From: Octopus vulgaris
Lineage: Eukaryota
Direction: 5' to 3'
Assembly (NCBI GenBank): GCA_951406725.2
Contig: OX597824.1
Span: 76,260,001-76,324,000, forward strand
DNA length: 64,000 nucleotides
Positions within the stretch are counted from its first letter, which is position 1; each line of letters starts with the position of its first letter. Shown piece after piece: positions 1 through 64,000 of this stretch. The notes under the pieces are model-generated. The model saw only the letters and a program-made list of their open reading frames with translations, did no database searches and was not told where the DNA came from. The translations under genes and the position numbers were made by a program.

Positions 1-80
1 CTCTTTCTCTTGTATTTTTCTAACGACATTGGTGTCCAGAGGGCTGCTGATTTCCACTGCAGAACATAAATTTTCTTTGT
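1..80 (-). pseudogene. R4/Dong-like non-LTR retrotransposon restriction-like endonuclease fragment, cut by the window edge
   Basis: Minus strand translates to KENLCSAVEISSPLDTNVVRKIQEKE, matching KEKLCTVVEISCPTDVNMKISEKE of the fragment at 2239-2625. Confidence 0.65.
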
Positions 81-164
81 GGACAACACAACACTGTTTA
101 ATCAGTTGTGTTTAAAATTTTTAATTTCCCCCGAATATTCTTTTGACACACCAGTCTCAGTATA

Positions 165-283
165 GTATGTATGTATGTATGTATGTATGTATGTATGTAT
201 GTATGTATGTATGTATGTATGTATGTATGTATGTATGTATGTATGTATGTATATGTATGTATGTATATATGTATGTATGTATG

Positions 284-317
<34 letters not shown>

Positions 318-360
318 TGTATGTATGTATGTATGTATATATTGTCTAAAGTCGTATGAC

Positions 361-393
<33 letters not shown>
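165..393. repeat. (TATG)n followed by (TA)n microsatellite
   Basis: Directly visible; explains the overlapping YVCM/HTYI ORFs. Confidence 0.95.
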
Positions 394-395
<2 letters not shown>

Positions 396-517
396 GAGCA
401 AATTCAGAATTGAACAGCCGTTTGCTATGAGGTGTTTGTGAAGAAGATTGAAGGCTTCGAATTTACGTTCATTATATATAAAAACATTCATTCTTATATA
501 TAATATATATATATATA

Positions 518-650
518 TAACAATTGCAGCGTAGAAGGTGTTTGTAAGCATTTAAGAAACACACAAAAGCCGTTCGATTCACTTCAACATTTAAATTTAA
601 TTTGTCAAGATATTTTCGTCGGTTTAAGACCGCGACCTGTTCACTGACAA
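518..650 (-). mobile_element. Short non-coding repeat beside (TA)n, inverted copy of 1675-1806; carries a hammerhead-like motif
   Basis: About 130 bp are reverse-complementary to 1675-1806 with scattered mismatches. Confidence 0.75.
602..650 (-). ncRNA. Minimal hammerhead-like motif, G3-C8 variant core (copy 1)
   Basis: Minus strand: TTGTCA GTGAACA G GTCG-cggtcttaaac-CGAC GAAA ATATCT TGACAA; stems I and II pair; U16.1 is mutated in this copy. Confidence 0.5.
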
Positions 651-1674
651 AAATCCGTGCTGCATCTGAGAAAGTAACAGTTAGTTCATTATATATATGT
701 ACGTATGTATGTGTGTATGTATGTATGCACGCATGTATGCATGGATGCATGTATGTATGTATGTATGTATGTATGTATGTATGTATGTACGTACGTACGC
801 CTGTTTGTATGTATGTGTGTATGTATGTATGTATGTGTGTATATGCTCGCACACACACACTATAAACTGAAAGCTATAAACCAGTAGTGATGGATAGATG
901 TAGACTGACCACTCATCACAACAATATCAAATTTCAACCTCACCCGCCGAAACTAGGAAGTGATTTACGACCCTCACCCCCACGACAAAACTCAAAAACC
1001 TATTATCAGTCACTTATCTCTATATCACAAAACTTTTGTTTTACTATTACTTATCTTTTTTTTTCTTTTACTTTTTTTTCTTTTCTCCATTACATCTAGT
1101 TAGTTCAGGTTATGTATATATACGTATGTATGTGTGTATGTATGTATGTATGTGTGTATGCACGTACGTACGCATGTGCGTATGTATGTATATGCGCACG
1201 TATGCATGTGCGTATGTATGTGTGTGTGTACATGTACGTGCGTATGTACGTGTGTATGCCCATACGCAGGTATGTATGTATGTACATATGTGCTACGTAT
1301 GTATGTGAGTATGTAGGAGAATGTGCAGACGCGTCTGTGAGTATGTGTACATGTGTATGTGCATGTGAACATATGTCCGTGTACTGGTATGTGTCCGTCT
1401 AAGTTGTGTACTTGACTGTTACTTTGTTGAAGGTTGTATATATATACACACATATATGTTTGTTTGTTTGTATAGACGCACACGCATATATATATATATA
1501 TGTGTGGGTGTGTGTTTGTTCCTCTCATCATCGTCTAACGGTGAATGGATACAACGTCTAGGTGCAACTGTGCACATATAACCAATTACATATACACAAG
1601 TACACACAATCATAGAGACACACTCATGAATATTCTTATAATCTTAAATTATATACTTATATATGCTTATCCAC

Positions 1675-1721
1675 TGTCAGTGAACAGGTCACTGTCTTAA
1701 AACGACGAAAATATTTTGACA
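1675..1721 (+). ncRNA. Minimal hammerhead-like motif, G3-C8 variant core (copy 2)
   Basis: TGTCA GTGAACA G GTC-actgtcttaaaac-GAC GAAA ATATTT TGACA; palindromic stem III AATATT. Confidence 0.55.
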
Positions 1722-1861
1722 AATTAAACTTAAATGTTGAAGTGAATCGAACGGCTTTTGTGTGTTTCTTAAATGGTTTACAAACACCTTCCACTCTGCA
1801 ATTGTTTTCGTTTCAGCACACGATCTCAGATCAAATCATTTGCTATGCAAGTACATCTCCG

Positions 1862-1865
<4 letters not shown>
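1675..1865 (+). mobile_element. Second copy of the short repeat, ending in a (TA)n tract
   Basis: Reverse complement of 518-650; abuts (TA)n at about 1865-1920. Confidence 0.75.
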
Positions 1866-1924
<59 letters not shown>

Positions 1925-2116
1925 CATGCATGTATGTATGTGATTTAGTTTATTTCAAGATTTCTTGCCATTTGAGAAAGAACCGGTTTTTAACCCATAT
2001 CCAAAGTTACTTCACTGGAATTTCAACATCAACAATTGAGTATTTTTGTATGTATGTATGTATGTATGTATGTATGTATGTATGTATGTATGTATGTATG
2101 TATGTATGTATGTATG

Positions 2117-2150
<34 letters not shown>

Positions 2151-2238
2151 TGTATGTATGCGTGTATGTGCAGATTTATATATTTTATGTATGTATTATT
2201 ATGTATATAGTTACATATCTAGTCATGCTCATATATAT

Positions 2239-2625
2239 TTAAATGATAAACTTCTGGAAAGTTTTACACATTTTTACAGTTCCAGTGATGGTTTGGACCT
2301 GTAGTTTTCGAATTAGCTTTCTCCTTTCTGGTTTTGAGAAGCCTAATTTCTCAGGATTGGTATTTAGGCAATGTGTTACATACCCAAGGGCACCAATAAT
2401 TACAGGTATAAACCTGAACTTGTAATCTGGATAGAGTAACTGCAGATTTTTCAATAGTTCAGCATAAGCGTTCTCTTTTTCACTGATCTTCATGTTAACA
2501 TCTGTCGGACAGCTAATTTCCACAACTGTGCACAGTTTCTCTTTTCCATTCCAAATCATTATATCGGGCCTGTGTACTTACAATTTATTGAAGGCTTCAC
2601 TGGTACATTCCACCAGTATTCCTTT
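2239..2625 (-). pseudogene. R4/Dong-clade retrotransposon ORF C-terminus (restriction-like endonuclease domain)
   Basis: KEYWWNVPVK...RPDIMIW...VVEISCP.D...EKE...Y..L...FIPVIIGALG to the stop codon; short tail then (TACA)n. Confidence 0.85.
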
Positions 2626-2644
2626 GATATGTAATCTTCAAATC

Positions 2645-2780
2645 TGTAATCTGGCTTGTTTCTGTAATCTTCGAATCAGCTTTCTCCTTTCTGCTTTTGA
2701 GAAGCCTAATTTCTCAAGATTGGTATTTAGGCAGTGTGCAACATATCTCAGTACTCCAATAATTACAAGTATAAACCTGT
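2645..2780 (-). pseudogene. Duplicated piece of the same R4/Dong C-terminus, placed out of order upstream
   Basis: RFILVIIGVLRYVAHCLNTNLEKLGFSKAERRKLIRRLQ, a near copy of about 2300-2420. Confidence 0.8.
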
Positions 2781-2928
2781 ATGCATGTATGTATGCATGT
2801 ATGTATACATGCATATATATATAATCTGTACACGTATAAAGATATACACATACACAAGCTTATACATAATCACAGACATAAACACACACACATACACATA
2901 CACACACACGCACGCACATGCACGCACG

Positions 2929-2970
<42 letters not shown>

Positions 2971-3289
2971 GAGACTAGATTTTCTGTCAGTCACATTGTT
3001 CAAGAGTAGTCTAATGATAATAGCATTATTTTATCGAGTCGTTAAAACGTCCGAAAAAATGCTGCGTAGTATCTCGCAGGGGCCATCTTTACCATTAATC
3101 TTTTCGGGGTTGATATAATGAAGTACGAGTCAAGGGCTGAGGTCGATAAAATTGAATAAACCATAAGTCTTTGACCGTCTTGTACCGAGAGAAGGAAATA
3201 TTTTTTGCGCCACATTTCAGTGATGTAGATAGGCAGGAATTGTAGAGGCGGGAACAAATTGTCTATATGTTGAGGCTCTATGTGTTCTG

Positions 3290-3415
3290 AGTCCAAATTA
3301 TACTTAGATTATGTTCGCAATTCGTCTTTCTGGGGTCGATGAAATAAACAACCAATCAAGTACTAAGGTTGATATAATCCACTGTTCTCCTCCCTCAAAT
3401 TTTTGAGCTCGTAAT
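3290..3415 (+). mobile_element. Degenerate SINE family B fragment
   Basis: ttctgagtccaaat...ggggtcgatgaaataa...cctccctcaaattt resembles the family B body. Confidence 0.55.
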
Positions 3416-3428
3416 AATAATAATAATC

Positions 3429-3489
<61 letters not shown>

Positions 3490-3503
3490 TGATAATAATA
3501 ATG

Positions 3504-3549
<46 letters not shown>

Positions 3550-3560
3550 TGATAATAATG

Positions 3561-3640
<80 letters not shown>

Positions 3641-3646
3641 AATAAT
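3412..3646. repeat. (TAA)n/(TGA)n microsatellite
   Basis: Directly visible. Confidence 0.95.
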
Positions 3647-3654
3647 TCTAATAC

Positions 3655-4012
3655 GTTGTCGGTATCATCCCCTAATGTGAACACCATTTTCGTCTACTGG
3701 GTTGCTTAGGTAGTTACACTCCATAACCACGGCATTGACTTGTTTGTTCCACCTACGTCGTGTCTGCTGGTCCGTTGCCGGATAACGACAGGCTGGAGTC
3801 GGACCAGTATTTCTGAGCCTGCCGGGTGCAACACTGTCACCATCAAGGGCTTCAGTTTCATTACCACCGTTATTTGCAATATTTTGTTTCTTCATTGTCA
3901 CTCATATGAAGTAGCGATTATCAGTTTGTGCAGTTACCAGTGTTTTTTATTGTAACACCATCACTAGATGTATCATCAATCAGGACATGGGGAGATTCCA
4001 ACTGCTTCCTTC
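3655..4012 (-). pseudogene. 5' end (UTR and ORF N-terminus) of an R4/Dong-like retrotransposon between (TAA)n tracts
   Basis: RRRWNKQVNAVVMECNYLSNP...RG*YRQR resembles the R..W...N..(L/V)MECYY.S.P...GYR.R N-terminal motif of R4/Dong ORFs. Confidence 0.7.
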
Positions 4013-4085
4013 CATTATTATTATTATCATGACAGATATTATTTTCATTTTTTAATATTTGTCATTGTTAATATTTCCCCTGATC

Positions 4086-4227
4086 CGACATGAGTTTTGG
4101 TTAAATTCTTCTTCTTCTTCTTCTTCTTCTTCTTCTTCTTCTTCTTCTTCTTCTTCTTCTTCTTCTTCTTCTTCTTCTTCTTCTTCTTCTTCTTCTTCTT
4201 CTTCTTCTTCTTCTTCTTCTTCTTCTT
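4086..4227. repeat. (TTC)n microsatellite
   Basis: Directly visible. Confidence 0.95.
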
Positions 4228-4556
4228 TCCATGTTATTAAATGTTTAATTTCAACTTTTGTCTTGTACGTGAGATAATCATAAATATGTGAGGGTTGAGG
4301 GGAATAGTAGGAGGAAGGGAAGCAGCCTGGTGAATAAGCCAAATCCTACAGGACTGTAAATAGATTCCGCAAATGGTGAGGAGGTCAGCAATGGAGATTC
4401 CTGTGCGATAAGGAGACAAAAGAGGCCTCACACCTTTAGGGTCAGCAGAGGTCAAATGTGTTTACTACTACTAGTGATTAATGAGAGTGCTGACTTTGGC
4501 CTTGAAAAAAAAACAATTCACCATGTTCTATTTTTAATTACTGATAGAAAAAAACA

Positions 4557-5030
<474 letters not shown>

Positions 5031-5053
5031 ACCTGATGCAAATATTCTGCTCA

Positions 5054-5612
5054 AAATGCCCTGATGCAATACCAGGCAGTGACTCTTATGACTTTTGATC
5101 TTAACTGATTGGAAGTGTTATCATGTACATTGTTTTGTCTTGGTATAAAAGATGGGCTACAACAAATATTCTGCTCAATACCACATATTTCCTTGTCAGT
5201 TGTTTGACCATAACCAGTTGAGCTTGTCCTCTTAGTGGCTGACGATATGTGCATCTCTGATCACGAGCAGTAGTAGCGGGGGAGCATCATAGCCATGTGC
5301 TGAGAGGGATTCATTGGGGTTTGAATATTTCACCTCTGGAAACATGAGTGGTTCGTTCAACATCCTTAAACAACCCTTATTCAGGGAATTTTTGAGCGGG
5401 ATGGTCTACTCGACCAGAAGAAAATTCTAACTGGGCCCCACCTGCAAGGTCATGTGCTGTTTATCTTGATATGAGATCACTATGTTGCGCACATTTGGTT
5501 GTAATGCATTTGCCTAGTGTACCCTTATCAGACGGGTAGTCATGATGGGTATACTGGGCTTCGTACATTTTACTCCAGTGTCACTTTGATGGCATACACT
5601 GCTCTCTCACTC
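5054..5612 (+). mobile_element. About 560 bp non-coding element embedded in (TAA)n, copy 1
   Basis: End-to-end inverted copy at 8426-8983; begins aaatgccctgatgca and ends ctctctcactc(aat)n. Confidence 0.85.
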
Positions 5613-5735
<123 letters not shown>

Positions 5736-5739
5736 CATA

Positions 5740-5884
<145 letters not shown>

Positions 5885-6373
5885 GCCGCCATACTGTGAA
5901 GTCACGGAAATTTGATTCTCCCTAAGTTGAAAAGTATTCGTAATCCTTTCGGCCTTCTAAACCCCCGTCTTTTGATTTCTGTTGTTACCATTACATTTCA
6001 GAGATTGTCTGGATTGTGCAGATAGTATTTTTTGTGTAGAAACACCCCCGCTTTGCAGGAGGTGCGCATAAATAATTTTCGAATTTTATCTGCTTTTAGC
6101 AAAAACAAATATTTCACAGTTTTCCGCAATTTTTAAAGATGGCTGATAAAAAGAAGCCATCATAACGTTCGGTAAAGGAACGCACTCTTTGAGAAATTTT
6201 GAAAAAAGGAAAAAAATGAAAATATTAACATCAAATGGGCTAAACTTAATGACGTCACCAGGGCAAAAAATGTTTTGTCTCTAAGCAACGTCTAAACTTT
6301 AGGCGTCGTCAAACAGAACAGCAACAGCAGCAGTGACAGCAGCAGTAGTGACAGCAGCAGCAACAACAACAGC

Positions 6374-6406
<33 letters not shown>

Positions 6407-8135
6407 AACAGCAACAGCAATACGAAATAAATAAAACATAAAAATGCAAATATCGCCCCTGTTTCTTTTGTGTCAGCAGCGAGAAATATGGATGCTTCCA
6501 CATAGATGAAAAAGAATTAAAATTTGCTAGAAAAATTGTTAAAAGAGATGGGAGAAGGGCACCTTTAAACTCTCCATAGGACGTGCTAGAAAATATCGCA
6601 AGATGCACGGTCACATACCGTTGCATCGGAGTCAAGTCTTGACGGGTGGAAAATGCTCCCGAGAGCAAAGTACAAAAATGCTTTGGTCGCGTGTGGGACT
6701 AAAAGACCCATATCATCCGAGGAAGGAAGTTTGGAATCACTGAGGTGAGATTTGGGACGGAAGAAGAAGCTAGATGTAATTCCGCAACCACTTTGCAGAA
6801 TGACAATTTCTTAATCCCTAGCTATCGCGGCCAACGTCTTCTCAAGATTAGGGCACTGAATGTGCCGCCAGAAATATCCATTACCTGGTTAGTGGCGGCC
6901 GTCTTGCCAGTTTAGAAGAAGACGAAGTCACACTACTGGAGGTCAAGAAACTACCTAAGCAAAACTGGTTAGGTATACGTATGGAACTGACCTTGTAATG
7001 CAAGCAGGACCACATCGACCAGCGCTCAGGCTACGGCATCTCAAGCGTTTCCTGGACGGTGAACAGGTGTGGTCGCCGTTCGTCAGACACGACTTTCCGT
7101 AGCTGGTCTTTTTGACAGACCTGCAATCTTGGATCAAACGTAGACCGAGAAAGGGGGCTTGGCACCTCGAGTGCCGTCAAACCCTCTCCGCCCTCCGCCC
7201 TCCGCCAAGCGGGCAATGCGATCTGTAGTAGTTCCACTCTAGCATTCTATAGAGGGTTAGTGAAAGAAAAGTGCGACGACGTTCTCAGGGAAACTCTAGG
7301 CGTCGACGATAATGAGTTAAACAGTCAGTTCGGAAGAACTTTCGGGCCGGGGCCCATGGATAATTTCCAAAGGTCCCTTGCCTGGCAGTGCTACCGAGGA
7401 GCGCTGCCTGTTCGAGATAAACTCTACGGGCACGGAAGTTCCGTCAGCCGAGCCTGCCCGAGGTGTGCTCAGGAAGACGAAACCGTTCTGCACGCACTCA
7501 TCCAGTGCCCGAGTATTGCTGACCTCTGGGTTTATGTCGATCAGCTACTGTCGAGTATAGGATGGATCCGGCTATCAGCTGAATCCATAGTGAAGATTGC
7601 CACGCCGACCTCCTTTAACCGGGAGGGCAAGGCAATTTTCCTTTGTCTAGTGGCTATAGCGAAAGAGGTGGTATAATGGACCCGTTTGAAAGGGCTAAAG
7701 TCAGACACTTTCCTCTTTGGCTAAGGCCTCATCAATTTTTTCAAGTTCCACTTGAAAAAGACGATGAGAGTAGAGAAGGAAGTGCTGTCTCGTAGCAAAT
7801 TTATTGAAAGGTGGGTGAATGTCGGGAAAATGGCCAGTATGAACGGAACAATTCTGAGGTTACACCTATAAAAAGAAAAAAAAGTAATATAAAAGGAGAT
7901 GGGGCACTCTACCCCTTTTTGACCAGGCTCCCGTGGCTTCTATGGGTTTTTCCACGAGTAATCTTTTGAAGCGCCTCTCCCTATTGGGAGATTTATTTGT
8001 TATATTTTTCGTTGTTATTTTGAATGTTTACATGGACCTTTCTTTCGGACAAAACCCTTTGTACTTTTCGTCCTGTCTTTGTCCTTACATGTGTTTGATT
8101 TTTGTTAGCCCTTGTGGCCAATAAACCAGAATTAA
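5885..8135 (+). mobile_element. Tx1/L1-like LINE, internally deleted (ORF1 relic fused to ORF2 C-terminus), flanked by (TTA)n
   Basis: ORF1 relic LIPSYRGQRLLKIRALNVPPEISITWLV at 6811-6895 is homologous to 30821-30905; zinc finger CPRC..ETVLHALIQC; tail ttagcccttgtggccaataaa. The 5' boundary is inferred from the microsatellite. Confidence 0.75.
7012..7870 (+). pseudogene. LINE ORF2 C-terminal region with zf-RVT-type CCHC finger
   Basis: SLAWQCYRGALPVRDKL...CPRCAQEDETVLHALIQCPSIADLW...AKEVV*W...FIERW, with in-frame stops. Confidence 0.85.
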
Positions 8136-8154
8136 TTAATTATTATTATTATTA

Positions 8155-8335
8155 AGTGCCGAGCTTTTTTACGCATTTTTTACGGCTTTAGATTCTGAGC
8201 TTAAATTCTGCCAACGTCGACTTTACCGTCCATCTTTTCTCATTCGACAAAATGAGTAACAGTTGAGTACTGGAGTCCATATAATCGATTAATACTCTCC
8301 TTAAAATTTCAAGCCATGTGCCTATAGAAGAAAGG

Positions 8336-8340
<5 letters not shown>
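8155..8340 (+). mobile_element. Degenerate SINE family B (tail type 2)
   Basis: ttctgagcttaaattctgcc..gtcgacttt..tgtgcctatagaagaaaggattatt. Confidence 0.6.
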
Positions 8341-8425
<85 letters not shown>

Positions 8426-8979
8426 GAGTGAGAGAGCAGTGCATGCCATCAAAGTGACACTGGGGTAAAATATATGAAGCCCAGTATACCCATCATGACT
8501 ACCCGTCTGATAAGGGTACACCAGGCACATGCATCACAACCATAAGTGCGCAACATGGTGATCTCATATCAAGATAAACAGCGCATGACCTTGCAGGTGG
8601 GGCCCAGTTAGAATTTTCTTCAGTTTGAGTAACCCATCCCGCTCAAAAGGTCCCTGAATAAGGGTTGCTTAAGGATGTTGAACGAAACACCCATGTTTCC
8701 AGAGGTGAATTATTCAAACCCCAATGAATCCGTCTCAACACATGGCTATGATGCTCCCCCACTACTTCTGCTCATGATCAGAGATGCACATATCGTCAGC
8801 CACTAAGGGACATGCTCAACTGGTTAAGGTTAAACAACTGACAAGCAAATCTGTGGTATTGAGCAGAATATTTGCTGTAGCCCATCTTTTATACCAAGAC
8901 AAAACAATGTACATGATAACACTTCCAATCTGTTAAGATCAGAAGCCATGAGAGTCACTGCCTGGTACTGCATCAGGGC

Positions 8980-8983
<4 letters not shown>
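8426..8983 (-). mobile_element. About 560 bp (TAA)n-embedded element, copy 2
   Basis: Reverse complement of 5054-5612 with the same two ends; (TTA)n on both sides. Confidence 0.85.
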
Positions 8984-9043
<60 letters not shown>

Positions 9044-9101
9044 GCTATTACTATTACCACGTTTTTGCAGTAGGCAGCAAAGGATCATGGGAATGATGTA
9101 A

Positions 9102-9190
<89 letters not shown>

Positions 9191-9248
9191 GCTATTACTA
9201 TTACCACGTTTTTGCAGTAGGCAGCAAAGGATCATGGGAATGATGTAA

Positions 9249-9307
<59 letters not shown>

Positions 9308-9368
9308 GCTATTACTATTACCACGTTTTTACAGTAGGCAGCAAAGGATCATGGGAATGATGTAATTG
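9044..9368. repeat. Three near-identical 61 bp units separated by (TTA)n spacers of different length
   Basis: gctattactattaccacgtttttgcagtaggcagcaaaggatcatgggaatgatgtaattg at 9044, 9191 and 9308. Confidence 0.9.
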
Positions 9369-9577
9369 ATAAAAACGTCATTGCCGGATTTAAAACTATT
9401 TAACTGTTAATTCCAGGTTACTATCATAATTTATGTCACGTGCGCTCTATCTCCATGCTGATTTTACAGCACTATGCTATTAATAGAGCTACGTTAGTTA
9501 CTCTTTCTCCTCCTCCTCCTCCTCCTCCTCCCTCTCTATATATAGCTATATATACATATGTCGCTTGTGTGTATGTA

Positions 9578-9608
<31 letters not shown>

Positions 9609-9741
9609 ATGTATGTAGTTCTATCTCTCTATCCCTGTATATATGTATATGTGTTTGTGTGTGTGTGTGTGTATATATATACCTATATATATTATATATA
9701 TATATATATATATTCCTCTCTCTCTTTCTCTCTCTCTCTCT

Positions 9742-9810
<69 letters not shown>

Positions 9811-10110
9811 TGGAGAGAGAGAAATAGAGCGAAATAGAGTGAGAAAGAAAGAAAGAAAGACAGACATACCGACAGACAGTCAGAAACGCACACACATTGT
9901 GAAATTCTATATAGGTTGGTATTGTTAGCAACAAATGGGTTTCTATTTAAGTTTGATTTCGCACTCTCTATAACGATGTACTATAATGGCTTCTCCTTGT
10001 AAAAGAATAGGTACACGTTGTACATACATTTATATATCTTTAAAAGAAAAGTACTGCGTTCGATTTTTTGTTTGAGGTAGTACTCCTACATCACCGCACA
10101 CCAATGACTA

Positions 10111-10153
<43 letters not shown>

Positions 10154-10368
10154 ATATCGTTGCTATTATGTTAAACCGTCGATTTCCACATTTGGCCATA
10201 TTTATTTTTGTTTTTAATAGCCAGTTCTTTTGCTCAAACTATCGTATCTCCAGCTGCTTCAGATGCCAAGATATCAAAAGTTGCCAAAGCGTAGAACAAC
10301 GGTCTATTTTTTTCGTTTTCTGAAAAAGCAACGTTTTGGACTTACGACATGTTTGCATAATAGCAACG

Positions 10369-10399
<31 letters not shown>

Positions 10400-10400
10400 C

Positions 10401-10447
<47 letters not shown>

Positions 10448-10450
<3 letters not shown>

Positions 10451-10573
10451 CCCCTCTTAATCCTTTCTGTCGCAGAGCTTAGGCTCGAAACGTAAAGGAC
10501 TTTTCCATTCTTCCTAAGCGTTAAACTAATACACCTGCTTGTTGTTCTTCGTCTTTTGTTTTCTGTTAATTTA

Positions 10574-10578
<5 letters not shown>
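10448..10578 (+). mobile_element. About 130 bp element inserted in (TA)n; family also at 47981-48142 and 57742-57915
   Basis: Shares aggctcgaaacgt, actaatac, cacctgc and ttcgtcttttg blocks with the other two copies; (TA)n on both sides. Confidence 0.8.
10461..10499 (+). ncRNA. Minimal hammerhead-like motif, A6U variant (copy 1)
   Basis: TCCTTT CTGTCGC A GAGC-ttag-GCTC GAAAC GT AAAGGA; also deviates at position 9. Confidence 0.5.
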
Positions 10579-10640
<62 letters not shown>

Positions 10641-10714
10641 TACGTACATACGTACGTACGCGTGTAAAGCCATTATGACTTAGTAACATACAATGATATT
10701 TTTAGGTGCTTATG

Positions 10715-10880
10715 AACCTTTGGGTAGTGAACGAAAGAGTACGATGGCAAATGCAGGCGGCCGAAATAGGGTTTCTCATAGGGATCTATGGAGTATGAAT
10801 ACTCGACAGGGTTCGTGGCTCGGAGATCAGGGAGTCACTCTTTGTCGAGCCGCTACGTCTCCGCATTGAGATGTGACAGA
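10715..10880 (+). pseudogene. RTE-clade LINE C-terminal fragment
   Basis: QAAEIGFLIGIYGV*ILDRVRGSEIRESLFVEPLRLRIE matches the QAAEM.FLR.V.G....DRVRSS.IRE.L.VEPLLLRIE motif of RTE elements. Confidence 0.8.
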
Positions 10881-10884
10881 GTTT

Positions 10885-11000
10885 ACTAAATAAAGTGTCT
10901 TGCTCAAGAACACGACGCGTCGCGCGGTCCAGTAATCGAAGTCACAATCTTAGGATCATATGTCCAACACACTAACTACTAAACTACGTGCCTCCGAGCG
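10885..11000 (-). mobile_element. SINE family C head fragment
   Basis: Minus strand ggaggcacgtagtttagtagttag...ttcgatt...ttcttgagcaagacacttta. Confidence 0.6.
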
Positions 11001-11137
11001 ATTAGAATATCGTAAGGAAGGATCGCATGACAGATTCTTCAAGACAATGCACGCGGGCGTGTGTGTGTGAGTGAGTGTAGTGAGAAACTAAGATAAACGC
11101 AAGTGTAAATTATAAGTTCCTACCCAGTTTCATATTC

Positions 11138-11380
11138 GCGGAGGCTCGTGGCCTAGTGTTTAGGGGTGTTGGGCTCACGTTCGTAAGATTGTGGTTTCGA
11201 TTCTTGGACTGGGCCGCGCGTTGTGCTCTTGAGCAAAACACTTCATTTTACGTCGCTCCAGTGAACTCAGCTGGCAAAAATGAGTAATCTTACGACAGAC
11301 CGACGTCCCATCCAGGTGGGGCATATTTACGCCATGAAAACCGGGAAACCAGCACTTATGAGTCGGCATGACTCGACTAC
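11138..11380 (+). mobile_element. tRNA-head SINE: family C head with a family D-type tail
   Basis: A box TGGCCTAGTG, B box GTTTCGATTC, cttgagcaaaacac core, tail cgtcccatccag...aaaccgggaaacc shared with 61575-61840. Confidence 0.75.
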
Positions 11381-11555
11381 GTTTCATATTTGCAGTTGTT
11401 TGGAACCCGGCATTCGATTTTCAAAGAGCATTTGGCTCCCTAACCGCAACGGATCATTAGGGAAATACTAATACTAATACGTACATAAAGACTTTTTCCG
11501 TGGTTCAACAAAAGGCGCTACATTTTTTAAGTGTGGAAATAATCAAGTACATCTC

Positions 11556-11950
11556 TTTTTTCACTCTTTTACTTGTTTCAGTCATTTGACTGTGGCCATG
11601 CTGGATCATCGCCTTCAGTCGAGCAAATCGACCCTTGAACTTATTCTTTATAAGCCTAGTACTTATTCTATCGGTCTCTTTTGGCGAACCGCCAAGTTAC
11701 GGGGACGTAAACACACCAGCATCGGTTGTCAAGCCATGTTGGGGAGACAAACACAGACACACAAACATACACACACGCATACATATATATATATTTATAT
11801 ATATATATATATATATATACATATATACGATGGGTTTCTTTCAGTTTCCGTCTACCAAATCCACTCACAAGGTTTTGGTTGGCCCGAGGCTATAGTAGAA
11901 GACACTTGCTCAAGGTGCCACACAGTGGGACTGAACCTGGAACCATGTGA
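11556..11950 (-). mobile_element. SINE family A (tRNA head, internal (TA)/(TG) tract)
   Basis: Reverse complement of the copy at 15684-16095, 5' truncated. Confidence 0.9.
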
Positions 11951-12074
11951 TTCGCCTTAATATTATCAATCCCGTAAGGATCCTAAGATAAAGTCTACTT
12001 CGATGGGATTTGAACTCAGAAGTCCTCTTTATCTTCTCTTGAGTTGAGAATCTTATGAGCCCAGATCTGAACTT

Positions 12075-12686
12075 TCTTTTCTATTCTAGGCACAAGGCCC
12101 GAAACTTTTAGGGAGGGCGCCAGTCAATTAGATCGTCCCCAGTGCGCAACTGGTACTTAATTTATCGACCCCGAAAGGATGAAAGGCGAAGTCGACTTCA
12201 GCAGAAATTGAATTGAGAACGCAGCAACGGACGAAATACCGCTAAGAATTTCGCCCGACGTGCTAACGATTCTTATTTCTTTATTGCTCACAAGGGGCTA
12301 AACATAGAGGGAACAAACAAGGACAGACAAAGGGATTAAGGCGATTACATCAACCCCTTGCGTAACTGGTACTTAATTTATCGACCCCGAAAGGATGAAA
12401 TGCAAAGTCGACCTCGGCAGAAATTGAACTCAGAACGTAGCAACGGACGAAATGCCTATTTCTTTACTACCCACAAGGGGCTAAACACAGAGAGAACAAA
12501 CAAGGACAGACAAAGGGATTAAGTCGATTACATTGACCCCGGTGCGTAATTGGTACTTAATAGGACCCCGAAAGGATGAAAGGCAATGTCGACCTCGGCG
12601 GAATTTGAACTCAGAACGTAACGGCAGACGAAATACCGCTAAGCATTTCGCCCTGCGTGCTAACGATTCAGCCAGCTCGCCGCCTT
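12075..12686 (-). mobile_element. Three nested or tandem SINE family B copies
   Basis: Three iterations of tttatcgacccccgaaaggatgaaaggc.aagtcgac-like core; junctions near 12456 and 12273. Confidence 0.9.
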
Positions 12687-13054
12687 GCCTGAATATTGAA
12701 GGCGTTTCAGGTGAGAATAGAAATCTCTTCGTGAGTGAGACGTCAGTCAATCGTACGTTTAACCCGCAGTTGCCACTGGTGTTCATTTTCAGCTGAATCT
12801 ACAGGGGCAACGTGAATTGAAATGCCTTGTCTAAGAATCGAACCCTCGATCTAACAACAATCGCGAATCCGAACAGCCTAACCACTAAGCCACTCGCATT
12901 CACAGGAACGTTAGGCAAGTAAAATAAACGCTGCGAAACACTTGTGCAACATGCACGCATCTGATTCCTGATGGAATCGAGAGAAATGCATAGAAGGGAT
13001 GAACAGAGGGATGGAATGATGCGCGGAGGAATATTGAAAACAAAAGGATGCATT

Positions 13055-13140
13055 GGGTGGTGGTGGTGGTGGTGGTGGTGGTGGTGGTGGTGGTGGTGGT
13101 GGTGGTGGTGGTGGTGGTGGTGGTGGTGGTAGTGGTGGTA
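13055..13140. repeat. (GGT)n microsatellite
   Basis: Directly visible. Confidence 0.95.
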
Positions 13141-13259
13141 ACAGTGAAGGGCGTGGGAAATGCTGAATATGAGGATTATCCTCCACCCAGGGATTAGCAT
13201 TGGATGTTTCTCTTAGCATCTCCGACATCTAATTACCTCCTTTGTTTCCTTTCTAAGAG

Positions 13260-13561
13260 TACGTACACGCACGCACGCGCACAAGAGCACACGCGCTCGC
13301 GCGCACACACACATACACACACGCACACAGATGTACGTATATGCATATATAAACATATTTATATGTATACACACACACACACACATATATAAATATAATG
13401 CATAAAACATACAGATGCACATACATGCATGCACACATATATACACCTGCGTGGCGTTTGTTGTTTTATATCAATGTGTATGCATACGCGACGTACATAT
13501 ATGCATATATAGTCATAAATATATTTGCTTTTACATATATACACGCGCAGACACATATAAA

Positions 13562-13609
<48 letters not shown>

Positions 13610-13698
13610 CATATATATATATGTATAATGTATACATGTATGTGTGTATGTATATAAATATGTAAAATATATATGCATGTATGTGCTTAAGTGAGTGA

Positions 13699-13768
<70 letters not shown>

Positions 13769-14012
13769 ATATGTATATATATATAACGTATACATGTCAT
13801 ATGTATGTGTGTATGTATATAAATATGTAATAAATGTATGTATGTGCATAAGTGAGTGAGTATATATTTATACATATATATACACATATATATATATACA
13901 TACATATATATACACATATATATATATACATACATATATATATACACATACATATATATATGTATGTATATATATATATGTGTATATATATGTATGTGTG
14001 TATATATATATG

Positions 14013-14047
<35 letters not shown>

Positions 14048-14164
14048 GTATGTATATATATATGTATGTATATGTATTATCTATATCTATTTCCTTATCT
14101 ATCTATCTATATACGCATGCATTTATGTATACACGGAAAGACAGTCAAACTGACAAGCAGAAAT

Positions 14165-14202
<38 letters not shown>

Positions 14203-14220
14203 GCGCGTAGAGATATATAT
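13260..14220. repeat. TA/CA-rich compound low-complexity block
   Basis: Directly visible. Confidence 0.9.
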
Positions 14221-14986
14221 GTATGAACAACCCGGTGTCAGATGTGTACAGCTCACGTTCGTACAAGCTTGTTGCGTCTTCGTGATTTTCCGTGCAGGCG
14301 GTTAGAAAATCTGGCGAATTAAGCAAGGCCGCCGTCGGTCTTAATTCTCTCCTGTACGATTAGGTGATACATCAAGAGGGGGAAGATGGGCCAGTCGTAG
14401 ACGGTGGTGATGGTGGAAGGTAGTGCTAGCTGGTGAGGGGGGGGGAGTGGGCAGTGACTGTACGTATGGTGTTGGCGATGTCGATGCGGATAGAGGTGAT
14501 GTCTAGAGAATAAGGTTTTCCAAGGTGGCGCTACGAGCGATGCCAGGATGCTATTGATGGTGGTGGTGGTGGTGGTCGTGGTGGTGGTGCGGTGGTGTAC
14601 AGATGCAATGAATGGCGGTGATAGTGATGATGGCTGCACCAAGAGAATAACGCCACTCGAAAATTGCATTGGTAGACTCTGCTATTGGCGGTGTAATAGT
14701 GATAGGGATGGCGGTGCTATTGTAAAGAAACAATGGGTGTTGTTGTTGCTGCTGCTGTTTGTTGTTGGCGGCGAAAATGGTGGTGTAAGGGCGATGGTGG
14801 TGAAACAGTGCAACGGTGTTGAGTTTTTGTTTGCGCGAATGTTCTCGTTGTTGTAGTTAATGGTGATAATAATGATGATGATGATGATGTTGATCTTGTG
14901 TTGTTTTATTGTGTTTGTCTTGTATTCCTTAGGCTAATCCTCTTTAGAAAGCACGTGCAGAAGAAACATCGACAACATCCACACAG

Positions 14987-15068
<82 letters not shown>

Positions 15069-15160
15069 ACACACACAGGCACACCTCACAGAGACACACA
15101 CATACACACACACACTTACACATACACGTGAGTATTACATACTTGTATGTCTATGAAGGG

Positions 15161-15210
<50 letters not shown>

Positions 15211-15222
15211 ATCTATATACAC

Positions 15223-15270
<48 letters not shown>

Positions 15271-15411
15271 CTATGTGTTTATATATTGAGGTTTGCGTAT
15301 ATATGTATTTATTCATATATATTTATTCATGTATATATATGTATGTGTTTGTGTGTACATATATACATATACACAGATATATGTATATATATAAATATGC
15401 ATGTATACATA

Positions 15412-15472
<61 letters not shown>

Positions 15473-15683
15473 TTGTGCGTGTGTTTGTGTTTGTACATGT
15501 ATATGTGTGTGAGAGGGAGAGACGGGGAGAGAGAGAGTGAAAGAGAGAACGAGAGAGAGAATAAGAGGGAGAATAAGATAGAAAGACAACCAGAGCAGAA
15601 AGGATAGACCGAGATTTAGAAAAATATGCCCGTGAATCAGGTGTTCGTGTTTTAAGGAAATATATCCGTCTATGTGAATACAT

Positions 15684-15855
15684 AGGCGCAGGAGTGGCTG
15701 TGTGGTAAGTAGCTCGCTAACCAGCCACATGGTTCCGGGTTCAGTCCCACTGCGTGGCATCTTGAGCAAGTGTCTTCTGCTATAGCCCCGGGCCGACCAA
15801 TGCCTTGTGAGTGGATTTGGTAGACGGAAACTGAAAGAAGCCTGTCGTATATATG

Positions 15856-15890
<35 letters not shown>

Positions 15891-16095
15891 TTGTCCCCCT
15901 AGCATTGCTTGACAACCGATGCTGGTGTGTTTACGTCCCCGTCACTTAGCGGTTCGGCAAAAGAGATCGATGGAATAAGTACTGGGCTTACAAAGAATAA
16001 GTCCCGGGGTCGATTTGCTCGACTAAAGGCGGTGCTCCAGCATGGCCGCAGTCAAATGACTGAAACAAGTAAAAGAGTAAAGAGTAAAGAGAGTA
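15684..16095 (+). mobile_element. Full-length SINE family A (octopus-type tRNA-derived SINE)
   Basis: A box TGGCTGTGTGGT, B box GGTTCAGTCCC, CORE-like cttgagcaagt, internal microsatellite, (agagtaa)n tail; more than 10 copies in the window. Confidence 0.9.
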
Positions 16096-16480
16096 ACTAA
16101 AAAATTTGAAACTTCGTATATTGGTAGAATGTGTTTATAAAACATCTTTTTCTCTTGTTTTATTGAGAAAATTTTATAGTTTGTAAGATATTTTTTGTTT
16201 TTTTCTTCAATTTCTGCAATTTCAACCAATCACTGACGTCTGTTGAGGTAATTAAAAACATTCTGCGCCGTATGAATTTGTCCCTCGTTTAAGAAACAGA
16301 TTCCGTTTATTTACATTTGTGAAGAAAAAAAGGATACCCTTCCCCCCACCCCTAACCCTAACTAACCCTAACCCCAAAACAGATTGAAATGCTATAGATC
16401 GATACTAGGGTCATAATTATGGGTGACAATTTCATATGACACCGCTAGAAAAAACTGCCGTTCAAACCGAAAAGATCCCT
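16096..16480. repeat. Probable non-autonomous DNA element fragment with telomere-like CCCTAA repeats
   Basis: ccctaaccctaactaaccctaaccc at 16350-16374; no paired TIR seen in the window. Confidence 0.35.
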
Positions 16481-16934
16481 TTTCTGCGACCACTCGTACA
16501 TTTCAAAGTTGTATGCGAATGCCCATGCGCATGCGCTTACGCAAGCGCATGAGCGAGTGTGAGTGTCTATGTGTGGTTGTGCGTGTATGGAATGCTAGCG
16601 CAGTTTTTCTATCGTTTTTATTTCTCATCCATAAATGGCAACAGCGTTTTTAAAAGAGTTAGAGCAACAACATAGAAAAGAATATCTTCTGTTTGTCAAA
16701 CTCGCTTAAAACGTTTTTCATGCAGAAAGGCCTTTTACCTTTGAGTCTGAAAATAACAAAGCAAGTCCCAAAAATTTTAACATGACAATACATTGCTTAT
16801 TCAAAAAACAACGAACAAAGATACAGAGAAACAGAATATCAAATGTTAGTATGTTATAGATTATAGTTCAGATCAAAATGATACTTATGTTATAAAATTC
16901 CAGCGTCTATGTTTTTCTTTTGATAGTTGTTTTT

Positions 16935-17123
16935 TTATCATTTACTTGTTTCAGGCATTGAACTGCGGCCATGCTGTAGCACCATCTTGAAGGGTTTAGT
17001 CAAATAATTCGATCCCTATATGTATTTTCAGGTCTGGTTCTTATCCTATCGGCATCTTTTGTCGAACCCCTAAACAAACCAACACATGGTGTCAAACGAT
17101 AGGAAGAGACACACACAAACCCG

Positions 17124-17170
<47 letters not shown>
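16935..17170 (-). mobile_element. Diverged SINE family A 3' half
   Basis: tttacttgtttcag..actgcggccatgctg..atcggcatcttttgtcgaacc. Confidence 0.7.
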
Positions 17171-17604
17171 GCATGTATATGTATATATGATAACACCTCC
17201 GTGCTAATGCTTTTTCAATAAAAACACTTATGGAAATGCACATCCAAGACATCCCAGTTTCCATTGAAGTTACAGAAAGAAATAGTGGTAACTTGAAAAT
17301 AAAAGAAGCTATGTTAATTAACAAGTACAGCTCGCGAATAAATAACTGATCAGAGCTGCATGCACCGATCGACAACTATAGCAGCGCAAAACAACTCTTC
17401 ATACACACATTACAGATTAAAGAAGTCAGATATCCACAATTTTTCTCTATAGATTTCTTGAAAAAGAGGTCCTAATCCCTAAAATATTGAAATATTTCTA
17501 GTAATAGTACCAACCATCGATTTGCATTTTAAGAAATTTTTAATCTGCGTTACCTTGGCTTTAAAACATTCATTTATACGAGACGATGCTTCGTGAAAAC
17601 TATA

Positions 17605-18170
17605 ACTGGTACTCCGTTAGTTACGACGACGAGGGTTTCAGTTTATCCGATCAACGGAACAGCCCGTTTGTGAAATTAGCGTGCAAGTGGCTGAGCACTT
17701 CACAAATACAAGTACTCCTCACGTAGTTCTCGAGGAGATTCAGTTTGACACAAGAGTGTAACAAGGCTGGCCCTTTGAATTATAGGTACTACTCAGCGGC
17801 GAGCTGGCAGAAACGTTAGCACGCCGGGCGAAATTCGTAGCCGTATTTCATCTGCCGTTACGTTCTGAGTTCAAATTCCGCCGAGGTCAACTTTGCCTTT
17901 CATCCTTTTGGGGTCGATAAATTAAGTACCAGTTACGCACTGAGGTCGATGTAATCGACTTAATCTGTTTGTATGTCCTTGTTTGTCCGCTCTGTGTTTA
18001 TACCCTTGTGGGTAGTAAAGAAATAGGTACTACTCATTTTTGCCAGCTGAGTGGGTTGGAGCAATGTGAAATAAAGTGTCTTGCTCTAAGACATAACGCG
18101 CCGCCGGGAATTGAACTCACGACCTTACGATCGTGAGTCGAATACTCTAACCACTAAGCCACGCACTTTC
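17605..18170 (-). mobile_element. SINE family C, interrupted by a family B insertion
   Basis: Homologous to 20058-20355; tRNA-like head gtggcttagtggttagag...gagttcaattccc on the minus strand. Confidence 0.85.
17796..18022 (+). mobile_element. Full-length SINE family B with 14 bp TSD
   Basis: TSD ataggtactactca at 17782-17795 and 18023-18036; B box GAGTTCAAATTCC. Confidence 0.92.
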
Positions 18171-18953
18171 ACCATGAAAACTATACTAATCTGCTATCGT
18201 CACAGCTGAGCCAGACTGAATTTTCGATTTTGTCGAAATCGGAGAAACCAGCCAAGGCCTCCTGCCTGACTAACCTCCTTAAACTCTGTCCGAAACATCA
18301 TACCCAGCGCTACAAAGAACATTCGCCTTCATGAATACTTCGAAGAGGATAATTCCGAAATTACTCGTAGGTTTATCCAGATTTTCATCATTAAGAATAT
18401 CATAAGGCACCTCCATACACAAGTCTACCGACACAAATTATCGATCTCTGCTCTAAAAGCAAATTTAAACGACTTTCTAACATATCGCTATCACATTTGC
18501 ACAGCAAGATTAATGGCTGCTACCACAAACGCGTCGACCAAGATAAAAGACATCTTGCACACAAATTTCGTTGGATTCGAAATAATTGCTACTGCACCAA
18601 TTCATCCTTCGCAGTCACTATAAAACCGCTGACACCAAAACCTACATAAACTTGGCAGGTACACCGTCCCCAACAACAGGTCGCTGATATAACAAGAACA
18701 ATGAAAATAACCTTGATCTTTACTAGCGAAGCTACCGCAAACAATGACAACTTTTAGACTACCACTGTTGATTGCAATAGACCACGTGTTACAGATCTAG
18801 CTGACACCGTAATGCGATGTATCTACTAAATCTTGGTCCAAAATTCATTTTAGGCCAGCGATTTAACAAGAAACTAAAGCTTGATATAGCAACTACCTCC
18901 TGCTGAGCTAAAATGGATATCAGCTCTGAAGTCTGACTCCCCATCCTTCACTA

Positions 18954-19190
18954 CGACGATTTCATCTCAATCGAAGGAGAGGGGCTTTCTCCGTCCGGGT
19001 TGCGGATCCGTGGAATAAGCTGCCGGATGAGATAGTGAAGATGCCGATTACCGCTCGGTTCAAAGTCTCTCTTGACCAGAAATGGCCTGAACTCTTTGCA
19101 TGAACACCCCTGTACGTAACTCCATGCCCTCCTACATGGCTTTGCTTTTTGCTTTTTGCTTTTTGAGCCAAAAAATTAACTTAACTAACA
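18954..19190 (+). pseudogene. CR1-clade LINE 3' end (ORF2 C-terminus, 3' UTR and tail)
   Basis: RRFHLNRRRGAFSVRVADPWNKLPDEIVKMPITARFKVSLDQKWPELFA*, a typical CR1 FS.RV...WN.LP...FK..LD motif; aacttaactaac tail; possible cacta TSD. Confidence 0.85.
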
Positions 19191-20057
19191 CTATCTCTGC
19201 ATTCACCTCTGCTATAACCACCGCCAAATTGCTCAGCAACCATTCAGACAGCATACTTTACCATCTACTTTTTAACCTAGAATTTAACGCTAAACTAGTG
19301 AGACAAACATTCAGTTTTCAACATCTTTGAAAAAACATCCCTCTTCTTTTGATTTCTCTCTAGCTTGCAATTCCTCACTCTGCAGAACTTGCATTTAAAA
19401 CCCAGAATTCTGCATTATAGAAAAGAATAAATATGAACGAATTGGCAAGTCGAAAATCGAAACATTACATTACATTATATGAAAAAGTCAACAACATCGC
19501 TTCTAACCAGTTCGAAGCTACCATAAACACCCGTTAGACGAACATCTGTGAAAAGCGAGGGTTCTTAAATAAGATTAAAAGCAACTTCTTCACAAAAAAA
19601 CAGCACATTCCTCGCTTTCTATTACCTCATATAAGCATAAACCGGGACCAAATTTAAAAATTAGATCTATTGCCCCCAACATTACCGGACCCTTCTCCAA
19701 AATTCCTTGGCGTCTATCTTCTCAAGTCACTACTTCAAACCTTCCAAGGATATGTTGAATGCCTCACCGACGACATCAACAAAATAAGAGATCTCAATCT
19801 GTCCATACTTAGAAACAAACCACTACACTTTTAATTTGGACATTGTTTTCCTATACACCTTTGTCCCAGCAAGCCTAGCTTTCAACTTACTAACCGAACA
19901 CTTTGTCACCTATAAACTCTTGCACTGCTATGAGCTTACAGCTCCAGATATCCACGAAATTTTAACTTCTATAATGGACAACATATTCTCCCAGTTCGAG
20001 GAGTCTATTTACAAACAACTTCCTAGACTGTCAACGGGTCAAGTTAGTCAGGCATAT

Positions 20058-20355
20058 CCGGCACTCCGTCGGTTACGACGACGAGGGTTCCAGTCGATCT
20101 GATCAACGGAAATTAACGTGCATGTGGATGAGCACTCCAAAGACATGTGCACGCTTAACGTACTTCTCAGCGTGACACAAAATGTGACAAGACTGGCCCT
20201 TTGAAATACAGGTACTACTCATTTTTGCCAGCTGAGTGGACTGGAGCAACGTGAAACAAGGTGTTTTGTTCAAGGACACAACGCGTCGCCGAGGTTTGAA
20301 CCCACGACCTTACGATCGGGAGCCGAATATCCTAAGCGCTAAACCTCGCGCCTTT
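20058..20355 (-). mobile_element. SINE family C inserted in the Penelope RT relic
   Basis: Homologous to 17605-18170. Confidence 0.85.
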
Positions 20356-20898
20356 ACAGTCAGGTATATCAGTGATCAGAAATATGGGTCAGTTAGAACG
20401 TAGAGTATCCAACAGCTGTTACTCCTGTGTCTTTTTTCGCCAGAGAATATGAGTATGGCATCCTCATATTAACATCATCTCGCGAGGAAGCTATTAAAAT
20501 ATACAATAATGTCCAACAATATCGATGAGCAAATACAATCTGAATTTCAGCGTCCCAGTAACACCAGTTCCATATTTCAGCATAACTTTGAACTCGAAAT
20601 CACTGAAACGGACCCATTTCTACTAAATTTTACAGAAAGGCGGCATTTGTACGTTATAATGCATCCTTGTTCATCATATCAAGGACGAACTACATTATAA
20701 ATGAGATCCCTTGGATACACAGTTAATGCAGCGAGTCAGGAAGCAAATCACCAGCACCATACAATTCCAAAAAGTCCTGTTGGAGAATGGCTATCCATAT
20801 TCTTTCGCTCTACATAAGGACATAACCAGCTATATTATTTATCGCTTTATGAGTGTGCTTCGAGATAAACTATTATTCCCCAAAAGAAATATTATATA

Positions 20899-21195
<297 letters not shown>

Positions 21196-21408
21196 ATATA
21201 ATATAATATAATATATATATATATAAATTAGAAAAAAAACACCTTTAATCAATTCAATTATGAAAAATTAAATTATACCATTTAGAAAAATTGCATCTTA
21301 TAGAAAGATTAAATATAAGATAAAACATATAACAATGATTTAAGTAAAGTGCAAAAAAATAAATAAATAAAACGTATATACGTATATGTGTATAAATATA
21401 TTTATATG

Positions 21409-21459
<51 letters not shown>

Positions 21460-22035
21460 TTTTATACACATAACATCAAAATAATATTGATCATGTATAT
21501 ATATATATATATATATATACATATATTTTTGTTTACACAGACGACTGTTACTTCAAAGTTTCACTGCGATCGAATTTTCAAACAATGGTAATATTGCAAA
21601 ATTCCAGACTAGTGAGGCTTGAAAAAAAATTGAAAAAAAAAAACAAAAAGAAACCCTAAAACAAAACCAAAACCAAAAAGCGTTTTAATTCTCTGTGCAC
21701 CAAGGATCGTGTTATCCTTCACATATAAAACCAAATGAAAAACCAGATAAAGAATTCTCATGTCTAATAATCAATTTTCTAAAGTCTCTTCTAAATTTAT
21801 CTTCAAATATTAATTTTAAAATGGCATCATAGTTTCATTGTTATTACAATTTCAAAGACATGATGACTTGTTATTGAATCAATAAAACGCCAAACTAAAA
21901 TGTATAGCATATTTTAGTATAAATTTATTAATCTATTTATAATCTCCCTGTGGAGTAAACACTTTAATCGCGTCATATATACGATTTGACTGAAAGTTTC
22001 TAAGTATGTATATTACAATAATAATAATAATAATA

Positions 22036-22075
<40 letters not shown>

Positions 22076-22113
22076 TAATAATAATAATAATAATGATAAT
22101 AATAATAATAATG

Positions 22114-22174
<61 letters not shown>

Positions 22175-22890
22175 TAATAAATCGATGTAAGAATAGGAAT
22201 ATTTTGACGTAACAATGGCGACATAATGCTAAATTTAGCAGAATACAGGTGATACTAAAAATACTTTAATATAATATACTAGATTTTAGAAACAGAATTT
22301 CTAAATTTAGTTTAGCACAATCTAATAGGTTATGAATATTTTCTGAAAAACAAAATGTTTTTTGTATTCATTGACAATATTAGGAAGCTAAACACGGTAA
22401 ACAAATACACTTATATTCTAATCTATTGCACAATAGCACCACAAATACATGAAAAACTACTGAAGTTCGTATGCCGTTGACAAGGAAAGTTTCCGACGCT
22501 TCGGGGAAGATTTTTTACGTCGTTCTTAGTTTATAAGACAACTGAATCGGTGAAACTTCGGAAATACTTATCTAACCAACAAACTAAAGTCATTTTACAT
22601 TTTACCTATAAAGTATAAATTTTAATGTAGCAGACTTGCTGTGATATCCTTGGATCTTTTTTTTATTACCAAACATATATATCAATAGAGAAGCACAGTC
22701 TATAGTGAGTGATTGAAAATCCTAGAGTAACTGTATTACATCGCAAAAACAACCTACTTCACACTTAATAACCATAAAGTTATCCAGCTGCAACTCGAGC
22801 TACGAATTCTCTTGATATGATTAATAAGGCAATCTTAGCTAGAACAACCAAAAATATTTTGAAATACATAAAATTAAATATATGGAATTT

Positions 22891-23071
22891 AGGTATTGCT
22901 TATAGCTACTTTAATGTGGCTGTCCTCTAAGAGACAACGAAGACATCTCCTCCAGTTAGTTTATTCAGTGCGCTTCTCGCTTCTGATATTTATTATGAAC
23001 AGGAGATAACCCCTGCCACTCTGGTTTCCTCTTAGAGGACAGCTACGTTAAAGTGGCTCTAAGCACTACTT
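22891..23071. repeat. 43 bp inverted repeat with a 95 bp spacer (MITE-like hairpin)
   Basis: Arms 22891-22933 and 23029-23071; most mismatches would be G-U pairs on the plus strand. Confidence 0.8.
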
Positions 23072-24259
23072 TTTGGTTCGCATGCTGCTTCTATCTCGAA
23101 CAGAGATTTTATAACGGATTAGTTTCCTAGTTATATGAAATTTATTTTTTATGAAAATACTGTAGCAGCTATCAAGTCTTTTAACCACGTCCAATAAAGC
23201 TATGACAGATTCACACAATTCAGCGTTGTTGGATATTATTCATATGTTCAAGATGTTTCCTTAAAACCCATCTCTTTTGTAGGAGCACGAATAGACATTA
23301 CACAATGTGACTATTTTGCAAATTACCACGAAGGCCAGAAGACCCTTCAGCATATAAAGAGAATATATACTGAATTTAGAAGAGCATAATGTGAGATTTT
23401 GGACGGAGCCGAAATTTACGATCTTTCATTCCAGCTCTCCCTTTTCTCTCTGTCCGTCCATTTGTATTTCTGTCACTTTCCTTTACTCTCTTACTCTCAT
23501 TCCCTTTTAATCTGAATCTGCTACGTCGCGCTGTATGTGTGGTCATGGAATAGCATTCACTGTGTCCTTTGTTCCAGAAAGGAACTAATCCAAAGATTGG
23601 CATACGCTTCTCATAAAAAATAAATCTGGCATGAAGCTGAAAATATCTAAGGACCGTTTGATATGTTCTACAGAACAAGACAGAAAACATCAACACGGAT
23701 ATTTGTATATAAATATATATGCAAAGGTCTACATATATTTGCATACATACATCTGCATATATATGTGCGTGTTTGTATATGTATGAAGTTGTGTGCGAAA
23801 CTGGATGGAGGCGTTATGTGGCACAGTGGGTATATCTATCAGCCCAGCGCTGGTGAAGCCTTCTCTCTTTTCAGCTGCTACATCCTGCTTGTTCCAAAAA
23901 GTCAAAAGTACCAGAGACCGAAGGCGTCTATATCATTTCGCAACTACAGAGGCACATAAAACTATGAGTAAAAGTGCGACACATGCTATCAGGCCATACT
24001 CGCTTACGAGTGACAGCTGTGATTTTTATATGTAACAGCTCTCTCTCTCTCTCTGCTCGCTCCTGTCTTATCCTTACCTGCCTTCCCTCTCCCTCTTATC
24101 TACAATCCTTCCATCCTACCTCCAAAGCACTTTTACGTGCTTCCTGCCAACTCCTATTCGATTCCTTCACCTCCTGCCTCTTCCCCAACTTGTCCTTCCC
24201 TTCCTTCAAATATGTCCACAGTCTACCGGTCCGTAGCTTATTCCTCACTCTCGGTACTT

Positions 24260-24600
24260 AACCCGGCTCCTTCTCTTGGTCTCACCTGCGATATTACACC
24301 TGTATTTTCTTCTCTAACACCACTGTCTTCACAGGTTCTCGCTGTCGTCGTTCCTTCCACGTTACCGACTCTTTCACTTGCACCTCCAGTAATCTGATTA
24401 ACAGCATCCTCTTCACTCTCTGCTACTTTCTGTACATTGGACAAACTGGTTGACATCTGGCTGACCGTTTGGATGAACACCTACGGAACATATGAATCAG
24501 TAATGACACCTCGGTCTCACGCCATTTCCGCTCATCAGGTCATATCCTACAACATCTGTCTGCGTTCAGACTGACCTTGCACTGCATCGACCCGGCCTCA
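24260..24600 (+). pseudogene. Penelope-like GIY-YIG endonuclease relic
   Basis: SFTCTSSNLINSILFTLCYFLYIGQTG*HLADRLDEHLRNI...VSRHF..SGH matches the PLE FTC.S.N.IY...C...YIG.T...L..RF.EH...VA.HF motif. Confidence 0.85.
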
Positions 24601-24636
24601 CATTTCCGTCTGGAGATGGTATTTTCTCTCTCCATA

Positions 24637-24854
24637 AGGCGGCGAGCTGGCAGAAACGTTAGCACGCCGGGCGAAATGCGTAGCTGTATTTCTTCTGCCG
24701 TTACGTTCTGAGTTCAAATTCCACCGAGGTCGAATTTGCCTTTCATCCTTTCGGAGTCGATTAAATAAGTACCAGTTACGCACTGGGGTCGATATAATCG
24801 ACTTAATCCGTTTGTCTGTCCTTGTTTGTCCTCTCTGTGGGTAGTAAAGAAATA
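24637..24854 (+). mobile_element. Full-length SINE family B with 19 bp TSD
   Basis: TSD ggtattttctctctccata at 24618-24636 and 24855-24873. Confidence 0.92.
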
Positions 24855-24942
24855 GGTATTTTCTCTCTCCATACTTCAGTTCATTACAGTTTAAAACCAC
24901 CGCCCCTTAAATACGCTCCGCCTTCATATATACGCACGCACG

Positions 24943-25031
<89 letters not shown>

Positions 25032-25069
25032 CGCACACCTCTTACATCTGCCTTAATAGCAAATAAATA

Positions 25070-25245
25070 ACCCTTTGTACAATAGGCACAAGGCCTGAAA
25101 TTTTGGGGGAGGGGACCAGTCGATTTGATCGACCCTAGTACGCAACAGGTATTTAATTTATCGACCACGAAATGAAAAAAGGCAAAGTCGACCTCGGCGG
25201 AATTTGAACTCAGAACGTAGCTACCGTTTTTGCCAGCTCGCCGCT
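25070..25245 (-). mobile_element. SINE family B (tail type 2), internally deleted
   Basis: aggcacaaggcctgaaattttggggg...aaagtcgacctcggcggaatttgaactcagaacg...gccagctcgccgc. Confidence 0.8.
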
Positions 25246-25699
25246 TTAGTAGCAAATATATAATAAGTCTCTTCCCATCACTTATTACATTTGTACCCAC
25301 TGTTCCACATAACGCCTCCATCCAGTTTCGCACACAACTTCATACATACACGCACAAACAGAAAACAGCGTGCACACGTGCACATCTACACACGTGCACA
25401 TCTACACACACAAAAACACACAGTACACACGCACACTATACCTTCATACACTCACACGCTCTTGCACACGCACACACACATACATGTGCCTGATAGCCTC
25501 ACACGCACACATAAACTGAAAACAGGGACACACACGCGTTCACACACGTACACACTTACACAAACGCACAAACGCACGCAATATATGCGCGCACAATAGT
25601 TTCATACAAACATGTGTATCTATAGACGTATGTCTGATTGCTCCATACAAACATACAAACAGAAAACAGGACATACATATACACACGTATACACGCATA

Positions 25700-25978
25700 C
25701 ATAGTGTTCTGATCAATAAGTATCCGGACTGTTGCCATACTAACGAAGCTAAATCATACAGAGTGAAGCCGGTTGGCACAAATTGACCTTCAACTCTGCT
25801 GTGTTTGCACACTAAGTTTTAACGTGCTAGCTTACTTCTCCAGTTTATAGCAGTGCTTCGAAGGAACATGTGTAGCGTGTGATCGTCGCATTGACCATGA
25901 CAGGGAAAGTTGAGCATAGAATCTGCATCAAATTTTGCCAAAATCTAAGCATTTTCTGCTCAGAAGCCTATGCAGAGT
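25700..25978 (+). mobile_element. Mariner transposon 5' end with transposase N-terminus
   Basis: tcaataagtatccggact terminal-like motif; MTGKVEHRICIKFCQNL (EQR..IKFC HTH start) at about 25898. Confidence 0.7.
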
Positions 25979-26130
25979 TTTAAAAAAGTTTTCATCGCTC
26001 TCGACACAATCAAAGAGATATTGTGCAACTGAAACCCGAGGGTTTTTTTGGTCAGCTGAAAGCAATTTTTGTACAAACTTGGTAGGCATGCATTTTATAC
26101 TCAAATCTTCAATGATAATGGACTGAACCG
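25979..26130 (-). pseudogene. Mariner transposase middle segment, inverted relative to the adjacent 5' end
   Basis: SVQSIIIEDLSIKCMPTKFVQKLLSADQKNPRVSVAQ...DENFFK resembles the (W/F)VP.LL..DQK..R linker of mariner transposases. Confidence 0.75.
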
Positions 26131-26161
26131 ATAGGTAAATAGACACAGATATATACATACA

Positions 26162-26195
<34 letters not shown>

Positions 26196-26367
26196 CATAC
26201 GTATATTTTACAAATGCATTCAGGTATATATGTAAGTATAGATGTATATATGCATATGTATATAAATACACATATATACATATGCATGAGCATATATATG
26301 CTTGCATTTACGCTTAATAAATAAATATATATATTTGTGTGTGTATTTGTTTATATATATATATGTA

Positions 26368-26434
<67 letters not shown>

Positions 26435-26944
26435 TAAGCTTTAGTATGTACATCTCTCTATCTGTGTATCTGTGTGTAATTAAAAATAAAAAATACAAAG
26501 TCAATGTGTGTGTGTGTTTGTATGTGTATGTGTGTGTATGTAAATAGGTACATATAGACAGTTTGATAGATAGACAGAGAGATTCATGTACGCGTGCAGA
26601 TATATATGTATGTATATATGCATGTATGTGTATGTATGTGTGTGTATGTATATAAATGCATGCGTGTGTGTGTATATATATGCGTGTATATGTATATATT
26701 ATATATATATGTGTGAGTGTGTGTATGTTGTCTGTGTATGTGTGTATGTGTGTATGTATGTATGTATGTATGTATATATGTATCTATATAAAATCAAAAT
26801 AAGCAACAAGGATTGATTTTAATCACCTTACTTTGAAATTGTATGGATAATACCGTACTAACTTCTGGTGCCTCAACTTAAGTACCATGTTCATCTGAAT
26901 CTAACTTTTTGCTTAACTGAACTACCATACCTATGTATGTATAT

Positions 26945-27335
26945 ACTTTTTACTCTCTTTTTTACTCTCTTGTTTCAAGTCATTTGACTGCGGCCATGCT
27001 GGAGCACTGCCTTTAGTCGCGCAAATCGACCCCGGGACTTATTCTTTGTAAGCCCAGTACTTATCCTATCGGTCTCTTTTGCCGAACCGCTAAGTGACGG
27101 GGACGTAAACACAGCAGCATCGGTTGTCAAGCAATTCTAGGGGGACAAACACAGACACACAAACATATACACACACACTTATAAATATATATATAAGTCT
27201 ACCAAATCCACTCACAAGGCATTGGTCGGCCCGGGGCTATAGCAGAAGACACTTGCCCAAAATGCCACGCAGTGGGACTGAACCCGGAACCATGTGGCTG
27301 GTTAGCAAGCTACTTACCACACAGCCACTCCTATA
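26945..27335 (-). mobile_element. SINE family A
   Basis: Reverse complement of 15684-16095 with a small internal deletion. Confidence 0.9.
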
Positions 27336-27407
27336 TATGTATACATGCCTATATATATTGATGCATATAAGTATATGCATAAGAATGTGCATGTATATTT
27401 ATATATG

Positions 27408-27486
<79 letters not shown>

Positions 27487-28189
27487 CTGTGTTAATGTTT
27501 TTTTCTCGTGTGTGTATGAGTTCCGTTTTCCTCCTTAATACATAGTAGACTAATGGCCTACAACTAAGTTTCCTCACTTTCTCTAGTTCGGAGATGTTCC
27601 AAACGATAATGTCACAGATATTGAACGAAATACAATAAAATTTCCCTGAGAACTTGTTAATGATTAGAAATCACTTAATAGAAATGGTATAATTAATTCT
27701 CATTGGTCCGTTGCGTTCGTTGAAGATAAGTAAATCCGGAGGAAAAAAATTGTTATCATTACTTTGAAATATTAGTGTTTGACATCGTTTGAGACAAAGC
27801 GAAGAGCCATTTATCATTTTATTGCTCGAAATCGGATTGTTATCGGTGTTGTTGTTGCTGCTGTTGTTGTTTCTCTTTGCGTATGATTCTTTGAATTTTT
27901 GTTGTGTTTCTTCATTTGTTGTTGTTGCTGTTGTTGTTGTTGTTGTTGTTGTTGTTGTGTGCGTATGAATGCCGGTACGTATATGTGTGTATATATGTAT
28001 GCTTGTATCTAAGTGTATGTATGTATGTATGTATGTATGTATGTATGTATGTATGTATATATATATATGTATGTATATAAACAATACATAAATGTACATG
28101 TATATATACATATGTACACACATATATATATAAACAGTACATAAATGTACATGTATATATACATATATACATATATGTATGTGTGTTCA

Positions 28190-28232
<43 letters not shown>

Positions 28233-28234
<2 letters not shown>

Positions 28235-28562
28235 CTTGTTTCAGTAATTTGCTTGTGGCCATACAGGAGCACCGCCTTTAGTCGAGCAAATCGACTTATT
28301 CTTTGTAAGCCTAGTACTTATTCTATCAGTCTCTTTTACTGAACCGTTAAGTTATGAGGACATAAACACACCAGCATCGGTTGTCAAGCGATGTTGGGGG
28401 AACAAACACAGACACACATACATATATATGGGCTTCTTTCAGTTCCCGTCTACCAAATCCACTCACAAGGCTTTTGTAGGCCCTAGGCTAAAGTAAACGA
28501 CACTTGCCCGAGGTGTCACGCAGTGGGACTGAACCTGGAACCATGTGGTTCATAAGCAAGCT
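28233..28562 (-). mobile_element. SINE family A
   Basis: Same body and head motifs as 15684-16095. Confidence 0.85.
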
Positions 28563-28699
28563 AGAGACTGATTGAATAAATACCAAACTTTAAAAAAGCA
28601 CTGAGAGTTGATATGCTCAGCTAATCTCATGTGGCTGGTGCCCCAGCACGGCCACTGTCCAATACTGAAGGTAAAAGATAAAAGATAACAGTATGGATT

Positions 28700-29165
28700 T
28701 CGAATTTTGGTGCAAGGTCAGCAATTTCAGGGAAGCGTTCAAGTCGATTACATCAACACCAGTGTTTAGCGGGTACTAATTTCATCGACACCGAGAGGAC
28801 GAAAAGCAAAGTCGTCCTCAACGGAATTCGAACGCAGAACGAAAAGACGGGCGAAACGCTGCCAAGCATTTTCCCGGCGCGGTAACAATTCCGCCAGCTC
28901 CACAACCTTAGACGGTCATACTTGTTACAACTTTCAGTGCAAGGCCAGCAATTTGGGGTGGAGGGGAGAGACAGAAAATCGATAACATCGACCCCAGTGT
29001 TCGACTAGTACTTATCTATTTCATCGCCTCCGAAAGGATGAAATGAAAAGACGACTTCGCAACGTAAATACGACCTCGCCGGAATTTGAGCTCGGAACAT
29101 AAAGACAGACGAAATGTCGCTAAGTATTTTGTCCGGCGTGTTAACAATTCTGCCAGTTTGCCGCA
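28700..29165 (-). mobile_element. Two diverged tandem SINE family B copies
   Basis: Two iterations of gtgcaaggYcagcaattt...acatc.ac.ccagtg...ggaatt.ga.c.c.gaac...gccag. Confidence 0.75.
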
Positions 29166-29254
29166 TTAGAAGAGATAGGTTATTAAAAATATATATATTT
29201 TACGTAGTTCAGACATTTCCTGATATAAAACTCTCTGGAATGAGTGCATAAATA

Positions 29255-29457
29255 CAGGGTGGCCAAAAGTAGGTTTACAGTTATTACCTAGGCACTTTAA
29301 ATTTATTTTAAAACATTTTATTACATTTAAATTTCTATCTTACAATTAACGAAATTAGCATAGAATAAGAGTTTCACATTTTTTTATAATTAAGATTTAA
29401 ACTGCAAATCCGAAAGAGATAGTTGAATTACTGTAAACCTAATTTTGGGCCACCCTG
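29255..29457. mobile_element. Tc1/mariner-type MITE
   Basis: TIR cagggtggccaaaagtaggtttacagt / actgtaaacctaattttgggccaccctg, flanked by TA on both sides. Confidence 0.9.
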
Positions 29458-29777
29458 TATGTTTATTATATAAAATTTGGTCGTCCACTCAGAGCTTTAG
29501 CCAGGCTAGACTTATTATATTTGTCTTGACGTATTCAAACCGAGAAGAAAAACTGTCAACTTTTGACATAATAAATATACATACATGATGGTTGCCTAAT
29601 CACGTCACATTATTGCCGTCTCTTACTCAACCTAATTGCTCTGGTTTACTTTCATACATGCGACATCGGTCGCCATGATAATATAGCAAGATGGCTGGCA
29701 CTGTTTTGACGGCGAGTTTTCTGCCAGAGTATCTTACCCCCTGGGGTAGATCAGCATCCCTTTATTTTTGACGTACA

Positions 29778-29871
<94 letters not shown>

Positions 29872-30067
29872 CTGACGTTTTGTCGCATCGGCTCTGAAGG
29901 CAATCGTTTTTTTAACCATTTATAGCCTACATTTTGCTTACATTTTTGTACATAATGTATGTGAATCACCCAACTTTCGTTTGAGTGTCTTTCCAATGGA
30001 GGAATTAGCCCCTCGGGGTAGTTTCAACCTTAATTAAATTTGTATATTTTCTTCTTGACATAAAAAA

Positions 30068-30975
30068 ATGTCGAGAAATGTCATCATAGAACGCTGGTCA
30101 AATTCCTTCATGGACCAGCATTTCCCTAGCCTTGAAACGCTAGGAGAAAAAAGGAATAACTCCTGCACGCGCACACATACAACTATAGACATGAAAAATG
30201 ATAAGAAATCAAAGGCAAACCTGAGTGACGTGGAAGTGAACGCTGCAACTACGAACGTTAACAGCCCTGTTACCACCACCACCATGACCACCACCACCAC
30301 CACCACCATGACTACCACTGCTACCACTAACAATAACACCACCAACAACAACGATATCGTCGCTACGCCGTCTACGATAACCGCCAACAACAACAACACC
30401 ACTACTACAACCTCAACTGCTACAAATGAGACCTCTGCCACCAATACTACCACCACCACCACCAAAACAAATTTTGCCGAAGCAATTAAACAAGAGAGAA
30501 CAATCGTATCTTTCACTGCACAACAGATCAAAGAAACAAAAACACTTCTTACGAAAGAAGGCGAAAATTTACATTTATACATCCTTCAGAACATAGAACA
30601 AACACACGCAAAAAAGCCGTCATCTACAAAATATTGAGTACAGAAAAAAACCCCCCGAAAACGCAGCACAGGAAAAAATTCAAAATGCCTTCGCCCTGTA
30701 TGGCCACATAAGGAATACATCAATTAGTGGCATAAATTTGCCACTATTCAAATTCATTTCCACAGCGAAAAATTAGCAAAGCATTTTTCAACACTCACTC
30801 TTCGTAGAAACCAGCTGATAATGATACCCAGCTATCTTGGGCAAAGAGTGACGAAGGTAAGAATAAAGAATGTGCCTCCAGAGATAGAGACGCAATGGTT
30901 GTTATCTACCATCTGCTTCGAAATGGAGGAAGCTAATATTTTAGAAATTGCTGTCCTTGAACAGCAAAACATTAA
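30068..30975 (+). pseudogene. LINE ORF1 relic with Thr/Asn-rich N-terminus
   Basis: IPSYLGQRVTKVRIKNVPPEIETQWLL is homologous to 6811-6895; lies upstream of the endonuclease; broken by stops and frameshifts. Confidence 0.7.
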
Positions 30976-31220
30976 AACGAGCAACCACCCATACACAACA
31001 CCACCAGAACACATCAAAATTTGCCATATCACACCAAAATTGCACCACACACTAAAATCCCTCTACCTCAATGCGGTAGGGGGATGTTATAAATACTTAG
31101 CAAAAAAACTTTACAGTAACCTCCTTGATAAAAAATCAAAGTGGGAAACAAAACTTTCGAACGGTAAGTAACTCTCTGTTCCTCTTGTTTGTGTTTTAAA
31201 GCACACAACTCAATAGGATC

Positions 31221-31965
31221 ATGGTCAAGATTAGTTGTGCGAATGCGCGTGGCTTGGAGTCCCCTTGGAAACAAGGGTACTTATTAAATGACAAAGTCAC
31301 ACGATTTGGGAATCATAGCCATAAGTGAGACCATACTCTATGAGCCACGGGTCCTAAAATCCATGTTTGGCGGACAGGTTAACATTTATTTTTCGTCCTG
31401 TCTGCCGAAGATGGGCGGTAGTGGCACGGCGGTAATTTTTCACAAGAGTCTGGATCTCGAAGTAAAGACGATATTCGTAGACCCGGAGGGTAGACTGGCT
31501 GTCGACGGCTGCGATAGGTGCGCTTTTCGACTCCTAGCAGTCTATGCACCGCCTTTAACAGGTCGGCCGGTTATTTTTCGACGTCTAGAAGTATTCCTGG
31601 GAACGTCTCGTCCTTTACTTTTAGTGGGGGATTGGAATGCTACCTTGGACACGCATCTAGACTACGTGGGAAGAGACAGAAATAGACGGGGATGGAAATG
31701 CCTTCGAGACCTGTTCAGACGCTCTCAACTGCCTGCCAGGTACTAACTCGACCACCCAAATGCGCCAACGTGGACATGGACCAACAGCATTGGGTCGTCG
31801 AGATCGTATCTAGATAGGATACTGTGTAGGACAGTTGATAGGGATAGCTTCGGATGTCCACAATTCCACATAGTCAGCTACACGGATCACAAACTTGTGA
31901 CGTGTACGCTAGATTTAGATAAAGCATATAGGCAGGGCCTCGTTTACTGGAAACTGAACGCGTCT
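31221..31965 (+). pseudogene. APE-type endonuclease domain of LINE ORF2 (one frameshift, one stop)
   Basis: MVKISCANARGL..IAISET..GTAVIF..EGR..VYAP..VGDWNA..TWTW..SYLDRI..TDHKLV..WKLNAS. Confidence 0.92.
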
Positions 31966-32044
31966 TTCCCGTCTTTCAGAAAAGAAAAATTCTACATTGT
32001 AATTGTCCCCACTGTGTTTAGCCCTGTGTATCCAATAAAGAAAG

Positions 32045-32132
<88 letters not shown>

Positions 32133-32597
32133 TGTCTGTCTGTCTGTATGTATGTATGTGCGTTTGTATATATGCAGGTGCAGACAGGAATGTGTTCTTA
32201 AAAAGAACGTGCGAACCAATCGGACGCGCATCTTCATACATGCGCAAAACACACATACAGACACGCACAGACATATGCCTGTCCATATAAATAGAATGAA
32301 TATATAAATGCATATATCATCATATATATATATATACATAAGTATATGTATACACATACACACAAAGATATATATATACACACACATATACACAAAAAGA
32401 ATGAGATGGAGCGTCTATTTTGAGACGCTATGCATACACGATACGTGCGTTTATATAAGTATGTAGACGCACACATGCGCGCACACAGATACACACACAA
32501 ATATATACATATATGTGCCTGACCATATATATATATATACATACATATATGTATATATACATACATACACACACACACATACATACATACATACACA

Positions 32598-32693
<96 letters not shown>

Positions 32694-33199
32694 TATATAT
32701 ATATATATGTATATGTTTATAGACTGATAGATTAATACGTAGACAGAATGATATGTAGATTGGTAGATAGATAGATCGATAAATAGATAGATATCATTAC
32801 ATTGCGAAGTGTTTGTGATAATGATATTAGCTTGCGTATATGTCCATAATGTTCAAATGGCTTCTACACTATTTCACAATAAGCCTTATCAAAGGCTTTG
32901 ATGAAATCGATATGCAAATCAAATTTTATGAGTTTCTCTTTATAAACAGAAAAATAGACAATGGTTAAATGTAAGTTCTAGTTGGACTGACACCAAATTA
33001 TGACTCGGGTGGAATTCACCGTTATTCTAATGCCGCAGTTGAAAGATAGTCAAGCAACTTGCCAGCTACTGAGACACACAAAATCAACGAACCTTGTTGC
33101 GATTTTTCCAGTTTTGATTTCGCTTTCAAGAGGTACAATTTAATCGGTTATACTTCCTTCTTATCACCATCAAGTATGTGTGGCCCTATATTGCTATTA

Positions 33200-34012
33200 A
33201 GGCGGTGAGCTGGCAGAATCGTTAGCACGCCGGGCGAAATGCGTAGCCGTATTTTGTCTGCCGTTATGTTCTGAGTTCAAATTCCGCCGAGGTCGACTTT
33301 GACTTTCACTCTTTCGGGGTCGATTAAATAAGTACCAGTTACGCACTGGGGTTGATGTAATCGACTTAATCCGTTTCTCTGTCCTTGTTTGTCCCCTCTG
33401 TGTTTAGCCCCTTGTGGGTGGTAGTAAAGAAATAGAAATAGGTATTTCGTCTGCCGCTACGTTCTGAGTTCAAATTTCGCCGAGGTCGATTTTGCCTTTC
33501 ATCCTTTCGGGATCGATAAATTAAGTACCAGTTACGCACTGAAGTCCATTTAATCGACTTAATCCGTTTGTCTTTCCTTATTTGTCCCCTCTATGTTTAG
33601 CCTCTTGTGGGCAATAAAGAAATAGATGGTGAGTTGGTAGAACTGTTTGCACATCGGACAAAATTCTCAAGGTATTTCTTCTGATTCTTTATGGTATGAG
33701 TTCAAATTCCGCTCAGGTCAAATTTGCCTTTAAATCCATCAGAGTTGATGAAAATAAAGTTCCAGTCAAGGACCGAGTTCGATGTAATCGATTAACTTCA
33801 CTTCAAATTGCTGGCTTGGCGTCAGAATTTGAAACCAATGTTAATGTGACGTGCTGGTAAAATCGGTGGCGCTTCGCTGAAAGTGCTTGGAACGATTTCT
33901 TTACGAAATGGTCTTTACGTTATGAGTTCAAATTCCACCGTGAGCAATTTTGCCTTTCATCCCACGGGACGATGTAATTGACTTGCCCCTCCCTTCAAAA
34001 TTGCTGGCCTTG
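33200..34012 (+). mobile_element. Cluster of four SINE family B copies (two young, two diverged)
   Basis: Four GAGTTCAAATT B boxes, each followed by a ttgccttt-like core; junctions at about 33441 and 33625. Confidence 0.88.
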
Positions 34013-34174
34013 AATTCTGCCACAGACCGGCATCTCGTTGAAGGATAAGGTTGTGATCTCGGTAACTAATATACTTTGAAAAATAGGTAACCTGCTCTTA
34101 TAACAACCAGGGCTCGAGAAAAACGTACTAATCCGAGGAATTTTTGCGGTATTTCATGATTGCATTCAATATTG

Positions 34175-34395
34175 GTGTCAAATTTTGGTACATCGACCCC
34201 CAGCACACAATGGTACTTAATTTATTGACCCCGAAGGATGAAAGGCAAAGTCGACCCTGGGGGAATTTGAACTCAGAACAACAAGACGAACGAAATGCCG
34301 CCAAGCATTTTGCCTGGTGTGCTAACGATTCTGACACCTCATCATCTTAAAGGAAATGTTGACCTCGGTGGAATTTGAACTCAGAATGTAAAGAT
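34175..34395 (-). mobile_element. SINE family B, diverged, with partial duplication
   Basis: ggtacttaatttattgaccccgaaggatgaaaggcaaagtcgacc; gaatttgaactcagaa occurs twice. Confidence 0.75.
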
Positions 34396-34741
34396 AGCCG
34401 GGTCGCCTATGCAGTTAAGCGCTTTATAGGTACGAAACCAACAGTCACCTTTTGACCGGCAGTAACATTCAATTTTCTTATATATATATATATATATATA
34501 TATATACTGTATACTACGGGATTCTTTCAGTTTCTGGTTACCAAATCCGCTGAAAAGGCTTTGGTTAACTCCAAACTCCAAACATTTACCACTCTGTGGG
34601 AATGAATCCAGAACCATTGGATTGAGAATTAAACTTTTACCACAGGACACCCACTTGTATACCTTCTTAAGACACAGATACACACAAATACACACACACA
34701 CACAGAAACACACACATATTTTATTAGTACTTAGCAACATA

Positions 34742-34852
<111 letters not shown>

Positions 34853-35315
34853 AGCGCAGTATATACATATAAATATACGTGTGTACACACACATTATATA
34901 TATGTGTACTTATATAGGTATATGTATGTGAATATATACACACATACACATATATGTATGTATATATAATGAAATAGTAATGACAATACAAGTAAAGATA
35001 ATGAAACTAAAGCAGATTATCCATTAAAATAATTAATAGCTAAATACGGATAAGGATAAATTAATATTTATAGTATTACATAAAAATTAAACAATAAAAA
35101 TCTAAATATATACAGAGGAGATTATAATTAATAATAGATGATAACGTCGAGGCATGAACGTAGATTGATGGGCAAGAAGATCATTTTAAGGTCATACGTT
35201 TCTGGTTCTGTGTCCAATCCCATTGGGCGGTGTCAGGTAAAGTATCTTCTACGATGGCATTGAGCTAACCAAGATGAATTTGGTGGACAAGAACAATGAG
35301 GAAATCCTTCTTATA

Positions 35316-35351
<36 letters not shown>

Positions 35352-35394
35352 AGACCAAAGTGTACGTACGCCGCTATATTTTTATATGTAAAAA

Positions 35395-35874
35395 ATACAA
35401 AAATGGGACAAGAACGCAAAACATCCAGACAAACGATACAAAGAAAACAAGGACGGTCGTTTGGAGTTTTCTTTCCTCAGTCGAGTTCCAAATTATCTTT
35501 GCAATATCGGTTGGTTATACTCGAGATTGGTCCAATCTGGCCAGCCCCAAGGAAAAACTAAACTAAGAGCATTAGATTCCTTGGGAGAACGCAGCGAATG
35601 TATACGAAAACAAAGACGGAAAAAAACCCGGAGAATTGGTGCACAAATACAAATAACAGGTCAGTCCTGTTATTTGTATTTGTGTACCATCTCTCACACG
35701 CCAGCTTAATGTAATTCGGCCTTAGTCGAAAGACACCTGTTGTTATGACCTGTTATTTTTATTTGTGTTACATTCTCCGTTTGTTTTCCGTCTTTGTTTT
35801 CGTATACATTCGCTGCTTTCTTCCAAGGAATCTACTGCTCTTAACTTAGTCTTTCATTGGGGCTGGCTAGATTG
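35395..35874. mobile_element. Fold-back repeat with nested inverted arms, probably a Penelope-type inverted terminal repeat
   Basis: 35533-35663 pairs with 35746-35874; 35637-35660 pairs with 35666-35689. Confidence 0.75.
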
Positions 35875-36076
35875 TTAAAAAATTCCTTTTCCTCCCTGAT
35901 CGAAAACTGCAGTTTCTGCGGGATCGCTCGTAACACACACGTGGGTACAAGGGACAAGTATGTATTCACATTCGGCTGTGTAAATTTTGGAAGTGTTGGT
36001 TGGATATCTGTTGCGCGATGGCGCTTGATCGTGTACATATTCAACCCTAGTTCTTTCAAATTTTATATTTGAAATG

Positions 36077-36136
36077 CTACACTGATGATGAGAAATAAGT
36101 AAGTAAATATACTTTAATCTCGAAACGCGTATGTGG
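36077..36136 (+). ncRNA. Minimal type-I hammerhead ribozyme (Penelope type)
   Basis: CTACA CTGATGA T GAGA-loop-TCTC GAAA CGCGT A TGTGG; canonical core, palindromic stem III ACGCGT, GUA triplet. Confidence 0.75.
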
Positions 36137-36294
36137 TTAATTGGAGTCGTGTGGATTCATTCTACGTAAAAAAGTGTGTTACTGTCTGGGAGATTCTTAC
36201 GGTAGTAGAAGATGAATTTTTAAACTCCAATTTCTAAATTCGCTGTGTGGTGAAGCAATTAGCTGGCCTCTAATTATAATTATGCTTATAATTA

Positions 36295-36677
36295 TCTCTC
36301 TATATATAAACGGCAGTTTGTCTGTGTGTGTTTCTGTGTGTCTGTTTGCTTGTACCCTCACCCTGACCACGGCTTTCAACCGATTCTGATGAAACTTGAC
36401 ACACACATAGCCCAATGTCATAATTCAAAACTAACGCAGCGAAAATTTTGAAAAGTTCCCCCAGTTCTGAAAAAAATCGATAAATTCGACATGGGGTCGA
36501 GAATCAGAAAGACAAACCAAAAACTGTCTAGGGGACGCAACTCCACTTTTTTAACTCTCAAAAAAAAATTTACCATAATTTTTTTCCATTTCTTGCTATT
36601 TTTTGGCTATAACTCTCTAAAAATGCTTTATAGTTATTTCCATTACAAACCCGAGCAATGCCGGGCGATACTGCTAG
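36295..36677 (+). mobile_element. Non-autonomous Helitron-like element
   Basis: 5' TC, 3' CTAG, subterminal hairpin cccgagcaatgccggg at 36650-36665, inserted between A and T with no TSD. Confidence 0.8.
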
Positions 36678-36760
36678 TAGAATATATATATATATATATA
36701 TATATATATCATTTATATTATTATATGATTGAACACCATGCATTCTCTTCCAAGTAAGTT

Positions 36761-36854
<94 letters not shown>

Positions 36855-36859
36855 GTCTA

Positions 36860-36934
<75 letters not shown>

Positions 36935-37519
36935 ATGTATGTATGTGTGTGTGCGTGTATGCGCATACATACAGACTCGCACATGCCTACATGCATATAT
37001 ATATTAAGTACATATATGCATACAATGTTTGCATACATATGCTTATACCTGGATACACATATTCGTACATACATAAATAAATACATACATACATACACAT
37101 ATAAATATATATACATATATATATGCATACATTTATATACATACATTTCTATACGCATACACAAATACACATATGCACACACAACTACGAACGTGCATAT
37201 GTACACGCGTGCATATATACACGTGCATACGTATGCATACATACCCACCTATAGGCATGAGTATATATGTAAATACAGATGCATATAGACATATGTATAT
37301 ATGTGTGTATATATACATGCATACAATGCTCGCATACTTATGCTTATACGTGTATACACATATTCGCACATGCATACTTATAAGCTTACACCTGCCGACA
37401 CACACACATACACACACATGCACACTCACACACACACGTGTGTGCACGTACAGATACACGCGCACATGTTAAACTAAAAGCAAAAGTAAGCAAAAAAAGA
37501 TATGAAAACAAACATATAA

Positions 37520-37562
<43 letters not shown>

Positions 37563-37758
37563 CACAGCGTACAAAACCCGTGACTATGTAATATCCTCGC
37601 TATTACACTACACAACGCTATTGAATATAGTTTAATATCATCATTGTTATAACCACCGTCACTACCGCCATCATCATCATCATCATCGTCGTCGTCGTCT
37701 TTCGAGTTATTATGATTTGTGAAAGTGAAGCTCAGCCTTAGCCTTCTGTTTGTCCTGA

Positions 37759-37813
37759 CCACGTGTTCTATACCTAACTGCCACGTGTTGCAAACACAGT
37801 TCTGATGACGTCA
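37759..37813. promoter_or_regulatory. Candidate enhancer: two CCACGTGTT E-boxes and a palindromic CRE
   Basis: E-boxes at 37759 and 37781, TGACGTCA at 37806-37813, in a short non-repetitive island; motif evidence only. Confidence 0.3.
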
Positions 37814-37889
37814 ATCAGTAATTAAGAGCGTCGACATATCGAACGTGCAAAACTTAAAAATAGTTTCTAACGATAAGCTCCACAATACA

Positions 37890-37893
37890 CCTT

Positions 37894-37971
<78 letters not shown>

Positions 37972-38839
37972 GTCTTATATTGCTTTCCTTCTCCTGTTCT
38001 CTATTTATATCTCTGTCTCCGTCCGTCCGTCTGTCCGTCTATCTGTCTGTCAATCTGTCTTTGTCTCTCTCACTGTCTCTCTCTCTCTCTCTCTCTTTTC
38101 CATTGTCACTTTCTGTTCCTCTCTTTCTCTCTCTTTTTATACTTTCTCACCTCTCTCTTTCTCTAGCTCATTTATTCGCGCTCTTTCCTTTTCCGTCTCC
38201 TTCTTTCATGCGTTATTCTTTCCTTCCTTCCTTCCTTCCTTCCTTCTCCCCTAAACTTTCCTTGTTTTTTTTTGTTTTTGTTTTTGCTTTCTCTTTTCAT
38301 TCTTCTTAATCAAACTTTCACCGCTTCCTTCTTTTTTTTACCATTCTAAGTATTCCTTATTTTCTTTCTCTCTCATTCTTTCCGCATCTTTTTCCCAATT
38401 TTTCTATCATTCTCAACCATTTTCTTTCTCTTTTTTCTTTTCTTTTTTTTTGCTTTCTGTTCATCTATTTATTTATTTATTTGTATTATTTATTTATTTA
38501 TTTCTATTATTTATTTATTTGTATTATAATAGTCTTTCAAAATTTTCCCTGCTTTCTTTCTGTTTTTCTTTCATTCTGTCATTCTTTAATTTATTGAAAC
38601 ATTCTTTCTCTTTCAACTATTCATTCATTTTTTCATTCATTCATTCATTCATTCATTCTTTCTTTCTTTCATTCACTCATTCTTTCATTTATTCATTCAT
38701 TCTTTCATTCATTCAGTCTTTCTTTCATTCACTTATTCATTCATTTATTCATTCATGCTTTCATTCACTCATTCTTTCATTCTTTCTTTATTCACTAATT
38801 CATTCTGCCATAATTCTTTCTTTCTACCTTCCTTCTTTC

Positions 38840-38890
<51 letters not shown>

Positions 38891-39308
38891 TTCTTTCCTT
38901 CTTTCTATCTTTCTTTCTTTCTTCCTTCCTTTCTTTCCTTCTTTCTTTCCTTCCTTCCTTCTTTCCTTCATTTCTTTCTTACTTTCTTTCTTCCTTCTTT
39001 CCTTCATTTCCTTCTTTCATTCATTCTTTCTTTCTTTCTTCCTTCCTTCCTTCCTTTCTTTTTTTCTTTCTTTCTTTCTTTCTTCCTTCCTTCCTTCCTT
39101 CATTTCTTTCTTTCTTTCTTTCTTTCTTTCTTTCATTCTTCCCTCCTTCCTTCCTTCCTTCCTTCCTTTCTTCCTTCCTTCCTTCCTTTCTTTCTTTCTT
39201 TCTTTCTTTCTTCCTTCCTTCCTTCCTTCATTTCTTTCTTTCTTTCTTTCATTCTTTCCTTCCTTCCTTCCTTCCTTCCTTCCTTCCTTCCTTCCTTCTT
39301 TCTTTCTG

Positions 39309-39344
<36 letters not shown>

Positions 39345-39415
39345 TTCCCCTCTCTTCTCTCTCTCTCTCTTCCCTCCTTTCTTTCTTTCTTTTCTTTCTT
39401 TCTGTTCTTATTCTC
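37890..39415. repeat. About 1.5 kb pyrimidine-rich compound microsatellite ((CT)n, (TTCA)n, (TTTC)n, (TTCC)n)
   Basis: Directly visible; explains the 335 aa F/L/S ORF. Confidence 0.95.
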
Positions 39416-39544
39416 CATAATACTGCTGCAAATTCTAAGTTTTTTTTTTTGTCTTAAACAACGCAAATATTGTTTCTCTTGCTGTTGTAGTTCTTGCTTT
39501 TTCGTTCAGAGGTTAATTCATTTTTTGTTTTTGTTGTTCTCTTT

Positions 39545-39576
39545 CATTATTATCATCATCGTCGTCGTCGTAGTCG

Positions 39577-39617
<41 letters not shown>

Positions 39618-39642
39618 GTCATCGTCGTCGTCGTCGTCGTCG

Positions 39643-39674
<32 letters not shown>

Positions 39675-39690
39675 GTCATTGTCGTCGTCG

Positions 39691-39728
<38 letters not shown>

Positions 39729-39730
39729 TT
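39545..39730. repeat. (CAT/CGT)n microsatellite
   Basis: Directly visible. Confidence 0.95.
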
Positions 39731-39996
39731 GTTCTTTTTCTTCATCTTGCTTATCTCGTTTTCCTCTTCTTTCCTTGCCGCCCTCCTCCCATTTCTCTTC
39801 CCTCCACTTTCTCCGCCAATAAACGTGTTGGCAGTCGATTAACGTGAAGCCACGTGTTCCCGGAAGCATTTTGCCTCCGACATGTAAATGAACGGTGTCG
39901 GTGCTGGGAAGTAGAGAGAAAAAAAAAGACAGAGATAGATAGAGAGAAATAGAGATAGACAGATAGACACAAGGAGAGAGAGAGAGAGAGAGAGAC

Positions 39997-40041
<45 letters not shown>

Positions 40042-40458
40042 AAGAGACAGCTAGCGAGGAAGAGAAAGCAAGAGAGGAAAGTGACAGACAAGCAGACAGT
40101 GACAGTCAGACAGACAAGCACGTGAATTACTTGTGTTTAATATAATAAATAGCGGTGTTTATTTCTGGTCTCTTGCGCCCTGAGTTCAAATCACGCCGAA
40201 GCTAGTTTTATTTTCCGTCCTTTCGGAATCAATGAGGTGTGGGGCCAGCAAGGGTTTCAGTAAGATAAAATGCTCAGGTGATCGACCAGACTATCGGATG
40301 CTGTTATACATCGCTGGCCACGATGCACTTTGCATCGTTCTAGCTTTCGAATGATGCCTCTCCTTCCTTCCTTTCTTTCGTTCTTTCCTTCCTTCCTTCC
40401 TTCATTTCTTTCTTTCTTCCTTCCTTTCATTCTTCCTTCCTTCCTTTCTTTCTTCCTC

Positions 40459-40501
<43 letters not shown>

Positions 40502-40838
40502 ATTGCCCCAGATCAGAAGACTAACCCGTTGCAATGAGAACCATTTACAGCTGAGTCTACTCAGCTTGTAAATGAACGTGAAATGAAGTGCTTTGCTCAA
40601 GATCACAGCGCGCAGCCAGTCTGGGAATCGAAACTGCGATCTTACGGTCGTGAGTGCAACATGCTTAACTTCTAGGCCAGGCGCGTTTTCATCAGTACTC
40701 GTCAATAAATTAAGGTACCAGTAAAATACTGGTGACGATATATATTCTTGCAATGCATCGTTGATGTAAACGGAATTATAACTCGATATAGTTACACACA
40801 CACACATATATACACACACGCACACGCACATACATATA

Positions 40839-41080
40839 AGGCGCAGGCACTGCTGCGTGGTCGGAAGTTTGCTTCCCAACTACATGGTTCCGGGTTCAGT
40901 CCCACTGTGTGACACCATGGGCAATTATCTTCTACTATTGCCTCAGGCCAGCCAAAACCTTCTGAGTGGATTTGGTAGGCGGTAACTGAAAGAAGCCAGT
41001 CGTATATACATACATACATACATACATACATACATACATACATACATACACATACATACATACATACATACATACATACA

Positions 41081-41114
<34 letters not shown>

Positions 41115-41478
41115 CATACATGCATACGTGTATACATACATATATACATACATGCATACATATATACATACATACATATATACATACATACATACATACA
41201 TACATACATACATACATACATACAGTGGATTCAGTAGACGGAAACTGAAAGAAGCTCGTCGTATATATGTATGTGTGTGTTGTTTGTGTGTCTGTGTTTG
41301 TCCCCCAACATCCGATGCTGGTGTGTTTACATTCCCGTAACTTGGCGGTTCGGCAAAAGAGACTGATAGAATAAGTACTAGGCTTACAAAGAATATGTCC
41401 TGGAGTTGATTTGCTCAACTAAAAGGTGGTGTTCCAGCATGGCCGTAGTCAAATGACTGAAACAAGTAAAAGAGTAAA
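40839..41478 (+). mobile_element. SINE family A with an expanded internal (TACA)n tract and a duplicated segment
   Basis: agtggatt..gtag.cgg.aactgaaagaagc..gtcgtatata occurs at about 40965 and 41224, either side of about 220 bp of (TACA)n. Confidence 0.85.
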
Positions 41479-41555
41479 ATGAAGACATACAATAGTAATA
41501 CAAAATGGCTGACGGTTAGTAAGGAGAGACACAAATAAGAAAGAAGAAAACAAAG

Positions 41556-41599
41556 GACCACTGATGCGGTCACAGGAGTGTGACGAAAGAACTCTGGCC
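41556..41599 (+). ncRNA. Minimal hammerhead-like motif with one core deviation (A9C)
   Basis: CCA CTGATGC G GTCACA-ggag-TGTGAC GAAA G-AA-CT C TGG. Confidence 0.5.
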
Positions 41600-41756
41600 G
41601 AAATAAGATTAAGATTAATGTAAAAAATAAATAACACTGAAGCAAAATAACACCAAGTATATAGTGCGTGTGTTTTTATTGGCTAAACTGGCAAAATGAG
41701 CATTCCGAAATATAACACACGACTTCACATAAAAAATCTTGCACAACAAATATTTA

Positions 41757-41794
<38 letters not shown>

Positions 41795-41801
<7 letters not shown>

Positions 41802-41975
41802 TATTAATTAGAGACAAAACCACTATTATGCAAATCAAACAAAGAAAGACTTAATCCAATACATAAAATTTTTATATAAATTAAATAAAATTAAATTAGC
41901 CACTACAATTGTTTCGTGTCTCTTCTAAGGACATTCATCAGGTGGTTTTCAGATCTTCTATTCAATTTTAAGTTA
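41795..41975 (-). mobile_element. About 180 bp element inserted in (TA)n, carrying a hammerhead; Penelope terminal-repeat-like
   Basis: (TA)n on both sides; contains the motif at 41900-41945. Confidence 0.65.
41900..41945 (-). ncRNA. Minimal type-I hammerhead ribozyme
   Basis: Minus strand: CCAC CTGATGA A TGTC-cttagaaga-GACA C GAAA CAATTGT A GTGG; palindromic stem III ACAATTGT, GUA triplet. Confidence 0.78.
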
Positions 41976-41986
41976 TATATATATAT

Positions 41987-42054
<68 letters not shown>

Positions 42055-42756
42055 ATGTGCGTGTGTGCATGTGTTCGTGTGCGTGCATCTTTGTCCCTGT
42101 GTTTGTCTCCCATTACCATTTGGCAACCGGTGTTGGTGAGTTTACGCGACCGCAACTTAGCGGTTATAGCGGTTCGGCAAAAGAGACTGATAGGATGTGT
42201 ACAAACAAACATGTATATTTATATATGCATGCTACCATACACTCATACCCACATGAGCATGTGCTAAAATATAGAAATACCCCTTATAAACACACATGTA
42301 CACACACACAAAATGGCCGAATCTGTGAGGTTTGGATAGAATTCTTTGTAGTATTAGTGCCGGTTCTCTGCTCTCTGAATTCAAATATCGGAGAAGTCAA
42401 CTTTGACTTTACTTGTTTAGGGGTCGATGAATAAAATATTATTCTGTATTTGTGTGGATTCTGCTCCACTCTGTTTCCCTTTCTATCTGTTTGTCTCTCT
42501 GTCACACCTATTGGCAGAAATTGGCTGTACTTAGAGAACTGGAGGGGCATGGACCACATGACATACAAATTACTTAAAATATGTCGCTATATCACGACGG
42601 CGCACCTATGACGTCATCGGAAATTGAGGGACCATCGTAACGAAAAGTATGCACACGCAGTTATATATATTCAAACATATATACCCCCACACACACTCTC
42701 TGTCTCCTCACAAACACGCACTCAATCACATATATACAAACATACATACATGCATC

Positions 42757-42791
<35 letters not shown>

Positions 42792-42869
42792 CAAACATAC
42801 ATACATACATATATACACGCATAGATACAGACACAAACATGCACACACATACATACACATATATGAAGC

Positions 42870-42900
<31 letters not shown>

Positions 42901-42977
42901 TATATAAACACAGACACACGCAAACACATGTACAAACACGCACATACACACACACACACATATATATACATATATAC

Positions 42978-43138
42978 ATATCTATAAATATATGTGTATA
43001 TATACATATGTATTTATATATATATATACATGTGTATGTGTGTATGTCTATATATATATATGTGTGTGTGTATGTATTTATGTACACACACACACATATA
43101 TATATATATACACATATATAACTCACACCTATTCATAA

Positions 43139-43234
<96 letters not shown>

Positions 43235-43398
43235 ATTTATGAATAGGTGTGAGTTATATATATGTATACATATATATATATATGTGTGTATGTACATAAA
43301 TACATACACACACACATATATATATATATACATACACACATACACATACATATATATATACATACATATGTATATATACACATATATTTATAGATATA
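42978..43398. repeat. Imperfect palindrome of about 420 bp centred on (AT)n
   Basis: ataactcacacctattcataaatac / gtatttatgaataggtgtgagttat and atctataaatatatgtg / cacatatatttatagat are placed symmetrically about 43170-43218. Confidence 0.8.
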
Positions 43399-44053
43399 CA
43401 CACATCCACACATATATATATATATAACTCACACACCTATTCATAAATACAAGCGCAAACACGCAAAGACATACACTTACTGATTCTTTTTTTCCACGCA
43501 AGGAGCTCTCTCAGGTAGTTGAGAGTTGTAGGGAAGATTTTTACTTGTTTAACAAAGTACACTTCGCTGATTCGCCCGTTTATTGTATCTGTGTGTGTGT
43601 GCTGCTAAAACACGCGTTGCTACGTTTCTCTCACACATATGAGAATACAGCATTGGAATTAGGTTTCGTTGCACACGGAATCGATTATGATAAATAAAAT
43701 GAAGCTAAAACATAAAACAAGTTGAAATCCATTCTGAACAGACGAGGCGGGATGGGTGCATGAAAAAATATATGGACAGCACCTATGATCAGTGACCCTG
43801 TCCGAGCTACCGGTTTACAATGTTGTCGATGAGAAATATATGGAACAATAGATTCGACGATCGACAATTTAAATCGAAAGCCTTCACGACTGAACATTAA
43901 ATTGATATCTTATCCAGCTACAAAGCACGGAATATATGATCGTATATCAATTTCTGATTTTAATTCAATTTGCTATTGGGTGATTCTGTTATGCTATATA
44001 GAGGTTTAGTCACTCAAAACAACCCCGTCACTAGTTTTTAAAGTCTGTTACTA

Positions 44054-44166
<113 letters not shown>

Positions 44167-44246
44167 GAGGAGAAGTGAAAAATTATCCGCACTTTCGTCG
44201 CAAAATATCTTTGTTATTGTCACACTGCCTTCTGCGCATGCACGCA

Positions 44247-44352
<106 letters not shown>

Positions 44353-44553
44353 TCTGTCTGTCTGTCTGTCTGTCTATATTTTTTTTATATATGTACGCAT
44401 ACTTACACACTCGCACATGCCTACATACATACATATATACATAAGTTCATATATGCATACAATGTTTGCAAACATATGCTTGTACCTGAATGCGCGTATT
44501 CGCACATATATAAATACATACATATATATACATATATATATATATATGCATAC

Positions 44554-44595
<42 letters not shown>

Positions 44596-44702
44596 TCGGG
44601 GTGAGTACTTGATAATTATAAGCACCTGTGTATACCGTTTGGTGGTGTAGGTGGTGGAGTAAATTGATCAAAATAAAGTAAAAACATGATGCGAAGGATT
44701 CA

Positions 44703-44780
44703 GCGGTACATATGTTTCGGGCCTTTATTAGACAGATTTATAACAATGCATAATGTATGTCTGTGGCCTTCTTCAGCCGC
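44703..44780 (-). ncRNA. Minimal type-I hammerhead ribozyme with long loop II
   Basis: Minus strand: GCGG CTGAAGA A GGCC-long loop-GGCC C GAAA CATATGT A CCGC; palindromic stem III ACATATGT, GUA triplet. Confidence 0.75.
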
Positions 44781-46512
44781 GCACAACAGCTTCCACAAGG
44801 ACATGTGTTACATCAAAAATTCTTGGTTGGGGATGCAAATCCTCTCATTCGCGTACGACATAATGCGGCAGCAGCATAGAATTGAAGCGTCCATCTCTTT
44901 CTTCTCTCAATGTAGAATGAGGAAAATTGGATGTTGAGGTAATGTAAATAAATAAATACATATATAGAGGTGAAGATGGAGGGGCGAGAGTTCGGGACGA
45001 GGGATAAAAAATGTATAAAAAGTGTAAGTATAGAATAATATAAAAATAATATAAAAATGTAGAGGATAAAGATATAAAGAGTTATAAGGAGATGAAAAGG
45101 GGGTATAAAGAAATATAAATAAATGTAAAGGCATAAGGTTATAAAGTAAAAATAGAAATAGAAATAAAAGTAAAAAAACCTGATACAAACATGATAAAAG
45201 TGTAAAAGAATGTAAAGATAAGGGATGTATGGAGGTTACGGACCAAGCATGGTGGTCAGGAGATTGATAAAATTTAGTTGTAGAATTGTCAGTAAATCAA
45301 CAGTTTCGTCTGGGGACCTAATGTGTTGTAAATCAGAGCTGATGAGCATTTAATCTGGTTCCTTGAATTAAATGGACTTCTAGTACATACATGTCATCAT
45401 GGATACATACACCCACATACACGCGTACATATACGCCTCCAAGCCTATAAGCATACACACGCACTCGCGTGTAAACATGTACATAAACACACACGCACCC
45501 ACACGCACGCTTGTACACACACATACATACAACAGAATATCCGCATGTATACACGGACACTATACGCGTACACACTCACATGTACATACGCGCGCCTCTC
45601 CCTACATACACACACGTATATGCCCACGCCTCTAGGTCTAGGTATAAGATATTAAAGGATGTGTATAAGAACGTATGTAAAGAATCCCGTACTCATGTCT
45701 ATACGTGCACGCACACACGGCTGTGTGTCCGTATGTGCGTGCACATATACACTCATATACACACACAGAGACACACGCGCACATGGGTATAGCTATAAGA
45801 TATCGAAGTATGCATGTACATATATGCGCGTGCATATGTATGTATGCGTATACACACGTACGCGGACGCTCGTATAGTCAAAAAGTGGATCCATAGGTAA
45901 GTAAATAAACATATATAGAGGTGTACAGCGATAAGTTAGGGGTAAGAATGAGGGTAAGGGTAAAGATTAGAAATAAAAAATACTGTATAAAATAAGAAAT
46001 ACAATGTAATAGTTAGAAATGAAATATAAGAATTATAAAAATTATAAGAGTTAAGGTAAGGGATGAAAATAAAAATGAGAATAAATGGAAGTAGAATAAA
46101 AGTAAAAATAAAATTAAAAATAAAAATAAATGGAAGTAGGATAAAAGTAAAAATAAAAGTAAAAATAAAAATAAAATAAAATAAGATAAAAATATAATTT
46201 GGTAAAGTTTAACATGAGATGAAGGTGGTTGAAATTTAGAGGTGTGTGTTAAACGTAGGGGCGGGCGGGGGGAACTGGAAATTGGAAGGGTGGGAAGTGG
46301 AGTTTGGCGGTGTGCGTTCAACATCCGAGTTAGAAATGTGAAAGGGTATAGATATAGGGAATTAAAGAGACTATATAGGGAGGATATGGGTGTAGGAGAA
46401 GAAATATTTAGGGAAAAGAAGTCATATATGGGAGACAAAATTTGTATATATAGGAGGAAAATGCAGGGAACCGTATATGCATATACACACACCCACACAC
46501 ACACACACACGC

Positions 46513-46552
<40 letters not shown>

Positions 46553-46737
46553 GTACACGTATGTGCACACACATACACACACACACACACACATACACAT
46601 ATACACGCACATATAGGAAAGCGGGATGTGCTGGAGCCGACAGGTTGCACCGGGTGGGAGGAAATTGCATGGGGGAGTTGGTATAAGACCTAAGCTTTGT
46701 AGTATTTGAAAGTATTAATAAGTTTATGTATACAGGA

Positions 46738-46783
46738 TGTGACGAAATGTATGCATATATATATATATATGTATATATATGCA

Positions 46784-46835
<52 letters not shown>

Positions 46836-46881
46836 TGCATATATATACATATATATATATATATGCATACATTTCGTCACA
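46738..46881. repeat. Perfect 144 bp palindrome centred on (AT)23
   Basis: tgtgacgaaatgtatgc...gcatacatttcgtcaca; the same peptide appears in plus and minus ORFs over this span. Confidence 0.92.
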
Positions 46882-46924
46882 ACATATCTTTATTATTGTC
46901 ACACTGCCTTCTGCGCATGCAAGC

Positions 46925-47008
<84 letters not shown>

Positions 47009-47177
47009 ACATTTATATGTGTGCATACATACACACTTATCTTTATTATTGTCACACAACCTTCTGCGCATGCGTGCTTATAGTTGGTATAATTGTGGTC
47101 ACGTCATCGAAGTTTGAGACTGAATGCGCCATTTTTCTTTCTGGTTTTATTGTGTAAGCAAGGCCACTCCACTGACA

Positions 47178-47572
47178 ATGTTCACCAAAAAAGAACTAAG
47201 AGCAGTGATCCGTTTTCTCTTTAAAAGGGGTGTACCATCGAAGCCTATTGCCGAAGAAAGTTTTGCTGTTACATGACAATGTACGCCCACACACGGCCGC
47301 CCAGATCGTTGAAACCATTAACCAATTGGGTTTTGAGGTGCTGGAACACCCTGCCTCCTGCCTAGATCTCGCCCCTTCAAACTATCATATCTTTGGATCG
47401 CTCAAAGATGGTTTACAAGATCATCGATTTCCTACGGGTATAGATGTGAAGGAAGTTGGTGCATAAATGGTTGCACGACCAACCGAAAACCGTTTTCTTG
47501 GAGGGAATATGTAAGCTTGTGCACCGCTGGACCAAGTGCATCGACAAGAAAGGAGACTATATTGAATAATGA
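47178..47572 (+). pseudogene. Mariner transposase relic, internally deleted
   Basis: MFTKKELRAVIRFL is joined to LLLHDNVRPH...LEHPASCLDLAPSNYHIF..LK...WLHDQP..F.EGI.KLVHRWTKCI...GDYIE (DD34D region). Confidence 0.9.
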
Positions 47573-47932
47573 CGCAGTTGTTTACTCCCTGCTTTTGTGT
47601 AAATACATTGAAAAAACAAGACTCTTCCTCGTATATATATATATGAACACAGATATAGGTGAGCGTGGATCCACAAATACATATGTCTGTATGTTTGTGT
47701 AAGTCTCTCTTTACTCTTTTACTCTTTTACTTGTTTCAGTCATTTGACTGCGGTCATGCTGGAGCACCGCATTTAATCGAACAACACGACCCTCGGACTT
47801 ATTCTTTTGTAAGTCCAGTACTTATTCTATCGGTCTCTTTTGCCAAACCGCTAAGTAACAGGGACACAAACACACCAGCATCGGTTGTCAAGCAATGCAA
47901 GGGGGACAAACACAAACACACAAACACACACA

Positions 47933-47980
<48 letters not shown>

Positions 47981-47983
<3 letters not shown>

Positions 47984-48142
47984 CGGGAAGCTTTATGAAA
48001 ATAGACAAAAGACGAAGGCAGGTGGAAAACAAACAAACAATTGTATTAGTATGGCGCTCAGGAAATATAAATAAAACAAGTCTTTAACGTTTCGAGCCTA
48101 CGCTCTTCAACAGAAAGATACACAGAGAGAGAAAAAACAGAA
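47981..48142 (-). mobile_element. (TA)n-inserted short element, copy 2
   Basis: Highly similar to 57742-57915 and to the reverse complement of 10448-10578. Confidence 0.82.
48081..48118 (-). ncRNA. Minimal hammerhead-like motif, A6U variant (copy 2)
   Basis: Minus strand: TCTTT CTGTTGA A GAGC-gtag-GCTC GAAAC GT T AAAGA. Confidence 0.55.
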
Positions 48143-48419
48143 GACGGGCTTCTTTCAGTTTCCGTTTACCAAATCCACTCACAAGGCTTTGGTCGGCCCG
48201 AGGCTATAGTAGAAGACACTTGCCCAAAGTGCCACGCAATGGTACTGAACCCGGAACCATGTGGATGGTAAACAAGCTACTTACCACACAGCCACTCCTA
48301 TCTTATGTATTAATGATTTAGGAATAGCAGCAATGAATTCGTGTATGTGTGTGTGTGTGTATGTGTGTTCGTGTGTATGTGTGCTTGTGCATTTGTGTTC
48401 ACTCACTGCTGTTCATAAT

Positions 48420-48451
<32 letters not shown>

Positions 48452-49249
48452 ACATACGAATAGGCACGCGCAAAACTTTTATGAGGTCGAGGAAACGGAC
48501 CGATAGGAAATGTATCAGATTAAAAAAAAACAAGTACTGGGAACGATTTGTTCCAATAAACCCATCAAGGCAATGTACCAGCATGGCTGCTGTCCACTGA
48601 GTGAAACTGATAATAGAAAACACATAACGAAGGACAGTGAAATAGTTACTACAGAACACAAATTGGTGAATAACAGTTAACAGCTAAAAACTTGTTAAGT
48701 GTGCTGAGTTACTTCCCTTGGTAGTTCAGTCTTAAGTCAACCATATTGTAACACGTTTTTTTGAATCTCTGTTTTTAATTCTATTGTAATTATTATTTTT
48801 GATATAGAGAACATGACAAATAACCTAACTCACCATTTGTATGTTTAAATTACAAAAGAATAATATAAGACTTATAAAATCAAATCATTCCTTAATGATA
48901 TTTCATTAGATTTATATCAGGTTTTCTTACCTTAACTAGTGGAACCTTCAGAAAATAAGCAGCTGTCTGCTTCATATTGATAATAAAATCATGTGACTAT
49001 TCTTTGCATCACCAGATTTGCGACTGTTCGTTGAAATGAAAACATCTCAGCAGTAATTCATTTCGTAGCTGATATGGCAATGCATACTTATGTACACACA
49101 CACACACACATACACACACATACGCACGCACGTACGTACAAACATACATACATACATACATACATACATACATACATACATACATACATACATACACATA
49201 CACATATATATACTCACATATACACAAGCATACATATGTAGGCATATAA

Positions 49250-49680
49250 TCTCTTTTACACTTTTACTCTTTTACTTGTTTCAGTCATATGACTGCGGTC
49301 ATGCTGGAGCACCGCCTTTAGTCGAGCAAATCGACCCCAGAACTTATTCTTTGTAAGCTTAGTACTTATTCTATCGGTCTCTTTTGCCGAACCGCTATGT
49401 TACAGGGACGTAAACACACCAGCATCGGTTGTCAAGTGATTTTTTTTTTTTGGGGGGGGGAGACAAACACAGACACACAAACACACACATACATATATAT
49501 ATATACATATATACGACGGGCTTCTTTGAGTTTCCGTCTACTAAATCCACTGACAAGGTTTTGGTCGGCCCTAGGCTATAGTAGAAGATACTTGCCCAAG
49601 GTGACACGCAGTGGGACTGAACCCGGAACCATGTGGTTGGTAAGCAAGCTACTTACCACACCGCCACTCCTGCGCCTACA
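49250..49680 (-). mobile_element. SINE family A, full length
   Basis: Reverse complement of 15684-16095. Confidence 0.9.
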
Positions 49681-50095
49681 GGTATATAATGTACATGTGT
49701 GTGTTTGTGTGTGTGTACGTATATCTTTGCATGTGCATATACATAGAGATATTTGTATATATGTATATATATATATATATATATACACACGCACACACAT
49801 TTGTATGTATATATATATAGATATATATGTATATATATAGATATATGTAAATGTATATATACATATATGTGAATACATGTATATATATATATATGTGTGT
49901 ATGTGTATGTATGTATGTAACTAACTATATATGTATGTTTGTATGTATCTATGTATATTCCCTTTACACTTTCAATAATGTAATTAACAGTAATTGTATT
50001 TTCTAGAGTCTATTTAAGTAATTATTATGTCAGAGCGCAAACAATGAGACGGTGGCTTTCAGAGCCGAAGAACAACTGATGGCACCACCACCACC

Positions 50096-50127
<32 letters not shown>

Positions 50128-50585
50128 CAACAACAACAGCAATGGCAACAACAACAACAGCAGCAGCAGTAATAACGTGAACAACATTATTACTGATGAA
50201 AGCTTTGATAATACTATGGAAGAAAGACGAAAGCAAATACAGTAAGAAACATGCAAACAGCAATAGATAGTGTAATAATATAGGTATATTAGAATTAAAG
50301 AGTATGTATGCAGCACTGTCTCCCAGATGTAATATAATGGAATATAATGGATTTCAACTAGCAACACTTCTCTCTCACACACATCCATACGTAACACACG
50401 CACGCACGCACACACACAGTTATTTATGACAGAAGTAGTATCAATAACAAAGGCAAAAATTTATCCCCGTTTGAAAGTGGATGTTGTGTTAGAATACGTA
50501 ATACTGCGAATAGTTACCACGAGAGGAATCTCTCATATACATGCTGGTGTGAATAAGCACTCAAGCACACTTGTTAGGGGGCATA

Positions 50586-51106
50586 CCGTAAATCCTCGAG
50601 TATAGTCCACCCTTGAGTATACTACGCAGAGGATTTTTAGGGGGCTGTACCTCTGAAAAACCTAAACCTTATGTATAATACACCCCCTTCTCTAACTTGA
50701 GTTGTGCGTAATTAAGCCAGCAGCACCTAGTCGAACAAACACTTCCACGCATCTGTAATACAATAATGGCAATGTTCTTAACTATTATATGGGAATGTAA
50801 ATATGTTTGCAAATTGTTTTTGTTACATGTTATTCCGTGTTTTGAATACTTATATTTTAATAAATGTTGCTTACTGCAAGTTAAAGATGATTCTTTTATG
50901 ACTTCATTGCTTTCAGGCTTAGCTTAAGGTATTTTCGCGCCCGACATCACAAAATGCGTCTGAATAAACATTGCCGGACATCAAATAGAGACTCGGACGT
51001 TACTTAGAAAATATTTTTCATTTTTAACCTCGTATATAGTACGAACTAGTGATTTTGACCTTTAAATTTGGGGAAAAATATGCGGATTATACTCGAGGAT
51101 TTACGG
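50586..51106. mobile_element. Tc1/mariner (Tc2/pogo-like) MITE
   Basis: TIR ccgtaaatcctcgagtata / tatactcgaggatttacgg, TA duplication on both sides. Confidence 0.92.
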
Positions 51107-51261
51107 TATATATATTATCCTGACAAGTACTGTATTTTCTCTCAAATCAGGTGCCAGCTAACCACACGTGTAGGCCGGAGAACATGCCGTAAATAATTGT
51201 TAACTAAAATTTATGAATGTGAAAAATATCCATTCCCCTTATCATTATTAATATTATCTCA

Positions 51262-51303
<42 letters not shown>

Positions 51304-51316
51304 TTCTCTCTCTCTT

Positions 51317-51384
<68 letters not shown>

Positions 51385-51387
<3 letters not shown>

Positions 51388-51598
51388 TTTACTCTTACTC
51401 TTTTACTTGTTTCAGTCATTTGACTGCGGCCATGCTGGAGCACCGCCTTTAGTCGAGCAAATCGACCCCGGGATTTATTCTTTGTAAGCCCAGTACTTAT
51501 TCTATCGGTCTCTTTTGCCGAACCGCTAAGTGACGGGGACGTAAACACACCAGCATCGGTTGTCAAGCAATGCTAGGGGGACAAACACAGACACACAA

Positions 51599-51647
<49 letters not shown>

Positions 51648-51822
51648 CATATATACGACAGGCTTCTTTCAGTTTCCGTCTACCAAATCCACTCACAAGG
51701 CATTGGTCGGCCCGGGGCTATAGCAGAAGACACTTGCCCAAGATGCCACACAGTGGGATTGAACCCGGAACCATGTGGTTGGTTAGCAAGCTACTTACCA
51801 CACAGCCACTCCTGCGCCTATA
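51385..51822 (-). mobile_element. SINE family A, full length, young
   Basis: Near-identical to the reverse complement of 15684-16095. Confidence 0.92.
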
Positions 51823-51994
51823 TGTATATATATATATATATATTTCGATGAGTGAATGAATTATCCTATGTTTACCGTCAACATGGAAAATTAGATGAAC
51901 CGATACCAGGGTAGCAAATTCACATCAGAAACACGGTTGAAGTGACCTATCCAAAGGTAGAAACTCTGGGGTCATGTGCAGAAATTTGTGTGTT

Positions 51995-52090
51995 ATATAT
52001 AAATAAATAAATAAATGGAGTTGAACAAAAATGTTAATAAAATTCCTTTACTTTTATTAACATCTTCGTTCAACTCCATTTATTTATTTA

Positions 52091-52099
<9 letters not shown>
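51995..52099. repeat. Hairpin with 48 bp arms and a 9 nt loop
   Basis: aaataaatggagttgaacaaaaatgttaataaaa / ttttattaacatcttcgttcaactccatttattt; three mismatches. Confidence 0.88.
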
Positions 52100-52159
<60 letters not shown>

Positions 52160-52179
52160 GATGTTTTTGATACCAAGCG

Positions 52180-52237
52180 ACATAACTGTGAACCTAGAGC
52201 CATGTGGTTGGTAAGCAAGCTTCTTACTACACTGCCA

Positions 52238-52285
<48 letters not shown>

Positions 52286-52450
52286 ACGGGCTTCTTTCAG
52301 TTTCTGTGTACCAAATCCACTCATAAGGCTTTGGTCGGACCGAAGCTATTGTAGAAGACACTTGCCCAAGGTGCTACGCAGTGAGACTGAACCCGGAACC
52401 ATGTGCTTAGGAAGCAAGCTTCTTACCATGCAGCCACTCCTGCGCCTATA
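52180..52450 (-). mobile_element. Two SINE family A head fragments
   Basis: ccatgtg...aagcaagcttcttac...gccactc occurs twice. Confidence 0.8.
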
Positions 52451-52844
52451 ACGATTCTACCAGGTCACCACCTTCACCAGTCTCACCACAATGATTTTCA
52501 GCTTTGACAAAAGGTGACACATATTCTGATATTGCGTAAAGTTGATTAAATCGACACCAGTACTTAATCAATACTTGTCTTATTGATCTCGGAAGGATTA
52601 TGAGCAAAGACGTCATCGATATTTGTCAATTGTTCTAATTAACAAGTAATTAAGGCAGTGAATTAGCAGCGCTTTTAGAATGTCAGATAGACTATCTTAT
52701 TGGATTTGCTATGTTTCTCTGCATTTTAAGTTCAAACTCTGCTGAAGTGAATTCTGTCTTTCATCATTACAGAGGTCAATAAACTACAATACCAAGGCGT
52801 ATACTAGAATAGAGTCTTCTTCTTCTTCTTCTTCTTCTTACTGC

Positions 52845-53055
52845 CTCCTCCTCCCCTCCCTCTTCCTCTTCTTGTTCTTACTACCTCCTCCCCTCCCTCT
52901 TCCTCTTCTTGTTCTTACTACCTCCTCCCCTCCCTCTTCCTCTTCTTGTTCTTACTACCTCCTCCCCTCCCTCTTTCTCTTCTTGTTCTTACTACCTCCT
53001 CCTCCTCCTCCGCCTCCGCCTCCGCCTCCGCCTCCGCCTCCGCCTCCGCCTCCTT
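52845..53055. repeat. About 36 bp pyrimidine minisatellite (4 units) followed by (CCTCCG)n
   Basis: cctccctcttcctcttcttgttcttactacctcctcc repeated. Confidence 0.9.
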
Positions 53056-54400
53056 CTTTATATATATATATGAACAAACTTACATTTGTTTTTATCGGAA
53101 GCGTCGAAATGTGTATTGTACCATACAAACAAAAAAGAGGATATTTTTTCGAACAAAGTATTGCAATTAGAACGGCAGAGATAATGGGTAAATTACCCTT
53201 ACAAGGCGGAAAATGTCAACAAACAGCCGTCGGAATCGAAACTACATACCCCAAGATTCCAGCTGAGTGTTTTCACACTTTCGGGGTCGATGAAATAAGT
53301 ATCACCTGAACAATGGAGTCGATGCAATCCACTTACACCTCGCCCATATTTGCTGTCCTTGTTTCAAAATTTGAAATCAATCTTTATTACTGATGGTTTA
53401 TTATATTTCATTATTGTCATTTACAATTAATTTGGAACAATTAACGTTCCTGAAGTTCATTAAAATTACTAGAATTTCCTTGTCTCATTTGCTTGAGGAA
53501 ATACGGACAACGGCATTACAATTATTGCATTATTATAGTAAGGAATGAAAAATCACGGGAACGATGTTGTCATTACCAACCAGCTTTCAGCAATCAGAAA
53601 CCGTTGAATAATAAATATTGCATACGTTGTTGTTATTAAAGCTTTCAATTTCTAATTGTAGAATTTCTTTTCTAAGTCAATATACAATGATAGCGTTATC
53701 AACAAACGTTTTTCTTACACACATACACTCACAGAGACACATATATCATTTTCTTTTTTCTCTCTATTTCGTGTACTTTATTGCAATATGTTTCAATGTC
53801 TCCTTGATGTAAATACTTTGTCTACTGGCTAGAAAAATGTCCTATCTACATATGAATATTAGGTTTGTATTTCACTATAAATAAAACCATCCATATCAAA
53901 CTTACGATAGCAATGTTATCAACTAAGGTATTTTTCATCTAATTATTTCTTTCGTGTTTTCCTTTGTAAAATATTCCCAATGGTTTCTTGTAAATACATT
54001 GTTCGCCAGCAAGAAAAAGAAAAAAAACAAAACCCACGTATATCCGATTTAATAGTAACACTAAAAAAAAATTTACTCTGTGCCATGTTTCTGCAGATAT
54101 ACATTTATTGAGTTAGTTTGTGAGTTTTTTTCGTGGCTCGCAGGCTTGAGGTTGCATGTTAATACGCAATTCTTCTTCCATTTTTTTTTAATATTCTGGT
54201 ATGTTTGTATTATTTTCTTACTGTTTATTTGTGGTTGGATGTAAAATATGCTGTTTTATGAGATTTTTGATAACGTATTCACCCATTCTAAACTAGGGCG
54301 TTGTTGATTAACGTTCAGAGCTATGTTTTGCGTGGTGTTTTCTGAAAGTATATTCTTCTTTGAGTTTGTGAGTGTGATTGTATTTATACATATATATCCA

Positions 54401-54792
<392 letters not shown>

Positions 54793-54855
54793 ATCTATCT
54801 ACCTACCTACCTACCTACCTACCTACCTACCTACCTATCTATCTCCTGCGCCTAT

Positions 54856-54891
<36 letters not shown>

Positions 54892-55049
54892 GTACACACA
54901 TATATATATATACATATACACATACATACACAAATACACACACACACGCGCACACACACATATAAACTTAGTGCTGAAAAACCTACAACAGTGAACGCCA
55001 CATGAAGAACTCTCTTTCACCAAACGAGGTTCCATACAACTCCAGCCAG

Positions 55050-55705
55050 ACTAACATACCTCAAAGCAGACGTATATGTGAAACGCTAAGAAAATAAATA
55101 AGCTATGGTTGGGTATGTTTCTCGAAGACTTGAGGATGACACTAATATCGACATGAAGTGTAACCTTTCTGGGACTTGAGATGGCTACATCACATCACAA
55201 TTCGAAAGTTCCAATTCAAGAGAAAGTGACTGCTATAAAATGTCCAATAAGCAAAAGAAACAGTGAAGATTTTCATGCCCCAGTATGCTACAGAAAATAT
55301 GACTTGTGCTCCATGTTTCAGTGGAAGACATTACGTATGGGATCAGCAATTGTCATCAAGGCATTACCTGCATATGAAGCATAACGTTTTACTGAAACAA
55401 TATACATTGCCATCTGGAAAAAAATGTCCAAGGATAAATACAGAAAATCCCAGTTATTACATATATGCATAAACATCAACACAAGGAATATTGGTAGAGC
55501 AATCCTATCAATATTTATACCAAGTGCAAACAACAGGCCGGATATCGTCATCTGATTAAAGAAAGGTATGTAGAATTTCATAGGTTGGTTAACCGGTTGA
55601 TCTGAATATCACTTCAAAAACCAAGGTGAAAGAGGATAACTACGGACGTTCATTTATACCAAGTGCAAACAACAGGCCAGACATCGTCATCTGGGATAGA
55701 GAAAG
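55050..55705 (+). pseudogene. Degenerate R4/Dong-like ORF segment (zinc knuckle and restriction-like endonuclease)
   Basis: MVGYVSR..ID..ITSQFE..IQEK..LC..VEDITY.IS.C..SRHYL..H..NNRPDIVIWDRE; 55512-55553 is duplicated at 55651-55693. Confidence 0.75.
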
Positions 55706-57244
55706 GTCAAACAAACACACATACATGCATAGGCGCACACGCACGTGCATATCCATAAAGTTTCTAATTACTAAATTCCATTCACAAGACATTGCTCGAC
55801 ATGAAACCACAAAGTTACGAACAACATCTTAACCACACAACCATACGCACACACACACACACACATACACACATACTTACACGCACACACGCATACATAT
55901 ATGCGAGCGCACATTTATATCTATATTTCGATACTGTAGATAATATAATTTATGATTTCAATTGCTGCCGATGTTTATTTAACACCATCGGTGTGTAATT
56001 AACACATCTGTATATAAACGAAGATGTAATCCATCTGACACCATAAGTTATCTCCCCTGTGTATGATTGCCCGCAAGTTTGATCAGCCATTATAATATAA
56101 ACTATAATATTAAATGCAGTGGATAAAACGGAATCAGTAAAAGTAACAGAAACAGAAGACCTCTGGGGATAATTAACAAGTGTAATAGTGTAGTATTTCA
56201 CTTGATTCCATATTTGAAACCTGCCAAGTTTGTGTTCGTTTAATATTACTAAATGGAAGAATTATTTGTTAATTGATATATGTTAATTTGTGCGATGTAG
56301 AATTAGGATATATAAAATCATTTTCTAAATGGAAAATGATTGAAGGACGTGGATCTTTTCTGTTTTGCTGCCACTTTTCAATTTCTTCAATTTTTGTTCA
56401 AATTGAATTCATATTTGGCGTATTGGTGTAGTTTTGTAAAGTAAGCGTTGCCGTGAAATTCATTTTCCCCATAAATTAATATATAAAGAGTTAAAAGCTT
56501 TTAAAGTTTGCAAATTTTGGGTAGTTTTAGCTAATCGAAAGCCACAGATATAAAAAGGTATATAAAAAGGTACCTGTTTCTCAAGTAATAAGCCAAGCTG
56601 ATATTAAGCTTCATACCACGTGTTCTTTTTGTCGCTTACTAAATGCTTTAAACATATGCGGTATTAGATGTGCTGAGAATAACAGCTAAATAGTCTTTAA
56701 ATCACGTACGATGTTTTTGGTTTTTGCATAATCGCATGAATTTTTATGTGTATAATACAAATTCGCAAAAATTTTCTGAAAATTCCAAAAAATAAAATAA
56801 GTTGAGAGGAATTATATGGCATCCATAAAGCGGAATTCCGCCTATACTTACTTTGTTTACAGTTGAAAGCATGTGCTGTCATGCAAAAAAAATGACAGTT
56901 TCCAAATTCTGTTTTCTGGGTGGGTAAAACTCAATAAATTGTTTTGAAACTTTTTCTGGAAGAAGTGAATTATCTCCAGAATTCGAGCGTGAAAAATTAC
57001 ATAAAAACATCAGTTTTAAAATTTTCACTAAACTTCAAAATTTCCATAGGTGCAAACCAGATACAAAAGAGCCAAGGACGTTTTGGTCTCCTAAGTTGAT
57101 AAGAAAGTATTGAATTTTAAGCCATATAAGTTGTGTTGTTCTCGTTGTATAACCCGAAGTCAGATCTTAATGAGTAGACTTACAGCAGACAGGTAGTGAG
57201 CCGACTGATTAGGCGTTATGGTGTTCGGCGCAGGTCTGCGTGAT

Positions 57245-57530
57245 ATGTGTGGCTTAGCGGTTAGGGTGTTGGTTTTATGATCGCAATAACGTTGTTTCGA
57301 TTCTTGGACAGGACGGTGTGTAGCGTGTTCTTAACTTTTACTTGGTTTCAGTCGCTGGCCTGCAACCACGAAGGATCCTAGTCGAAGGAATCGCCCCAAC
57401 TTCGTACTTTTTTTTAAAGTCTGACAATTACACTGTCGATCTCTCTTAGCAAACCGATGGATTACGGGAACGTAAACAAATCAACACCGGTTGTCAAGCG
57501 GTGATAGAGGACAAACACAAAGAAGACACA
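57245..57530. mobile_element. Diverged SINE family C head (+) abutting a diverged family A tail (-)
   Basis: gtggcttagcggttagggtgttgg..gtttcgattc; cgggaacgtaaaca..cggttgtcaagcg..gacaaacaca. Confidence 0.6.
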
Positions 57531-57673
57531 CATAGATATATAAATAAATACAGAGAGAGAGAGAGAAAGAAAGAAGAAAGAGAGAGGTATGCAGGTAGTT
57601 TATCCCGACCCCCTCCGACTTATAGTTTCATGCAATTGAAAAACCCACATTATTTATGGGATGACCTCCCCCC

Positions 57674-57741
<68 letters not shown>

Positions 57742-57747
<6 letters not shown>

Positions 57748-57915
57748 AATTTTACGAAAATAAACAAAAGACGAAGGCAGGTGGTGTACAAACAAACAAA
57801 TGTATTAGTATAGCGCTCAGGAATAGAAAAAAGTCTTTTACGTTTCGAGCCTACGCTCTTCCACAGAAAAATACACAGAAAAAAACAAGGAGAGAAACAA
57901 GAAGAGAAATAAATG
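57742..57915 (-). mobile_element. (TA)n-inserted short element, copy 3
   Basis: acaaaagacgaaggcaggtgg..tgtattagtat.gcgctcagga..cgtttcgagcctacgctcttc shared with 47981-48142. Confidence 0.82.
57834..57871 (-). ncRNA. Minimal hammerhead-like motif, A6U variant (copy 3)
   Basis: Minus strand: TTTTT CTGTGGA A GAGC-gtag-GCTC GAAAC GT A AAAGA; GUA triplet. Confidence 0.55.
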
Positions 57916-57983
57916 CGTGTAGAAGCTAACGATCTATCATATGTGTGTATGTATTCATGTGTGTATGTATATGTATGTATATG

Positions 57984-58085
<102 letters not shown>

Positions 58086-58727
58086 GGTCCAGTTTCACAT
58101 TAACTCCTCACCGATTGAAATTAAATAATTGGCCAGTTGAAACGTCTGTAGTGATTGCTTTCTACTTTAGTTTGTACCCCAAAACGTACGAGCATACATC
58201 AACACTACAGACGCATGCGTGCACACAAGCTCACATACACGCACACGCACATATACTCACACACAAAAACACACACATAAATTACATTCGTAAATGTGTG
58301 TGTGTGTGTATAGAATCAAACAACCCGTATTTCGTAAGAATAATATAATCATAATAAGAATCTGATGAAGAATACTTATTTCAATTTAATGGCATCACTA
58401 TTGTATCTCATTTAATCCTTATTTTTGCTGACTTCTCCATGTGTAATCTTTAAAGTAACTTACGTAAAAGAAGAGATTAAGTTTACTATTGATGCTGTTT
58501 GGATAGCTATCGATAGTATTGATTTCTAATTTCTGCACAATGCCACAAATTTCTACGGATTATATCAATCTTTGTATTTTATTGCGCATTCATTTCCTTG
58601 AACACAGAATACTGGAAAACAAAGTGAAGCTCTGGTTCGATTTGAACTAGGAACTTACTCGTGCGTAACTAAATACAGCAGGTAATTTAGTCTGGTTTTC
58701 TAGCGCCCGTTGCCAATCCCCTCTCTT

Positions 58728-59030
58728 CTGAAGCAAAATAAATATCAAACTCACTGGTGGGCATCGAACCACGTAATACTTCTTTACCGAGGAAAACTTG
58801 CAATCTGTTACACCTCACTAAGTTTCGTTATAGTAATATATCGAGTAATAGACTGATACGGCGGCGGAGTGAGAAGCGCCTGTTATGAGAAGTTTGGCAC
58901 CTCGATGTTATTGTTGCTACAGAGAATAACTTTGGGAAGAGTTGATATTTAACAAATCTCCTACCACACCACTGTCTTTAAACTGTCATTTTATTGTCAC
59001 TCTCTTGTCAAATAGTGAAAACCTCAACGG
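58728..59030 (+). repeat. About 300 bp dispersed direct repeat, copy 1
   Basis: Colinear with 60228-60522, e.g. gttgctacagagaataacttt and ctctcttgtcaaatagtgaaaacctca. Confidence 0.85.
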
Positions 59031-59284
59031 TTTCTCTTTTTGTCTTTCCTTTCGGTTTTGTTTTCCTTGTTAAACCTGCCAAACCAGCGAATACTGAGTG
59101 TTATTTCTAATAAAATGCGTTTTACACCTTGAAGTCAGGCGCTGACATTTCGCAATATATTATGTTGTACTAAGGCGGGAAAATGGCAGAACCGTTAGCA
59201 AGCCGGGAAAACTGAAGATAAATAGAGTCATTTGCCACGATACTAAATGATCAGTAATATACATTAATATATAATAAGTGTAAA

Positions 59285-59825
59285 AGCGGCGGGCTGGTAG
59301 AAACGTTAGCACGCCGGGCCAAATGCTTAGCGGTATTTCGTCTGCCGCTACGTTCTGAGTTCAAATTCCGCCGAGGTCGACTTTGCCTTTCATCCATTCG
59401 GGGTCGATAAATTAAGTACTAGTAACGCACTGGGGTCGATATAATCGACTTAATCCGTTTGTCTATCCTTGTTTGTCCCCTCTGTGTTTAGCCCTTTGTG
59501 GGAATAAAGAAATATATAAGAAATAAGAAATAAGAAACGTTAGCACGCCGGGCGAAATGCTTAGCGGTTTCTCGTCTGTCTTTACGTTGTGAATTCAAAT
59601 TCCGCCGAGGTCGACTTTGCCTTTCATCCTTTCGGGGTCGATAAATTAAGTACCAGTTGCGTACTGGGGTCGATCTAATCGACTGCACTCTCCTCCAATT
59701 TCGGGTCTTGTGCCTAGAGTAGAAAAGAATATATAATAATAATGAGGCGAGCAGGCAGAATCGCGAGCATACTAGACAAAATGCTTAGCGGCATTTCGTC
59801 CGTCCTTACCGTCTGAGTTCAAACA
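59285..59825 (+). mobile_element. Tandem SINE family B copies (tail type 1, then tail type 2, then a head)
   Basis: agaaacgttagcacgccggg repeated at about 59299 and 59533. Confidence 0.9.
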
Positions 59826-60035
59826 CCTAAAGCTCCACGTGGCTCCGGCAGGGGGTGGTGGTGGTCCCTGCTGTACTCTTTCGCCACAACTTTATCTCAC
59901 TCTTTCTTCTGTTTGGCCTGCTCGCTTAGCCAGTGGGGTGGCTTCATTTGAAGGCTAAAACAAAAGCGAAGCGCATTGTGACCAGCGATGTGTTGCAACA
60001 TCTGATAGTCTGGTCGTTCACAGTGATCACGGCGA
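59823..60035 (+). mobile_element. SINE family D body with an alternative tail
   Basis: aaagctccac..ggcagggggtggtgg..ctgtactctttcgccacaacttt shared with 61575-61840; tail shared with 40275-40358 (-). Confidence 0.75.
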
Positions 60036-60227
60036 TATCTGATGCATCGTTCCTTAAGGGCTTGATGCAATTGTAACAATCAAAGTGAAATCTAAGTCCT
60101 GGGAGTAGCTGTGTGGTAAGTAATTAGGCTTAGGAGTAGCTGTGTGGTAAGTAGCTTACTCGTGCTTAAATGCAGCTGGTATAACATTCTCTGACAGTCT
60201 ACTATTTCTTACTGATCCACTCGTCTA

Positions 60228-60522
60228 TGAAGCAAATTCACTGGTGCGTATTGAACCTCGTACTACTTATTACTAAATAAGGAAAAAAGTACTTGCAATC
60301 AGTTACTATAGACTAAGTGTGGATATGATAAAATATCGGCGAAGAGGTTGCTGCAATGGCGGAGAGACGCCTATTATGAGAAGTCTGACACATCGATATA
60401 ATGGTTGCTACAGAGAATAACTTTAAGAGAAAAGTCGATATTTAACAAACCTCCAACCACACTGATGTCTTCATCCTGTCTTTTTTATTGTAACTCTCTT
60501 GTCAAATAGTGAAAACCTCATC
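60228..60522 (+). repeat. About 300 bp dispersed direct repeat, copy 2
   Basis: Colinear with 58728-59030. Confidence 0.85.
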
Positions 60523-60532
60523 GATCTCTTTT

Positions 60533-60668
<136 letters not shown>

Positions 60669-61084
60669 GTGTGTATATATATATATATATAATATATATA
60701 TATATACATAGGTGTGTGTGTACATAAAAATATATATATTTGCACACATGTGCATATACAGGCGTATATGTGTGTATGTTGAAAAGCAAATAAATGAAAA
60801 TGCTTTGAGAATTATATCATGGATAAAAAGAAAAAAAGGAAGTATTTGGATTTTTGTCAAAGTATGCTACTGGTTACAATCTCTTTAAAAGCACGATTTA
60901 GTCAAGAGAAAATAGAAGAAAAATTTTGTTGAAATAAACTAAATTAGTCTTTCAGTTGATTTCAGTTGTGGACGTTCCATTACTTTTTGTTTCACAAAAA
61001 TGACATGATGGCGGTGTTTAGATTTCTTCTGATGGTAACTAGGTCGTACGGATGTTAGTAGCCTTGCCTTCTATTTACCTTCTA

Positions 61085-61296
61085 TTACTCTTTTTACTCT
61101 TTTTACTTGTTTCAGTCATTTGACTGCGGCCATGCGAGCAAATCGACCCCGGGACTTATTCTTTCTAAGCCCAGTACTTATTCTATCGGTCTGTTTTGCC
61201 GAACCGCTAAGTGACGGGGACGTAAACACACTAGCATCGGCTGTCAAGCAATGCTAGGGGGACAAACACAGACACACAAACACACACACACACACA

Positions 61297-61351
<55 letters not shown>

Positions 61352-61518
61352 GACAGGCTTCTTTCAGTCTCCGTCTACCAAATCCACTCACAAGGCATTG
61401 GACGGCCCGGGGCTATAGCAGAAGACACTTGCCCAAGATGCCGCGCAGTGGGACTGAACCCGGAACCATGTGGTTGGTTAGCAAGCTACTTACCACACAG
61501 ACACTCCTGCGCCTATAT
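61085..61518 (-). mobile_element. SINE family A, near full length
   Basis: Reverse complement of 15684-16095. Confidence 0.9.
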
Positions 61519-61571
61519 AAATATACTTGTGAGAAACATCTCAATTTTTTCAATACATACATTCATTAATT

Positions 61572-61840
61572 TCGCCCTTTTCAAGCCTAGCCAGGCTCAT
61601 GGGCCCGGTTTCCCGGTTTCTGTGGCGTATGTGTTCCCCCACCCCAGCTGGACGGGACGCCAGTCCATCGCAGCGTTACTCAAGAAACAGGAAGAGAGAG
61701 TGAGAGAAAGTTGTGGCGAAAGAGTACAACAGGGGTCGCCACCACCCCCTGCCGAAGGTTTGTGGAGCTTTAAGGTGTTTTCGCTAAATAAACTCCGACC
61801 GCGAGTCCGCTGCCCTAACCACTGGGCCATTGCGCCTCCA
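61572..61840 (-). mobile_element. SINE family D (tRNA head, V-SINE-like 3' block)
   Basis: Minus strand ggaggcgcaatggcccagtggttaggg..gatggactggcgtcccgtccag..gaaaccgggaaaccgggccc. Confidence 0.8.
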
Positions 61841-62261
61841 CACATACATACATACATACATACATACATACATACATACATACATACATACATACATACA
61901 TACATACATACATACATACATACATGCACATATACATATGGTGGGCTATATTCTATTGAATGATAGTTATAGAATCACATATACAGGACTTCAGGTTTCT
62001 GTGTTAGTGATACGATGACCGCTTCAGTGCGACAGATGATGAAGTGCAACGATCATCGTATCGTTGGTGTAGAAACTTAAAGTTCTGTATGTGAGTCTAT
62101 ATAACTGTATCGTTCAATACATTCATACGTATATACATACATGCGCGCGCACACACGATTACAGATTTATAGTCAAGATTTTGGCACTACTCGATAAGTG
62201 TTAGCCCAACATAGCAGACCTTTCGAATATTTTTTTCTTCATGCATTGGAATTCATATGAC

Positions 62262-62458
62262 CAGGAGTGGCTGTGTGGTAAATAATTAGGCTTAGGAGTA
62301 GCTGTGTGGTAAGTAGCTTGCTTACAAACCACATGGTTCCGGGTTCAGTCCCACTGCGTGGCACATTGGGCAAGTGTTTTCTACTATAGCCTCGGGCCGA
62401 CCAAAGCCTTGTAAGTGGATTTGGTAGACGAAAACTGAAAGGAGCCCGTCGAATATAA

Positions 62459-62549
<91 letters not shown>

Positions 62550-62748
62550 TGTTTGTCCATGCCAACATCGCTTGACAACCGATGCTGGTGTGTTTACGTC
62601 CCCGTAACTTAGCGGTTCGGCAAAAGCGATCGATAGAATAAGTACTAGGCTTACAAAGAATAAGTCCTGGGGTCGATTTGCTCGACCAAAGGCGCTGCTC
62701 CAGCATGGCCGCAGTCAAATGACTGAAACAAGTAAAAGAGTAAGAGTA
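62262..62748 (+). mobile_element. SINE family A with duplicated A-box head
   Basis: ggagtggctgtgtggtaaataattaggcttaggagtagctgtgtggtaag followed by a full body. Confidence 0.9.
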
Positions 62749-63112
62749 TATATAGACTGCTATCTTTTGATTAGTCCATTTGACACGTCTAAGTATTTAC
62801 TACGCATGTAAGTACAGATATTAAAATCGCCCTATATATGGCTTTGAAACGGAAAATAATATGTTTAAAAAATTGAAAAACGCCATGCGTTATTTTATTT
62901 TTTTGGAAGCATGATAAAAATAATTAAACTTAACGAATGAAGAAAACATATCCCTTACTGAATATATATCTGAAATAAATATGTTTGTGTGTGGGTTGAG
63001 GACTACTTTTATTTTAGTAACACGTGTATGCTTCTCTCTCAATTCTAATATATATTCTAACATATTCTTTCTCCCGTTCGTCCTGGTCCACCTGGACGTC
63101 ATCGTGCTCCCG

Positions 63113-63154
<42 letters not shown>

Positions 63155-63339
63155 GAACAAAACACCCCCCCCATCCAATGGACGGTGCTGAGTTGTCAAA
63201 CATTTAAACCAAATTTTCTCAAAACAACTTGTCCAACCGTCCCATAGGCCTCCCCTTTGAGAAACACTGATTTAAACTAAATTTGAGACACCAGCAAAAG
63301 AAGAAATAAAGATATACTTTTTTCCTATTCTAAAGAATG

Positions 63340-63513
63340 CTTTATCGATCACATTCTGACCTGGAATCGATTTTTGCAATGTTTTCAAGACTTATACACG
63401 CCCTGATACCGTCGGTATCTACATATCAAATTTGAGCGCAATCGGATGGAGTATGCCCGAGATCCTAGAAGACACACACACACAGACAGACAGAACGGAT
63501 TTTATATAATAGA
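63340..63513 (-). mobile_element. 5' part of a Helitron-like non-autonomous element
   Basis: Minus strand a|TCtattatataaaatccgttctgtctgtctgtgtg..ccgatt..aaatttga parallels the start of 36295-36677; no 3' CTAG end found. Confidence 0.55.
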
Positions 63514-64000
63514 TATATATACATACACACACATATGTGAGTATGTATATAAACAACATATTTACCGTGGTGAATGTCATAGTTTAAATTTAATCTATTT
63601 TTTCCTTTTACATAAGGATAATTTATAAGCTTAAACTTTACCAAAGTTTTTTAAACTCAAGAAATACGGTAATATTATTTATGAAAATCTTAAGAGCAAT
63701 CTCTAAACGCTGTCATTTTCTTATCTATTTTATGATAAATATATTTCTGTACAGTACAGTTTGCCGTCACGTGCGGACACGTATGGTTCCATAACATAAC
63801 TGTTCTTTTAATAATTGTTTTCGGTGCCTATGTAATCTCGAGCAGACGTAGACATGCCTTCGAGGCCCCTTATCCGTCACTCAACCGAACAAGCCGGATG
63901 TGAGGCTGCTGGAGGGAGAGAGGCTAGCGTTAGCCCCCGACCGGTGACCATCAAAGCTTAGTAGATTGAAGCAACGTGATAGAAGCATTGCATTTCTCCT

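Follow-up and report, generated by a model that had tools for sequence, protein, structure and literature searches.

Metazoan Penelope-like elements (PLEs) carry minimal hammerhead ribozymes in their pseudo-LTRs, and the consensus of these motifs consists of a U-rich flank, a short stem I, the core CUGANGAH, a stem II opened by a G-C pair, the letters GAAAN, a palindrome, the triplet NUH and an AU-rich flank (Cervera and De la Pena 2014, PMC4209133). They occur as solo copies and as opposite-strand pairs 100-700 bp apart, and weak folding of the monomer is expected of them (PMC4209133). The hammerhead of the Anolis PLE overlaps with the beginning of the frame and cuts only with protein present (PMC11167929). 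The general base of the hammerhead is G12 and the general acid is the 2'-OH of nucleotide 8, and the change G8C is partly rescued by C3G (PMC6155905, PMC8495972). Natural hammerheads with a U3-A8 pair were described by Perreault et al. 2011 (PMC3088659) and in the Cercyon PLEs of Schistosoma (PMC4209133), and in the hammerhead of Anolis Poseidon (PAc) an engineered C3G/G8C double mutant had its cleavage partly restored (Frangieh et al. 2024, PMC11167929).

The locus that we compare with these systems lies in a 64-kb stretch of DNA (the window). An earlier note had pointed to two inverted motifs near its start, and inspection of the sequence confirms that both copies read TGTCA-GTGAACA-G-GTC...GAC-GAAA-ATATYT-TGACA. 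The core GUGAACA, with G3 and C8, sits in a minimal type I hammerhead layout that is common to the two copies; the copies diverge in orientation, i.e. they point apart, and are separated by 1025 nt. The features are listed below, with hammerhead position numbers assigned by analogy with PMC4209133.

649 to 603 (601..651 with the 7-bp stem I), minus strand: hammerhead-like motif, copy 1, G3 at 644 and C8 at 639
within copy 1, minus strand: stem II of 4 bp, a bulge and 1 bp, -3.5 kcal/mol; C replaces U at position 16.1 (609)
1675..1721, plus strand: hammerhead-like motif, copy 2
1675-1679 with 1717-1721, plus strand: stem I of copy 2, 5 bp
1680 (G3) to 1686 (A9), plus strand: core of copy 2, with C8 at 1685; extra G at 1687
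1680..1685, plus strand: swapped core pair of copy 2, G3 (1680) and C8 (1685), from the sequence and identical in copy 1
1688-1690 with 1704-1706, plus strand: stem II of copy 2, with an A-C mismatch at 1691/1703 and a U-A pair at 1693/1702
1688 with 1706, plus strand: G10.1 and C11.1 of copy 2
1707-1710, plus strand: G12 (1707) to A15.1 (1710) of copy 2
1710-1715, plus strand: palindrome AAUAUU of copy 2, U16.1 at 1715; U17 follows at 1716
between 1716 and 1717, plus strand: predicted cut of copy 2, by analogy with the numbering of PMC4209133

If the motif is compared with the PLE consensus, it fits in everything except letters 3 and 8 and the identity of the extra base (PMC4209133). An extra base between A9 and 10.1 and the pair G10.1-C11.1 are present in both copies, stem I is short (5 bp in copy 2, 7 bp in copy 1), and the flanks are U-rich on the 5' side and AU-rich on the 3' side. 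These features, together with the short palindromic stem III and a stem I of 5-7 bp, are shared with the published PLE motifs. The extra base is G here as opposed to H in the consensus, and G is also found in the Nasonia row of the published alignment (PMC4209133). The GAAA, the palindromic 15.2-16.2 region and the NUH triplet are seen in copy 2 and in the majority of the repeat family described below; copy 1 departs from them by its C at 16.1. The arrangement is familiar as well, since PLE hammerheads likewise are mostly solo copies, with pairs on opposite strands, and the Drosophila virilis motif likewise has a bulge in stem II, in addition to a 2-nt palindromic insert (PMC4209133).

The conspicuous difference is found in the core. 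The sequence CUGANGA with C3-G8 is absent from both copies, and the Watson-Crick pair between positions 3 and 8 is retained as G3-C8, so the earlier proposal that a double change keeps the pair holds in both copies. The natural U3-A8 motifs offer a parallel, as they too contain a compensated 3-8 change that escapes CUGANGA searches (PMC3088659, PMC4209133). In U3-A8, however, the pyrimidine at 3 and the purine at 8 are kept, whereas G3-C8 reverses both and places C at the general-acid position. The Anolis PAc double mutant has the same core pair in the same ribozyme class, but it is a laboratory mutant of a different element (PMC11167929). None of the 56 motifs in Fig. S3 of PMC4209133 starts with G3: most are C3-G8, two are U3-A8 and one is U3-G8. 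The earlier note had also reasoned that standard searches would overlook such a variant, and indeed the descriptors of published PLE searches, CUGANGA or U3-A8, would miss it. In the accessible text of the literature searched, which included PMC3088659, PMC3884650, PMC8495972, PMC6765202, PMC6155905, PMC12192606, PMC7229834 and bioRxiv 10.1101/2022.07.19.500677, G3-C8 appears only as an engineered mutant, and an earlier report of a natural one is possible. From the letters and their layout we consider it likely that the G3-C8 motif is a natural, seemingly undescribed variant of the PLE-type hammerhead.

The two copies are not identical. There are 9 differences over 132 nt and four of them are inside the motif. 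The pair at 1693/1702 is G-C in copy 1 and U-A in copy 2, which preserves pairing in stem II beyond a bulge of one base; among the registers of copy 1 that are compatible with a hammerhead, this is the best. A single covarying pair was reached by 271 out of 500 shuffles, and two sequences cannot test covariation. At 1691 copy 2 has an A opposite C1703, giving an A-C mismatch at the fourth stem II pair and leaving three closing pairs; this A is likely the product of CpG decay. PLE minimal hammerheads have four or more pairs in stem II. The remaining 3-bp stem II of copy 2 is computed at +0.7 kcal/mol and the stem II region is predicted to be unfolded, while in copy 1 the C at 16.1 (window position 609) breaks both the A15.1-U16.1 pair and the palindrome. 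Because each copy bears a lesion of its own, neither represents the intact form. The earlier reading of two hammerhead motifs was thus right about the layout and overlooked the lesions, C16.1 in copy 1 and the broken stem II in copy 2. The hammerhead is not the lowest-energy fold of copy 2 (-3.6 vs -7.3 kcal/mol), and the lowest-energy fold of copy 1 moves stem II over G12-A13. As ribozymes, both copies in the window would probably have little or no activity.

Two further suggestions about activity had been made. The UUU triplet of copy 2 had been taken as a sign of possibly low activity; in this class it gives no particular cause for concern, as UUU is the family form and the PLE hammerhead of the oyster Crassostrea also ends in UUU (PMC4209133). 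It had also been proposed that the inverted copies could pair with each other in one transcript. A duplex is indeed predicted, at about -191 kcal/mol, but one copy in it is antisense; such pairing would bury the motif, and would hinder the ribozyme instead of assisting it, and it cannot yield the sense-sense dimer that PLE hammerheads probably need. A read-through transcript contains one sense and one antisense copy, and therefore the inverted copies cannot act as a ribozyme dimer.

One and the same dispersed repeat, about 200 nt long, harbours both motifs. BLASTN aligns 519-649 on the minus strand with 1675-1806 on the plus strand at 93.2% over 132 nt, and with 7-letter words it finds no third copy in the 64-kb window. 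The two copies extend as follows.

519..668, minus strand: repeat copy 1, with the family 5' part preserved (about 650-668) and an abrupt end at 519
1675..1860, plus strand: repeat copy 2, without about 18-20 nt of the family 5' part

(TA)n runs adjoin both of them, at 519 in copy 1 and at about 1859-1860 in copy 2. The stretches 395-500, 860-1110 and 1500-1670 were considered as further pieces of the repeat and set aside, as they gave only weak local alignments (scores 23-30, for which there is no null distribution).

Part of the repeat is contained in 21 public runs with four organism labels. The region 1640-1862 is matched by 7565, 5935 and 3845 contigs in runs X2, X5 and X8, respectively, which bear three organism labels. 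The summed depth inside 1675-1860 is about a thousandfold or more higher than just upstream, with the rise at 1672-1679, although this figure is not a copy number. The repeat is a high-copy family. In the same three runs, loose ends of the matches lie at 1675 and 1859-1860. The family continues for about 18 nt 5' of 1675 with the same sequence as the 5' part of copy 1, beyond which the loose-end consensus turns to AT-rich noise; on the 3' side it ends at 1859-1860 and is followed by AT-rich DNA. Among the public runs listed as containing the repeat there is no RNA run. The family patterns gave no match in viral and prokaryote genome contigs, and BLASTN with the repeat gave none in plasmids. 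The one match in metagenome contigs (L001) was rejected as chance, because it lies on a GC-rich contig of bacterial type and has neither stem I nor stem III.

The variability along the family is informative for the 3' part of the motif. Between 1708 and 1718 no alternative letter reaches 2% in X2, X5 or X8, which makes GAAA, the palindrome, U16.1 and U17 the form typical of the family and C16.1 a change private to copy 1. The one common variant in the visible part of the motif is 1719 A>G (9.5-14.6%), and the G can still pair with U1677. CpG-type changes at C11.1 and G12 amount to 2.2-6.3%, vs 2.4-9.5% at CpG sites in the flanks; the two positions decay like the flanks, hence the genomic copies decay neutrally and selection is not seen. 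Outside the motif five sites are split near 40-65% in the family, and the window copies differ at one of them, 1729 (T in about 55-67%). The two copies are therefore likely to stem from different source copies, judging from this split, yet they share G3 and C8. The family letter table starts at 1704 and omits even the known copy differences at 1691, 1693 and 1702, so that G3 and C8 are known from the two window copies. Further upstream, the loose-end consensus of X8 (10 contigs, agreement 0.58, noisy) has T at position 3 and keeps C8, and that of X2 (12 contigs, agreement 0.54, noisy) has no visible core.

Where does the repeat come from? Several traits point to PLEs. PLE insertions often bear an inverted, 5'-truncated copy at their 5' end (PMC8557442), and opposite-strand joints at 1674-1675, at least six among the 15 joints listed of 20 (one or two contigs each, 80% likeness), fit this arrangement. 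Position 1675 is also the point where copy 2 stops matching the family. About 145 nt lie between the predicted cut and the family end, which resembles the Anolis PLE, where some 100-150 nt separate the hammerhead from the 3' end of insertions and the targets are AT-rich (PMC11167929). No PLE reverse transcriptase or GIY-YIG domain was detected by Pfam in 149 window frames, namely P0001 and the 148 longest of the 239 complex frames, out of 625 frames of at least 50 aa; it is for this reason that the PLE origin is inferred. A comparison with Naiad PLEs was limited to 9 short repeat words, searched as exact words on one strand, with 0 occurrences in the supplement of PMC8557442. The non-LTR retrozymes of animals, which are likely PLE-derived, are also non-coding repeats, a few hundred bases long, that contain a type I hammerhead; they form tandem arrays and mostly have canonical hammerheads, as opposed to the solo copies seen here (PMC7229834; bioRxiv 10.64898/2026.07.22.740005). 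The window contains solo copies, and none of the 15 joints listed of 20 links 1860 head-to-tail with 1675. Taken together, these sequence traits suggest that the repeat is likely the terminal piece (pseudo-LTR and tail) of a Penelope-like retroelement. In addition, a stretch resembling a splice acceptor is seen 5' of copy 1, at about 650-690 on the minus strand, with a CTAAC similar to a branch point, a pyrimidine run and CAG. It may be a chance occurrence; it sits where the shared 5' part of the family starts, and the Penelope element of Drosophila has an intron that ends at stem I (PMC4209133).

It could be argued that the motif is a chance look-alike in a short repeat of another class, such as a SINE, a MITE or a Helitron-like element. 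There is no PLE frame beside either copy and none of the Rfam hammerhead models matches either motif up to E=10; moreover, the change to AT-rich noise some 18 nt upstream of 1675 looks more like a fixed 5' end than like ragged 5' truncation. The Rfam result carries little weight, because a phage G3-C8 motif with long stems (L015, see below) is likewise without an Rfam match up to E=1. To assess chance, copy 2 (186 nt) was shuffled with its dinucleotides preserved, and each shuffle was searched on both strands. A loose descriptor that accepts any Watson-Crick 3-8 pair gave 128 matches per 100,000 shuffles, i.e. about 1 in 800, a rate that has to be read against the many repeat families of a genome. 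A strict PLE-type descriptor, which asks for a Watson-Crick 3-8 pair, G10.1-C11.1, a palindromic stem III and five Watson-Crick stem I pairs, gave none in 100,000; the descriptor was composed after the motif had been seen, and what it strictly requires agrees with the published consensus (PMC4209133). Several features beyond the core fit the PLE consensus, Rfam finds nothing tRNA-like within 400-2000, and the inverted joints at the 5' end also speak against another class of repeat. The layout of a PLE-type hammerhead is real and not due to chance, the motif is very probably derived from a hammerhead, and a look-alike in some other repeat seems to us quite improbable. A further possibility is a coding origin, in which the repeat would be part of a protein-coding frame and its codons would have produced the motif incidentally. 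One open frame runs through copy 2, and the same frame is open in copy 1 up to a one-base gap:

1673..1858, plus strand: stop-free frame of 62 codons, spanning the whole of copy 2

A frame of this length arose in 1412 out of 20,000 shuffles, and three protein searches gave no homologue, the only 2 matches being junk frames from tandem repeats. In any case the coding and the hammerhead readings are compatible, given the overlap with the start of the frame known in PLEs (PMC11167929). The frame may be due to chance or may be the start of a PLE frame, and the reading of the motif as a mere by-product of codons can hardly be maintained.

A more serious objection accepts the descent from a PLE hammerhead and holds that the ribozyme was already inactive in the source element, where G3 and C8 hitch-hiked in a setting that had no need of cleavage. 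PLEs do not seem to depend strictly on cleavage: in the Anolis element it is dispensable for insertion in vitro, and in that study no reads end at the cut site (PMC11167929), while Naiad PLEs thrive without canonical hammerheads (PMC8557442). The C3G/G8C double mutant is just partly active (PMC11167929, PMC8495972), and in the public runs there is neither a depth step at the predicted cut site nor a pile-up of molecule starts or ends, features that contigs show poorly. On the other hand, two transversions restore precisely the tertiary Watson-Crick pair, the other core letters are intact and a stem II pair is compensated, which is better explained by selection for the fold. Loss of activity before amplification is therefore, in our view, unlikely, though it deserves to be kept in mind. 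We lean towards the explanation that the source element had a functional G3-C8 hammerhead and that the window motifs are decaying copies of a high-copy, PLE-terminal repeat, as their letters suggest. A stronger version holds that a PLE-derived family of recent amplification now has an active G3-C8 hammerhead as a fixed trait, in thousands of copies and in several related animal species; it is less likely than not and can only be put forward tentatively.

The swap probably arose in the source element and was then copied along with it. We speculate that two sense copies within the source RNA would form stem III by pairing of their AAUAUU palindromes, that G3-C8 would keep the 2'-OH of nucleotide 8 in position as general acid with G12 as general base, and that the result would be a slow cleavage after U17. 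The AAUAUU dimer stem III is computed at only -0.2 kcal/mol, and because this duplex is so weak, help from a protein, presumably the element's own, would be likely. Should the stronger version be correct, hammerheads with a swapped core would be a hidden class overlooked by CUGANGA-based surveys, and some PLE lineages reported to be without hammerheads may in fact have them. In the hammerhead, the general acid is positioned by the 3-8 pair. A G3-C8 family that is natural and of high copy number would demonstrate that evolution can maintain the reversed pair; if such a family holds, the descriptors used in genome and virome surveys need a G3-C8 core. The comparison of paired (G3-C8) and unpaired cores among families would help to decide if hammerheads are a necessity for PLEs or simply carried along.

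It is also possible to compare the window motif with G3-C8 loci of viral contigs, which were collected with one fixed stem II motif and sorted by the letters at 3 and 8. Full hammerhead layouts were seen in 1 out of 18 G3-C8 loci, 2 out of 37 G3-G8 loci and 6 out of 52 C3-C8 loci, where the two G3-G8 layouts are one sequence with weak stems and the six C3-C8 layouts are two sequences. In this small test G3-C8 is not enriched over the unpaired controls. The one convincing example is L015, at 40-100 on the minus strand of a 169,713-bp IMG/VR phage contig, which has a full type I layout with G3-C8, a stem I of 5 bp and a stem III of 9-10 bp. In another viral contig, L077, the layout is compact and similar to type III, with C3-C8 unpaired and stems of 4-5 bp, due either to chance or to decay.

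A relaxed hammerhead scan of the whole 64-kb window returned 4 matches, i.e. the two copies and the loci 36082(+) and 53922(-). The latter two are loose matches, with C3-G8 and U3-A8, respectively, and long stem II loops, and are likely due to chance. All Rfam matches in 400-2000 were dismissed as microsatellite artefacts, every one of them being under the gathering score. Between the two copies, a short AGTTAGTTCA block is present at 679-730 and again at 1097-1160, each time succeeded by (TA)n and (GTAT)n runs that resemble each other, perhaps as a result of local duplication.

The window as a whole is microsatellite-rich DNA of animal type with 29-45% GC and LINE fragments. A tRNA-like match at 18102-18163 on the minus strand scores 30.1 bits, just over the Rfam gathering score, and continues with a non-tRNA body to about 17920; we take this to be, in all likelihood, the head of a tRNA-derived SINE. 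A frame of 112 codons at 2242-2577 on the minus strand, and also 2652-2779, contains a stretch similar to PD..D/ExK and has no Pfam match; to our eyes the 2242-2577 frame resembles the C-terminal restriction-like endonuclease of an R2/R4-type LINE. Part of the 2242-2577/2652-2779 stretch is repeated 363 nt away at 85%. Two LINE fragments were detected through their domains:

7116-7673, plus strand: LINE fragment with zf-RVT, E=1.7e-08
31288-31743, plus strand: LINE fragment with Exo_endo_phos, E=7.3e-05, under the cut-off
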